Shown here: one piece after another, positions 1 to 64,000 of the stretch
Numbering within the stretch: the first letter of the stretch is position 1
How the letters are laid out: each line of letters begins with the position of its first letter
Program-made: the position numbers and the translations under genes
NCBI GenBank assembly: GCA_010093705.1
Contig: MU006098.1
Coordinates: 169,981 to 233,980, forward strand
Origin: Patellaria atrata CBS 101060
Taxonomy: Eukaryota
Reading direction: 5' to 3'
DNA: 64,000 nucleotides
The notes under the pieces: generated by a model
What the model was told of the DNA's origin: nothing
Databases searched by the model: none
What the model saw: only the letters and a program-made list of their open reading frames with translations

Positions 1-2086
1 AACCGGAGTACCTGAGATAAATAGGTCCCCACTCAAGAATGTGACTGTTTCTTCATTTGAGAGAGCGATATCTGATGAGCGTGTACTGTCTCAAATAATG
101 CACCCCTCTCATGATCCTGTTGAGGAGCATGAGAAGGACTCACTCGATAGCTCCTCTACGGAAAGGATGGACAGCGCTGACCCGGGTACCGTAGTAACAG
201 GAATGCTTATTGAAGCTTGTAGAACTTTTAGAATGAATCTAGGGAAAGTCCAACTTATGTGAGTAAATTCTCATATGAGATACTGCTATTTTTTTGATCT
301 AGTCGCGCTGGATTATCGCTAAGAGGGGATCCTTTCATTAATATGGGCCTAGCCACGAATGAAGAAATGCCATCGTTGATATTGTGGTTTTACTACTCAC
401 TGGAGATATTCTGCTGACTGGCTTGCGCCTGCTAGGATCGATAGATATTTCGAGAATATGACATCCTTCTCTTTGTTTCGTCGACCAGCTTTCGACACAA
501 AACTCCAAGGGATCAAAACCCAACGTCATGCAGAGGCGCTCCTAGCTGCAATGTTTTCGTTCTCCGCACGTTTCTGTAGTGATGCTGAACTCAGACGGAC
601 AGGTGATGAGACAATGCCAGCTACCGAATACTTTCACAAGCTTGCGAAGATAATGCTAGACAGTTGTCTGGATAGTTTCGTAGAAGATACACCCCCTTTA
701 TGTCTGCTACAAGCTTTAATTCTCTTAACCTTCCAACAGTTGATCGACGGAGTGCGAGGGCGAGCTTGGAGATCTCTCGGGACTTGTGTCCGGATTGCCC
801 ATGAGCATAGCCTACATCTCATTGATCTGGAACGGAGTAAGAAATCTGGTGTTGATCTTGACGTATCGCAATGGATCTTGGATGAAGAGCGGAGAAGAGC
901 TTGGTGGGTCATCTGGGAATTTGACGTCTTCGCTAGTACAGTCAGGAAACTACCTACAGCTATCGACTGGGCTCAGAATAATACCTGGCTTCCGGTGGAT
1001 GATGAGGCCTGGTATGCCGGAATCTACCGACCAAGTTGCGTTTTGGCAATAGATCCAGCCATCCGATGGAAACAACTAGAGAGCAGTGGAAATCAGAGCG
1101 CTAAAGCGTGGTTTATCGTGGTAAATTCACTCATGCGAAGCGCCCAACTCGTATCATATCCGCAGTTCTTTTCGCATTCCAGTCGGATAATGTTAGACTT
1201 GGAGAGTCAAAGACCATCCGCTGAAGGGATTACTCTATTACCAGAACTCACAGATACCGCTCAAATGGACCTGGATATACTGGCCAACTCACTTTGCTGC
1301 GTCATCATTGCTCTACCACCTGGTTTAGCTTTCAGGGGCGAAGCACTCAACTTCGCTTACTATCAAACCGCTCCAGTTCTTCCGAACTCTTATCAACAAG
1401 CATTTGACACGTACAGTTTGCACATAATGATTCAACTTACGCGCTTTATGATATACCACAACCACGTATCACGCCTCTCATGTAACAACACCTCGGTCTC
1501 TACTCCCGGTTCCTCACAATCACTCGGAACATCGCCCACCATCAATTCGGCGCCACCAAAAACTATCTCACCTTCCGCGCGTGCAGCATGGAATCACTAT
1601 CTTACGGCAGCATCTGAGATTGTATCTCTCCTACGATCATCTCCCCCCTCGCACGTACAACACGTAAATCCCTTTCTCGGAAGCACCATCTGGCTTACCG
1701 CCGCCACCCAGGTCGTATACCGATTTTTCGACCCCCCTGCGCATCAACGCCGAGCAATAGACTCAAATCTGGACCTTCTACGCCTGACCTTCAACCGCTA
1801 CGTAGCCTTCTGGAACATTTCAAAGGCGTTACAGGAGAACTTAGAAGGTGTGGAAAGGAAGCTAGAGCGATTGCGGCGTCACGAGCAGAAAGTCCAGACG
1901 GAGCAGAAGAAGGATGAGCAGGTGCCCTTGGGAATTGATGGAATGATGTATGGAACTGGTACGACTAATTGGACTCCGGGCATGGCTTGGAATCTTAATT
2001 CGAGCATTTTTGAGCTCCCGGATCCTGCTGGTAATGCGATGGATTATTTGGGGTTCGATATGGATGAACTGTTTTCCTACAATTGA
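1..2086 (+). CDS. Fungal-specific transcription factor (Fungal_trans middle-homology domain; Zn2Cys6 domain presumably upstream of the window), 5'-partial
   Basis: ORF 458-2086 has 'LCLLQALILLTF...RAWRSLGTCVRIAHEHSLHLID...EERRRAWWVIWEFDVFAS', typical of Fungal_trans. Upstream exons join via introns 259-302 (GTGAGT..TAG) and ~384-435 (GCTGAC branch), giving 'LIDRYFENMTSFSLFRRPAF'. Confidence 0.85.
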
Positions 2087-3850
2087 CCGGAATTGCGAGG
2101 TACATATTAATCATCATACTTGGAAGGTATTAAGATAAGGCTGGAATGAAGAACACGGAAATTAGTTCTAGACGCTTCCTAGCCGGCGGCTTATTTCGCC
2201 CTCATGTGTCGGCTATCAGTCAATTGAGTGGATTGTATCGATTGTACCAGGTGCTGGACAGCATGGACCCGTGCCTCCCAACCCACGACTTCAGAGCAAT
2301 CAAGCACCAAACTTGGACAATTCCCCCCCGGTTGAAAACACTCAGTTGGTGTACAGTTGTACAGTACTCAGCACACTAGCCTATGATAGCATATAAAGCT
2401 ACCCCTTGGTTTACTACTCCCACATATACGCACTACAATACGTCTACAGATCCAGTGTCCACCCCGACCCTTCCGTACAGTCCGAACAATCTGTACTGTA
2501 CAACCCGTCCTCTATAAAATCCGGACAATCCATACAGTCCAACCCGTTGTACGGCTCACTCTGTCAAGGCTCAACCTTAGATGTACATGAAGTTTAAACT
2601 TAAGGAAAGAAAGTGTTGAGATAGCATATGCTGTTCTACTAAAGTACAGTATGACTAAACCGCTGGATCATCCAAGGCACTTATACCCGTGACACACTCA
2701 GCTTACACAGTTCCGTCAGCTTGGCGAAGTCGGTCAGCTTGAGCATTTGCCCATCTTGTGAAAATCTATCAACCGTACAGTACTGTACAAACTCACCGTC
2801 GACGTGATATAGGTAGACGTGCACAGTGGGATCTAAAGCGCTTGGAAGCAGTCGTGCGGTGAGTACGGACCACGACACAGTAGAGGGTTGGCGATGTTCG
2901 TTTTTTTTATGGTACAGTGATAACTAGCATGTACTTCTAAGGTCCTCGCCCTTGTGCGATAACACGCGGTATGATAGGGCGCCTGGGTTATCGATCGATA
3001 TCGTTGTGTCGTCGTCAGATAAGTGCGTCTTTATCAGGTTTTCTCGAACAATTATGGAAGACTGTTGTGTCAATTTGAGAGAGGGGGGAGTAGGTTCGAC
3101 CACTCTCGAGTCTGGGCTTTGCGGTTTGATAAGGTAGTCTGTCATTACTTCAACGATAACTATCTCTCTTCTTGAAACTTCAAAGCGTGTTAGATAGTAA
3201 ATTATTACACATATCCCACTCCTCTCCCTCCGGTACCTCCCCCCTTCACCCATCAACTCTTCTATCCTTATTTTCATATCAGATAATCCCTTCCCCTAAA
3301 CCTAAAAACGAGCCATTGTTCTCGGAGCCGCAGTGCTAGAAGAAAGGTGATTCTACGATATGCTAGCGTAGTTGTAGCTACTACTGAAATCCCACACGGC
3401 ATCCACAACCTACGAAATAGAACATATTTCATCCTCTACAACCTGCGGAAAGATGTCGGATTCTGGGTTACGGTCCCGGGGAGGGGTGGGGGGTGGTATA
3501 GTGCTACATCGGGTATCGAACTTACCCCTTCCCTTCTAGACAGCTCATTATCGTCGAGCTCGGGATGTGAGCTTTGATTTGGATTTGGATTTGGGTGTTG
3601 AGGTTAGGGCACCTGTCGGGGAATTTTGCACTGAGTTGGGATTGGATTGAAGATATGGGTTCACTAGCACTGGTTAGAATCGAGCTAGACACCGCCATCC
3701 AGGTTCGTTCAGGATATGAGTTGAGTTACGGGTACAATCTGACCCCCGGTTTGCCGGAGGGGAGGTGGGATTTGGATGCTATCAATATATCCTTGTCTAA
3801 TACTGCTTAACTTTGTACTTGGCCACACCGCGGTATTTACTGTGAAAAAA

Positions 3851-4500
3851 GTCATATTCGACACCCTTGGGGTTGAAAGGTCCAATGAGTTCCTTGGGCA
3901 TCTTGGAGGAGCTGGCTGTATCTCTAAAGAAGGGACCAGAGTCTAGATCAAATTAACGCTTGCTAGAATAGTCTCAATAGATTCCGCCATTAGAGAAAGC
4001 AGGCGTGTATCTAGCTTTCAAACTCGGGGGATGCGAGGAAAGGTGTTGGGAAACAAAGTGTGACGAACCCTGTGGATTGTTTTAAGCTGCCGCAAAAGTG
4101 GCATGGGAGTGTCGATAGGCGTGATATCATTCAAGATACGGGATATATGGAAGTCCGGATGAGTATGATGCCTTCAAGTTTCTACCGCGGAAGATAAAGA
4201 TCCGGCAGAACTGTGCACGTTGAAAGGAATTGGTATGATGACGACCAGCGATACATTTCTGAGCGTTTAGACATTGGTAATGGTGAGAGACTCCCGAACT
4301 TTCCTTACTCTACCAGGGGGGGAATTGCTATTGAGATACTTACAAAAGAAAAATAGTCCTGGACAGTTGCAGATACTACTTGTCTATGGTTTCATGAACT
4401 ACGGGATCGAGACGTTACAGATTCGATCCGCTAATACATGATTTGGGCCGAGAGTAATTCCAACAATGATAAAATGTATTCGGGTTCTACGGACGCTAGT
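3851..4500 (+). pseudogene. Degenerate C-terminal part of a cytochrome P450 (ent-kaurene-oxidase-like group)
   Basis: Manual translation across stops and frameshifts: 'LARIVSIDSAIRESRRVSSFQTRG' (ExxR motif, 3980-4006), 'VTNP', 'IYGSPDEYDAFKF' (PERF-equivalent region), 'MTTSDTFL..FRH', then 'PG..LQILLVYGFMNYGIETLQIRSANT*FGPRVIPTMIKCIRV'. Motifs are in P450 order. Confidence 0.75.
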
Positions 4501-7500
4501 CGTAGCTCAGCTTGAATCGACCTTACAGAACATCTATAGATATGTCCAGTACAGAGAATTTTCTTTCTTCTAACGAATATATTGCTTTGGGGAGGGCTTT
4601 CGTGTTTCAATGAAGTGTAGGGTGGTTTTACAGGAGAGAAGTGACGGTGTCGCTTACATGTAAGCTTGTGATGGAAATTCGGCTTTCAAGACGTCCGAGG
4701 CTCCCATAGGGGATGTTTTGAGGCTGTTTGTATCGATAATCTTGCTCATTCTAGGAGTTGCTCATTATCGATTTCTTTGTTGTCCATTTTCAGATATTAG
4801 TGGTTAGGTTCCTAATCTGAGGAAGGTGGCGGGAGAAATAAGGAGGTGGTCCTATGTGCTTCCAAATATCATTAGGGTATGGTTACCTTTTCGCTCATAG
4901 AATTACTTCATTCGTTAATCAGAGTCTGTTTGACACAAACCTACGCCACCGCATGCAAGCCACCCATCGGGGTTTTATTCTTTGATCCTAAAGCGTGGGG
5001 TACGGCTGCCAAACGGGCTTGTCATACGTTGCGATGGATATATGTAGCGGTGTACAGGACATAACCATAGAAACTCCCAAGAACACTGGTTTTGTCGAAA
5101 CCAGGGATGTCTGCGTACAATGGAAACCAGTCACCAAGAGAGAGTAGTACACTTTACTGCTCCGCATGTCACATTCCAGGTGATCTGTAGCTTCATCCAT
5201 GTCATATCTTTTTCTTGAACGGGGTTACGCTAGACTGGCGCATTGACCCATGCATTGTAGGACGTCTAGCCCTTCCGAAGGTTACAGGTTTCAATTATGC
5301 GTCCGTATAAGCTGAGATCTTATAAGTGTTGAGAACCGGTTCGGTTAGCCGTATGCACGCTGCCGACTGACGCCATATTCGTTTGCGAAGCTGGAAGCGG
5401 GCAGAACGAACGGGTACTGGCTTCGATCATCGACCCAAATCTTAGACGTGTATTGGAGTTCGTGGAATCAATATTTCAGAACCTGGTAGCTGGGATTGGA
5501 AGCTTTTTTGGGCCAGATTGAGTGGATTTCCGAGAATCAAACACAAGAGTACCCGTATAAGAATCTAGCGGTTCGAGTAACGAAACACAGATCCTCATGG
5601 ACAGGATTACACCTGATCGATTGGTAGGCCGTAAATGGATCGATTTGTGCGAGTAAGTAGACCGTCGCCCTACAATAAGCAAACAGTGCGTTCGGTCTAG
5701 AATAGGGGGTACACCGTTTACTCTCACCAAATCCAGGTAGGAATACGTAGAAGAGGATCGACGACGACCGACGGGACCAATCTAAGACATATCGACCATG
5801 ATTTGCGGATCGCCAGGGGAATTCCGGAGAAATGTGTCAAACAAGGTAAATGTAATATGGAGAACGGTGAGTAGTAGCTGAGATGCAGCTCAGATACGTC
5901 AAAGTAAAGATTAGGAAGGATGCAACGTCGCTCAAGTGTCCAAGCCACGCTTGTATCTCCAGAAAGTCGATGTATCGCTTTCCACTGCTATTTTCAGGAT
6001 GGACCTCCGGGAAGAGAATCAGCTGAGATGATATTGTTCAGTAGAACGAAGCTCGGGTACTGTACTGTACAACGATTTCCGGGCCGATAACATCATTGCC
6101 CGTTTGACACCGAGGCAAAAGTTAGGTACTCTGAAAATCCGGAGATGGAGGGGCAAGACGGGCAATTAATGTACCAAGTCCGGTGTTACCCAGCTGAAGT
6201 TGTATCAGTTATACAGGCCAAGCTTGGAAGGAACGCAAGAAGGCAAGAACGACACCTTGACGGAGGTGGTGCGTTACTGCACCTAACGGCTACTGAAGTG
6301 TACCTGGACTCCTGGACTCCCTGACGCCTAGGTTGTCAAACTTGTCTCCACATTCCACGTGTCGGAAGCATCAGATCTTAATTTTAGATCCCTTATCTAG
6401 AATCCAATAGGCTGGGATGCCGATGAGTATGCAGACCTCGCTGCAACTCTTTGCTGACACCCGTCACAGCCAAAACGGTGCCAAAAGCTCTCCCCGCAAG
6501 CGACAGAAGGACCGGAGCATCTTTGAAAACAGGAAAATGACTCGAAAAGGTTTGAAGAAGAAAATTCAGAACTTAGGGACTCATGAGATATATGCTTAGC
6601 TTCATACTATCGCCTTAAGCTTTGTTACTATTCATTTACAAACGACGATAGACCTTGAAAGAGAGAGGAGGCTTGCTTATGGTATGACTGACATTCTTAA
6701 GGCCTTAACGGTGCTCCGATGAGCCGCTCGGACTGAACCCGAAAGCAAATCCTCGTCAATGTCCATCAATCATTATTTATACGAGCTCTTGTAGGATGCG
6801 AAAATGAGAGCTCGTGAGGCTTGAGTAGAGCGGTTGAAATGTTTCTGCCGATAACAGCGGAAACCCTGATAGTAAATTTTTTTTCATCTGAAATTTGTTA
6901 AGGGTATCTGTCCAATCGTCCAGTGCTATCGATAACTCTCATGGTACGCTTTGATATAGCAAAACGTCTTTCGAACTCGAACCGTTTGCGTAAAGGCTAA
7001 CTAGTTATGATTCCGCATTCCAGGTTCATATGATGATATCGATTCAAGTGGCTGGATCAATGCCTGTTTTTCTCATACAGGCAGCATAAAAGCTGGGGTA
7101 AAACGAGCTCCAGCTTTCGGACATACAAGCCATGCATACGATGATCCGGGTTCTGTACAGGCAAAAAGCAGAAATTTCAACGCCATGAATTATCGAAAAT
7201 CAAAACCCTGTGATACGCAGCTTCAAAACCGATTCGACGTGGAGCATGAACCCCGTCATTATTGCAGTCCGGTCTGCTGCAAACTGCTGCGGGTGTTCTT
7301 ATCGTCTGATTGCGGATGGCTTGTCTATCATGCATCCATGAAGCGAGTCACCAACAACGTCGGCTCGTCGTAATAAGTCATAATCAGGTGAGGCGCCTGA
7401 TGTTTGTAAAGGAGCTGGCTATGTGTGACAATCCTTAATCTTTTTTGTTTCTAAGAAACTCCTCTCCTTTGAGGAACTGAGGTGCTGCTGTTTTGGAGAC

Positions 7501-10218
7501 TTTTTCTCATTCTGTGGGATTGGTTCAGCAAGTCCATAGATCTGATATTTTACACCCAATGAGGAAAAAGAATATTAACCAGAGGCTTAATATTTTGGGT
7601 AAATGTTCAGGTCGACAACGACAATTTTGAAACGCGAACCGGGCCAAGATTACCAGAATCTGAAGACCTTCCAGAAGCATTAACCGATGGCGAGTAATGT
7701 CTCTGGTACTAAAAGTACATAGTCCGATCGGACCTCCGTCTGATTCGCAGACGGTTAAGCCAACAGGAGTTTGTGTAAAGTAAATAGCGACCGGACAGCA
7801 TGATTCTACATCCTCCGGAGCTCACCATATCATTCCTTCTTGCCCTTCTTTTGCGAATTTGCAGTATGCAGGGTCTCCATAGCAACCTAAGCCTGATGTT
7901 TCTGAATCACACTGGCCGCAGCGGTTGACCTCCCACGGGCTCCCACGTTGTCAGTTGGGGCACCGCCTATCGAGCGCAAGGACCCGCGCAGATTTTTTGC
8001 TTTTGGAAAAGAAACGCGATCCGTCCACTCTGATAGGAAGATAAGACGCTGAAAAGAAAAGAGAGAACCCACTCCTGAGAGGATTTCAGGATACCGTGAG
8101 TGTGGAAACACTTCCCAGCACCGCAGCTGTGGACTTGCTCACTGGCTGACGGGACGTTGGGCTTGTGAGATTGTGATTTGGAGATCATCTTTTAAGGTGT
8201 CCATCGGGGAAGCTGATCCCGACGCTTAGAAGGAGATTTTGGCACACGGTATGTGGGTATCTGGCGTTAATTCTAAGATTCTTAAGATTCTAGCTTGGAG
8301 GGGATTGATTCAGCTAGAATCAGCTAAGGCATCATCCCGACCGCCTATCCTCATCTATTTCTGTTGAGAAGATGCTGATGCTCACCTCAGGAAAGTAATA
8401 AGTCAGGTAAGTGTCGCGGTTACTCAGTCATTGTCTGACACGTAGACGAGCATCACACCTCACCGTGCGGCGTGCGGCGTCTGCAGCGTATCACTAAGTC
8501 TGATTTGCGTCAGTCAGAGAGGGTAATGAAACGAAAATGATTTGAATTAGGCGACTGCAAAGATACGTTGTCTCTGGCAATTAATTGATATGTGCCGCCA
8601 AAGAAAAAAGTGGCGGCCGATCAGAGGTTACGGAAAAGAGCGTTGTAATTTGGCTGGCTATCCTTGAGGGCTTGTGATATGGCGGATTAGCCCCCGTCGC
8701 GGGAAGGCTGTACCTGCATCCGTTGATCATCTACCAACAAATGCAGCAACGTTGAGCGTGGTGGGCTATAATTACAAGTACAGTACATACGAGGTACTAC
8801 TGTATCGAGGGAGGTGGAGTGGAGGGGACTATCGAAGGAGGTAGTGGGGTCGACGCAAAGCTGGCTTATTTGCATGATTCCACAGACTGACAGAAGAGTA
8901 CTAGAATACGGTAACAGTATTCCATAGAAATGATAGAATTCATAATGATTAGTGACACGTTAAGGAAAAACGATAATTATGGAATATGGGATGTGATGAA
9001 GCCGGTAAAGTAGCGACTAGTAAGCTGTAGGCGCGTTGAAGGGGGGGGGATACGGGACCCAGTTGCCTCAGTAGGCCATACGGGTGGCTTCTTTCCTTCT
9101 GCGGTTGTTCTAGCGGGCGGGTTTTAGCCTTGGGCTGCAGGTACAAGTCAGGGGTTGCTGGCAAGCCCGTTGTGTCGGGTAGGATGGCTCCCTATGCCGT
9201 GTAGATCCTGGTAATTAGGGCTCCCTGATGGCTCCTTTGATGGAAGATGCCAGCAGTCCCAGCAACCGGCTAGGATGATAACCAGTGTTAACCAGTACGG
9301 CTCATAGCGGCCACGAAAGTTACCAGAACTGGTTCAGAAACAGGCCTCAGGAGGTCAAAGCAGGTCAAGCTCATCCAAAAGGCTCTCAGCCCGGCTCACC
9401 ATGCCCGGCCGCTTGTGTTTCAAACTGTCTTCCGCGAAAGAGCAAGAAAAGGGCACAGACAGGGGATAGAAGCCGTCGGTTGAGCTTCACGTCACTTTTG
9501 CCCAAATTTCATTTCCCAGTTCAATTCTTTTTTGGCGGCCATGTTTCTTCCCCCCTTTAACCTAACTCTTAGCCAGGAACACAGGGCACATTTTTCGTTG
9601 ATATTTATATTCCTCTCTCTCCCTTGGAAACTTGGATTGAATTCTCCTGGTGCTTGACTTTTCTTCCAACGTTCACACTCTACCTTACCTTGACCTCGAT
9701 AGTCACACGCCTTACAAAGACCCCTGCTACCTTAAGGCTATCCCGTTCAATATCTCTGCCTTACACCTTTGCCTTAGGACCTGGAAATCATATAGCCTCG
9801 GCCTACTTGCATACAACCTACTGCATAGGCGATCTACCGAAATACTTCGAGGCCCTAATTACCACGCATCTGCTGCAGGCGGAAATTATAAGCTCTTACA
9901 CACCATTCCGTACATACCACCCATTATCCATTAAGGATTTTAGGATTCCGACACTTCCCCTCACCTCCATTTAATCATTTGCTTTTTTTGGGCGGACAAT
10001 CCACATCTCCCATCTTACAATCCGGACATCGGACTTCTTTGAGCAGTGCTTTCACAAGCCTCAGCTCTAGCTGCTTTTAATAGTAGCAGTCATCTATCAA
10101 TCCTACAAACTCGTCTGTGAGTCATAGAATGCGCCCTTAATAAGCTGACTGCGTTCTGGGATCATATCAACTAACGGGGTATTTATTAGAAGCACTGCAT
10201 TCCCATCCGTCCACCACT

Positions 10219-10320
10219 ATGATCACTCGGGACGCAACCACAAACATGAACATGGGTCGTGGTGCATACGACACAACCGGCACTCCCAAGCCTCCTCCGC
10301 CGCCCCCAAAGCGCCGATAG
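10219..10320 (+). CDS. Putative 33-aa Pro-rich microprotein MITRDATTNMNMGRGAYDTTGTPKPPPPPPKRR (later in-frame Mets possible)
   Basis: ATG at 10219, TAG at 10318-10320. Flanked by canonical introns at 10117-10189 (GTGAGT..CTAAC..TAG) and 10421-10509 (GTGGGT..CTGAC..CAG). No longer convincing ORF nearby. Confidence 0.6.
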   Translation: MITRDATTNMNMGRGAYDTTGTPKPPPPPPKRR

Positions 10321-11753
10321 CATTCTGTCATTGCTATCACACCATCAAAAACAAACCTGTCGCAGGCGCACTGGCAGTAATTTCCCACAGGTCAAATCGA
10401 GGGTTGACGAGGTCGCGCAGGTGGGTTTCCTCAAACATCAGAGGGTACCTCGAAAGAGTACCTTGTACTATCCAGTCTAAGCAATATCACATTCTGACTA
10501 AGCATCCAGAGCTATCCAGTTCAATCCGATTCCGTTGTACCCTTGTATCCGACAGCTCCGCATTCACACACACTACACCGAATATCACATCACATCAAAA
10601 ATTACGTCTGCTTCTCAACACCACCAACTATCAACCTAAGATATTTTAATCGAGCGACAATTCTTCGACTTTCTGCGGCATGTTTAATACCCCTTCAGCG
10701 ATTATTCAAGCGCATTTTCCTTTTCCAAGGCATCGGTCGGCACTGTATCATTAACCTTTCTCGCGACAAGTTTTTCAGCGAACGATTCCTCCTTGCTTCA
10801 TTTTCCACCACTTATAAGCGGCGGGTCTTCAACAAAAGTCATTTTTGGCGTTACTAGATTATGGAAGCTCAGGCACAGGGATACCAAAAATTCGGATTTC
10901 ATACAGGGGGACATTCATCGGATAGACATATTTTCAATTCGCGGCTCACGCTGCAAAACACAGGGCTTAGGTTCTTGTACGATAAGCCCGGAGCTGGGAA
11001 AGTTTGCGTCGGGTTTATGGCATGCGGCGCAAACCCATTTCATCATCGGGAACGGATATCAAAAGTGTAGACGGGAGCGGTCAATTTCAATCGCTCGCTT
11101 TTGATTACTTCGATTAGAGCTTGAGGCTTTAGATCTGGTTCTGTGTATCGTTAGACAGTAGATTTTAGCGGATCAACTTCGCAGTAATCAATGGATTTTC
11201 ATACGGTATCCACTATTCCCGAAGACAACTTTTTTGATATATTGAGAATCTTTCGTCTTCTGCAAGGCGGTCATACAAGACTTGTCTCCCTGGCGAGGTT
11301 AGGTGTTTCCTTCACGTCACTTTCCATCCCATACAGGTCTCTCCCGTCCACCCTATCTTCGTTTGCAACTCTGTGTGTGTGCCTTTGTGTAGTTCCTCGC
11401 GTAAAGAGCATTTCTGTTTGTTCACCTCCGATCATCTTGAACCTTGCTTGCACCACTGATGGCTTCACGCCTCCAAGTTAGGAAATTTTATCTTGGCACT
11501 CCACCTTCCCGCAGATTGTAAGCCGCAAAGCCAAAAGCACCCACGCTTGTCCCACCATGAACGTCGCTCCCCTCCCCGGATTTGGTCAACGACGACCTCA
11601 CTTCCTATTGCTTTCGGCTCCAAAATCAACCCACTACCAAAACAATATTTCCAGGACGCCACTGAGTTGTAGCTCCTCATCGCATTCGTAAAGCTTTCAC
11701 TTTGATTTTCTGTACCGCATTGCCCCCGCAAAGAGGAGAGAATTCAAGCCACA

Positions 11754-12934
11754 ATGTCACTCCAAAATTGGCGTACAATTAACGTAGACGCCCTGGATCC
11801 GGACTCGCCTGCCAATTTCGATCTATCCACACTTACACCAGCAGTCAATCCAGTGTCCACCTCCGACGTTCAGAGTCTACAGAACCAGATACGGCAATTA
11901 CTACGAGGAGGCGATAGTGAGGGAGCGCTCAGAGGGGCCTTGGAAAATGTACCATATGGAGCAGATGACAGAGGAAAGGTAGATGAACACTTTATTGGGT
12001 TGGAAAGACACTTGGATGCAACACTTTACTATTACATTGACGATACTACTTCGGCCTCTCCGTTGTTGAGTCAAAGGTGGAACGCCTTCGTTAGGCAGCA
12101 TAGCTGACGAGTACGTATACAGGAAATCCACCTTGCAACCGTCATCGAAATCTTGCAATCCATACGGCAGTCAGAGATGTCACCTATATTGAGTCGAATA
12201 TATCAATCTGAAGGGGGAACAGAAGTATTGGATGCACTCATGAAATACATGTAGGTCGCTAGTCGTAATTTGGACGAGTCATACTATCTATGGCTTCCTA
12301 TCATATCAATCCGACCGCTCAGCCGTCGAAACGCGAATCCTCACATACGTGAAACGGCTTCATTCAAAGCTAATATATTTCTACGCGAGCAGTTACAAGG
12401 GTATGGCTCAGAGTACTCATGCCCAATCAGCAAAACAGGTCCAGCCTCAATCAACAGGTTTCTCACAAATTCACTCAAGAGGTGGTGGCGAAGGTGGTGG
12501 CCAGGCGATGAGTGTACTCTTGAGTTGGCATGAGAAGGTAAGTAATTCCCGCACATCCGTATAATCCCTCATCTATATCGTCGAGTCTATTTGCAATAAC
12601 CATACCCTTTCTCTTTCCTCGGGTTCACGTGGCCGTATTCCGCATGACGTCGTAGTTTACCATTCCACACTCCTCCTTACACATTGCCCCACAAACTCAT
12701 TCTTCTTATGGGATTCTTTTGTATCTCTGTTACTCATATCTTGCATCTGTTCTTAGTCTCATCTTGTAAGACCTACCTACTGCGCACAATCTTTGTGCCA
12801 CAGATACATAACTATTCTTCGCGCACATTTCAGAGTACGTGGAAACGGACCCAGCTAACATGATACTTCAGCTTGTAGAGATCGCTGGTCCAGGTAGCAT
12901 AGTCCGGGTGATGTCGGACCGTAGAACAGTCTGA
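11754..12934 (+). CDS. ARC15: ARP2/3 complex subunit 5 (p16-Arc, ARPC5)
   Basis: Exons 11754-11978, 12123-12250, 12393-12537 and 12872-12934 splice in frame: 'MSLQNWRTINVDALDP...ALRGALENVPYG..EIHLATVIEILQSIRQSEM..DALMKYIYKGM..MSVLLSWHEKLVEIAGPGSIVRVMSDRRTV*'. Confidence 0.95.
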
Positions 12935-14461
12935 AATACATTCCCTCTATGGCATATAGTTGGAAGTCTACAAAGCTGGTAAAGTAAATTCACCCAAATA
13001 GTAAAATCATCATACCCGCTCTGTTTGCGTGTTGTGCTCAATGAATACTCCTTTAGTTAGATCCTTCCAGCTTATTGTAGATCACTTCTTTGGAACAATC
13101 TCTAAAACTTTTTCGAAACTGATGCTGTCCTACACCAGATCACAGTTATCTTCAAAATAATATTTCCCGAATTACGGAACCCACTAGAAAATGAATCATT
13201 AACCTCACCATGGTATCCTTTCCCACCAGTTTCTCACATACTCTCATTGGCATCAAGCTCCTGTTCCCGCGCTACGACAAGCTGCAACTTGGTTCATTTT
13301 TGCGATTTCTTAAACCGTATACAGCTTGGAAGAGGGTTTCGACCGAGATGTGGATGACGAACTGATGAAGAAGTTTTGAAGGATGAGAATAGAGTGAAAA
13401 AAGGTGAAATATAACGGAGAAATACTTGAATGGTATTAAGAATGAATTCCCGAGATAGATTTGACCGGGGGAATTGTTGAACCTTGAGGTCCTCTTTCAG
13501 GAATGAAGCAATGAAGAGCCATGGAAACTTGCCCTAACAATGCACCTTGCGATTTCCGAAGACTTTTCTGACTTCTTGTAATTGTAAAAGGACTCAACTC
13601 CCTATTTTTGGAAAGTAGCCTGATTGAAGGGAATGAATGGTAAACCCAGGGCTACTTGATTTCCCTTGGCGCCATCGTCCACCTTCGAGAAAATATCACA
13701 ATGTTGCGATATGGTTCTATGTTGGTCTATCAAAGTCAGACGTCGAGTAGTTAAGAAGCGGTGAACATCTACCTTGAGGAAGTAGGGATTACTAATTGAC
13801 ACGTCGACTTTGTGTGTAGTTCTACGTGCAGATCCTGATACATCACACCTCGACCGCGCCGACGGACACCCGGAAATATGAACGTCGGTGAAGGACCTCC
13901 GCTGACGGGATGAGGAATTGTATGATGATGTGGGCTGATTTAATATTTCTTTGAAGATACTTGGTCGTGGAATTACCTGCAGAATGGCAACCCCAGTGCT
14001 GACTGCTTCTAAAAGATATTGATGCAGGCCTCTCCTGTTCATTGATCTTGCATATCGTCCAGTGGAGCAATGCGATTGCTTTTACTTCCAGTGCAGATCG
14101 TACCTATGATTTCTTCCTTTGATGTTGGTATCAGGACACGAATATGGAATCGACGCCGAACTCCGCACAACAAGGGCTGGAATCTTACGACGTCGACTGT
14201 ACATGCCGTACAACTTGGAAGTAAACGCTGTTGTCAGAATAGACGAGTGCTGTACAAGTCAACATACAGTCAAACCTAGGGATTTCGCGATTCCGGGTCA
14301 GGTCGTAAATCACGAGCTGTGCTTGGGAGATATCAATGTGGGCCGTACAGGACCAACGTACCACTCTACCACCTGTAGTAGTATGCATTGCTAAAAAAAA
14401 TCTACGATTTCCATGGGTATCACGCTCTATGTATATACATATTCGTACGGTTTTGTTAATT

Positions 14462-15214
14462 TCATCGCTCCCTGTCTACTTCCGACCTCGCTCTCAGCAT
14501 TCTTCTCCCCAATCTCCACAGCATCCTGAAACCCCCGGCAATACTGTTCGCAATACTTCGCGCAATCTCCAACTCCTCGAGGCGAAGCGCGACAATACGG
14601 TCGTAGCCACTTTGCTGAACGACCGTCTCCTCTGACTCCTCCGACTCCTTGTCTTCTTCAGTCAACGACGGACTTGGAAGCGCGCGTGCACTTCCCACCA
14701 TCTGACCTCTACTTTCTCTCCTCTCCTCCCCCCTCTCTCCACCATCGTCCCTATCCGCGTTCTCGGCCTCCTCCCGTGTTTGAAACTTCATCCTCCTTCT
14801 CCTCCCTCCCGGCCCCCCTGTCCGTGCACCCCTCTCCCTACTCCTCCCCTCCCTCCTGCTCTCGCCCCTCTCACTCCCCTCCTTACTCTCGCTTCTCAAG
14901 CCCTCAAGCACCAGTGTCCCCGGTACCAGCATATCCTCCTCTTCCACTTCCACGGTCACCCTCTCCGACGCCCGTCCACCCACGACCTGTCCGTCTCGCA
15001 CTTCTGTACCGGGCGTGTGCCTCTGCTCAAATGTGCTCCGACGGACCGGCCCGGCGCTCGTGGTCGCGATCGAGGTACGGCTGACGCTGCTCTCCGGGCC
15101 GTGGTCGTATTCTGAGTCCGAGTCCGGGTCTGAGCGGCGGAGAGCGAGGCCCGCAGTCGTGTAGCCGTGCTCGATGCGGTAGTAGCGGATTGGGGATGGT
15201 GTTTTGGGTACCAT
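14462..15214 (-). CDS. Hypothetical Arg/Glu/Gly-rich, low-complexity 250-aa protein
   Basis: Uninterrupted 250-codon ORF with a CA-rich leader and a TATAAT-like element about 240 bp upstream (~15455). No recognisable domain. Confidence 0.5.
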   Translation of the reverse strand: MVPKTPSPIRYYRIEHGYTTAGLALRRSDPDSDSEYDHGPESSVSRTSIATTSAGPVRRSTFEQRHTPGTEVRDGQVVGGRASERVTVEVEEEDMLVPGTLVLEGLRSESKEGSERGESRREGRSRERGARTGGPGGRRRRMKFQTREEAENADRDDGGERGEERRESRGQMVGSARALPSPSLTEEDKESEESEETVVQQSGYDRIVALRLEELEIARSIANSIAGGFRMLWRLGRRMLRARSEVDRER

Positions 15215-15503
15215 GATGGAGGGAAGTGATGGTTTTTGTGGTATTGGGTGAGTGAAGGATTTCTTTTTTTTTGTAGGTGTTTTGTTTGAGACTTTGAGGT
15301 GTTTGATTTGGGTTGTGATGGTGTGATATGAGGAAGAGCGAGGTGGGAATTTGTGGTGATTTGTGCGTTGGGTTTTTCATTGTGAGGGTATGAAGAAAAG
15401 ATGAGGAAGAGCGAGGGAGAATTTTATAGTGTGTGCGCGTTGGGGGTTTGACCATTATAGAGCCTCTTTTTGGAGAGAGCCGTGGTTTCCGTCGAAAGTT
15501 GTA

Positions 15504-15770
15504 TTTTGACAGCTCTATCTAAAGTTCGGTTCGCTGCTGCTGTGTCAGAGGGTCGAGCGGTGGTTCTTCTGGGTTAGGGAGTCGCGTTTACAGGTAAAGG
15601 AGATTGATTGTTTACGGTACCTTACTTATATCTTGTTCTCAGTGTTTTGACAGCTCCATCCCACGGTTCGCTGCTTCTATACCGGGGCTAGAGAGCAGAG
15701 AAGCTCCTGGATTAGGAAGTTGCGTTCAGGAGTAAGGTAGATTGATTGTTTACTATGTATTGTTTCTCAG
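15504..15770. repeat. Degenerate tandem direct repeat, two copies, period 141 bp
   Basis: TTTTGACAGCTC at 15504 and 15645. Both copies share GGTTCGCTGCT, CTGG(g/a)TTAGG(g/a)AGT and AGATTGATTGTTTAC. Confidence 0.75.
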
Positions 15771-17449
15771 TCAGTGTCTTCCCTCTTCTTCTTTTTCATC
15801 CAGAAATCTTTCGTTCTTCAATGTTCTATTTGAATTCGCCGTGCAGTATCTGAGATTCTTCTCATATTGTATGCTTTACCTACTGTCCATTGCTTTCTAT
15901 TTTCTCAGTCTTTCATACATGCTATGATGGGTCCTCTGAGCTCTCTACTCATAGAGGAAGCATTTCATTCGTTGAATCATCTTTGCAAAACCAGTTGTTG
16001 AACAACGATCTGTACCAGAACGAGTCATCATTACTCGACTATCCCTCGATAAACATGAAGCTTTCCGTCACACCGAATACCAATCTCTGGGCAATCTTTT
16101 GGAAAGCCAGTTGTTGAAACTGGAACTCATCCACCACTTTTTATATGTTCTTTCTCGATTTCTTATTTGGAGTACTGGCCATTTGCCCGTGTTGCACAGT
16201 ACTGTACAATCTGGTAAGATTATTCAAAGCAAGAACTTCGTAAGTCTAACCTATCTTATGCTTCATGGCACTGATCTGAGTTGCTGTATTTATTGAGGAA
16301 GACTTACTAATTCTGCTAGCTTGATAAACCATTCCACTTTCCTCAGAGACACCAACCCGTACATAGCAGTGTGCTCTTGTTCATCGCATATCAATTGTCA
16401 CCTGGTCCCCTGGAACAGAATCATGCCCCTCCGTCTGGACCTAGAGGGCTAGGCGGTTGCATGCACTTCACCGAGACATACCGTCCTTCATCCGACGATG
16501 CCAACTCTGGGGATACGACGAACGAGGAAAGGAACAATGAAACTCGTCGATGATTTGGGAGAGCATTGATGGTTCTGCAGCTTCTTAGCTAAGCATGTCG
16601 GCCACACATTCACACACGGCAGTTGAACTCTTCCACACACTGCTAGGTACGTGTTATCCTTCTAGTTAGGGAGAGTGTACTGATGTGATAGTTCTATTAA
16701 CGCCTGAACACGCCTGAAGGAGAATTCAACGCCTTCGTCCAACGGTCGATTACGCCCTTCGGCGAGCCGTCTGTAGGATAGGTTACTACGATCGAGCCTT
16801 GGCGTCGCATCCCCGCGAGACCTGTTCCTGCATCGAGGCGTGACGGTAGTGGACCTCTTTTAAAGTTCCAGTGACTTGTGCCAACTTGCATTGCTAGAGA
16901 GACCTGAACGAGACGCCGTAATTCGGCGCTTCCCCGCCCGGGGAATGAGAGATGGCAGGTAAGAGAGGAATTCTACATGGACTCTATCGTCGCGCACTCT
17001 CGTTCAACATATTCGTTGGCCAATTCCCCCTGGATCGCATAAATCTAGAGCACATCTACGATTACGCGGACAAATCCATCCTGATCTACGTTACTGGCCG
17101 TACTGGTACAGAAATCTCCTACCTATTCGATGTCATCTACTCTAGCGCTTGAGAAGACCAACGGACCTCTTCTCGGTGTAGATTGTGTCGGCGAGATTTA
17201 CCATTTCCTAGATACTCTCATGTTTCCTTGAATCATCATACACGCAAGAACCTTTTCTATTTCCTACATACCTCTTCAACTTAAACCTTGACCTAGTACT
17301 GTACAGCTCAAAATACACGATATCCTCAACGAGTACGACACCGTATCCTCCTTCACTTTCTTGGAGGATTGAGTACCTTTACGGGACTGTTCAGCAACTT
17401 CTGCAGAGCTACGAGCCCGGATATACCGATGTGCTCTTGTTCTCCACGA

Positions 17450-17620
17450 ACGAATTAACATATCACTATTGCGTGTCAGTAAGACAATACACAAGGAAGC
17501 AACATTCGAATTTCTCACTCGGGAACTCTTTTCGACTCACCGGGAAAGCTGGTGAAGCTGCCCCAGGTTTATTTCGAGACATTGGACCTGTTATATTATA
17601 TAGATGACTTCTAGGATATG
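17450..17620 (+). pseudogene. Relic of an F-box-like fungal hypothetical-protein family gene
   Basis: 'NISLLRVSKTIHKEATFEF' then, after a frameshift, 'GNSFRL...GLFRDIGP'. This resembles the LLRVSKxIxxEA...NxF...FLxxIGP pattern of many Pezizomycotina hypothetical proteins. Surrounded by stops. Confidence 0.4.
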
Positions 17621-20600
17621 GAGAGGGACCCATGTATCCCACTGAATCCATCTTTGACCGCCCACGCATGGAGAGAGACCGTGGCTATTGCAGGGAATAC
17701 TACTTTTTTTGAAGACGATTATGACGCTTTCAAGCACCATGATCCCGAGCTTCATTGAGGTTACAGGTTTGTGGTTTATTTTCATATCCAGTGGCTCTCG
17801 TTATACAGTGACAACAGGAAACAGTTCATGTACTGTGGCTTTTCCAACCATAACTATTCTAGAACCTCCACCTTCGACATAGACGTCAAATCTCGGTGGT
17901 TACGAGGAAGGGTTGGGATAGCGAACTGCGTCAGGTGCCAGAAGTACAATACAACTCACCTTCGGGAGTATCGGAAAGATCACTCTTCATCGGATAGGAG
18001 GGTCTTACTTTTGGAGTATCTACGGTACTCGATTCTTATGAGCATGATGATACTGCCAGGATCACAGACAGCGAAAGACATTCTTTGTGTATGAGGAAGT
18101 ACTATCTCATCATCAAGACTCACCTCGACACAATCGCAAACTCTGAAGATAGGGTTACGGCTCCTACCAACATATCATCGGTACATCCCCTTTCATAATA
18201 CACACACTCTAGCCGACAATTACATGGAAAAGAATAACTTAGGGGCCGTCACCTACTTGTCCGCTTAGTATGGTCGATCAACCGGATTCACAATTCGTAC
18301 TCACATGTCCCATACAAACGTCTCAAACAGTCGATAAACGTCGACTTGACGCTTCCGTTGGACCGTACAACAACGTACATTCGGCTGTACATGCTTCTGG
18401 AAGCTTTGGATAATTTGAATGGAAGAGATTAATCTCCAAGTTAACGTGCACGAAAAGACTGCCCGTCGGGTACCGTGAATCGTCTAGGCCACATCGTACT
18501 AGCACAACAAGCACTGATTTTCCTGGAAGAGGGGCTCGCAGAATACGCTTGATCCCATGAGAACTTGCTACCAAATCTGCAAGGAACTTTGCTGTTTCTC
18601 GCATATCTAATAGCTGGCATGTTACCAATCTAGCATTGTACATATCGACGCCGCCCGAGCTCTCGGACGGCCAAATTGGATAATAAATATCCGATTCCAA
18701 ACCTCGTCTCGGTATTGCTGAGCCGTACCCTTCGGGTTATTCATCACTCACACCTTCATCAGGTTTCTGCATGATAAGGACCTGCTGCTGAAGCTCTTTA
18801 CACAGAATACATCCCTGGACCACTCCGCGAGTGTGCCCAGACCTGTATCCGTATCGATTCCTGATGGCGGGAACGGAGGCCCAGAGAAATTACGAATTCG
18901 TAAGCTCGTAGGGAAGATGAGAATAGCACTGGATACGGTGGACGAAGCATGAGCAGTGGTTTCGATGAGGCTCACAGCCCAAGGTGGAGCCGAACCGAAC
19001 GCAGTACAACTTAATTGCGAACTGCATGTGATGACTTCGACTAAACTTTCAACTTCTGCCGCCATAAGAAGTTAGAAATAACCTTCTTTGCATTCTCCGT
19101 GCCAACTGTCTTCTTCACTGTAAAACGAACGTGACTGTACAACACTCACCTCAACGAGCAGTAACTTTCCCCACTGCTCTCTTCTCCAATCGGCGCCTCT
19201 TCCAGCGCTTGTAGACAAGACCTGAATACCAGTACAGCCACTGGAGCTTCGGACAGGTCGTTTCGCTCTCCTACTTTCATGCGAGCAGCTCCAAACAGAG
19301 TTGCTCGACACGATAGCTGGGAAGACGAAGAAGGTCCTGTACGTTTACATGGAGAAAACGCCAGATCAGCAATATGATCTTGTGTTTAAAGCCTTCTGGA
19401 AGCTTGTATAGTGCTTTCGAGTACAAGCGCTGCCCATGATGCGCATGAACAATTTCGATCAAAACACGACATAGCGTTGCTTTACTTTGACAAGCCGCAG
19501 GAAAGGGTAAGACTCCGGCAGCATTAAAGGGTACCACTCCGTAGCTGACTAAGTACGTATACTGCTACAGTATGTCGTATCGGTTTACTAAAGACGTACG
19601 GATACTATCATGTCCGGTATTAGGTACAGTACCTCCATATCTCATATCTGATATGATAGCATACTTGGGTAACCTGGTACCGGCCTCCTACATCTAAGAA
19701 CTCGATCACGAACATCAGCCATAAGTCTCAAGATGGTTCGTAAACTTCACTCGTTATGTGGATGATACTCATGGATCATGGCCTGTTTCGAGGCCTTATA
19801 GGTACATTACTCTCAATACCCAGCCATTACGAGTCTAACTCCTTTTAGTCCACATCGCCCTGGTTACACGTTCTAAAATTAAGACTGAATATGTTCCCAA
19901 ACGTGGACTTCACCCCTCGTCAATTTTCCTCTCGCGACCTCGGCAGCCAACCGTCGTCACTACGCTGCGAACCGACGACTATATATATTCGGCTGTAGGG
20001 AGTTATTAGCGTTCCTTGATATCGAGTCAACACAGGAACCGGCAAAATTTCCTGGATTCAAGTAGGGAGCTGTGATTTGGACACTCCTTTCTCAGTACGT
20101 TATCCTGCCGGAAGACGAAATGCTCCAGAAACTGGAGACTATCGCCGGAAACGTTTAAACCCCCCTGCCGACCCTCCTTGGTCTTCTTCTCGGCTACCCA
20201 ACTGCAGAAGGCGTTTAGGGAAACTGTCTATCAGACGCACTCACTTGGAGAAGATCTGTGTACTCTGACCCTTGTATCAACCGGAAGCATGTACACGTAT
20301 GATGTGAACCCATTTCCTTACGCATGGCTACGAGTTACCGGCATTTATCTTTCACGGGAATCTCAAACTAGGAGATGGGAGATCTCATGAATCGGCAAGA
20401 AAGGGGTACATCTATGTCAGTCTTTTGAGCTTTACCTTATGCCTGTCGGGTTAAGAGAGCGGCTGAGGGGGAAAGGGGAAAGGGGTTGTATTGTGGATTT
20501 AGGGGGAGTTGGAGTGTAGTATTGTACAGTAGAGTTCCAACATATATTCTCTTCTACGATGACGGCTATTGATATTAACTACCTGCCCTTTCATCCCGGT

Positions 20601-21318
20601 TAGCACTCCCCTGTCACTGCACTTGCTGTACTCGTACACTAATAATACTATGGCCCTACTTCCTCAGGTCCAGCGCACACGTAGAGTCAAACTCAGAAAA
20701 CCACACTTGGTGAGCGTATAGTACGCCGTGACACCGTGGGAAGCGAATTACTTTGCTCCGTGTATAAACGCCTTAGAAAAAGTCAATCGCAAGCTCTGCA
20801 ACTACTGTTTCTCATCGTCACTATCGTCACTAATCCTGGAGACGGGATGGTACAATTACATCCTCGCATATATCAAGAAGAGATAATCTGGCCGCGGAAT
20901 GTACATTGGAAATCTGGAAACGTCTTCTGTGGAGTGGATGTCGTGATCGCGGATCCGCAACAGATCGCAACGCTGTCACGCTTGACCCCTGCTAAATCCG
21001 TGCACTATCTTCTTATCCGATTCTACAAGTAGAGTGTAAGATCAGATATAAATAGCGTTATAGATTAGCTAGCACGAGAATATGGCATTGAGAGAAGTTG
21101 GGGATTGTGGAAAGAGGGAGAGAGCTTGGAGAAGAATGAAAGGCGTTGAAGGTAACAGGGAAAGATATTTAAGATTGCCGAGCGACATGACTAGTTATCT
21201 AATCCTAACCCAGTCCAGATGATTAACTACACTCTACGTAATCTTGAATTTCGTTCAATGTTCATAGGACATCAAGAAAATGAATGATACAGGAAGAAGG
21301 ACTAAACGCTCGATCCGA

Positions 21319-22889
21319 CTATGCGTTCGAAAGGGCTCTCTTCACTGCCCTCTCCGCCGCTCTTGAGCGACGTTCCATGGATGGGTGGAAAGCATCCTCT
21401 TGTAGTGCAACGACAAATGCACCTCTTTCGATCGTGTTAATGAGGATGAAGCCGCTCTTGAAGAAAGCATAGCTACCCCAGGTTCCAACGAAATCGATGA
21501 CACCACCGTTTGGCTCGCTATCATCTTCTGGGTAGATGTCAAAGAACGCAATTTCGCTAACGCTCTTGCCAGTCGGGTCATCAGGAATGCTGGTTACATC
21601 GAGAACTCTGAGACCGGCGCCGTAATTGCTCTGGTAACTGTATCCATCGATGACATATTGGTTGTGGTCGACTGAGTACGCTTTGGACTTGTAGTAACCA
21701 GTTTGAATAGGAGCAGACAAGTTCGCAATGTTCCAGATATAAGTAACCGGATGTCCGTCTGCAGCGGGTTCAACCCGATCGAACTCATCATACTCGTCAT
21801 CGAGAAGGAGCCATTCTTGGTGCTCTTTGTTGAGGAGCCACCCTTGATGAGTATAGGAAGCACCCTGGTAGCTGGTTCTTGAAATGACTTTAGAATTGCT
21901 CTTATCAGTGACGTCGTAGATCGTGAGACTGTCTTCGTTGTAGCCATAGCAGACCTCGCGGCCTTCGAATCGGGTATCTGGTCCGTGGTAGATCACGCAC
22001 TGAGCATCGTGAACATAACCATCCTGGGCGTCACAACCCGGTGATGTAGGGTTTGAGGGATCTGACACGTCAATGAAGATCAATCCTGACTTGCAAGCGC
22101 TGTCTCTAGGTTGAGCGCCCACTGCGTATGCGAAATCTGTCTCTTCGTTGACGACGATGTTGTGGGTGCGTCCGATGGGGAGACCCTTAAACCATCCTGT
22201 GACATCTGTAGTGGGATTGAATGTCTTTGGGTTGGCAGGATCGATGTCCAGGAGCTTGGTCAAGTCGAAGATTTGGACGTAGTGGTTGACTGCCTCACTG
22301 CCAATGATCATGTAGTTCTTGTAGCCACGGATCTCACGCCAGATCCTGGGCTCAACGCCCTGGGGCTGGGGAAGACGACCCAAGTAGACGATCTTTCCCT
22401 CCTTGCTGATTTCAACGAAAGCTGCGCCGTCGGCTTGACCAATGGCAACAATCTCACGTCCTTCTGGAGACGTCCAACCCCAGGTTGACGAGCCCTGACC
22501 AGTTCGGCTTCCTAACTCAGAGTGGGGCAGGAAGTGATACAGATCGGCCTTGTTACATCTGAAGGTTTGCATTGGGTCACCCTCGACTACGGTTGCTTTG
22601 CCATCTACGCAAGGTACGAAGGTATCAATTGCAGACCATTGTGCAGAGTTGTAAGCACCAGCAGCTTCTTGTCTGGCGAATGTGCTCTGAGAGGAATTCA
22701 ATGTCAGTTAATTGTCTTTATGTATGGTTAGGATTCGAGATGTAGCACCTCTTTCGCTGCCATAAGCTTTCGATGGACGACACCTGAATCGTATAGTCTA
22801 GCGGCCCGTTCGGCATCTACGGCCACCTCTCGGGAAGCAGCAAGGATCGGGAATGCAAGCCCAACGCTACTGAGGAACCGCATTTTCAT
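21319..22889 (-). CDS. Secreted choice-of-anchor-B / LVIVD-repeat-like protein
   Basis: Exon 1 (22889-22749) encodes a signal-peptide-like 'MKMRFLSSVGLAFPILAAS'. Intron 22748-22687 joins it in frame to ORF 21319-22686, which has 'GSSTWGWT..GRE', 'WREI', 'HNIV', 'GYVHDAQCVIYHGPD', 'YTHQGWL', 'LDDEYDE', 'DHNQYV', 'YQSNYGAGLRVLD' and 'FKSG..INTIERG.FVV'. Confidence 0.8.
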
Positions 22890-25238
22890 GGACTGCAGGT
22901 CAAGTTCTGCGAGGTTTCAAGGAATGAAAGAAGGGATAAAAAAAAGGCTGAAGAGTGAGTATAAGGCGGGTATATCTTGGTGAGACCTTGAGCATTATAT
23001 GTAAATCTTTGTGACGGGTGCAGCATTCTGTGTTCATCTATTTTCCCCACACGATACTACTTGAGATCCCACGGTGGTGTAGAAGGAATTCATCCGCTAT
23101 GCGCTTGGGAATGGTCTTACTATCTCCTTCCATATCCAATCGAGTGTCGGTGACGAAATGGCCGGATTACGTCTGCTCCTTGATGCTTGCTTGGTCATGC
23201 AGATATCTGCGATAACCGTTGGCGATCCGATTTGAATAAGGAAGCTGAATGGCAACTTGGTGGTGAAGCAGTGAAGGACAAGAAGAGCCGAAAGTGATGC
23301 TACATGGGAACCTCGTTCTTTCACGTCTTGGCTCGGTCTTGGACACCTAACGTTTCATTTATACGCACATGTCGCAGTAACACAGAGCCACACAACGTTC
23401 GGACGTTTATTGAACTCCAGGGATCTGTATGCCGCGCCTGATGGCGAATGCTTGATTCTGTCGTGATATAAGTATATGACAGCTGCCTTAAGTGGCAATA
23501 TTGCCTGATAGGTAATCCGGCCGAGGGTACATGCTCTCTAGAGTCCACCAACTATTAACCAGCATCCCAGAGGATATCATTTTCTATCTTTCTCTACCCG
23601 ATGCCGAATTTATTACGTCCTTAGCCGTTTGCCCCAGGGATGAACTTGACCCCAACGTGTGAATGACTCCGATACTGAACGACATCCATTTTCTCTCAAA
23701 AGCCGGAAGTATGGCAGACCTGCCCGTTCGAGAGCGGTCTTTAACCCTTGAATGATAGGACCTTGATGGTATTCTTATCGCAAGAAAGTCCCAGAATTGC
23801 GAAGTGGCGAAAATAATTTGTTTCTGTGAACCTGTTTGCTCTTCTCAAGTCCAGAGTCATCCATATCTTAGCCTGTGATACTATAGATGTTTGCCCAAAA
23901 GTTTGAATGAGATCACAGCCGAATACTCGTTTAACTCCACATCCAATTTAGTAGCCGTTTCTACTTCTTAGCGGTGCAGAGCCCTTGACAGGAGAAGCTT
24001 TGTACGCTCCTCGGACTTTCCATTGTTTCATGCTCTTGATCCTCCCGGGCGTTTGTTTAGAGCTCTTCGTAATACTGTCAACATTAGTCGAAAAGGGGTA
24101 AGGCTATCTCGGCTTCTTTATTCATATTTTTGTTCGCATGATGTTCATACGTCTGCAATCTGATGGAATATACATGCCGTTTTGACGTGAAGTGCTTCTG
24201 TATACGGTAGTATGAGCGTTTTAGAGACCCTACTTATCGCATTAAACGGTGTCGGTAGTACGAGCAAGTCACTACCATATTGTGTGGCCGATTGTGAACC
24301 TTGACTTTCGAAAGGTAGACTCTACCGCACACTGTGAGAGTACTTAAATAGTAGCAACGCAGGTGATGCCTTGAAATAGAGTAGTAGGAGCTTATATGAT
24401 AGAAATCGGGAGGACCGTGAGAGGATATAATGTTGTGCAACGTCTGTAAAGCGATTGAAAAGCTTCTTTTACCTGTTGCGATGCAGAATGACGAACAGTT
24501 TAGTAGTACATAGATCTCCCGATTGGGCTAACTTAAACTTCTTTCCCTAGTGTTCGCTTTTCGACTCAGTTTTGTCTAGAGAAGAAAGTATAAGTATAAT
24601 GCGCTACACAATTGAACTAGATGGGAATACTGGCTAGACACGCAAGAGTGATTCAAAAATATGTATAATTCGGTGCTAGAAAGACAGTGACAGTGCAAAG
24701 ATTTGGACTTGAGAAGTAAAGATGAGTGCGGACTTAAACATACAAGTGCAGATGAATAGTAAATGGAAGCATTGGAAACACTTCTAACTGTCGTACCACA
24801 TGACTGATTTTACTGTACACTAACACGAGGCCCCCGATTTTGCTGAACACATTATCAAGCTGGACCGGGGATTATAGTCTTCATGTATATGCACAGCAAC
24901 TGTAAATCAACCGAGGAAGGGGATGCGCGGCGCGACTCAGGTCAGTGAGCTTCGATACTAAAAGAAAGAACTGAAACATAAGTCTGCGTCTACTGATGGT
25001 TATAGATGACAGAAATTCTTGTGATTGACTCTTGATGAAATTCGAAGTCTTGTGATGATACTGTAGTAAGGTAAGCAAGAGAGAATAGAGTTCGTTGATC
25101 TCCTTAAAGGAGGGATCATCGCCTGCGAGTGAGCTTAGTGCGTCTAGTGGACCGTGCATAAATACATATCTCGTCCTCTGGTTCTAACCTTAAGATGAAA
25201 GAGGTTTGAGATGCTATTCCTCTGTATGGTTAAGCAAA

Positions 25239-27789
25239 ATGAGGTCTCTTGGAGATGCTAGGTACAATTTATGAACCCGGTAACGAGAAGTGAACTAACA
25301 TACAACAGACAGTACTGGCCACTCCTCCAAGATATTAAAGACCTCCCGAGTCTCAAAGCTGCTGTGAGGAACTCGGACAGGAGTGATAGTATAACTGTAG
25401 GACTACGGTCGGCATGTTGGAAGGTTTGTACGGCTCTATGAACCTCAAAAATATTATACAGTTTGCTAACCCGACTCAGATATTCTTGCTCTTCGGAGAC
25501 CTTAATCAGTCACTATGGCCTTCCATATTAGCAGATGCGCGATCCTCTTACCTTTCTCTACGATCACATTTCCTCAGAGCTATTGAACATCCTGATGAGA
25601 TAGAGTCAGCTGAAGATCCTTTGAGCGAAAATGATGAGGTGTGATAAAGCCTTCCCTTCCAAAAAGCCATTCGGGCTTGGGTACATTTTCTGACAATGAA
25701 CTAAGACTTGAAAGTCCCCTTGGGTTGCTCTTCGCAAGGACGAGTCTCTACGAGCAGAGATATTCCAAGATGTTGAGCGTTGTATGCCAGAAAATGTCTA
25801 CTTTCGACAACCTTCAACCCAGAATATGCTGCTTGATATCTTATTTGTATTCTGTAAGCTGAATCCAGATGTTGGATACAGACAGGGCATGCACGAGGTA
25901 CTCGCTCCAATATTATGGGTTATTGAGAGGGATGCTATAGATTCCACAAAAGTGAGCAATCAACGTACTGATAACCCAGATAAGTCCTTACTATTGGACG
26001 TCTTCAACGCCGAGTTTATAGAACACGATACTTTCACGCTCTTTGGACTAGTTATGCAGAATGCAAAATCATTTTATCAACCAGGAGACGCCAGCAGACC
26101 GAAAGGTTCTAAACCAGTTTCAACGAATGATTCCCCTATAGTTAAGCGGTGTCACCGTATCTTTGAGGACTATCTGTCCAGTCTAGACCCGGAACTTGCA
26201 GCACACCTGAAGGAAATTGAGGTTGTACCTCAGATCTTCCTCATGTATGTATATACATGCAGATTCCTCATTCTAAAGCTTATCTTCTCTAGGCGATGGA
26301 TCCGCCTCCTATTTGGACGAGAATTCTCGTTTGACGAACTTCTACCGGTCTGGGACATCCTGTTCGCGGAAGATGCTAGTCTCGAGCTCGTAGACCTCAT
26401 CAGTATCTCCATGCTCCTCCGCATCCGCTGGGAATGTAAGTTATGATTTTGATTCGCGTATAGCTCGCTTTTTAACTAACGATTTCCAAATTAGTAATGG
26501 ATGCAGATACTAGCACTGCTCTTACTTTGCTCCTACGTTACTCTGAACCTATAAATCACAAGCCCCGAACATTTGCTGAGGACGCTGTTTATCTCAAACA
26601 CAACCTCAATTTTGATGGAGCTAGCTTCCTTGTCAGAAAATATACAGGCCGTCCACTCCCTCTTGTCAGCCGACTTCAAACTTGTACGTCAACTCCCATG
26701 GCAATCGCAGAATCTCCTCCTCAAACTAGATCTCGTTCACCTTTCGTCTCTCCGTCGAAACTAGTCTCCCAATCAACTAATCTCGAAAGCTTGTTCCAAG
26801 ACACTGCTCGGAATGTTATCGCGCGAGGTGAAAGATGGGGGTTAAACAAGGCTGTCCGTGACGCCGTCGGAGAAGTCCGCAAGAATGTCCAAAGCTTCCA
26901 ATCCGGACGTAGCTCACCAATCACTGTAGGATCTTCGTCAAGGGCTTCATATAGAGATAAGCCCATTATTCGTAGACCTGCGGAGCCCATTGATGGTTTA
27001 CGCAGGGCTACGGCTCTTCAGGAACGCAATAAGGCGCTCGCAAAATTGCTCGAGTCAGCGATATCAGAACTTTGGGATTTTCAAAAAGAGACCGCTGAAG
27101 GGTCCAAAGCGGATGAAGACTCGGTTGCTAAACTCAGCGTCGCAATCGCCAAAGTCCAATTCGTGCAAGTTTACTTAGACGATCCGTCCATCCCCTTGCC
27201 TACCGAAGAGCAGCAACCGGCCAGTACACTGTCAAAAACCACCTCCGTCCCCAAACCTCCAAGTACAGGAGAAGACCCACAGCTTATAATGAACTCGGCT
27301 ACAATCAAACAAATTGAAGGACCAAAGCTTGAGGTCTCAGCTCCGGAACCTGAACCTGCAGAAGTCGAAACTTTCATCAACCAAGCTCTAAGTCCACAAC
27401 CCAACCCGCTACCATCTCCTTCACCTACACCTTCAACCCCTATTCCAACTTCTACTCGCCCCATCACACTAAACCCGCAACCCTCTACTCAAACTCAACC
27501 CCATCAAAAACCTCAGGCTCACCGGAACCGCCCCTCCCTGACAAACCCAACATTCTCCTGGATGCTTGGTTCCGATGAGGACAAACCCGCAGCATTTGCA
27601 GCCGCAGTTCCGCGGAGCTCGTATAGGGATGAGACGAGGAGGGGCAAGGCGTTTTTATTTGGGGAAGAGGAGAGTGAGACCGAGGAAACGAAGGTGAAAG
27701 GTAAGACGAGGAGGGGTTCGAAGGAGAAGCCTAAGGAAATGAAGAGAGCGGAGGTGATCAAGCTTAATGAGATGGGTGGAGAGGGATGA
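25239..27789 (+). CDS. TBC-domain Rab GTPase-activating protein (TBC1D5/Gyp6-like), multi-exon
   Basis: Starts 'MRSLGDAR'. Contains 'LRSACWK', 'EIFQDVERCMPE' (IxxDxxR), 'GYRQGMHEVLAP' (YxQ) and 'RWIRLLFGREF..WD.LFA'. Several short GT-AG introns; last exon ends at 27789. Confidence 0.9.
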
Positions 27790-28197
27790 TATGGGTAGGA
27801 TGTATAATTGTTACGGTTGGGGAGCATGGCGAGGTGGGTAGAGATAGAGAAGATGGAAGACACAGGTATTCTTAAGAGAGCAGAATCAGACACAGAATGA
27901 ATGCAAGTAAAGAGATATTAGCTTACAGTATAACACTTCATTTGTGTTGTGTAAATATTGCAAACCTTTTTATCATTTCTCTTTTCACGGTGAAGTCAAA
28001 TGCCAAGAGTCGCGGGCAAAAGAGTTCCGAGGCTAGACAAATCTCAGCATCATGAACATCTGATGACAGATCTAGGTCGCGATATTGCGAAGCTCCACGA
28101 AATTCACCTTTCCTACCATCTATCATCTCCGTCAACCACTTCAAGGAGTTGGAAGGTAAGTGCTCCAACTCTGAACCAGAAGTTCCATATCTCCGTC

Positions 28198-31038
28198 ATG
28201 ACAAGTATACTGCGGCAATCGTCCTATCTTGCACAAGCTGCACGCCTTTCGATCAATTCTACCTCCCGAGCATACCGCAACCCGCATCGATATCTATCTT
28301 CACTACCTAGATATACATACGCCTATCAACGGAGGAGATACGCGACACTTCAGCCTGATAATCCGAAGAAGCCTAATTATAATAAATCGGGTCAGGGTAA
28401 AGATGATGGGAAGCGGTTAGATGGACAAACGGGGAAACCACCTGCTGAATCCCAGAATGCGAGTGATCAAAATTCATCAAAGTCATCAACTCCAAATAAT
28501 GAGCAAGATGGTGCAAGGAAGGAGGAAGAAAAACCCCAGACTTCGCCGTTGACGCAAAAAGAACAAGAAGCAATTGATAGCTTATTAAACAGGCTGACCA
28601 AAGGGATGTCCGAATCACAGGCAGAGGACATAAGGAAGGCATTCAAGGCGTTACAGAAAGAGGGGATACCGCAAGAATTACGAGAGATTATGGACAGTCT
28701 GGAAAAGGGCGGGAAATTAGATCTCTCGACCGCTGCAAAAATAGTACGGCTAACATCACAACTGGCGAGACGAGCAGCACACCTTCAGGCCTATGGGAAG
28801 GTCTATGGGAAGGATTCACCACCGGAGAAAGATGATCCTCAGCAAAAGAGCGGCGCTCATGACCCTGGCCCTCAAGACCAGAAGGAGAAACAGAAGGAAA
28901 AGGAAAGGGATGGCTTCCAAGTTGGTGGCGAAGTTAAACTCGATACTGGAACCTTTCTCATGTCTGCTTTTCTAACCTATCTCTTTTACCGTATGGTCTT
29001 CCCGGGTGAGAACTCTAAGGAAATAACGTGGCAAGAGTTTAGGAATACATTCTTGGACAAGGGACTCGTAGACAAGATTGTAGTTATCAACGAGAATAAG
29101 GCTAGGGTGCATCTACATAGAGAAGCTGTTGCTTCTACTTACCCTGATTCTCCAGCGGCTCATAGTAATTTCTTCTACTACTTCACGATAGGGTCAGTGG
29201 AGGCATTCGAGCGAAAGCTTGATGAAGCACAGAACGATTTGGCTATTCCTTCAGCGGAAAGGATACCCGTCGCATACTCTAATGAAACTTCTTGGGCTGG
29301 TGTACTACTCTCCTTCGGGCCAACTCTGCTAGTTTTGGGTTCAATAATATGGCTATCAAGACGAGCTGCGTCTGGTGGTGGTGGTGCAGGAGGCGGCATA
29401 TTCAGTATTGGCAAGAGTAGAGCAAAAAAGTTTAATCATGAGACCGACGTCAAGGTTAAATTTTCGGATGTTGCTGGCATGGACGAAGCAAAGGTTGAGA
29501 TCATGGAATTCGTTAGTTTTTTAAAGGAGCCCGGCGTCTATCAAAAACTTGGTGCAAAAATCCCTCGTGGCGCTATTCTCTCAGGACCACCTGGAACTGG
29601 TAAGACTTTATTGGCGAAGGCGACTGCAGGCGAGTCGGGAGTACCATTCTTCAGCGTCAGCGGCTCAGAATTCGTGGAAATGTTCGTTGGTGTAGGTCCT
29701 TCCAGAGTGCGGGATCTATTCGCCAACGCTAGGAAAAACACTCCCTGCATCATCTTCATCGATGAAATTGACGCTATCGGTAAGTCGAGAGCAAAACAAA
29801 ATTTCGGCGGTGGCAATGATGAACGGGAGAGCACGCTCAATCAGATCCTGACCGAGATGGACGGGTTTAATACTTCGGAACAGGTTGTCGTGCTTGCGGG
29901 TACCAATAGACCTGATGTTCTTGACAAAGCTCTAATGCGGCCTGGGCGCTTCGACAGACATATCTCAATTGATAAACCTACCATGGATGGACGTAAACAG
30001 ATCTTCGGCGTCCATTTGAAAAAGATCGTTACCAACGAGGATATCGAGCACTTGAAAGGCCGTCTGGCAGCACTTACCCCTGGCTTCTCCGGTGCGGACA
30101 TCGCCAACTGCGTTAATGAAGCCGCACTAATAGGTAAAAACAGCCCCTTTCCCCTCAATCATCCCATCAATAAGAGTGTGTCCCGCTAACGTCATTACAC
30201 AGCTGCCCGCAACAAAGCAGAGTCAGTTCAAATGACCCATTTCGAGCAAGCCATCGAACGCGTAATAGGCGGTCTCGAAAAGAAATCCTTAGTCCTCAAC
30301 CCCGAAGAAAAGAAAACAGTCGCCTACCACGAAGCCGGCCACGCAATCTGCGGTTGGTACTTCAAATACGCCGACCCACTCCTAAAAGTCAGCATCATCC
30401 CGCGCGGTCAAGGCGCTTTAGGGTACGCTCAATACCTCCCATCAGGCGACACGTATCTCATGAACGTGAACCAACTCATGGACCGCATGGCCATGACGCT
30501 CGGCGGGAGAGTATCGGAGGAACTTCACTTCGACACAGTGACATCTGGCGCCTCGGACGATTTCAACAAAGTAACTCGCATGGCGACGGCAATGGTCACA
30601 AAATGGGGCATGAGCCGCAAGATCGGCTATCTCTACTTCGAAGATGACACCAATCAGCAGCTGCACAAGCCCTTCAGCGAGGCGACCGCGCAGAACATTG
30701 ACTCCGAGGTCCGCCGCATCGTCGACGAGGCGTACAAGCAGTGCAAGGATCTCCTCACAGAGAAGAAAAAGGAAATTGGCATCGTGGCTGAGGAGTTGTT
30801 GAGTAAAGAGATGTTGACCAGAGATGATCTCGTCAGGTTACTGGGCGAGAGGCCGTTCGACGATAAAGGCGATTTTAGCAAGTATTTTGGTAGTAAGGGG
30901 GATAGAGAGGGGGTTACGGATCCGCCGGGTCCGCCTGTTGCGACGGATTTTCCGAAGCCGAATGAGGGTGATCGGCCTGTTGGTCCTGTGGGACCTGTAG
31001 CCCCGACTGCGACAAAGAGGGTTGAAGATGTGCGGTAG
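28198..31038 (+). CDS. AFG3: Mitochondrial m-AAA metalloprotease (AFG3/YTA12, FtsH family)
   Basis: Presequence-like '[17 protein letters not shown]', two TM segments, Walker A GPPGTGKT, Walker B IIFIDEID, '[10 protein letters not shown]' and HEAGH zinc motif. Single intron 30134-30202. Confidence 0.95.
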
Positions 31039-31881
31039 TTAGGCTGTGGGGAAAGAGTATTGGATTTTGCATTTCAAGGAGCAGTTGGAGGTGTTTTTTT
31101 TTTCACTTTTTCTCAACATGGATATACTGCATGGAATCCTCGCTCTAGACCCACGGGGGTTAAAAAGGTTGTAGATATTTTTGTATTTCTAGCGCCCGTG
31201 CTTGTAAAATATATATACTATCTGTCACATGGGGGTTGAGGTTTAGTCTAAGGGTCCCGTTTGCTACTGTGCGTTATATTGAACTGATGATGTATGGTAT
31301 GAATAACTGGTACTGGTACGGTATATTCGTCTAGAAGACTGCAAGGGAGAGACTCGGGATACGCGCATAAAAGACCGAATACCTCCTAATTGTACGCGTG
31401 TACATTTAGTAGTGTCCCATAAGCGAGTAAAAGAGCCCGAATGACTGAGTGGACACTTTGCTAGCCCTGTACTGTACAGTACATAACGATATCAGAGTTG
31501 TGTTCTGTACGATTTAGTTTTGTCACATGACAGAGTCAGAGACCTCTTCAGGAGAAAGTAGGCCGTCTCGTAGTAAGTGTAGTCAACTTCCTATACCGTA
31601 TACTGACCAACTCCGTCAGGTGACGGTACTTATCAAAAGGAGTTATGCCGGGGAAGGGTGATCTCGATACCGATAGCAGCAACCACAACTCTCATCACTA
31701 ACATCGTTATGACCGGGATAAATCAAACCCAAGCACTCGCAATAACAGTTTCTATCGTATTCATACGCACTCATAATTCCATTCCTCATTATCGCTATAA
31801 TCACAACCCACAACCACGTGCCCAAAGCTCAAACTCAAATCCAAAACCCCTTCCTCTCTTCAACTCACAAATGCACCACTA

Positions 31882-34800
31882 TCAAAGATCTCTAACCTGG
31901 CCCCTCCCGCTCAAATCCGCTTCTACCATCTCCAACCCACTGAGACTCGGATACCTCTTGCTGAAATTCTCTTCCCAGTCTTCTCCATTCGCTGCATCCT
32001 GCCCTCCCGCCCCTAATTTAGGTCTTGTAGATGAAGTCGAAGACCGGGATTGGATCTGCGGTTGCTGATCGGCTAGCCCAGTCCTCAGGACCTTCGGTTT
32101 GGATGGTACGGAGGGCCGGGAACCAGTCCGCTGAATCGGTGGCGCGGATGCTGATGGAATGGGCACTGAAATCGGTGCTACTGTTGACACCATCGGGACG
32201 GGTTGTTGTCTCGGTTTCGGATAAGCGAGATCCGGTCGTGCGGTTGGAGTGACTGGTTTTCTCGCTATAGCAGGCGGATTTGAACGGGTTTTTGTCAGGG
32301 GTTCCATATCCCTCGGAGACACGGGGTTGGTGTACTGCCCGTAGCCCTCCGCGGTACGTTTAACGGGAGACGCTTGGCTGTCGTCTAAGAGGGATTTGAC
32401 TCTGTTCTGGATTGTTGAAGCTCGGGTAATGCCTGAGGTGTTAATTTTGCCTCCTCGGCCGCTATCCCCTTGTTCCACAAACCGCCTTCGGTATTCTGCC
32501 GCGGCCTCTGCGACCCTCTTCTCTTCTTGTGATAACCGCCGTCTTTCCAATTCACGTTTGACCTCAGGTGGTAAGTCCTCGGTCTCGTCGATAGCGTTTT
32601 CCGAGTCTGCGGTAGCTTCTGATCCAGCAATAGGTGTAAGAGGATGTTGAGGTTGTGGTTCGTACAGAGGGCTAGGTGTTCGTGCTTCGTTGCCTTCAAA
32701 GCGACGGAAAGCATCACCAAATTTACCTGCGAGGATGTTTTTGGTTCCAGAAAGTGATATGGATGGTAAACTTGTCCGTTTACTATGTTTGCTTCCGCCA
32801 CTGATCCGACGGTCTTTCTTTTTAATTGGATCTTCACTCTCCATCGCTCGTAAGAACTCGACATTGTCAGAGATGTTCTTGTCTTCCAGCTCCAAATCAT
32901 GATCTGCAGAAGGCGAAGGTATTGGTTTACTAGGCTTACTAATTCCTTCGGTTGCTGATCTTGACGCAGAGGAAGCTTCCCTATCTCGTAGGTAATCTAT
33001 ATTAGACTCGAGATAAACACTTGCTGGACGCGGTCTTGCATTTGCGGATTTCGATCGATGGATCGCATCATCAATATCGAGAGCTGATGGACGTCGACCT
33101 TCTAAAGACGGTCTCGAGGATGCAGGAGATTTAGGTACGGTTACAGTCACCAGGTTAGACTGTGATCGTTGCAGTTCCAAATGCTTTGGTCGCTGGAGCA
33201 GAGAAGGTGCGCTTGTTCGGGACGTTTCAACCGTTCGCGGTTGACTATGAGCTCTCTGATGGGTTGTTGCCGATGTGGTTGCGAAATGGTGACCTTGTGG
33301 GTTGGTCGACTCTTCCCGTCTCTTTAACGGCTTGGGTGATGATGTTCGGGAAGTCATGGTCCCTGTTGATACCATCGTAGTTCTTTGTGGGGTGGGTTGG
33401 TGAATCAAGGAAGGTTGTGGTTGTGAAACAGGATCTCTCCTAGGTTCAATGGGCATGGTCCTCTTGACTGATGCCGATCTAGATACTGTCGTCGAGGGGA
33501 GATTATTCAGTAGAGACTTTGCACTTGTTGCCGATGTTGTTTTAGTTAGTGAGGGTTGAGCGAAAGCTTCATCAGCAAGCACTTCAGTGACTTTCTTGTT
33601 CAAGGCTTCCTGTTTAGGGTCTATTGGGGATGTCTTTTCGAACTGGAATTTAGCCCCACGGTCGTGCAGTAAAGAGAACTCGTCTAAAGAAGGGAATTTT
33701 GCAGATAGTTCATCAACTGCAGCGATTCTTATGGGTGCTGAAGTTGAATCAAGCGCGGCGAATGGATCGTTGCTGGTCCCTCTTGCTGGAGAGGGGCTTG
33801 GTTTTGTTGAGGCTGACTGTTGTGCTGGCGCCGTGGGCCTCCCGCGTCGCATAGGTACTATATCTGGAATTTCTTGAGTGACCGGCGGTGAAGGCGATTT
33901 TTGTATGCTAACTATCGGGGGCGGTGATGCTACCTGGGGATCGGGGGATGGTAGTTTTTCGTTCCGCCTAGCCTCAGATTGCGTGCGATTTGAATAGATC
34001 TAAAAGGGTTAGCTACAGCTCTAATACTGTAATATAATACATACATCTTTGATTGGGACCGGAGTGTTCCGCATCGAGCAGGCTTCCCGTATGACTTGGT
34101 AGATATTCGGTCTTAGTTGTGGATTTTCTCTCAACATAGATCCTGGCAAGAATAAGTTTTATCTTTGTTTTCGGAGATAAAGATGTACCTATAAGTTTCT
34201 TAATTCGATTCGTAAAGGCGGGATATGCGGGAAATTTAAATGTTGCGGTAAGAATAGCCATTTGCCCAACTTCCTCAAATGGTGTTGTATAGTAGCACAG
34301 TTTGTACAACAGAACCCCAAGTGCCCAAATATCACTCTTTTCGTCGATGGGTTGTTTTCTGTATACATCTATCATCTCTGGACTCCTATATTGCATTGTC
34401 GTATGGCGCTGAACATCGTCCTCGATAAGTCGTCCTTCTGCTGCAGTTGTAGCTGCCGGCCGTGGAGGAGCCGTAGAGCCAAAATCACAGAGTTTATATA
34501 CTCTAGAGGATCCGGATGTAGATATCAGGACATTTTCAACCTTTAAATCGCGATGCAGAAGAGGGGGCTTCAGATAGTGCATACACGCTACACCTTCCGC
34601 CACATCAGCAAAGATGTGGAGGATCTCTGGCTCAGTGAGACGATGCTGTAATCGAGTATTCATGAAGTCAATTAGTCCTCCACCTGCGCAATATTCCATC
34701 AATAGGAAAACCTCGTACCCGCCGCCTTTCAATTGTGATGCGTGTGAGTCGATGTATGTAACAATATGGCGGTGGCCTTTGAGCTTCTTCATGGTCTCAA

Positions 34801-35086
34801 CTTCAGTTCTCATATTTGCCAAAGCATCTTTATCAGGTACAGCAACCCTCTTGAGCACCGCGACATCCGTCTTATCCCCAGATTTCGAGGGGACCCTGAC
34901 GATATAGACATGAGCAAAGCCTCCCTCAGAAAGGTATTTTTCTATGACGACCCTATGGTTACCGACCTGGACTTTGGTACCAGGTAGAAAGGTTCCCGCT
35001 GGGGCATCGGACACTCCTGCAACTGGAGTACGGAAAGCAGGACTTCGGTGGGAGGAAGTTGATGGGGGGTTGAAGGAGGACGCCAT
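31882..35086 (-). CDS. ARK1: NAK-family actin-regulating Ser/Thr kinase (Ark1/Prk1)
   Basis: 'YLSEGGFAHVY', 'HRDLKVENVL', 'LCDFGS', 'HTTMQYRSPEMID', 'KSDIWALG'. Introns 34143-34188 and 34000-34044. C-terminal tail has 'DPFAALD' and 'FSKRYPSL'. Confidence 0.95.
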
Positions 35087-37782
35087 GGTGGGTAATTTTG
35101 GAGGTATTCTGCTGAATGCAGTGGAGTGAGACGTTTGACTACGTATTATACATTGAATATTGTAGCCTAGACTGGAAGGTAGAGGTAGGTCTGGCTATAA
35201 CAGTAAGATGGTGAGGAATGACGGTACGTAGACTTGAGGCAGCCGTTGAATAAATGTGTAGTCTTTGAGGTTCGGCTCCTGTAAAGGTACTATCGGGAGA
35301 TCTACAGCTGTAAACCAATCAGAAGACCGAGTGAGCTTGACTTTCCGATCTAGGCGAGTTGGAAAATACAAAACACTGTCGTGGTTGTCATATAACATTC
35401 TTATAATACAGGCTACTCTTTTCTAAGTATGAATGCTCATTCGTTACTAATAACGCTCTACAAAGTACTGCAGACGTTCTTAGTACGATCTCTGAGAGGT
35501 TGGATATATCGTTCACGACACATACCCATTCAGTGTGAGGGATATCGTGTTATGCTCACTTGCTCCTTAAACTACTTCCGTATATGGAATATAAAATCTT
35601 TCTGGGTGAGCTTTCACGTTAGAGTTATTTTTTCTTACTTCATGGGTTCATTCCAGATTGGACAAACATACACAAAATTCGCAGTGGAATCACTACTGTA
35701 GAACTACGACTATATGCAAGACGCCATCGTCCTATTAGTTTTGGCTGCTCCATCAATAGTTCCAACCTCCAGCCCCAATCAGACCCCAACGCCTCCTTGC
35801 TCCTATCTAAGCTGCTGTTTTGTTCTATGTCTAAGGTGCAGGAGACCCTAGTAACGCGGATAGACAGATTCATTACTTAGCCCTGGGAATAGAGCCTACA
35901 ACGTCATGGAGCATAGACTTTCAAGATGAATACCAGGAAAAGCTTATAACAAAATTGAAAGAGCATTGAGTGCGAGCTTCTATTCTGTAGGATGGAATTC
36001 TTTGAATATCGAAAATAAAGTGGCTTGAATATTTTTCAAAATACTTACTGATGTCAGTGAAGCATTATAGTCTAACAGCTTTCTAGACCACGGAGTTTCG
36101 ACAGAACCGGAAAGCAGCAAACAATCTTCAAACGGACTTTCGGTATGCGCTTATGAGCCACGGTGCTTGCGGACAAATTCCTATCTGTGTAACTTCGCAA
36201 GATCGGCCTTGCTGTAAAAGGGTATTAATATATATGATCGCCGTGAATACACTGCGATAACGATGAGAAGCAGTTGTACTGTACTGTACAGTGACGATCT
36301 CCCAACAAAATAAATAGCCCAGTAAAACAATCTAGAAAAATCGGTATTGCGGTCGCTAGCAAGACCGATGGTAACGCTGCTTGTAATTTGGTTTTGCATG
36401 TGGTATAGAACTTTTCGGTATGAGGTTGAGGTCCTCCATATGGGGAGAGAGAAGTACCTATCTGCAAGAGAAGACACGATAATCGTAAGGATATTTGTTT
36501 AATTAGTCATCGACTTCATCGTACGCAAGATTGCCTGCACGAGGTCATTCTTAAAAATATGACACTTTGTAAGCTCTGAAAAGCCGCGAATCCAAATCGT
36601 AATGTAAGCGCCATGTTGAAAGTCATGTCCAATGATTCCATGTGTGATGAGATGTGTAGCCGGCGGTCAGGACGGGAGTATAAGTTACTAAATGACTAAA
36701 AACTTGATCAAGGAAGCAGCCCAGAGTTTGAAGTTTGGAGTGTTGTTCGTCCTTCCGTATATCTGGTGTTGTATGGTGCTGGGAGCTCACTGGGCTCCCA
36801 TCTTTAGGGACCCCTTGGTACCTCACAGTCCTTCGCTGTATCTGAAGTCCCGGTACGGCTGTCGGCTGCTATCCTGCTGTGCCTAACAGCTCACCGAAGC
36901 GAGAAGGTGGCACGTACGGAGTATGTAGTCCAAAGTAAATATAGTCGCGTCTACTACTTAAAGGTATGAAGTACCTTAGCATCCATCTGTTTTGTACGAG
37001 TGTTATGTAGAAACTACACACCGCAGAGCTTTTATTGTACTGTACAGTACGGCAGGATCTTCCAAAACTTACCTTACTTGTTCCTGGGCAGAAACAGTAG
37101 TGGAGGAGACTACGGCACCAACGGTATGGTATGATAGGTATCAGGTCCCCGTCACACTACGGCCCTATCATTTGGACAAGACCCCTTCAAGATACTCTTT
37201 GGTCTTACTCCAAGTTCTTCTCATTCCATTCCTCTGCATCTTGATATATTTAATCAGTCTATTCCTCAATCTCCCGCTGGGCTTTACCTCAGGGACCGGA
37301 CGGGTTGTTTTGTGCTGAAACTTCCCGCTTCTGACGCACCTCCCACATGTGGATACACGCTGCCTTATGTCACAAGGCTTGACATCGTCACTACCTCTAT
37401 TTACAACGCATTCACAACTGAACAGTGACCTTATCTTCCCGACCAACAATAGCAAATTTTATACAAACGAATTCTGCTATTGTCAATAGGTAAGCTCCAC
37501 ATCTCCAGGCAACACTCCGCAAAAAGGATCTCTCTCATGTAAACTCTCTCCAACTATCTCCAACTATCAACCCTCGTTCTTCTGTACCTCGAGATACTCG
37601 AGCACGGCATCATGCTGACTATTCTATTTAAACAGTTGGAACTTGAACGATCCGGTCAATTGCGGCCTCGTCAGGCTCCTCCTCTCATCTTACAATCACG
37701 CCTTAATCCACCGACCAGCTTACCGAACCGAGCTGTTAAACAGCCTAACAACAGTCTTCTCCGATCAATATTCAAACAAAAT

Positions 37783-39675
37783 ATGTCTCGATCTCGTTCA
37801 AGGCACCGACAGAGTTCGGGCTCAAACTCTGATTCCTCCGCCTCTACCTCACCGGAACGTGGCGCCGACGATGATAATGACTCCTTCATATCACAACCGA
37901 ACGATTCCGTCTCCTCCCTTGACGCGTCTATTTCAGAGGAGGAAATGCTTGATTCAGTAGCAAGGGAAATTGCAGAGAGGAATAGGGTTTCGCCCATTAG
38001 CAGGTTACCTGCAGAGCTTATGATCGCTATTTTTGCTAGGCTTGGCTCACCCGCTGATCTAAAGACTTGCATGTTGGTATCGAAAGATTGGGCAAGAAAT
38101 AGTGTCGGCTTGTTGTGGCATCGACCTCAAACCAATAAATGGCCCAACCTTCAAAGTGTTGCTCGTGCAATACGTACTCAACCAGGTTATTTCGATTATC
38201 ATAGACTGGTTAAACGTCTCAACATGTCCTCACTTGGTGCCGAAGTCAGCGATGGAACACTATATCCCTTTTCCGACTGTAAGAGAATCGAAAGGTTGAC
38301 TCTGACAAATTGTACAAAAGTTACCGATACTGGTCTCATACCACTCCTCGAGGGAAATCGAAGCTTGCTCGCTCTAGATGTAACTGGCCTTGAGAGTATC
38401 ACAGATAAGACAATGCTGGCTGTTGCCCGTAACTCCGTAAGATTACAAGGTCTTAACATCACCAATTGCAAGAAGATTACAGACCCATCATTGGAGGAAG
38501 TCGCAAAGAACTGTAAATATGTCAAACGTGTATGTGGACCTTCATACATCATAGAAATATTACTGACATAATAGCAGCTCAAATTCAATGGATGCCATCA
38601 ACTTACGGACAAGGCCGTCATGGCATTCGCTCTGAATTGTCATCAAATCTTGGAGATTGATCTTCATGATTGCAGGCTCCTAGAGGATGAGTCCGTAACT
38701 GCTTTGCTTAGCGAAGGACGTCAACTTCGTGAACTCCGTCTCGCTCATTGTCTTCGTATAACGGATCAGGCATTCTTAAATTTGCCTCATGATACCATCT
38801 ATGAAAGCCTAAGGATCCTTGACCTGACTGATTGTGGAGAACTTTACGATGCTAGTGTTCAGAAAATCGTTCAAGCTGCTCCTAGACTTCGTAACCTGGT
38901 GCTCGCAAAGTGTCGTAACCTCACGGATCGTGCGGTCATTGCCATTACAAGGCTCGGCAAGAACCTACATTTCATCCATCTAGGCCATTGTGCACGTCTT
39001 ACGGATGCTGGTGTTGTGCAACTCGTTAAACTCTGTAATAGGATTCGATACATCGATTTGGCATGTTGTACCAACTTGACAGATAATTCCATCCAGCAAC
39101 TTGCGACTCTACCCAAACTTAAACGCATCGGCTTGGTCAAATGTACGAATATCACGGATCGCAGTATCTTGGCTCTTGCCAAACCGAAACAAGCGGGACA
39201 AAACGGACAAATGTCTCCCAGCTCGCTCGAGCGAGTACATCTCAGCTATTGTACACTTCTCACACTAGCTGTAAGTATTACTTATGTCACTTTTGAATCT
39301 ATTACTAACAATACCTAGGGCATTCATGCACTCCTCAACAACTGCCCTCGCCTAACCCACCTTTCACTCACTGGTGTACAAGCTTTTCTACGCGAAGATC
39401 TTCTAGTCTACTGTCGTGATGCTCCCCCTGAATTTAACGATCATCAACGTGATGTCTTTTGCGTTTTCTCTGGCGGTGGTGTGGACAGGTTGAGGAAATA
39501 TCTTAACTCTGACGCCGAACGTACCGGATTTCAGGATGGCACAATGTTCAATGAAGGTACCGATGATGGTGCAGAAGATATCGTCGTCGATGTTAATAGT
39601 GGTGTGGTCGCTATGAACATTGACGAAATGGAGGATGAGTTCGGAGAAGACAGCGAGGTCATGGCTGTCGACTAA
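37783..39675 (+). CDS. GRR1: SCF ubiquitin ligase F-box/LRR protein Grr1
   Basis: F-box 'ISRLPAELMIAIF..CMLVSKDWARNSVGLLWHRP', LRR series ('CKRIERLTLTNC', 'LRNLVLAKCR', 'LPKLKRIGLVKC') and 'LTHLSLTGVQAFLR'. Introns 38530-38577 and 39271-39318; 5'UTR intron 37490-37635. Confidence 0.95.
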
Positions 39676-40403
39676 TGACTATCTACTAACGACTAGACAT
39701 GACATACGAGTTACGATAATAGACTCAGGACTCAATACTAGCAGGATATACTACATTGGTCGAGGATTGCAAGTCACAATTACGGCATCTGATTTTCTGT
39801 AACAAAACTTCCTTTTCCCTTGATCATCATGGCATCTGGTTTTCTGTAAAAAGCGGTTTTCCTTTTTCCTTACAATATACCCATAGCCCGGTTACCCGGG
39901 GGGAGGGGGGGGGCGTCTGGTAGGGCATCTTGACTTCACTGATCTGCATTGCTCAAGGTGTATGAGCGATTCGGTAACCCCAATAGCGTGGCGACATTAT
40001 CTGAAATGGAATGGCCTTTTGGCTTGTTTGCGTTGTAATTTTATAGAATAAGGTAGCTTGCAATCCTCAGCCATATAAACACATTCTACGGTTCCTTTGA
40101 AGTGATGGTGTCTGGATGAATGCTCAAATAAGATATGATCAGAACTAGTACTCAGTATCCGTACAGGTCTAACGTTCAGATTGTGTTTTGGGCCCATAGG
40201 GTACTGTACAATTCCCCTTACAGATGCAACGCCATACCTTCCAACCTATAAGTTCAATACTCAAAATCAACATCGTGGTAGGGGATATTTTATACACGAC
40301 CTGTCTGCATTCCAAGGCCACCGAACGTATTAGCATGCCGATGAAAAAGTTCAATTGATATGATACTTATGATATTCAAGGTAATAACCTTACTATCTTA
40401 CTC

Positions 40404-42100
40404 TTTTTTTTTTTTATTAAAATCCATTGCATTGCATTATCTACAATACTGCGCATGCAGCCTCTAGGGCTATGGCGCTACTCTTCTATTCACATAAATC
40501 CCTATCCTAGGGCAATAATATGTCTAGTGAGAGTGTCTGAGGAGTGAAACTCTCCAGTTGTCCAAACTTTGCAGTCTAAGTCAAGCTTTTAGAAAAAGTG
40601 AACCAACTCCACTGTATCCTTTGCTCCTCAATTCCTGCATTATATTTCAATCTAGTTTTCCCCTATATGCTATCATTTTTAATACGTTTCTTGTTCTTCT
40701 TCATTTATTTCTCTTGTATGTAGAAGCCATTTAGCTGTTGAAATCTGTGTATTATGTAGGTATTGGAAGAGTACTTCTTTCCCCTTCTCTGTACAAAAGA
40801 GCTTTGTTAATGTCATTCTTGACTTTAGCTGCTTCTCCATGATTTTTGCGTTCCTTGGAGTAATGATTGCAGTGAAGAACCAGGTGCCTTGGGCTCTGGA
40901 TACACTTGCAGTCTCCAAAACATTTCCCTTTAATATCCTTTCCAATTCTCTTGGAGTATGATTTGAAGAAGCCTGCTCCACTCTTTAGCTGAAAGAATGC
41001 TGCTTGAGTCCTTTTTGGATATTTTGGCATCGATGATTTGGTTGAGAATGAGATTGCTGCTCTGTAAACTTGGGTGTAGTGCTTCCCTTGTCTTTTAGGA
41101 TTTGTTTCCCATTGCCTTTTCCAACCTGTTATGATCTTTTCTCTGCTTATACGTTTGAGATGGCTTAATGAGGTGAATGATGCTTGTACAGATTTCCTTG
41201 CCAGTCCAAGTTTGGCCAGTTTGTCTGCCAGCTCATTGCCAAAGATGCCTTTGTGGCTTGGAACCCAGCTGAAATTGACATTCATGCCCTATTCTGTTGT
41301 CAGGATATCATACTGATTGCTTATCAGTGTAACCAATTCTTGTCCTCCTTCAAAGCAGTTCTTCTGGAGTCTTTTGATTGCTGCTTGGCTATCAATAAAG
41401 ATCCAAACTATTTTGGAAGTTGATTGTCCCTTTTCTTGTTCTTTTCTTTCCCTTTCCATTGCCTTGAGCACTGCAAAAAGCTCTGCATCCATGATCTCAA
41501 TGCTGTCTCCTAGGTTCCAGTTGCTGGCAAATAGAATTGAGTTATTTTTGCCTGTTTTACAAGCTCCGGCTGCACTTTTGTTGTCGCCTTTTGATCCATC
41601 TGTGTAATATACACTGGTCTTTCCTTCCTTCAAATCTGGCGCCAGACACTTGAGTAGCTGATTGTGCTCCTTAGCAGCCTTCTCTTTGTCCTCATTAGAG
41701 ATATGTATGTTTGCCTGCATTCTGTCCTTCCAGGGTGGTGTGTATTGTGCTGTCATTTTCTCAATCTTCCAATTTCTGATGAGTGTTTGGTTCCTGGCTA
41801 TAAGCTTCATCAGTTGACTTTTGGGATTGGTAATATACTTTATTACTGAGTTCTCCATCTCTAACTCATACCCTAAGCATGGCTCTGGGATATTTCTATC
41901 ACATTCTTGTCTAATCATCTTCTTAACCAGATGATTCTTCTGGAACTTCAGAATTCTGATTACGTAGGAGTTGCAGAGTTTCTCAAATCTGATAGCTGGA
42001 GGAGGTAGGGCTGCTTCAATCTCCATGGCCAAGCTTGGATATGTCTTAAATGCCCCTAGAATGAGGCGTGTCGCTTTATTTTGCAGCTGTTGGTATTTCC
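40404..42100 (-). mobile_element. 5'-truncated non-LTR retrotransposon (Tad1-like LINE): post-RT linker, RNase H, C-terminal Cys/His region, 3'UTR and poly(A); inactivated
   Basis: 'LQNKATRLILGAFKTYPSLAMEIEAALPPP', RNase H 'YYTDGS..MDAELFAV..IFIDSQAAI..WVPSHKGIFGNELADKLAK', and 'C..C.C..SPRHLVLHC'. In-frame TAG at 41289-41291, frameshift near 40845, AATAAA/poly(A) at 40404-40420 on the minus strand. Confidence 0.9.
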
Positions 42101-42116
42101 CTACTTGTAGACCATT

Positions 42117-42982
42117 TCATAGCCTTGATGGGATGGTTCCCGTTGACGATTGGGAGCCTTTGGCCTTTAGAAAATAACCTACCACCCTTCCCGTGTGGGT
42201 AACCGCTACGTACCCCGCTTCGGCATCATTTTTACAGTTCCATACTCGAGTATCTTCGTGAAGGGTCCTATGGAGTCTTAAGTCTACCACTCCATGCTCA
42301 TTTGGCGTAAAGTTAAGGGCCCTCACGATGACCGCGTCTATAAATGGCTTCCTCGATGTTTTATCTAGCTCATCGAACCACTCTTGATCTGGTGGTGCCT
42401 GTTCGCTATATGCGTTGTTGTAGTGGTTTTCTGTATGGTCCTACGAAGTCTTAACTCGACCATTCTGTACTCTTTTGGCGTAAACCCAAGTGCCTTAACG
42501 AAAAGAGTATCTATAAACAATTGCCTTGATATTATTATCCCGTCGAACCGCCCTGGACCGATGGTTCCTGTCCACCATATGGTTCATTGTACAGGTCCTC
42601 TATATGGACTTAATTTGATCATCCTGTACTCTTTTGGCGTAAAAACCGAGGGCCTTGGAGGAAATAGTATCTATTTATGATTTACTTGATGTTCTTATAT
42701 CATCGAACTATTCCGGTCCGCGGTTCATATCCACTATATGGTTCATTGTGCAGGTTCTCTGTATGGGCTTGATTTAATTATCCTGTACTCTTTTGGCGTA
42801 AAGCCAAGGGCCCTTACGATAACTACGTCTGTGAAGGATTTCCTAGCCGTCGTAGCCAGCTCATCGAAGCACTCTTGGCCCGGGGGGTCCTGTCCGCCAA
42901 ATGCTTGGTTATCGAGGTCTTCGGTATGCGGATTGATATAGTGATTCACATTATCAAGATTGTCTTCTTGATACTGCGCCAT
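42117..42982 (-). pseudogene. Disrupted gene made of four degenerate tandem copies of a ~159-bp (~53-aa) module
   Basis: Anchor TTTGGCGTAAA at 42301, 42474, 42633 and 42792 (spacings 173, 159, 159). Copies translate as e.g. 'HTEDLDNQAFGGQDPPGQECFDELATTARKSFTDVVIVRALGFTPKEY' and 'HTENHYNNAYSEQAPPDQEWFDELDKTSRKPFIDAVIVRALNFTPNEH', with frameshifts between them. Confidence 0.65.
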
Positions 42983-43469
42983 TGTGTGATAGGAACTATT
43001 ATGGGATTAGTGGGTGTGTAGAGGGTATATATTGTTTTACTGATTGTGATATAGGGGGGAAGTGCGTAAAGGAAAAAACTAGTGGAATCTAAGGATTGAT
43101 GCCCTGATGACTATTGCGCGGTTAGTAGACGTGTATGGGATAGACTTGCTCACTTACTGTTATTGCGGAATTCTGTAACTGATCTTTGAACTTTGAACCT
43201 TTGCTCGAGAAGTAGGATTGATGAAATTGATGAGTGGGATTTTTTGCGCAGATTTCTACGATGTGAAAGTGTGTGTAATGGAATTGTGTATCGATCGTTG
43301 TGGTGCAACAATTGTTTTTATGTTATGACGTGATGATGAAAGACAAGGAGACGCGATATTAGTGAATGTAGAATAATTGTTTTGACTTAGTCGTGGGTGA
43401 GATTAAACTCTACTATGTGATATCCCACCGAGATTTGATATATCATAACTAAATACTTCCTGGACTGAC

Positions 43470-46186
43470 TCAACCTAAATATTGCTCCTTGACCCTTCTC
43501 AAGGCCTTGAGATCCGACTGATTTTCTGGATTAAAATCATACGGGCCGCTCTCCCTCATCGAAAATATTGAATTCTCTTGTCTGTGTATGGGAATTGCCA
43601 TCCACCACTCCCTCATAAGGGATATACGAAGAACAACCGCAGTGGCATCCCGCTCTTCTCCTTGTCCCCTTTCGCAACTACTCACTAGCTCCGTGATTTG
43701 ATCTCGATATTCGTAGAAATAAGTCCACCATGATATCTTTTAATTGTTCTCTTTCGTCGAAGGAGGAGGTGTCAGTGTCAAAAACAAGCAAATAAGAGAT
43801 GTTAATCTCATAGGCGAAAAAGTACGAGTCACACGCCTCCTGAAAAATACGCTACCGCAACCTGAAAGCGTCTTCTGGTCATGCTGCCTTCCCACTTCGA
43901 CATGCTTCGGGCTCGGAAATATTTCGCTGATGTTTCTTATGGGTCCAGCGGGCTGAGGGAAAATTGGTGAATGGGGATCGTGAGGTAGGCCAGTCCGTTC
44001 CGTCCGTTGCATTGTGCGAAAGGAACTCGCATAAGTGAACACGACATTAATTTTTAGTATTGTGCTCGTAGGTTATAAAGGTACAGTAAAGTCAGCCTTT
44101 TCGTAAAGTACTGGAGGCTCCTTCCCCGTATGGTAAATTGTACCCTATGGTCCTAAGACCTAATCTGAATGTTAGACCCGTACGGTCACAGTGTACCAGT
44201 ATTCTATATTTCAGCATCCAACTAGACACCAAGCCTTTGATGTTGGGGCGGGTGGCGCTATGACCATTGATATTGATATAGCTCGATCGCGGACAGGGCA
44301 TGATCTGGTCTTTAAATCCCTTCTATACAAGCGATACGCGGGTACAGACATGGTAGGTGGAAGGCGACGAGGCTCGCCCGTTGGTATAGTCTTCCCATAA
44401 TCATTGATCTGAGGTAAGAGGCCGGCTATAAGTTTATTTATTGGAGTTTCTTCATCGCAGTATGAATTGAGAGAAACATTATACCAACCGAAAAAGCGGG
44501 AGAATATTCCTTCCGCGAGAGGAATGTATATAGGGTCGATAGAATCTTGCTCTTTATATTATCACTGAAGTTGGAAACTAACGATGACCGGAGACGTTCC
44601 ATAGTAAAGTATGGTAAGTACATCCCTGATGTTTTCTGCTGTAGATTATGATCTTTTACCGTTACCTCCAATTGACGTTTTACCCTACTTGAAAGACTAC
44701 CTTTTTAAAAGGTTGAGCCAATCTAAAGCTCCATTTCATCTTTTTGGTTAAGGTAAAATATAGCATAGGTCCCCCATAGATTAGTTAAGGGCGAAGTGGT
44801 AGGTAGCTAAGTTGACAAAATCTAAGATTGTAAGTCTACGTTCGGTTGAAAGTAGATTGATAATTGATGACGGGATGGTTGCCATAAAATTCGAAAAATA
44901 TCGTCGACATTACGATCTTTTAATATCCCACACACACTACTGGAAGACTGCGTACAGACACGGAATGTCTGTAAAAGCGCAGTTTTTAACCTCTACACGC
45001 CTATAGAATCCTTAAGTGAAGATTGTACAGATTTGCAGATAGCGGATGAATGATCTCGATCCATCCTGGGAATAAATATACCAGTTGAAGGGAACGACGG
45101 GATCTTTTTTCTCTTGAGACTCTCCGGAATTACAACTGTTTTTGATATACCATGAAAGTTATATTCGACAAAATGAAGGGTCGGTTCTGATAATGAGATG
45201 GCGGGCAACTGTGGATCTGTATCGGCGGTAACGGGAGGTAACGACACTGTATCATTCGCCGTTTCGTCATTGTTTTTCATTGGACCTGGCGGTGATCGTA
45301 TGGAGATCTTCAATAGTTGAGCTCCAGTTACTGTTTGAATCTAGGTCAGTGATGGAAATATAAAAGTATTGTAATATATAATTTACTATAAAATCTTCTA
45401 CGCTTCTGTGTATACAAAGGAAGGAGCGCAACGGGAGATGGTCACTTGAAATGTGATTCAAATGATGGTTTCAGTATATCCTGTGGTTCTGGAGACGAAA
45501 TAGGTTCGAAAGTACGTTGAGAGCGTGAACGTGGTGTGGAACGTGAAAGCCAACGGAGAGGAGATTCCGACCGAAGTGGGTGAAGCAAAGAGGTCCTTAA
45601 GGGAGGACGTGAGGATGGGCGTATGGGTGAGTGTAATGGGGAACGGGAACGTTTTCTGGGCCGGAATTGTGGGCTAGTGTATACTGAAGAGCTCGAGGGT
45701 TGACAAGGGGACGAAGTTCTAGTCGGACGTGGGAGAGAATATAACAGCGAACGAGACCGTTCTCCGTGTCGGGGTTGTGGGTTGATGTTTCCTAAAGAAC
45801 TCGAGAGTCGGTAAGAGGACGAACATGATTGTGAATGAGACTGTCTCCTGTGTCCGGGTTGCGCGACTATGTCTCCTGGAGAGCGTAAGGGTTGGTAAGA
45901 AGGCGGACGTGACATCTAACGTGATAGAGAGCGAGGGAGAGAACATAACAGCGAACGGGACCGTCTTCTATATTGGGGTTGTGCGTTGATGTCTCTTGAG
46001 GAGTCCAAGGGTCGGTATGATGGCGAACCTGATAGCAAACGTGGTCGCTGGCGTCCCAGTCGTTCATAACGTGGCGAAGAGCCTAGACGTTCCATACCTA
46101 TTTCCTGTTTAGCTTGTGTGTTTATACTTCTGATAACTGGGACTTACCTTGCCCTTCCTGAAACGGAGATGAGATAGTAAGGCTAC

Positions 46187-46262
<76 letters not shown>

Positions 46263-46540
46263 GTCGTCGTCGTCGTCGTCGTCGTCGTAAGTTTCAGTTA
46301 TGTCTAAAGTCTGTGATCTTTGTGGAACCTGCGGGGTCTGCTGAATCTGTGATGTCTGTAGAGTACGTGGGATATGCTGAATCCTTGGGGCCTACAGAAT
46401 CTGTAGAGTTTGTGGAGCCTGATGATTCTGCGTGTTCTGTGTTGTCTGACTGCAGGGTACATTCTGTGGATCTAGTGGACGTCACGGCCGGACGACACAA
46501 AACTCAGTGTTGAATGGGAGGTTCTTGCTCCTTGCCATTG
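43470..46540 (-). pseudogene. Large decayed multi-exon gene of unknown family (poly-Asp tract, Ser/Arg/Pro-rich internal repeats)
   Basis: Co-oriented ORF fragments 46294-46500, 45442-45915, 44993-45313, 44438-44671 and 43470-43685. Donor GTAAGT at 46147 follows 'D33-GSLTISSPFQEGQ'. In-frame TAG at 45916-45918 interrupts repeats 'SYRPLDSSRDINAQPQYRRRSRSLLCSLPR' and 'SYRLSSSLGNINPQPRHGERSRSLLYSLPR'. Confidence 0.45.
46187..46288. repeat. Compound microsatellite (CAT)25(CGT)9
   Basis: Read directly from the sequence; encodes 33 consecutive Asp in one minus-strand frame. Confidence 0.95.
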
Positions 46541-47824
46541 TCAGGTGTGGTAAGGTAAATATGGTAGACAGCGACTAGGTAAAGTATGGTATGACTGAAA
46601 GAAAGGTGACAAACGTGAATACGGATAGAAATCTGAACGAAGATAGAGAAATGTATACTAGAGTTGGAAGGTGCTATCCCTACTTTAGAGTTTTCCACCT
46701 TCCTCCTCTTTTATAAGTGACCACGATTGAAAGCATACGCCATATATAAAATATGCTTTCCCACTATTGGAATGAAAAGTATAATTTCACATAGTTAATG
46801 GATCATGCCGCGTAGTTGCATGTAAAGTATAGTATATCCCAGATCGAGATAAGGATACTATATTCTTACTCCCTCTAGGGTATGATGTTATATGTAGACT
46901 CCAAGTTTATGATAGAACCTATGCATCATATACTACGAAAGTACGGTTGATAATCTAAGTTGAATACCCCGTACCCCATATGAATAACTGAAATATTGTA
47001 AGAGTTTGGATTTGCGATACTTCGGTAGTTTACCAGTCTACCATGCAGTCAATTGTATCATTTCGAAACCTAAAGATGTTGTCATTGCCTAAGGGTTTAA
47101 TCATCCATAGATACCACAATAGTATCTTATTCCAATCGGTACAAATCGTGGGAAGAAGTCGCTTAATTTTTGAAGTGCAGAAATCCCTACTACTATTCAT
47201 CTGTAGCTGAAAACAACCTTTTACTTTCAACATCACGTAAAATTAACGTGATTTTCAGAATCAATGAAACGAGGCGAAACGAATGGTACCAATTTCGAGT
47301 CAGCTAAATAAAGGAGTGATGAAGATAAAACGAAAAAAAAGTTGAGCTCTCGAAAGCTTTTGAGTGTTAGATACGGCGTTGACATTGTACAGTGCTGGTA
47401 GTCCATTTTTCAGTCTGACTGAGTACATATAGCGGAACCGATGACCATTTTCAGACCGAGCATACAGTACTGTAAGCTAGCAGTCTTCTGGCCAGTAAAG
47501 GGATACTATACGTAGAATACGCACGTAAGGTAAGCGGGCGCACTATAGACGAACCTATCTCATTATACATATCTTTTACGGGCATATGTCCGTACCCATC
47601 CGTCCTCTCCTTCCACGTAGGTATATACGGCGAAGGAAGTAGGGTTACCAGGCTCAAATTGTCTGATTGACGACAAAATAAGACTTTTCCCCTCCTCGGC
47701 CACTCGAACCACTTGTCGACGTCAGGGCACCCCGTCCAGAGAAAGCAACCGTGGGAACTTTTCGAACCTAAGCAACGTTACGTGTATACGTTTCTAGGCG
47801 AGGTCAAGAGCTCCGCTTGGTGCG

Positions 47825-49051
47825 GCCAAGGGCGGCGGTTTTGATTGAAAGGGTGCTTACGGGGAGAAGGGGAAGGGCTGACGAGCTGGTGTTGTCCACT
47901 TGGCTGTTCCGCTTCTTGGAAGGCGATTGGCAAAGAACGGAGAGTTCGGGAGTCATGGCGGTCAGCAGGACAAGAGCGATTTTATGTTCCTTGTTGACCA
48001 TCTAACATCTTGTTATTTAGCCCTTTCAGGGGTGTTGAGAGAACACCACTCGGCGCTTCTGAGGTGTGTTCCACTACTGTTCGGTATGGTGCTCGAATGC
48101 TGGTCCCCGAAGTGTTTGGTGATACGGTTTTGATAAGTCTAGTTTGCCCAATATGTACGTTTTTTTTTTTGGGAGATTGATGGGTATCGGTTTTCAACAT
48201 ACCCAGTTTTTCTTGCAATATTTTTTATTTTGACTGATTAGAGCATACGATCAATAATAACAATGGAAGTCTATACCTCATGATATCTATCCACAATACT
48301 GCGTGCTGTAACTCTAGACGACACTTTGCTCAAATGCCCCGCGCGGTGACCTAATTGAACCGGAGACTCAGGGCTATATGGCGCATAAATGCCAAGTTTT
48401 GGGCTTTTTATTAATTTTCCTTACAGCGTAAAACATAGCGAAATTTGCGTGGAACGATGAGCTAAATCGGGGCTGTGCTGTTAAACTTAGGGTAAACTTA
48501 GAGTAATATAAACATGGTTTTATTCTCAATACTTGTCTAACTAATACTCGTGGGATTAGATTACACTTGGCTTTGAACTAACACGTGGCTAAGCCCTGGT
48601 GGCCCGCCTGTGGAGCGGTTGTACTTTATCAAATTGGCTTAGTAAGATTAAAAACTTTGCATTACCTCTGTGAATCTACACCTCTAAATCTGTATAAACC
48701 GAAAAGGAGTTAAAGCTTCCTGAATCAAAATTGCTTTAGTTCTTCTTGGCGTACATTTGAATTTCTTGATTTCTTGTGCTTCTTGGAATCCAGCGGACAT
48801 TAATACCCAAGATTTTCCATTTCCCACATTTCCACCCCCTCCGTCGCCTGAGGCCTCTCACTACTGCATCTCGCCCTTCATCCCTTCGTTCCTTCCTTCT
48901 TTCATGAAAACGCTCCTGCCCTCTTCATCACCTGAACGCGACCTGATTTAGAGACATCGCGACCATTTCAACTAAGTGTCCTGAAACTTTAATTTCACCA
49001 AAGTGAGAGACTGAAATTGCTACATTGTCGGAAAACGTTTGGGTCGCCAAG
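47825..49051. promoter_or_regulatory. Cluster of PacC consensus sites (GCCARG) upstream of pacC
   Basis: GCCAAG at 47825, 48391 and 49046; CTTGGC at 47899, 48566 and 48745. Confidence 0.65.
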
Positions 49052-49099
49052 ACGCAAAATTTCCAAGCAATTCCACTTTCTAACTACCCATCTTCAGGC

Positions 49100-51128
49100 A
49101 TGAGTGAGACTCAGACACCCCAAACGGTCGCTGGCCAAGCTGCACCTCAACAGCAGCAGCAGCAACAGCAACAGCAGCAACCTGCGCCCTCTACTGCGCA
49201 GCAGGTTCAGTCGCCCGTTCTCCAGCAGGGTGGCACTCCTCTCGCGACCGCAGATCAACTCACGTGTCAATGGCAGAACTGTGGTGAGCGATGCGCTACA
49301 CCGGAGCAACTTTATGTAGGTATTTGGCTTTTCGTCGAGCAGTAACGCGTCTTAAACGGCGGCTAATCGCTGCTGTTGTAGGATCATGTGTGCGAGCGAC
49401 ATGTTGGTCGTAAAAGCACCAATAATCTAAACTTGACCTGTCAATGGGGCAATTGCCGTACTACCACAGTCAAGCGTGATCATATCACTTCTCATATCCG
49501 TGTCCATGTTCCGCTCAAGCCGCACAAATGCGACTTTTGTGGAAAGGCATTCAAGCGTCCACAGGATCTCAAGAAGCATGTAAAGACTCACGCTGATGAC
49601 TCTGTTCTACTTCGTTCTCCTGAGCCAAACCGCACTCAACATGGTCAAGGAGGTTATCAACAAAACAATGGAAAACGTAAGTCTCTCCAATTCTCGCAAC
49701 CCCATTACGGTCAACGCAGTCGATTCTTTTTTTCCTTTTTGACTTATGACCTGACTTATTACAATAGTGGTCGCTGACTTGCAGGCTCTTGCTGCTACAG
49801 CCAGTGGATACTATCCAGATAGCGGCATGGGCGGGCCGAACCCACCTTATGGACAGCACCAGATGGGAGGTAACGGTGGTCCCTTCTATGGTGGCCAACA
49901 GCAGTCCTCTGCCTATGGTCCAGTCTACTATGCGGTAAATCAACCCAATAGCTTGGGGAACGAGTACGAGATCCGTAAACGAGCTGCTTATGATGCCTTG
50001 AGCGAATTCTTTGGAGACATCAAGAATCGCCGTATCGACCCTACTACCTATTATGATGTCGGCCAACGTCTCGCCGCCTTGCAAGGAGTCTCTCTTCCCA
50101 TCGGAGGATCAGGTTATGGTGGCGGTGCTATGCCAGAGTACCAGCCTGCTCCACAACTTGTTTCTCCAGGTGGTCATCATGGTCCAACTCACCAGTACTC
50201 TCTTCCCTTGCCGAATCTGAGGACCAAGAATGACTTACTCAACATTGATCAGTTCCTCGAGCAGTTACAAGCAACTGTGTATGAGAATTCAAGCCACGCT
50301 GCCGCTGCAGGCGTTGCTCAACCTGGCTCTCACTACGTACCCACTGCTGGAAGTGTTAACTTCAGGACTAGCCATTCACCCCCTGGTGCTCACGGCTCCC
50401 ATCATCCTCAGAGCTCTCATGCAACATCTGTAGCAGCTATGACTGCTCCTGCTACTGATACTCCTGCCTTGACCCCTGCATCTAGCGTTCTATCGTACAC
50501 CTCTGGACAATCGCCTAGCTCTGTACAATCCCAGAACACTATTTCGCCCGTCTCCCGCTCTATCGGTGGTAACAGCATGTACCCAACCCTACCTTCAGTA
50601 ACTGCTATGTCGGATATGTCAAGCAACTATACATCAACAAGTGGTGCTCCATCCTCTGGTCTCGCCAGCTCTTTTGATCCGGATGGTCGTCGTCGCTACT
50701 CCGGTGGACTACTCCAGAAAGCAAACTCCAGCGGCCGCGAAGACCGAATGGATGTCGATGACAACAGCTCTTCTCAATCCCGTCGTAGCTCCGCAGACCA
50801 GAATGGCATCCGCAGGGACGTTAACCGTCTTGCGCTCGCTTCTCCATCCGCGTTGGATCCATCATTGCGCTCACCAAAGTCGGAAACATCGGCGGAGAGA
50901 CTCGATGATAAGGATCAGGAGCACTGGGTCGAGAATATCCGTATGATTGAGACTCTCCGGACCTTCATCAAGGGCCGCCTCGAGCACGGCGAATATGATC
51001 ACGATAGCCATGAGGATGTCAAGCGCGAGACCAACGACAGACGGGTGATGCACGATGAGGAGCAAAGCCTCTATCCGGTGCTGAGGGCTGCGCTAGATCA
51101 CGATGAAGCTGCTAGGTATAGGGACTAG
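49100..51128 (+). CDS. pacC: pH-response C2H2 transcription factor PacC/Rim101
   Basis: Three zinc fingers '[73 protein letters not shown]'. YPxL PalA-binding motifs (YPTL, YPVL) flank the signalling-protease box '[19 protein letters not shown]'. Introns 49316-49381 and 49677-49767. Confidence 0.97.
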
Positions 51129-52640
51129 ACTCCAGGTATCTTCTCTTGGTGAAAAACGGTGAAGGTGTTAGGTGTTTGTTTGAACGGTTCAGGCCGTACG
51201 GGTATATTTGTATCATTCTGCCAGGGTGGACAATGTGGGTTGCAGTTCTTATGACGGCATCTTGATTAAATGATATTTGCATATGGACTGTGCTTTCCAT
51301 AATGATTGTCACGGTCAGGGAGAAAGGTCAGGTCGGTTTTCTAGGTACTGCGATGTTGTTGATGCACTCCTCGACTCGTTATGAGTGGTATTTAGTGATG
51401 ATAATGGCATTTCTTTTTTCACCTCGGAATGTAATACATAAGCCGTGATGTGCTTGAGATGAAGGGTGAATACTGACGGTTTATACAAAGTGCAGGAGGG
51501 GCAGAAGGCGCGTACCGTATCTGTAATACCAACCACCACCCTTTCACTCTTATGCTTACCTTATCTTTGCAATCTGGGGATTTTGAGCCCAGTGGGTTCG
51601 CCGTGATGATCACTCATATCTATGAAACTCCTGCATACAAAAGGGGGACCTTCTTTGGACCCTTCTATTTCAGCATCACGGCAATCTTATACTTACGTAC
51701 GAATTATTTGATCTACGTTATAGAGCAAAACTTAAAGCTAAAACAATATTTTTTACCCAAAAGAGCGATCCATATCTTCCCCCTTTAAAAGACAAAGCTC
51801 GGACCCAGCTCTATCATCACAACTGCCGAAGCTCATCCATATTTCTTCCACCTCAAGCTACTTACCGTCCCTAACTCCGCAACCCCTTGTACATACAGAC
51901 AATCATGATGCTACGGTACAGCCGTAGAAAGATGAGCAAGCAATCAGGTAGGAAAAGCAAGCGGGAAAACACCTACCATACGAGTATCTTCAGTACTTTC
52001 CAACTAGCTCTACTAATCCTCATCATGAACTTCCAATCCACTCCCTCTAGTTCTACCCCTCTACCCCACCAAAACACCAAAACCCTTACTGCCGCTCTCC
52101 AGTCAATCCGTACAAGCATTTCAAGTACCTCTCTCGCATCTTTTGCATCTTCCCCGGACGCGGGATCTGGAACCGGAGGGGCTATCAGGCGGCCCAATCG
52201 CTACAGGTTGCCAGTACAATGGGAACAGCCGTAGCCGTAACTCTCTCATGCAGCATGGGGACACCCCCGAGGTGCAACTGCCGAGATCTCTGAGGCGCGC
52301 ACCCGTGCTGCAGCACTGATAATACCTTAGACGTTATACGTTATACGTTAGAGGTGCAGGTAGGATCGAGATACGCTTGCTGCGTGAATGTATTGCCGAC
52401 TGCGCGGGAGTTGGGGGTTGGGTAATTTGACACTTTGGTGGGTTTGGATAGGACCTGGTATAGAAGGTAGGGGGTGCTTATTTCATTTCTCTCTGCCTTT
52501 GATTTTTATTTCATCGCCGTTTTTGTGTCACTCTTACTTTTGAGTCCGAGTGAATCGGAATAGTTGGGATAAGTGTTCTGTTTTGGCATTGACGTCGTTG
52601 CCTTTTTTCTGGCTGAGGGCTTCAACAACATCTGAGCATA

Positions 52641-54446
52641 ATGCTTCTTACAGAGATCCTCAAATTTGCGCTGCGGTACTGGTTCGTTGTCATCCCAGCG
52701 GTGATAACAGGCTGGTTGTTGAAGAATAAATACAATCGTGGCTTAAACAAGTACCCAGGACACTGGCTTGCAGCATATACAGACTGGTGGCGCTTCTGGG
52801 ATGTGTGGCATAGGAAAACAGAGAAGACACATTTGAAACTTCATCGCGAGTTGGGAGATGTGATTAGGTTGGGGCCGAATACGCTGTCATTTGCAGATCC
52901 AAAGGCTATCAAGGTAATATATGGGTTGAATAAGGGATTCACAAAGGTAGGAACGCGAGAGATTCGGTCCCAAACCCTCAAGACCATATCATTGACTGAG
53001 ATGACAGTCTGAATTTTACCCCGTCCAACAAGCCGTTTCCAAGGGACAACGTCTGCCTTCTCTCTTCTCAACAACCGACGAGGATTACCATTCCAAGTAT
53101 CGACGATGCGTTAACAATGCTTTTGCAATGAGCTCTCTCGTTTCCTTCGAGCCCCTCGTCAACAAAACGATCAATGTCTTCCTCGACCAGACTGGGAAGA
53201 TTTTCGCTAGTACCGGCAAGAGTTGCAATTTCAACCAATGGCTTCAGTTCTTCGCCTTCGATGTCATTGGAGACCTGACATGGAGCCGGCGGATTGGATT
53301 CGTGGAGCAGAACGAGGACGTTGACGGTATCGTCAAATTCATTGGCGATTTCTTGAGCTATGCCGCACCGGTATGCTCATTCTACATTCGTACACGCCCA
53401 TAGCAAACTCTAACCCTTCTCCTCTATCTAGGTCGGGCAAATGCCCCTCCTCGATCTCGTCTTCAAGAAAAACCCCATCTTCATGCTCTCCCAAAAATGG
53501 GGCTTGAACAACACAATCTTCCCCGCAACCCGCTTCGCCCTTGCCCGCTCCGCCGAACGCGCTGGCGAGATGGATAAAGTGCGCGAAACCGGCCTTCCGC
53601 CCCCTTCCTCGAAAGGTACTACCGACAATCCCGGCGGCATCGATCTCCTGACCCGCTTCACGCAGGCCCAACACGCGCACCCGGAGTTCATGACCGACAG
53701 AGAGGTTCTGACAGCGTGCGTGAGCATGGTGTTCGCGGGGAGCGAAACGACAGCGATCAGTCTAAGCACAGTATTCTACATGCTCGTGACGCATCCGCGA
53801 GTCTACCAAAAGCTGATGGAGGAAATCGAAAATGCGGTCCGAGACGGCGGCATCGAACCCCGCGAGACTGGCACCGTGTCCTGGGGCGAGAGCCAGAAAC
53901 TCCCCTACCTCGACGCCGTCATTCAGGAATGTTTTCGCGTCCATCCCGCCGCTGGTCTCATCGTCGAGCGCGTGGTCCCTAAGCAGGGCATCGAGATCTG
54001 CGGCCGCTTCGTCCCCGGCGGCACCATCGTCGGGTGTAATGCGTGGGTGCTACACCGTCGACCGGAGATCTTCGGCGAGGACGTCGACGTGTTCAGGCCC
54101 GAGAGGTGGCTGGAAGCCGATGCGGCGAAGCTGAGGGATATGAAGGCGACGATGTTCCAGTTTGGTGCGGGCGCGAGGACGTGTATCGGGAAGAATATCA
54201 GCCTTTTGGAGATTTATAAACTCGTGCCGAGTTTTCTGAGGAGGTTCGAGGTGAGTCTCAGCCCTGGAATCTCTTTTTACGTCTGGAATGGAGAGAGGAG
54301 AGTTAGAGCAGTGTGCTAATGAGTTTGTGCGGTAGATTTCCCTCGTCGACCCGACGAAACCGTGGCGGCTACATAACGCGTGGTTCGTCAGGCAGCTAGA
54401 CTTTAACGTCAGGTTTACGGCGAGGAGGGTGCAGGCGACTGTTTAG
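52641..54446 (+). CDS. Cytochrome P450 monooxygenase (pisatin-demethylase-like group)
   Basis: N-terminal anchor, I-helix 'AGSETT', ExxR 'ECFR', 'FRPERW' and heme motif 'FGAGARTCIG'. Introns 52947-53007, 53371-53431 and 54251-54335. Confidence 0.93.
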
Positions 54447-55028
54447 ACTGCATATACGGGTCCTTGTAGCTGGAAACGGGAGGGGGAGGATGGTAGCTGG
54501 GTGCTGTATGTAAGCCAGAAACACCGAAGGGACTCGGGATATTCTTATCCCTTTTCTCTTCCTTCCTTCCTTTTTCTTCATCGCTTTGCATCAGATTCAA
54601 GTGTGATGCTTTATCACGAGCTTCGTGGAGTCGTTCGTCAAAAGAGGCTTGCAGCATATTTCTCCCTTCTTTGAAACTAGGAAGTGCGAATCAAACTCAA
54701 ATTATCATACCGACGTGACTCATTATTAACTTATTGCCCACAGCTCTCCATTCGTTCTTATGTACCGGATGCGTCCGTCCCTAATGGGCGTATAAACTGG
54801 CTGGGACTGAAGCATGGTGTAGCGTACAGTACAGTAAAGAGGAGTATGGTATAGTACAACCGCACAATCGCCCCCAACACACATTCACCACCTCATACAC
54901 GTCGAGAAAAAGTGACGGTACCCATCTCCTCTGTGGCTAAGGTAACTCCTGTACTGTACCCCTGCGCTACACTACACTACACTACTCCTCCATATCGCAT
55001 ACCGTACTACTCCCCATCATGTTCCAAG

Positions 55029-55209
55029 GTACAGTACAGTACAGTACAGTACACAGACCCTTCCAAACCCGACTCATATCGTAGTTCCACAATCGGATAC
55101 CAGATAACATATCAGCATCAAACTTCCTCCCATCAGAACGTCTCACCACTTTACCTTACCTTCCTCTACCCTAAAGATGCTAGAGTACGGTACGGTACGG
55201 TACGGTACG
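55029..55209. repeat. Pentanucleotide microsatellites (GTACA)5 and (GTACG)5
   Basis: GTACA x5 at 55029-55053; GTACG x5 at 55185-55209. Confidence 0.85.
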
Positions 55210-55437
55210 ACAGATACGTAAAGGTTCGGTTGTAAGGTAGGGTTGGATGGGTAGATTACGTATCCCGCATTGGGTGTCCGCTATGTACAATATCGTACGA
55301 AACGAACATAAAAACATAAACGTGCACGGGAAAAAAGGGGACGACAGATATGTTCCCTCCCTCCGACTCATCGAGGGCGCAATATCTGCAACCGCAGCCA
55401 TGGGATACGTACGAAGATCGTGAGAAGCGGGAATCGA

Positions 55438-55537
55438 NNNNNNNNNNNNNNNNNNNNNNNNNNNNNNNNNNNNNNNNNNNNNNNNNNNNNNNNNNNNNNN
55501 NNNNNNNNNNNNNNNNNNNNNNNNNNNNNNNNNNNNN
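55438..55537. other. Assembly gap (100 N)
   Basis: Run of N; the true length is unknown. Confidence 1.
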
Positions 55538-55730
55538 AAAAGGCTGAAGCGGTATAGAACCTGAAAAGAACACCTCCATTGCAGAAAGAAGAAGAAGAGG
55601 AAAAAGGAAATGAAATAACAGGTTAAGCAAATAACCACCTCATGTCGAAAATAGTAGGTAGAAATCCCCCCGGGCTCCCCAATTCTCTACCCAACTGTGC
55701 AAAACAGAAACATACATAAAAAGAACCACA

Positions 55731-58700
55731 TTACCTATCCGTCGGACTAACAATGGCCGAATTCCCTCCCCTCGCTTTAAACAAGCCATTTTCATCAAAT
55801 CCATCGCCTCCAATATCCTCCAACACCTTCTGCTCCAATGCTATATCCTTAGTCTTCGCAGCTACTTCACTCTCACCCACATCGTTCAGCTCCCCCTGCG
55901 TCCCACCCCCCTTCTCCTTCCCAGCTCTTTCCACAGCACCGACACCCATATCCATCGCCACGACGCCCGCCGCAGCAAGCACACTACTCTTATCCAGTGG
56001 TTCCGTGCCCTCAAACCCCCCAAGCATCTCTTTCCACTTCCCCTTGGTCCTGATACCCGTAAGCTCCGCCTCCTCGACTATAGCGGCCGTAGGATCAAGT
56101 TCGTTCACGGTAGGATGATGAGTCTGGGTCGGCGAAACTTCACCATCATCTTGCTTCCGCGTCGCAGTAGGCGAAGCATCCTCCTCAATCCCGGCCGGTT
56201 CGAAATTCTCCTTTCGCGGGGGGAAAGCCGGCATAGGCGAAAGCACGCGCTCATCGCTTCTTTCAATCTTTTCAGCCTCAACTCCTCTCCTCTCTTCCGG
56301 CGAAGATATCGGGGGTGACGGTAACTTCGCCGCAGTCTTAACCATCTCCCTCGTAGTCGGTACACTTTCATGTTTCCTCAGCGCGAGGGCGGGACCGCTT
56401 CTCAAATGTTCGATCTCGACGAGAGAGGAGCGACGGAGTTGTTCGAGTTGCTGTTCCGGGTTCTTTTTAACCGGGAACGGGACGGTCAGCTTCTTATTCC
56501 ACTTTTCGTTTTTCGCGGAAAATAGCAGAAAAGAAGCAAAAAGATTGCGATTGCGACGAATATGCAAAAGGAGTGGGATTACAGGTAAGTCGCGCTGAAT
56601 TAATGATGATTTGGGTATCAAAGTCGAAGTACATATGGGGTATAAGTTTGTTGTACATAGGTCGAGCAAACTCAGTGAAAGACGCGTGTGGCTGGACGAG
56701 AGCGAGCAGGAGCAGAGAGAGACTCGAGAGGAGCGCGGCCAAGCTGTTCAAAAGTGAGAGGTGGAGGTGAAGAAGAAGGTTCGGCTTTGATTTCAGCAGG
56801 AGCTTCAGGTACAGGCGGTGCAATGAGAGATTTGAGATTCTCATCTGCACTTTCTGTACCTTTCACTTCACTGCTAATAATCAAGGTAGGCTCCACCTCT
56901 AGTATCTCAGCAAGTGTCGTAGCATTTGATACGGTCGAACTTGACCTTCGCTCGTGTGGCTTTGGCTCCTCTTCTTGTCTCACCTCTGCTTCCTTCTTTA
57001 CTTCCTCTTCTTTTACAGTCTTCTCCTGGGCCACAACCACCTCTGTCTCCGTCTTCTCACTCGTCTTCACTCTGCTCCCTACAAATCTCGCAAACGAAGA
57101 AGCATCAGAAGTAAACCCGCAATTAGGACATACCCAATCAATCTGATCCGGAACCCCCTCCGCGCCTGGCAGCTCTCCTGCCTCATCTCTATCATCTCCC
57201 CAGAATGTGGGTCGTCGAATTGGAGCTGGCGTAACGGGTAAGCTCGGTCGCTCGTCCGCGGAGGGGAAATCCGTCAATATCAGACTCTCGCGCCGTAGTT
57301 GTCTGTTGGATGCCTTGGTACCAGGAATGGAGCTTGGGGATAACACACCTTCAAGACCGCTAGGTAGAGGACCTGGGTGGGGTTTCCCGCGCCTTTCATG
57401 GGCATGTTTGACCGCGCGGACGTAAGAGTCAATACCAGGTACTGCGTCCCATGCATTTTTACTTTGGGTGAATGCCTGCCAGGGGTCTTCATATCGCGGG
57501 GACGTAATAGAGGGTGAAGAAGATGAATCAGCTTGGCTTGTCGATGAACCTTCTTCACTAATGGATTCAGGCCCTGGTTGCGGTGGTGGTGGAAGGTCTT
57601 CAACAAATACTCGGGTTGGTTTTGGCCGGTTGGAATCTTGCTCCCAAGGGAATATTGGTTTCGGGGGTTCATATTTCGGGGCTGGCTTTTCTTCCGGAAC
57701 TTCATACCACATATCCTTTGGAGGTTCCGGGTATGATTGGGGTGCATGGAAGAGCTCTTTATCGTCACTGAAGGTGTATTGCTGAGTTGGGAAATGTTCT
57801 GCTTCAGGTTTGGACTCTGGAGGAGGAGCCGACCTAGCACATGTTAGCAGATAGTACAAATGAGAAGTTCAATTTGATCTACCGTGTTGCATCCCACTCC
57901 ATTTGGGGCGCTGAAAATCTTCGCTGTTCTACCGTAGGTACAGGCTGGGTATGCCCAGTTTCAATGTTATCCACCACCTCACCTGCTTCTGAAAATGGCG
58001 TTTCAGTCTGTGGTGGAGCTTCCGGTTCCCCGCTCTGTGGTTGGGAAGTTAAGTGTGATATTGATGAGTATCCATAGTCGGTATTTGTACTTTCACCAAC
58101 AACATGCTGTTGTACAATTAACGAGGAGTGCGATTCTTGTGAAGTTTGGGAGTGTTGAGAATAATGAGACGAATCAGATGGTTGAGATGGGTGATGCTGC
58201 TGATGTTGTTGATGCAATTGGTAAGACTGTTGTGATGGACCCTACAACTCGTCAGAATACCTCCATGATTATTTACGCAATTCACATACCCTCGACTTTA
58301 AATGCTTATCATAGACAGCCCACCACCTCCCAAGGAGCTCATTATACACACCTGAACCCCCATTACCACCACTCTGCCTACCTTTTGTCCATGGCTTGTC
58401 CTTTCCGATGAAATGAACCATAGCAATATCTCGCTTGAAGTATCGATATGCTGGTTCCCACTGGTATTGTGCATTCGGCGTACAATTATAAGTAAAGCTT
58501 AACCGATGCCAATCCTTATGCTCATAATACTGGTTGAGCAATCCCTGATCGGCACCATCGAAGCTATCACCAGCCGATGCCAAAGTTTTTAAGGCCCAGT
58601 ACTCCCCCATATCCGGTTTTATCACCATTACACCGGTATTGAAGCAATCAGGCCAGCCCACGTCGGGGGCTGCTGCGAACGAGGCATCGATGTCGAATAA

Positions 58701-59261
58701 TTCGTCAGGAGCTCGTAATGCAACAACATCCGCGTCGATGTAGACGATCTTGCGGAATTGCGTCTGCCGCCAGAGAGCTATCTTGGTGAAGGCGTAGGCA
58801 AGGTCCGCACGGTCCATGAGGTAGAGGTTCTTCAGGTTTGGTGTGCGGATACGGTCGACGGGTATTATGTAATCGTATAGGTCCTGTGGAATTGTATCAG
58901 CATCAACTGTTTGTAGTGATCGTGAATGATTCTAGCTTACTTTGAGGGCGGTGATGGTATCGGTGGAGAGGTTGTCGAGTGTCACCAAAACGGCCAGCTT
59001 CTTACTGGTTCTAGCATCTCGCAGAGAGTGTGCTAGAACGGCAGCACCTATGCAATTATTAGACTACTTGATGGTTATCAATTGGAAGAGAGAGATAGAA
59101 CATACCAGGTAAATAGGAATCGCTCATGAGAAGCTGTTTGTCTCATCAGTCACGTCGACTCCCCAATGACAATATCAATTGGGATGATGCAAGATTGGGC
59201 GGATGAGGTGGTGCAGGACTGGACATACCGTAATATACACATCCTCACCATAGCCCGCCAT
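55731..59261 (-). CDS. GLG1: Glycogenin (glycosyltransferase family 8) with long C-terminal extension, multi-exon
   Basis: 'MAGYGEDVYIT|LLMSDSYLPG|AAVLAHSLRDA..|DLYDYIIPVDRI..AFTKIALWRQTQFRKIVYIDAD..FNTGVMV..SFDGADQGLLN..HFIGKDKPW'. Later exons have 'IFPWE', 'NAWD', 'PSLPVTPAP' and 'GVPDQIDW|NPEQQLEQLRR'. Confidence 0.93.
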
Positions 59262-60366
59262 GATAGGCAAGCGTGGTCTGAGAACGACTTTCTAAAGAAG
59301 GAAAGAAATGTGGAAGTGAACAAGGAAAGTAGAAAGGGAAAGGACGGAGACAGAAGTAGCGACGGACTGGAGTTAAATGACGATGAAGATTGCAGTGATC
59401 AGTGAGTGATAGCTCAACTTGGGAACTTGCAGCTAGTGCGCGAAGTTGTAACAGAGAGAGCTAGCGCCACTCTCTGCCCAGCAAAGTAGTTCTAGGTAGA
59501 AAATGCTTCCCCGCGTGAACCGGCGAGAGAAAAGGTGATCCAACAACTTGATGAGTAAAACCTCACTCACTCTTCACCAGAACGGTAAAACCGTATCAAT
59601 GATAAAGAGAAGATACAATACAGTTTCAGACGAAATTCTCAAAACCAAGAATTCGGGGCTTGATAAGTGAGTGCAAGTGCAGTCAACTTCGAAATTGGAT
59701 GGGTCCACGAGCTGTCCCTTTCGAGGTTGGTAGCACGGTCAGAGCTTCCCCTTTGCCGCCTTATCCAAAGTCTTCGAAATGGGCTGTTATGGTCACTGAC
59801 GGGTCGGTTTCCTCCTGTCAGTTGACAGGACCCCGCAGTGATCAACAACCCCCACCTCCGAGCTTAGGAATTGAATGACGGAGCTACGAATCGTCGTCAT
59901 GCCACTATCGACCATGTGCTCTCTTTCGATTCTCGACTGGAAAAATGTTGGACCCTGAGGCTCATCGGAGCAGTTCGAGGAACTTACAACGGAAAGTACT
60001 TCTCATATTATCGCACGTACCTCTGTATTGTGGCATAGGACCACCAGACGAGAGTGTTGAATGGAACAGTAATTGAATCGATTGAATCGATTGAATTGAT
60101 TGGAGCTATCCAAAGTATATATAGTAGTACTGTCACCTGTCCCTCATGGAATTGATAGCACCATACATATTCCGAAAAAGAGTATCCGGCTTGCCGTGAC
60201 ATATCGTAATTGTACAGTACAGTACAGTACAGTTCGAAAGGAAAATCATTTACACCCCTATCTCCCCTCAAGCGCCTTGAAACCCGTCCTCAAATACACT
60301 GTCATCATCATCATCATCATCATCATCAATTCTCGAGACAGTGCTTCCTGGTTGGTCAATGATCGT

Positions 60367-61890
60367 TCATCGCTCAACCGTCACTTTGGCATTCGACCTC
60401 GTATCTTCCAATCTCTTCTTCAAGCTTCCTTTCTCTCCTTCCAGCGACCATGTGATGGACTCTAGAAGTACATCGATTCCCTCTTCTTCACATGGTAGCC
60501 AGTGTCCCGTTCGCGGTAATGTCACTATCTGGCTTCCACGGGGAATGTAATCACTTAGGCCCTCCAAGATCATGGTCGGTTCGAAGGCGAGATCTTTGAG
60601 TCCAAATAGAAGTGTCGCTCGTGCCTTGAGAGCTCCCTTGGGTCCATCCTCGAAGATGCCTACACCACTACTATTTCGCCTTCGATGTCCCTGTGATTCG
60701 AGCGTGCTGAGTTCAGCCAATGTTTCCAGCGATTTCTCCCATCGGCCAAGTGCCAGCTCGTCACGGTAATAACGGACCATCTCTAGAAATACTCCGTGTT
60801 TCGCCCGTGATTTTGCTCCTTCAGGATAGCCGTCGCCAGTACACTCGACAAGACTAGGACCTAGACTTCCAGCCATGGATTCTGCACCCGCTGCACCTTC
60901 AAGAAACGTCTTGCTTCGTGCTGCCGCCCGATGCATGACTCTGAGGAGCCAGTTGTTTCCCATGGTGCCGCATCGATCCGCAATTGGTTTTGGAAGCCTG
61001 AATGCAAATATGTAACCCGATCGATTCAGCTGTGAGAGTACCGGTGACAGAGTGGACCACGCTTTACCTAGCAATCGAGTAGATGTAGGTTTATGAGCCC
61101 ATGTTCGTAGCATTTGGGATGAGGAAGCCAATCGACCCTTGACACCAGATATCATAGCGTTGGGCTAAACATATTGCGATCAGTATATGCACATATGTCT
61201 TCCATTGAACGCTTACATGCATCACGCAGGTAATAATGAATCGATCCGCAAGCGAAGGTGCCTCTGCCGCGAGTCTGTATCCTACTACGCTTCCCCAATC
61301 GTGCGTTACGATTACTACCCGGCCTCGTTCTTTGGGTGAGATTTCTCCATCCAGAAGATATTTCTCCCTCATGCCTAGTACGAACCCAGTCATTGTCTCC
61401 ATGACATTTTCAGCATTGTACACCGGGAGATTATCACTACCTCCGTAGCCTGGTAAGTCCACAGCTACGAATACACTATCATCGGCCAACCTAAGTCGGG
61501 AAGACCTAAGAACATGTTGCCAGACTACCCAGCTATCAGGGAAGCCGTGAATGAAGATGACAAGGTTCGTTCTAGTCGAAGTATTCTTGGGAGGACCGGT
61601 TGTAACATAATGCAACTTTGTACCATTGTTCAAGGTGAAGAATCCATGCTTGAGGCCAAAGGGAGACTCGTTCAAACTCCAAAATTTGTGCTGAGCTACC
61701 CGTGAGATGATTTTAGCATTTTGTTAGGAAGAGAATGGAGGGTAGAAGTACCAGCAGCGAGCTCCTTTCTGACTTTATCAGAGGGTTTGCTAAAGAAAGC
61801 TCCATCCTTCAGAGCAATTGCAGCATAGATGGTGAAATTGAATAGGCCATAGAGCGTACTTGCAACTCGCAAGACAAACTTAAGAACCAT
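60367..61890 (-). CDS. Alpha/beta-fold hydrolase, epoxide-hydrolase-like
   Basis: 'FIHGFPDSW..W', 'AVDLPGYGGSD', nucleophile elbow 'HDWG', catalytic His in 'TGHW'. Three exons (ORFs 61696-61890, 61091-61675, 60367-61155). Confidence 0.88.
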
Positions 61891-62702
61891 GTTGTGCTTA
61901 GAAGCTTACCGCAAGCTCAATTCTCAAACTTGACGGCGGGGTATTTCTACATTCAACCCCAGGAAAGAGAGCAACAAACGTCGTCACAGTGGTCTGAATA
62001 GTACGGAATGTTTGATGCTGAGGGAGTTGGAGGTTCAGATAAGAAAGGCGCGGATGAGGTCGCACCATAAGGAGACAGTCATGGAGGATGGAGGATGGCA
62101 GTGCGTCTGGTAGGGTGTCCCGTCACGGGTGAGCACATGAGCTTTGAGCGATGAGCAACAGTGGATCTCAATTTCGTGCCATAGGAGTAAGTGCGATCAC
62201 TGCGATCAATTGCTTGATTCATTGTAGAGCACCACTTGAGCCAGCAAGAAGGATTGGAGATTGAAGAGTTTCTCGCCCCCGAATGCCTGATGACCCCTCG
62301 TCCTTCCCACTGAAACTGATCAGCCCTTTAGCTTGACCCCACATATTACCATCTCATCTAGTGGGCCGAATAATGGAAGTACCATATTCTCGTGCTCAGT
62401 CTACCCTACCATGACAACCGACCCCACGCTACCTACCTTAGGTATATCTCCCTTCTACGAGAAAATCTAGGAATACGGATATTAAGCTACTCCTGGAATA
62501 AATTACGGTAGTACTCCGAAGCCTTTATATCTGATTCATATTCGCTCTTTTCGGTGCAAAGAAACTGCCTTCGGTACTGACAGTCTGTATCAAGAATGTA
62601 CCATTGATTTTGAACATATTATGAGCCTTTTGCGTTGGTGGGCGTGGATTTTCCATATCGGTGTTGTCGAATCGCATATCATCCAGTGCACATCTACTCG
62701 CC

Positions 62703-63573
62703 TTACTTACTGCCTAAGCCCAAAATCTTCCTTCCTATCTCACTCACCTTTATCACATCCCTATATGTCAAACTTATCCTAGTTCCCCTCTCTAAACGCC
62801 CGACTCCTTCCTCAATTGTTCGCCTCGTCTCCTCGCTCAGCATTTCCCAATTGGCAACGGTCGATGGGCCGAGTGTCTCATCAAAATTGACAGCCGAAAT
62901 TCCGTGGAGAAGATCCCGATACGAGGAACCGATAGTAACCAGGAGGGAACCGGGTTCTTGAAAGATACGAGTAATTTGAATGCGAGAGCTGGGTGATTTG
63001 TCTTCTCTGGCATTCTCACTCCGCGCTACCCCTTTACTATAGATGTCCAGCACTCCGTACGCGTCTAGTGTGATCGTAGCAACCACCGGCGCATATGCAC
63101 TACCGTCTTCATGTGGCATTATCCCTTCCCCAGGCTTGTACTCATTGATGAGGACGTGGTTTGGGGCTCTATGAGGAGAGTTGTTGAATACTCCTAGTTC
63201 CTCAAAGCGAGATGCAACAGACGCTGTGGTGGTAAGCCAGCTCGGAAGGGGTGCAGCGAGAAGGGTTGACGTGGCGGTTAAGGGTGAAGGATGGGTTTGG
63301 AGTCGTCGGTGACTGAGGTGGGTCCAACGGTTTGGAGGAATCTGTTGAGCGGAATTAGTAAGACTGAGAAAATAGAGAAAAATTCTCGCGGAAGTAAGAG
63401 AAGTAGAAGTAGATATGCTGGGGTGATTACGTTGCCTTTTGGGTAATGAGTGACTGTTCTTCGGTAGTGAGAAAGGCGGGAATGTAATAGAAGGATGGAA
63501 GAAGGGAGGGGATTCGGAAAGTTTCAAGAGCATCATGGCAGTTGGAGGCAGCATGGGAAGACGATTCCATCAT
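62703..63573 (-). CDS. ALKBH6: 2OG-Fe(II) dioxygenase, AlkB homolog 6
   Basis: 'FYYIPAFLTTEEQ..QK|IPPNRWTHLSHRRLQ', 'PNHVLINEYKPGEGIMPHEDG.AY.PVVATI', 'LHGI' and 'RISLTYR'. One intron, probably 63342-63435 (GC-AG). Confidence 0.9.
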
Positions 63574-63812
63574 GGCAGTACTTTTGGGGTGGAATGAAAT
63601 TGAATAAATTATGGAAGACAAAGATGAGAAGAGCAGAAGACTGGGAGCTTGGGATGTCCAGTGTTGTTTTTAACGCGAGTCATGTTCCTTTTTGCCCCAC
63701 TTTCATCATCAACAAGCGGGAAGACTGAGCGGTGGGAATTTGACAGAAACACGGTTCCTCACTCCTAAACTATATCCACTTGTGTGCTCATCCTACTACT
63801 TCTTACACTGTA

Positions 63813-64000
63813 ATGGCTCCTAAGAACAAGGCTGCCGGTAGTAGTAAAGACACCTCTAAATCCAAATCCAAAGACACCAAGTCCAAAGACTCCAGCGAGA
63901 AAGCCGACAAGTCCTCTGGCAAGCTCAAAGCAGCTACGAGCATCAACGTCCGACATATTCTCTGCGAGAAACACTCGAAGAAAGAGGAAGCTCTTACAAA
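63813..64000 (+). CDS. PIN4: Parvulin-type peptidyl-prolyl isomerase PIN4/Par14, 3'-partial
   Basis: Lys-rich N-terminus 'MAPKNKAAGSSKDTSKSKSK..' followed by 'KLKAATSINVRHILCEKHSKKEEAL'. Absent from the ORF track because it runs off the window. Confidence 0.92.
   Translation, partial: MAPKNKAAGSSKDTSKSKSKDTKSKDSSEKADKSSGKLKAATSINVRHILCEKHSKKEEALT

Follow-up and report, generated by a model that had tools for sequence, protein, structure and literature searches.

A predicted microprotein gene with an invariant GRGAYDTTG motif, conserved across several classes of filamentous fungi

A 33-codon open reading frame (ORF) of Patellaria atrata CBS 101060, flanked by two intron-like elements and lying upstream of ARC15, raises the question of whether it is a gene in its own right and, if so, what its product might do. 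The ORF sits in a 64,000-nucleotide stretch of contig MU006098.1, referred to here as the window, to which all coordinates apply (Table 1). The initial annotation had proposed a standalone microprotein gene, and the 33-residue ORF is present exactly where it had been placed. Judged by comparison with its relatives, the locus is a genuine microprotein gene, conserved across several classes of filamentous fungi and evolving independently, in line with that proposal. The likely explanation, in our assessment, is an independent micro-gene whose spliced mRNA would encode an unfolded peptide, acting in trans as a motif ligand and kept under tight post-transcriptional control.

Table 1. Features of the microprotein locus (window coordinates)
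Feature	Position	Strand	Remarks
Candidate 5' UTR exon 1	9544-10116	+	Nearest upstream ATG at 9541
Intron-like element 1, 5' UTR	10117-10189	+	GTGAGT ... ACTAAC ... TAG; ends 29 nt before ATG
Microprotein ORF	10219-10320	+	33 codons, then TAG; translation MITRDATTNMNMGRGAYDTTGTPKPPPPPPKRR
Core NMGRGAYDTTG (invariant)	10249-10281	+	Inside the microprotein ORF
Intron-like element 2, 3' UTR	10421-10509	+	GTGGGT ... CTGAC ... CAG; starts 100 nt after stop
Conserved 3' block TTTAATACCCC	10683-10693	+	k-mers, collinear positions in relatives
Conserved 3' block CAAAAGT..T-rich..GGCGTT..TAGA..GG..GATACCA	10833-10886	+	Alignments
Conserved 3' block TAGAC..TTCnAn..TCGCGG	10923-10944	+	Common to ARC15-class and Vps21-class relatives
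PUF-like motif UGUACGAUA	10976-10984	+	Strand-biased in relatives
Last conserved 3' blocks GAGCTTGAGGC ... GTGTATCGTTAGAC	11117-11156	+	Alignment; partly complementary to 10866-10874

A short ORF under amino-acid-level purifying selection

The window peptide begins with a short acidic N-terminus (MIxR[DE]...), continues with N-[M/F]-GRGAYDTTG and ends in a basic tail rich in Pro and Lys. Back-translated, its core has a single match in the window and none in 100 shuffles. Homologues were sought with the window's own 58-codon stop-to-stop frame, and the motif is present in all 15 short database proteins that match the window peptide; the family follows the pattern M-[IVL]-x-R-[DE]-x(4-7)-N-[MF]-GRGAYDTTG-[TV]-x-KP, ending in a Pro/Lys tail. 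A complete ORF of 30-35 codons is found in 70 of 80 metagenome loci, all of which were ascertained by the core motif and many of which are close relatives, so that these counts are of non-independent events; of the ten exceptions, eight lack the first ATG, one is truncated at the edge of its contig and one is disrupted. The stop codon differs among relatives (TAA 38, TAG 9, TGA 6), and the conserved region opens exactly at MI.R[ED], that is, at the first ATG, with codons -4 to -1 unconserved.

Over the 11 core codons of 61 distinct DNAs, the entropy at codon positions 1, 2 and 3 is 0.05, 0.01 and 1.27 bits, respectively, and the core Arg codons include both CGN and AGR. The invariance of NMGRGAYD is there by construction, because this string was the search pattern; beyond it, the next residues T, T and G are retained in 61, 60 and 60 of the 61 DNAs, with all four codons used for each. 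In the N-terminal portion, I2 is kept in 49 of 53 (ATC/ATT/ATA), R4 in 48 of 53 (AGA/CGG/AGG/CGA) and D/E5 in 46 of 53. The 11 codons not covered by the search pattern give a pN/pS of 0.28, at a saturated pS of 0.70. With positions 1 and 2 frozen and position 3 free, these comparisons show that the predicted ORF is under purifying selection at the amino-acid level and that its start and stop are kept in relatives.

If the frame were open merely by chance, in DNA that codes for nothing, and the splice signals were fortuitous too, the composition of the locus would have favoured it: the region is G-poor and readily gives stop-free frames, such as an ATG-less one of 166 codons at 10149-10649. Against this reading stand the codon-position pattern, the pN/pS value, a start and a stop that are both kept, and relatives that number in the hundreds and span several classes. 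Because of the ORF conservation, the codon-position entropy and pN/pS, this explanation is refuted at the sequence level, and the probability we leave it is negligible.

The initial annotation had singled out the Pro-rich stretch, as fitting a class II SH3-ligand pattern; the invariant portion is GRGAYDTTG, which had been overlooked. The tail is conserved in composition and not in sequence (PKPSPTTTPPTK in Bipolaris, PKPRPKPTTKRR in locus L001); it differs in length as well, and in some members it is not proline-rich. The window's KPPPPPPKR does fit the patterns of both class I and class II SH3 ligands (PxxPx[KR], [KR]xxPxxP), and PxxPx[KR] occurs in most relatives. Unlike such ligands, however, the family keeps invariant a stretch that is no SH3 motif, and any Pro/Lys-rich tail fits PxxPx[KR]. 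Of the SH3 idea, the match of the window's PPPPKR to PxxPxK/R stands, and the specific reading is weakened because the tail is unconserved in sequence. Among the 142 motif occurrences from the profile search, the residue preceding GRG is M 92 times, F 30 times and some other residue 20 times; on this comparison, Met at that position is a residue of the peptide and no start codon.

Members of the family and their neighbouring genes

The profile search, covering 1.84 billion representatives, returned 223 protein-cluster representatives at E <= 1e-3 and 82 at E <= 1e-10. The initial annotation had pointed to similar 'MGRG.Y' micro-ORFs among fungal hypothetical proteins, correctly so, as the database homologues attest, and its suggested search of Pezizomycotina relatives finds the peptide conserved across several classes. 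Named members belong to the Dothideomycetes, the Sordariomycetes (Neurospora crassa NCU03451, Sordaria macrospora SMACR_12796 with 33 aa and Colletotrichum with 32 aa) and the Leotiomycetes (including Sclerotinia, 37 aa). Major plant pathogens that carry the family are Alternaria, Bipolaris, Cercospora, Colletotrichum and Sclerotinia, and at some metagenome loci the neighbouring gene is most similar to lichen-fungus counterparts. Two or three modules follow one another in frame in 11 of 129 new representatives, the named ones being Xylariales, and each module comprises a spacer of acidic character, then GRG[AS]YDT[TS]G, then a tail rich in Pro and Lys. This in-frame repetition favours a peptide product.

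The NCU03451 model has 84 aa and extends beyond the conserved stop, and at least one curated model therefore disputes the C-terminus. Eighteen longer database proteins were considered as fusion forms, and all 18 were rejected, as they have spurious N-terminal extensions and end at the micro-ORF stop; two further database proteins have odd tails. None of the longer proteins contains a Pfam domain, the one Pfam match being a sub-threshold FNIP_N hit on a spurious extension. Profile searches of the PDB gave no match for the family, and the ESM Atlas no usable one. In the literature searched, no mention was found of the core peptide string, 11 locus tags or NCU03451. The gene is not listed in the supplements of PMC6794485, PMC7746235, PMC10578600 and PMC7049704, Sordaria proteogenomics supplements among them.

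In the window, the ARC15 ATG lies 1434 nt 3' of the microprotein ORF on the same strand, and ARC15 is directly downstream in 17 loci, at 1.09-2.08 kb. The recurrence of this layout would suit an upstream ORF within a long ARC15 mRNA leader. However, the next gene in 18 other loci encodes a Vps21/Rab5 GTPase, and in four loci ARC15 is on the opposite strand or kilobases off; in the window, the interval from the microprotein stop to the ATG of ARC15 contains seven ATGs, and ATG is not depleted past the stop in relatives (density over 200 nt 3' of the stop, 1.36 versus 1.22 expected per 100 nt). Because the downstream gene changes by lineage, the ORF is not an ARC15 uORF, a reading we hold to be very improbable. 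The synteny check proposed with the initial annotation thereby disfavours its own alternative of a mere ARC15 leader, and the comparison of loci shows the predicted microprotein gene to be independent of the downstream gene. The suggested tie to the ARP2/3 complex fares no better, since adjacency to ARC15 is confined to one synteny class. The results do not connect the peptide functionally with SH3 domains or with ARP2/3.

The arginine attenuator peptide (arg-2/CPA1) is encoded by a few dozen codons in the 5' part of a long RNA; its sequence is conserved across fungal classes, and it is not known to precede any but the same main ORF. Like it, the microprotein ORF is short, lies near the RNA 5' end and has a peptide sequence that is itself conserved across fungal classes. 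Unlike it, the microprotein ORF is followed by a gene that switches between ARC15 and Vps21, without a conserved downstream ORF, and its module can be repeated in tandem. A conserved-peptide uORF keeps to the leader of a single main ORF, itself conserved; the microprotein ORF does not.

Predicted introns, leader and 3' region

The candidate spliced leader (9544-10116 joined to 10190-10218, 602 nt) contains no ATG, whereas 5000 dinucleotide-preserving shuffles hold 5.07 on average (P(0) = 0.0014). Candidate exon 1 is C-rich and G-poor, with a GC skew of -0.28. The depletion recurs among 33 relatives, where the ATG density at -400..-200 is 0.12 versus 1.04 expected per 100 nt. Heavy regulation had been supposed from the gene-free DNA further upstream; a long ORF-free stretch does exist there, but nothing in it matches relatives.

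Both intron-like elements carry the signals that the initial annotation had read in them. Counterparts of element 1, whose 3' splice site falls 8-53 nt ahead of the ATG, are predicted in 36 of 51 distinct relatives (reverse-strand control, 5 of 51). Counterparts of element 2, whose 5' splice site comes fewer than 250 nt past the stop, are predicted in 33 of 53 distinct relatives (reverse-strand control, 10 of 53). These predictions show the position of the intron signals to be conserved on either side of the ORF, and a spliced locus is supported because both UTR intron positions are conserved. Read from the sequence, removal of element 1 would place an in-frame TAA at the junction, directly 5' of the microprotein ORF. 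A comparison of all loci turned up no cDNA-like, intron-less contigs and no poly(A) tails.

The predicted counterparts of element 2 start about 100-180 nt past the stop, and at least 55 nt past it in 32 of the 33 relatives. In the window the distance is 100 nt, which as a sequence prediction is beyond the 50 nt 3' of the stop from which an intron would mark an mRNA for nonsense-mediated decay (NMD). Known mRNAs that are NMD targets through 3' UTR introns encode proteins of ordinary size; unlike these, the present ORF has 33 codons, and its intron is known as a sequence prediction. The likeness lies in a predicted intron well past the stop, at a conserved position, as in the Neurospora mRNAs that 3' UTR introns can target for NMD, according to a passage of PMC7746235 citing Zhang and Sachs 2015.

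Non-coding blocks past the stop, overlooked by the initial annotation, are conserved as well. The k-mers TTTTAAT and AATACCC recur at +160..+500 in 15 and 13 of 36 relatives, respectively. Within the block at 10833-10886, all 21 aligned sequences, drawn from the two synteny classes, share GGCGTT and GATACC. An nhmmer profile of this block matches 26 of 81 sources; every match is on the + strand, 268-725 nt past the stop, and nothing matches elsewhere in 610 kb, the matches being mostly training sequences. The motif UGUACNWUA, which we take to be PUF-like, occurs at +100..+1000 on the + strand of 16 of 36 relatives versus one of 36 on the - strand, and the stricter UGUAYAWUA in 12 versus one of the same 36. 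The blocks reach 11156, which fits a unit end estimated near 11200.

The complementarity between 11117-11156 and 10866-10874 is only suggestive of long-range pairing, with a duplex z of -0.73 in the window and of -1.7 to -3.7 in five close relatives. RNAalifold gives -4.86 kcal/mol and 15 pairs for the 3' blocks, and the evidence for RNA structure in this region is weak. Rfam returned no match at E <= 1 for the region 8500-12000. Telomerase RNA was considered as the source of a long conserved RNA and rejected, there being no template repeat near any locus; a second conserved ORF in the 3' region (e.g. 10861-11070) was likewise rejected, as indels are not multiples of three and no ATGs are conserved.

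The layout of the locus, with an extended 3' region and an intron behind a short ORF, would also suit a cis-acting regulatory or sensor ORF on a functional RNA, to which the conserved 3' blocks might then belong. The peptide would then have no role in trans: translation of the nascent chain would set the stability of an RNA functional through its 3' region, for instance by stalling on the Pro-rich run or by termination upstream of an exon junction. Proline runs slow elongation, peptide-level conservation also occurs in arrest peptides, and the ORF is indeed followed by at least 600 nt with non-coding blocks common to both synteny classes and by an intron-like element at the distances given above. 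Yet the proline run is unconserved while GRGAYDTTG is conserved, a stalling peptide is hard to reconcile with whole modules repeated in frame in Xylariales, and the block at 10833-10886 is recognised in less than half of the sources, alongside the weak structural evidence and the Rfam result. We consider a sensor ORF unlikely.

The peptide and its possible roles

AlphaFold2, run on 42 sequences, gives the microprotein no secondary structure (pTM 0.21). Inspection of the 30-35 aa forms found no hydrophobic N-terminus or signal peptide, and the microprotein sequences have no CaaX box. In the explanation we favour, the locus would yield a spliced mRNA whose sole product is an unfolded 33-residue microprotein. 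The peptide most likely acts in trans and would bind, as a short linear motif, a partner that is kept throughout the filamentous ascomycetes; GRGAYDTTG would be the docking-type contact, and the tail, of polyproline-II type, may serve as an auxiliary anchor that is PxxPxK/R-type or electrostatic. The mRNA is probably under tight post-transcriptional control, to which four features may contribute: a long AUG-free leader with an intron close ahead of the start codon, a second intron at least about 100 nt past the stop (the layout that, by the passage cited above, can mark Neurospora mRNAs for NMD), the conserved 3' UTR blocks and the PUF-like site. That the locus is transcribed, spliced and translated, that its peptide acts in trans and that NMD or PUF proteins control its mRNA is what we infer.

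Alternatively, the ORF could encode a precursor that is cut or modified to a smaller bioactive peptide, in a RiPP-like or pro-hormone-like manner, with the Xylariales repeats as multiple cores. MSDIN-family (amatoxin/phallotoxin) RiPP precursors come from Agaricales and have conserved flanks around a hypervariable core. The microprotein, at about 33-37 residues, without a signal peptide and with prolines near its centre, resembles them, but its conservation is reversed: the centre, the putative core, is invariant, and the sole variable stretch has 4-7 residues and is not Pro-bounded. The host also differs, being in Pezizomycotina, and no processing-enzyme gene is linked; the neighbours are housekeeping genes (ARC15, Vps21) and not tailoring enzymes. 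The two or three spacer-separated modules of the Xylariales members resemble Kex2-processed multi-repeat precursors, such as ustiloxin UstA and the alpha-pheromone precursors, and modules end in basic residues, sometimes KR or RR. Unlike those precursors, however, the microprotein is mostly single-copy and lacks a signal peptide and regular KR sites: KR follows some modules only, and dibasic sites are irregular between modules. A precursor role therefore seems quite improbable to us.

Few microproteins are known to have persisted for hundreds of millions of years, and hardly any fungal one has been given a role. Here, an 11-residue motif is invariant in at least three named classes of Pezizomycotina, including plant pathogens and the models Neurospora and Sordaria, in a family that is essentially uncharacterised, sporadically annotated, usually with spurious extensions, and without a Pfam family. 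The mRNAs of very short ORFs should be NMD substrates by default, and the layout of this gene, with its AUG-free leader, flanking intron signals and 3' blocks, makes it a natural test case for the control of short-ORF mRNAs. Locus-tagged orthologues in tractable models (NCU03451, SMACR_12796) make the question directly testable. More speculatively, and with a small chance of being right, GRGAYDTTG and the PK-tail may form an undescribed regulatory unit of all filamentous ascomycetes, as an NMD/PUF-dosed cytosolic ligand or as a cleaved signalling pro-peptide. If that were true, fungi would have in this family an equivalent of the peptide regulators known from animals and plants, overlooked by annotation pipelines.

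A short open reading frame upstream of ARC15

The micro-ORF, a 33-codon frame 5′ of the ARP2/3 subunit gene ARC15, and the fungal intron signals flanking it on both sides are present in the window exactly as the initial annotation had described them. Its core, NMGRGAYDTTG, occurs once in the 64 kb. Once the first intron-like element is removed, an in-frame TAA stands immediately ahead of the ORF leader and closes off any upstream extension. The candidate spliced leader (9544–10116 plus 10190–10218, 602 nt) contains no ATG, against a mean of 5.07 in 5000 dinucleotide-preserving shuffles (P(0) = 0.0014). The sequencing runs listed for this stretch are DNA contigs identical to it, and the evidence on the micro-ORF is comparative sequence analysis throughout.

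Features of the micro-ORF locus, in window coordinates
Feature	Position	Strand	Sequence
Micro-ORF	10219–10320	+	MITRDATTNMNMGRGAYDTTGTPKPPPPPPKRR, stop TAG
Predicted intron-like element 1	10117–10189	+	GTGAGT ... ACTAAC ... TAG
Predicted intron-like element 2	10421–10509	+	GTGGGT ... CTGAC ... CAG; begins 100 nt past stop
3′ block	10683–10693	+	TTTAATACCCC
3′ block	10790	+	TCCTTGC
3′ block	10833–10886	+	CAAAAGT..T-rich..GGCGTT..TAGA..GG..GATACCA
3′ block	10923–10944	+	TAGAC..TCGCGG
3′ block	10976–10984	+	TGTACGATA
3′ blocks	11117–11156	+	GAGCTTGAGGC ... GTGTATCGTTAGAC

The strand is G-poor over 9500–11000 (GC skew −0.28 and −0.20), and this composition accounts for a 166-codon stop-free frame at 10149–10649 (+), which has no ATG, is out of frame with the micro-ORF and was rejected as a gene. 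The sign of the GC skew switches near 9500. Farther upstream, 2087–9540 (~7.4 kb) lacks a stop-free frame of at least 125 codons on either strand and gave no blastn match to the related loci; the nearest recognizable upstream gene is a 568-codon open frame (380–2086, +) whose product matches Pfam Fungal_trans (2.6e-20), a transcription factor domain specific to fungi.

Conservation and spread of the peptide

The protein database was queried with the window's own 58-codon stop-to-stop frame around the micro-ORF. In the 31–102 aa range, the motif was found in all 15 candidate proteins (those named by NCBI are from Alternaria arborescens, Saccharata proteae, Microthyrium microscopicum, Pleomassaria siparia and Epicoccum nigrum); their N-terminal extensions are mutually unrelated, and conservation begins at MI.R[ED]. 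The 103–2000 aa range yielded 18 proteins, from Bipolaris, Exserohilum, Cercospora, Stagonosporopsis, Lindgomyces, Bimuria, Dendryphion and Mytilinidion among others, with a common micro-ORF stop and unrelated, domain-free extensions; these are gene-prediction artefacts around a real short ORF.

Metagenome contigs were scanned with the pattern NMGRGAYD: 163 stretches matched, 136 were confirmed and the best 80 retained. A complete ORF of 30–35 codons, of the form M-[IVL]-x-R-[DE]-x(4-7)-NMGRGAYDTTG-[TV]-x-KP-(Pro/Lys tail), is present in 70 of these best 80 loci. Eight others (L003, L005, L007, L012, L014, L022, L026 and L066) lack the first, upstream in-frame ATG and have longer, unrelated tails; L028 is truncated where its contig stops, and L063, whose frame is lost after TT, is disrupted. 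The eight ATG-less loci and L063 may be a divergent subfamily with the inner Met as its start, or else paralogues or pseudogenes.

In the 11 core codons, compared across 61 distinct DNAs after one truncated string was set aside, the first, second and third codon positions have entropies of 0.05, 0.01 and 1.27 bits; 8 of the 11 residues formed the search pattern and are invariant by construction. A fair test comes from the residues beyond it: Thr, Thr and Gly are kept in 61/61, 60/61 and 60/61, with all four codons in use. Among 53 distinct complete ORFs, whose start and length range are partly by construction since the selection rule needed an M 6–15 codons upstream and an ORF <40 aa, I2 is kept in 49 (ATC 28, ATT 11, ATA 10), R4 in 48 (AGA 33, CGG 7, AGG 6, CGA 2) and D/E5 in 46; no conservation was found in the four codons before the ATG. 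Across 48 distinct strings, 11 codons that were not part of the pattern give a Nei–Gojobori pN/pS of 0.28 (pS 0.70, saturated); the value is 0.12 for the 8 best-kept codons. Blastn alignment of 9000–11760 to the loci is confined to 10243–10322 plus one 62-nt block. The codon-level comparison, of a kind that the initial annotation had proposed, yields a pattern of selection at the protein level: what is conserved is the peptide itself. A chance open frame is hardly credible beside these values, and we consider it very probable that this is a genuine micro-gene.

Searching 1.84 billion cluster representatives with a profile built from 42 distinct peptides gave 223 matches at E ≤ 1e-3, of which 82 reached E ≤ 1e-10. 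The 129 new proteins listed contain 142 motif occurrences. GRG is preceded by M in 92 of these, by F in 30 and by some other residue in 20, so the Met is an ordinary residue of the motif and need not be the start. RG is followed by A in 123 occurrences, by S in 11 and by G in 6, and 97 occurrences end 17–22 residues past the Arg. Eleven of the 129 listed proteins carry 2–3 tandem modules, each built of an acidic spacer, an aromatic/hydrophobic residue, GRG[AS]YDT[TS]G and a PK-rich tail; the named ones (Xylaria arbuscula, Rostrohypoxylon terebratum, Annulohypoxylon nitens, Anthostomella pinea) are all Xylariales. In multi-module proteins, including cluster representatives P0156, P0158, P0162, P0184, P0193 and P0194, the spacers often end in W, F or Y just before GRG.

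Single copies occur in Sordaria macrospora (SMACR_12796, 33 aa), Colletotrichum tanaceti and C. abscissum (32 aa), Sclerotinia sclerotiorum (37 aa), Neurospora crassa (NCU03451, P0189), Thermothelomyces, Trichoderma harzianum, Cytospora mali, Neopestalotiopsis, Monilinia fructicola and Pseudogymnoascus. Named members are exact sequence look-ups; the class of most named genera is presumed, four genera having been checked. The 84-aa NCU03451 model runs beyond the conserved stop, past the position where Sordaria and other members end; the model may have put an intron across the stop codon, or the Neurospora gene may be different. The Vps21 gene beside metagenome locus L015 is closest to lichen-forming Lecanoromycetes (87% to Heterodermia), and L011, L050 and L062 group with this lichen-type locus; no taxonomic placement was obtained for L002, L016, L027, L052, L060 and L078.

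Leader, introns and downstream gene

A strict intron pattern (GT[AG]NG[TC], then NCT[AG]A[CT], then YAG) is found upstream in 36 of 51 distinct loci with at least 200 nt of upstream sequence (length 54–136 nt; 3′ end 8–53 nt before the ATG, one at 91) and downstream in 33 of 53 loci with at least 300 nt past the ORF (length 49–89 nt, one 168), against 5 and 10 loci, respectively, in the reverse complement of the same segments. The downstream elements begin <250 nt past the stop, at least 55 nt in 32/33 and at least 100 nt in 29/33. The micro-gene structure, judged by predicted intron positions, is conserved. The 5′ splice site of element 1 (10118–10124) reads GTGAGTCA, as in 9 of 37 predicted upstream elements of relatives. 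TGAGTCA, also an AP-1/Gcn4-type site, occurs at −450 to −100 in 12 of 33 loci and may just reflect shared ancestry of the splice site.

ATG density in 42 distinct-peptide representatives is 0.77 per 100 nt at −600 to −400 (1.12 expected), 0.12 at −400 to −200 (1.04 expected; CAT control 2.33) and 1.36 in the first 200 nt past the stop (1.22 expected), where there is no depletion. These densities fit a long AUG-free leader followed by the micro-ORF, the first ORF and the only one, and then by a normal 3′ UTR; they do not fit a leader that has to deliver ribosomes to a downstream start. ARC15 (11754–12934, Pfam P16-Arc) is separated from the micro-ORF by seven ATGs before its start. It lies downstream on the same strand, at 1.09–2.08 kb, in 17 loci, and on the other strand or kilobases distant in 4; in 18 loci the next same-strand gene is a Ras-family GTPase (Pfam Ras, 1e-39 to 1e-40), named Vps21 or Rab5-like Ypt51 by the sources and absent from the 64-kb window. 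With the downstream gene differing in this way, a uORF of ARC15 is very improbable. The micro-ORF unit moves as its own entity, and the initial annotation's standalone microprotein gene, rather than a mere piece of an ARC15 leader, is supported. In L011, L067, L071 and L002, Vps21 is the immediate downstream neighbour, and ARC15 lies within 4–9 kb of the micro-ORF, across from it on the opposite strand or flank; this proximity looks like neighbourhood conservation with inversions rather than functional pairing.

Conserved 3′ region and proposed role

Short conserved blocks, absent from the initial annotation, lie 3′ of the ORF in an order kept in both synteny classes (ARC15 or Vps21 downstream). 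They were rejected as coding, since they align with indels whose lengths are not divisible by three. An nhmmer profile of the GGCGTT..GATACCA block matched 26 of 81 sources, mostly training sequences, once each and always on the + strand, 268–725 nt past the stop and nowhere else in 610 kb; lichen-type loci were unmatched. At +100 to +1000, UGUACNWUA occurs in 16/36 loci on the + strand vs 1/36 on the − strand, and UGUAYAWUA in 12/36 vs 1/36; this bias speaks for a region that acts as + strand RNA. The motif resembles PUF-protein sites. A long-range helix among the blocks is weakly indicated, an Rfam search of the locus returned no family, and telomerase RNA was rejected as no telomerase template is present. 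That the micro-ORF is a cis-acting sensor ORF on a functional RNA seems unlikely.

A predicted intron just before the AUG and another well past the stop, together with a PUF-like site and the conserved blocks of a long 3′ UTR, point to an mRNA that may be under tight post-transcriptional control. According to passages in PMC7746235, citing Zhang and Sachs 2015, 3′ UTR introns are able to trigger NMD in Neurospora.

AlphaFold2 with 42 sequences gave no secondary structure (mean pLDDT 74.9, pTM 0.21), and no relatives of the peptide were found in Pfam, PDB or Atlas. We tentatively read the peptide as a short linear motif, because three features together match expectation for one: the peptide is unfolded and charge-polarised and holds an invariant 9–11 residue motif, its tail keeps its composition but not its sequence, and the module is repeated in some lineages. 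The invariant motif would dock on a conserved partner, and the PK-rich tail would serve as a secondary anchor, of polyproline-II or basic type. That the peptide is a precursor to be processed or modified is a quite improbable alternative.

A literature search for the core peptide string, 11 locus tags and NCU03451 found no paper in the library covered, the gene was not listed in the supplements searched, and every database entry of the family is labelled 'hypothetical' or 'predicted protein'. Microprotein genes as such are known; the micro-ORF family is a new one among them, unusually deep and unusually well-marked.
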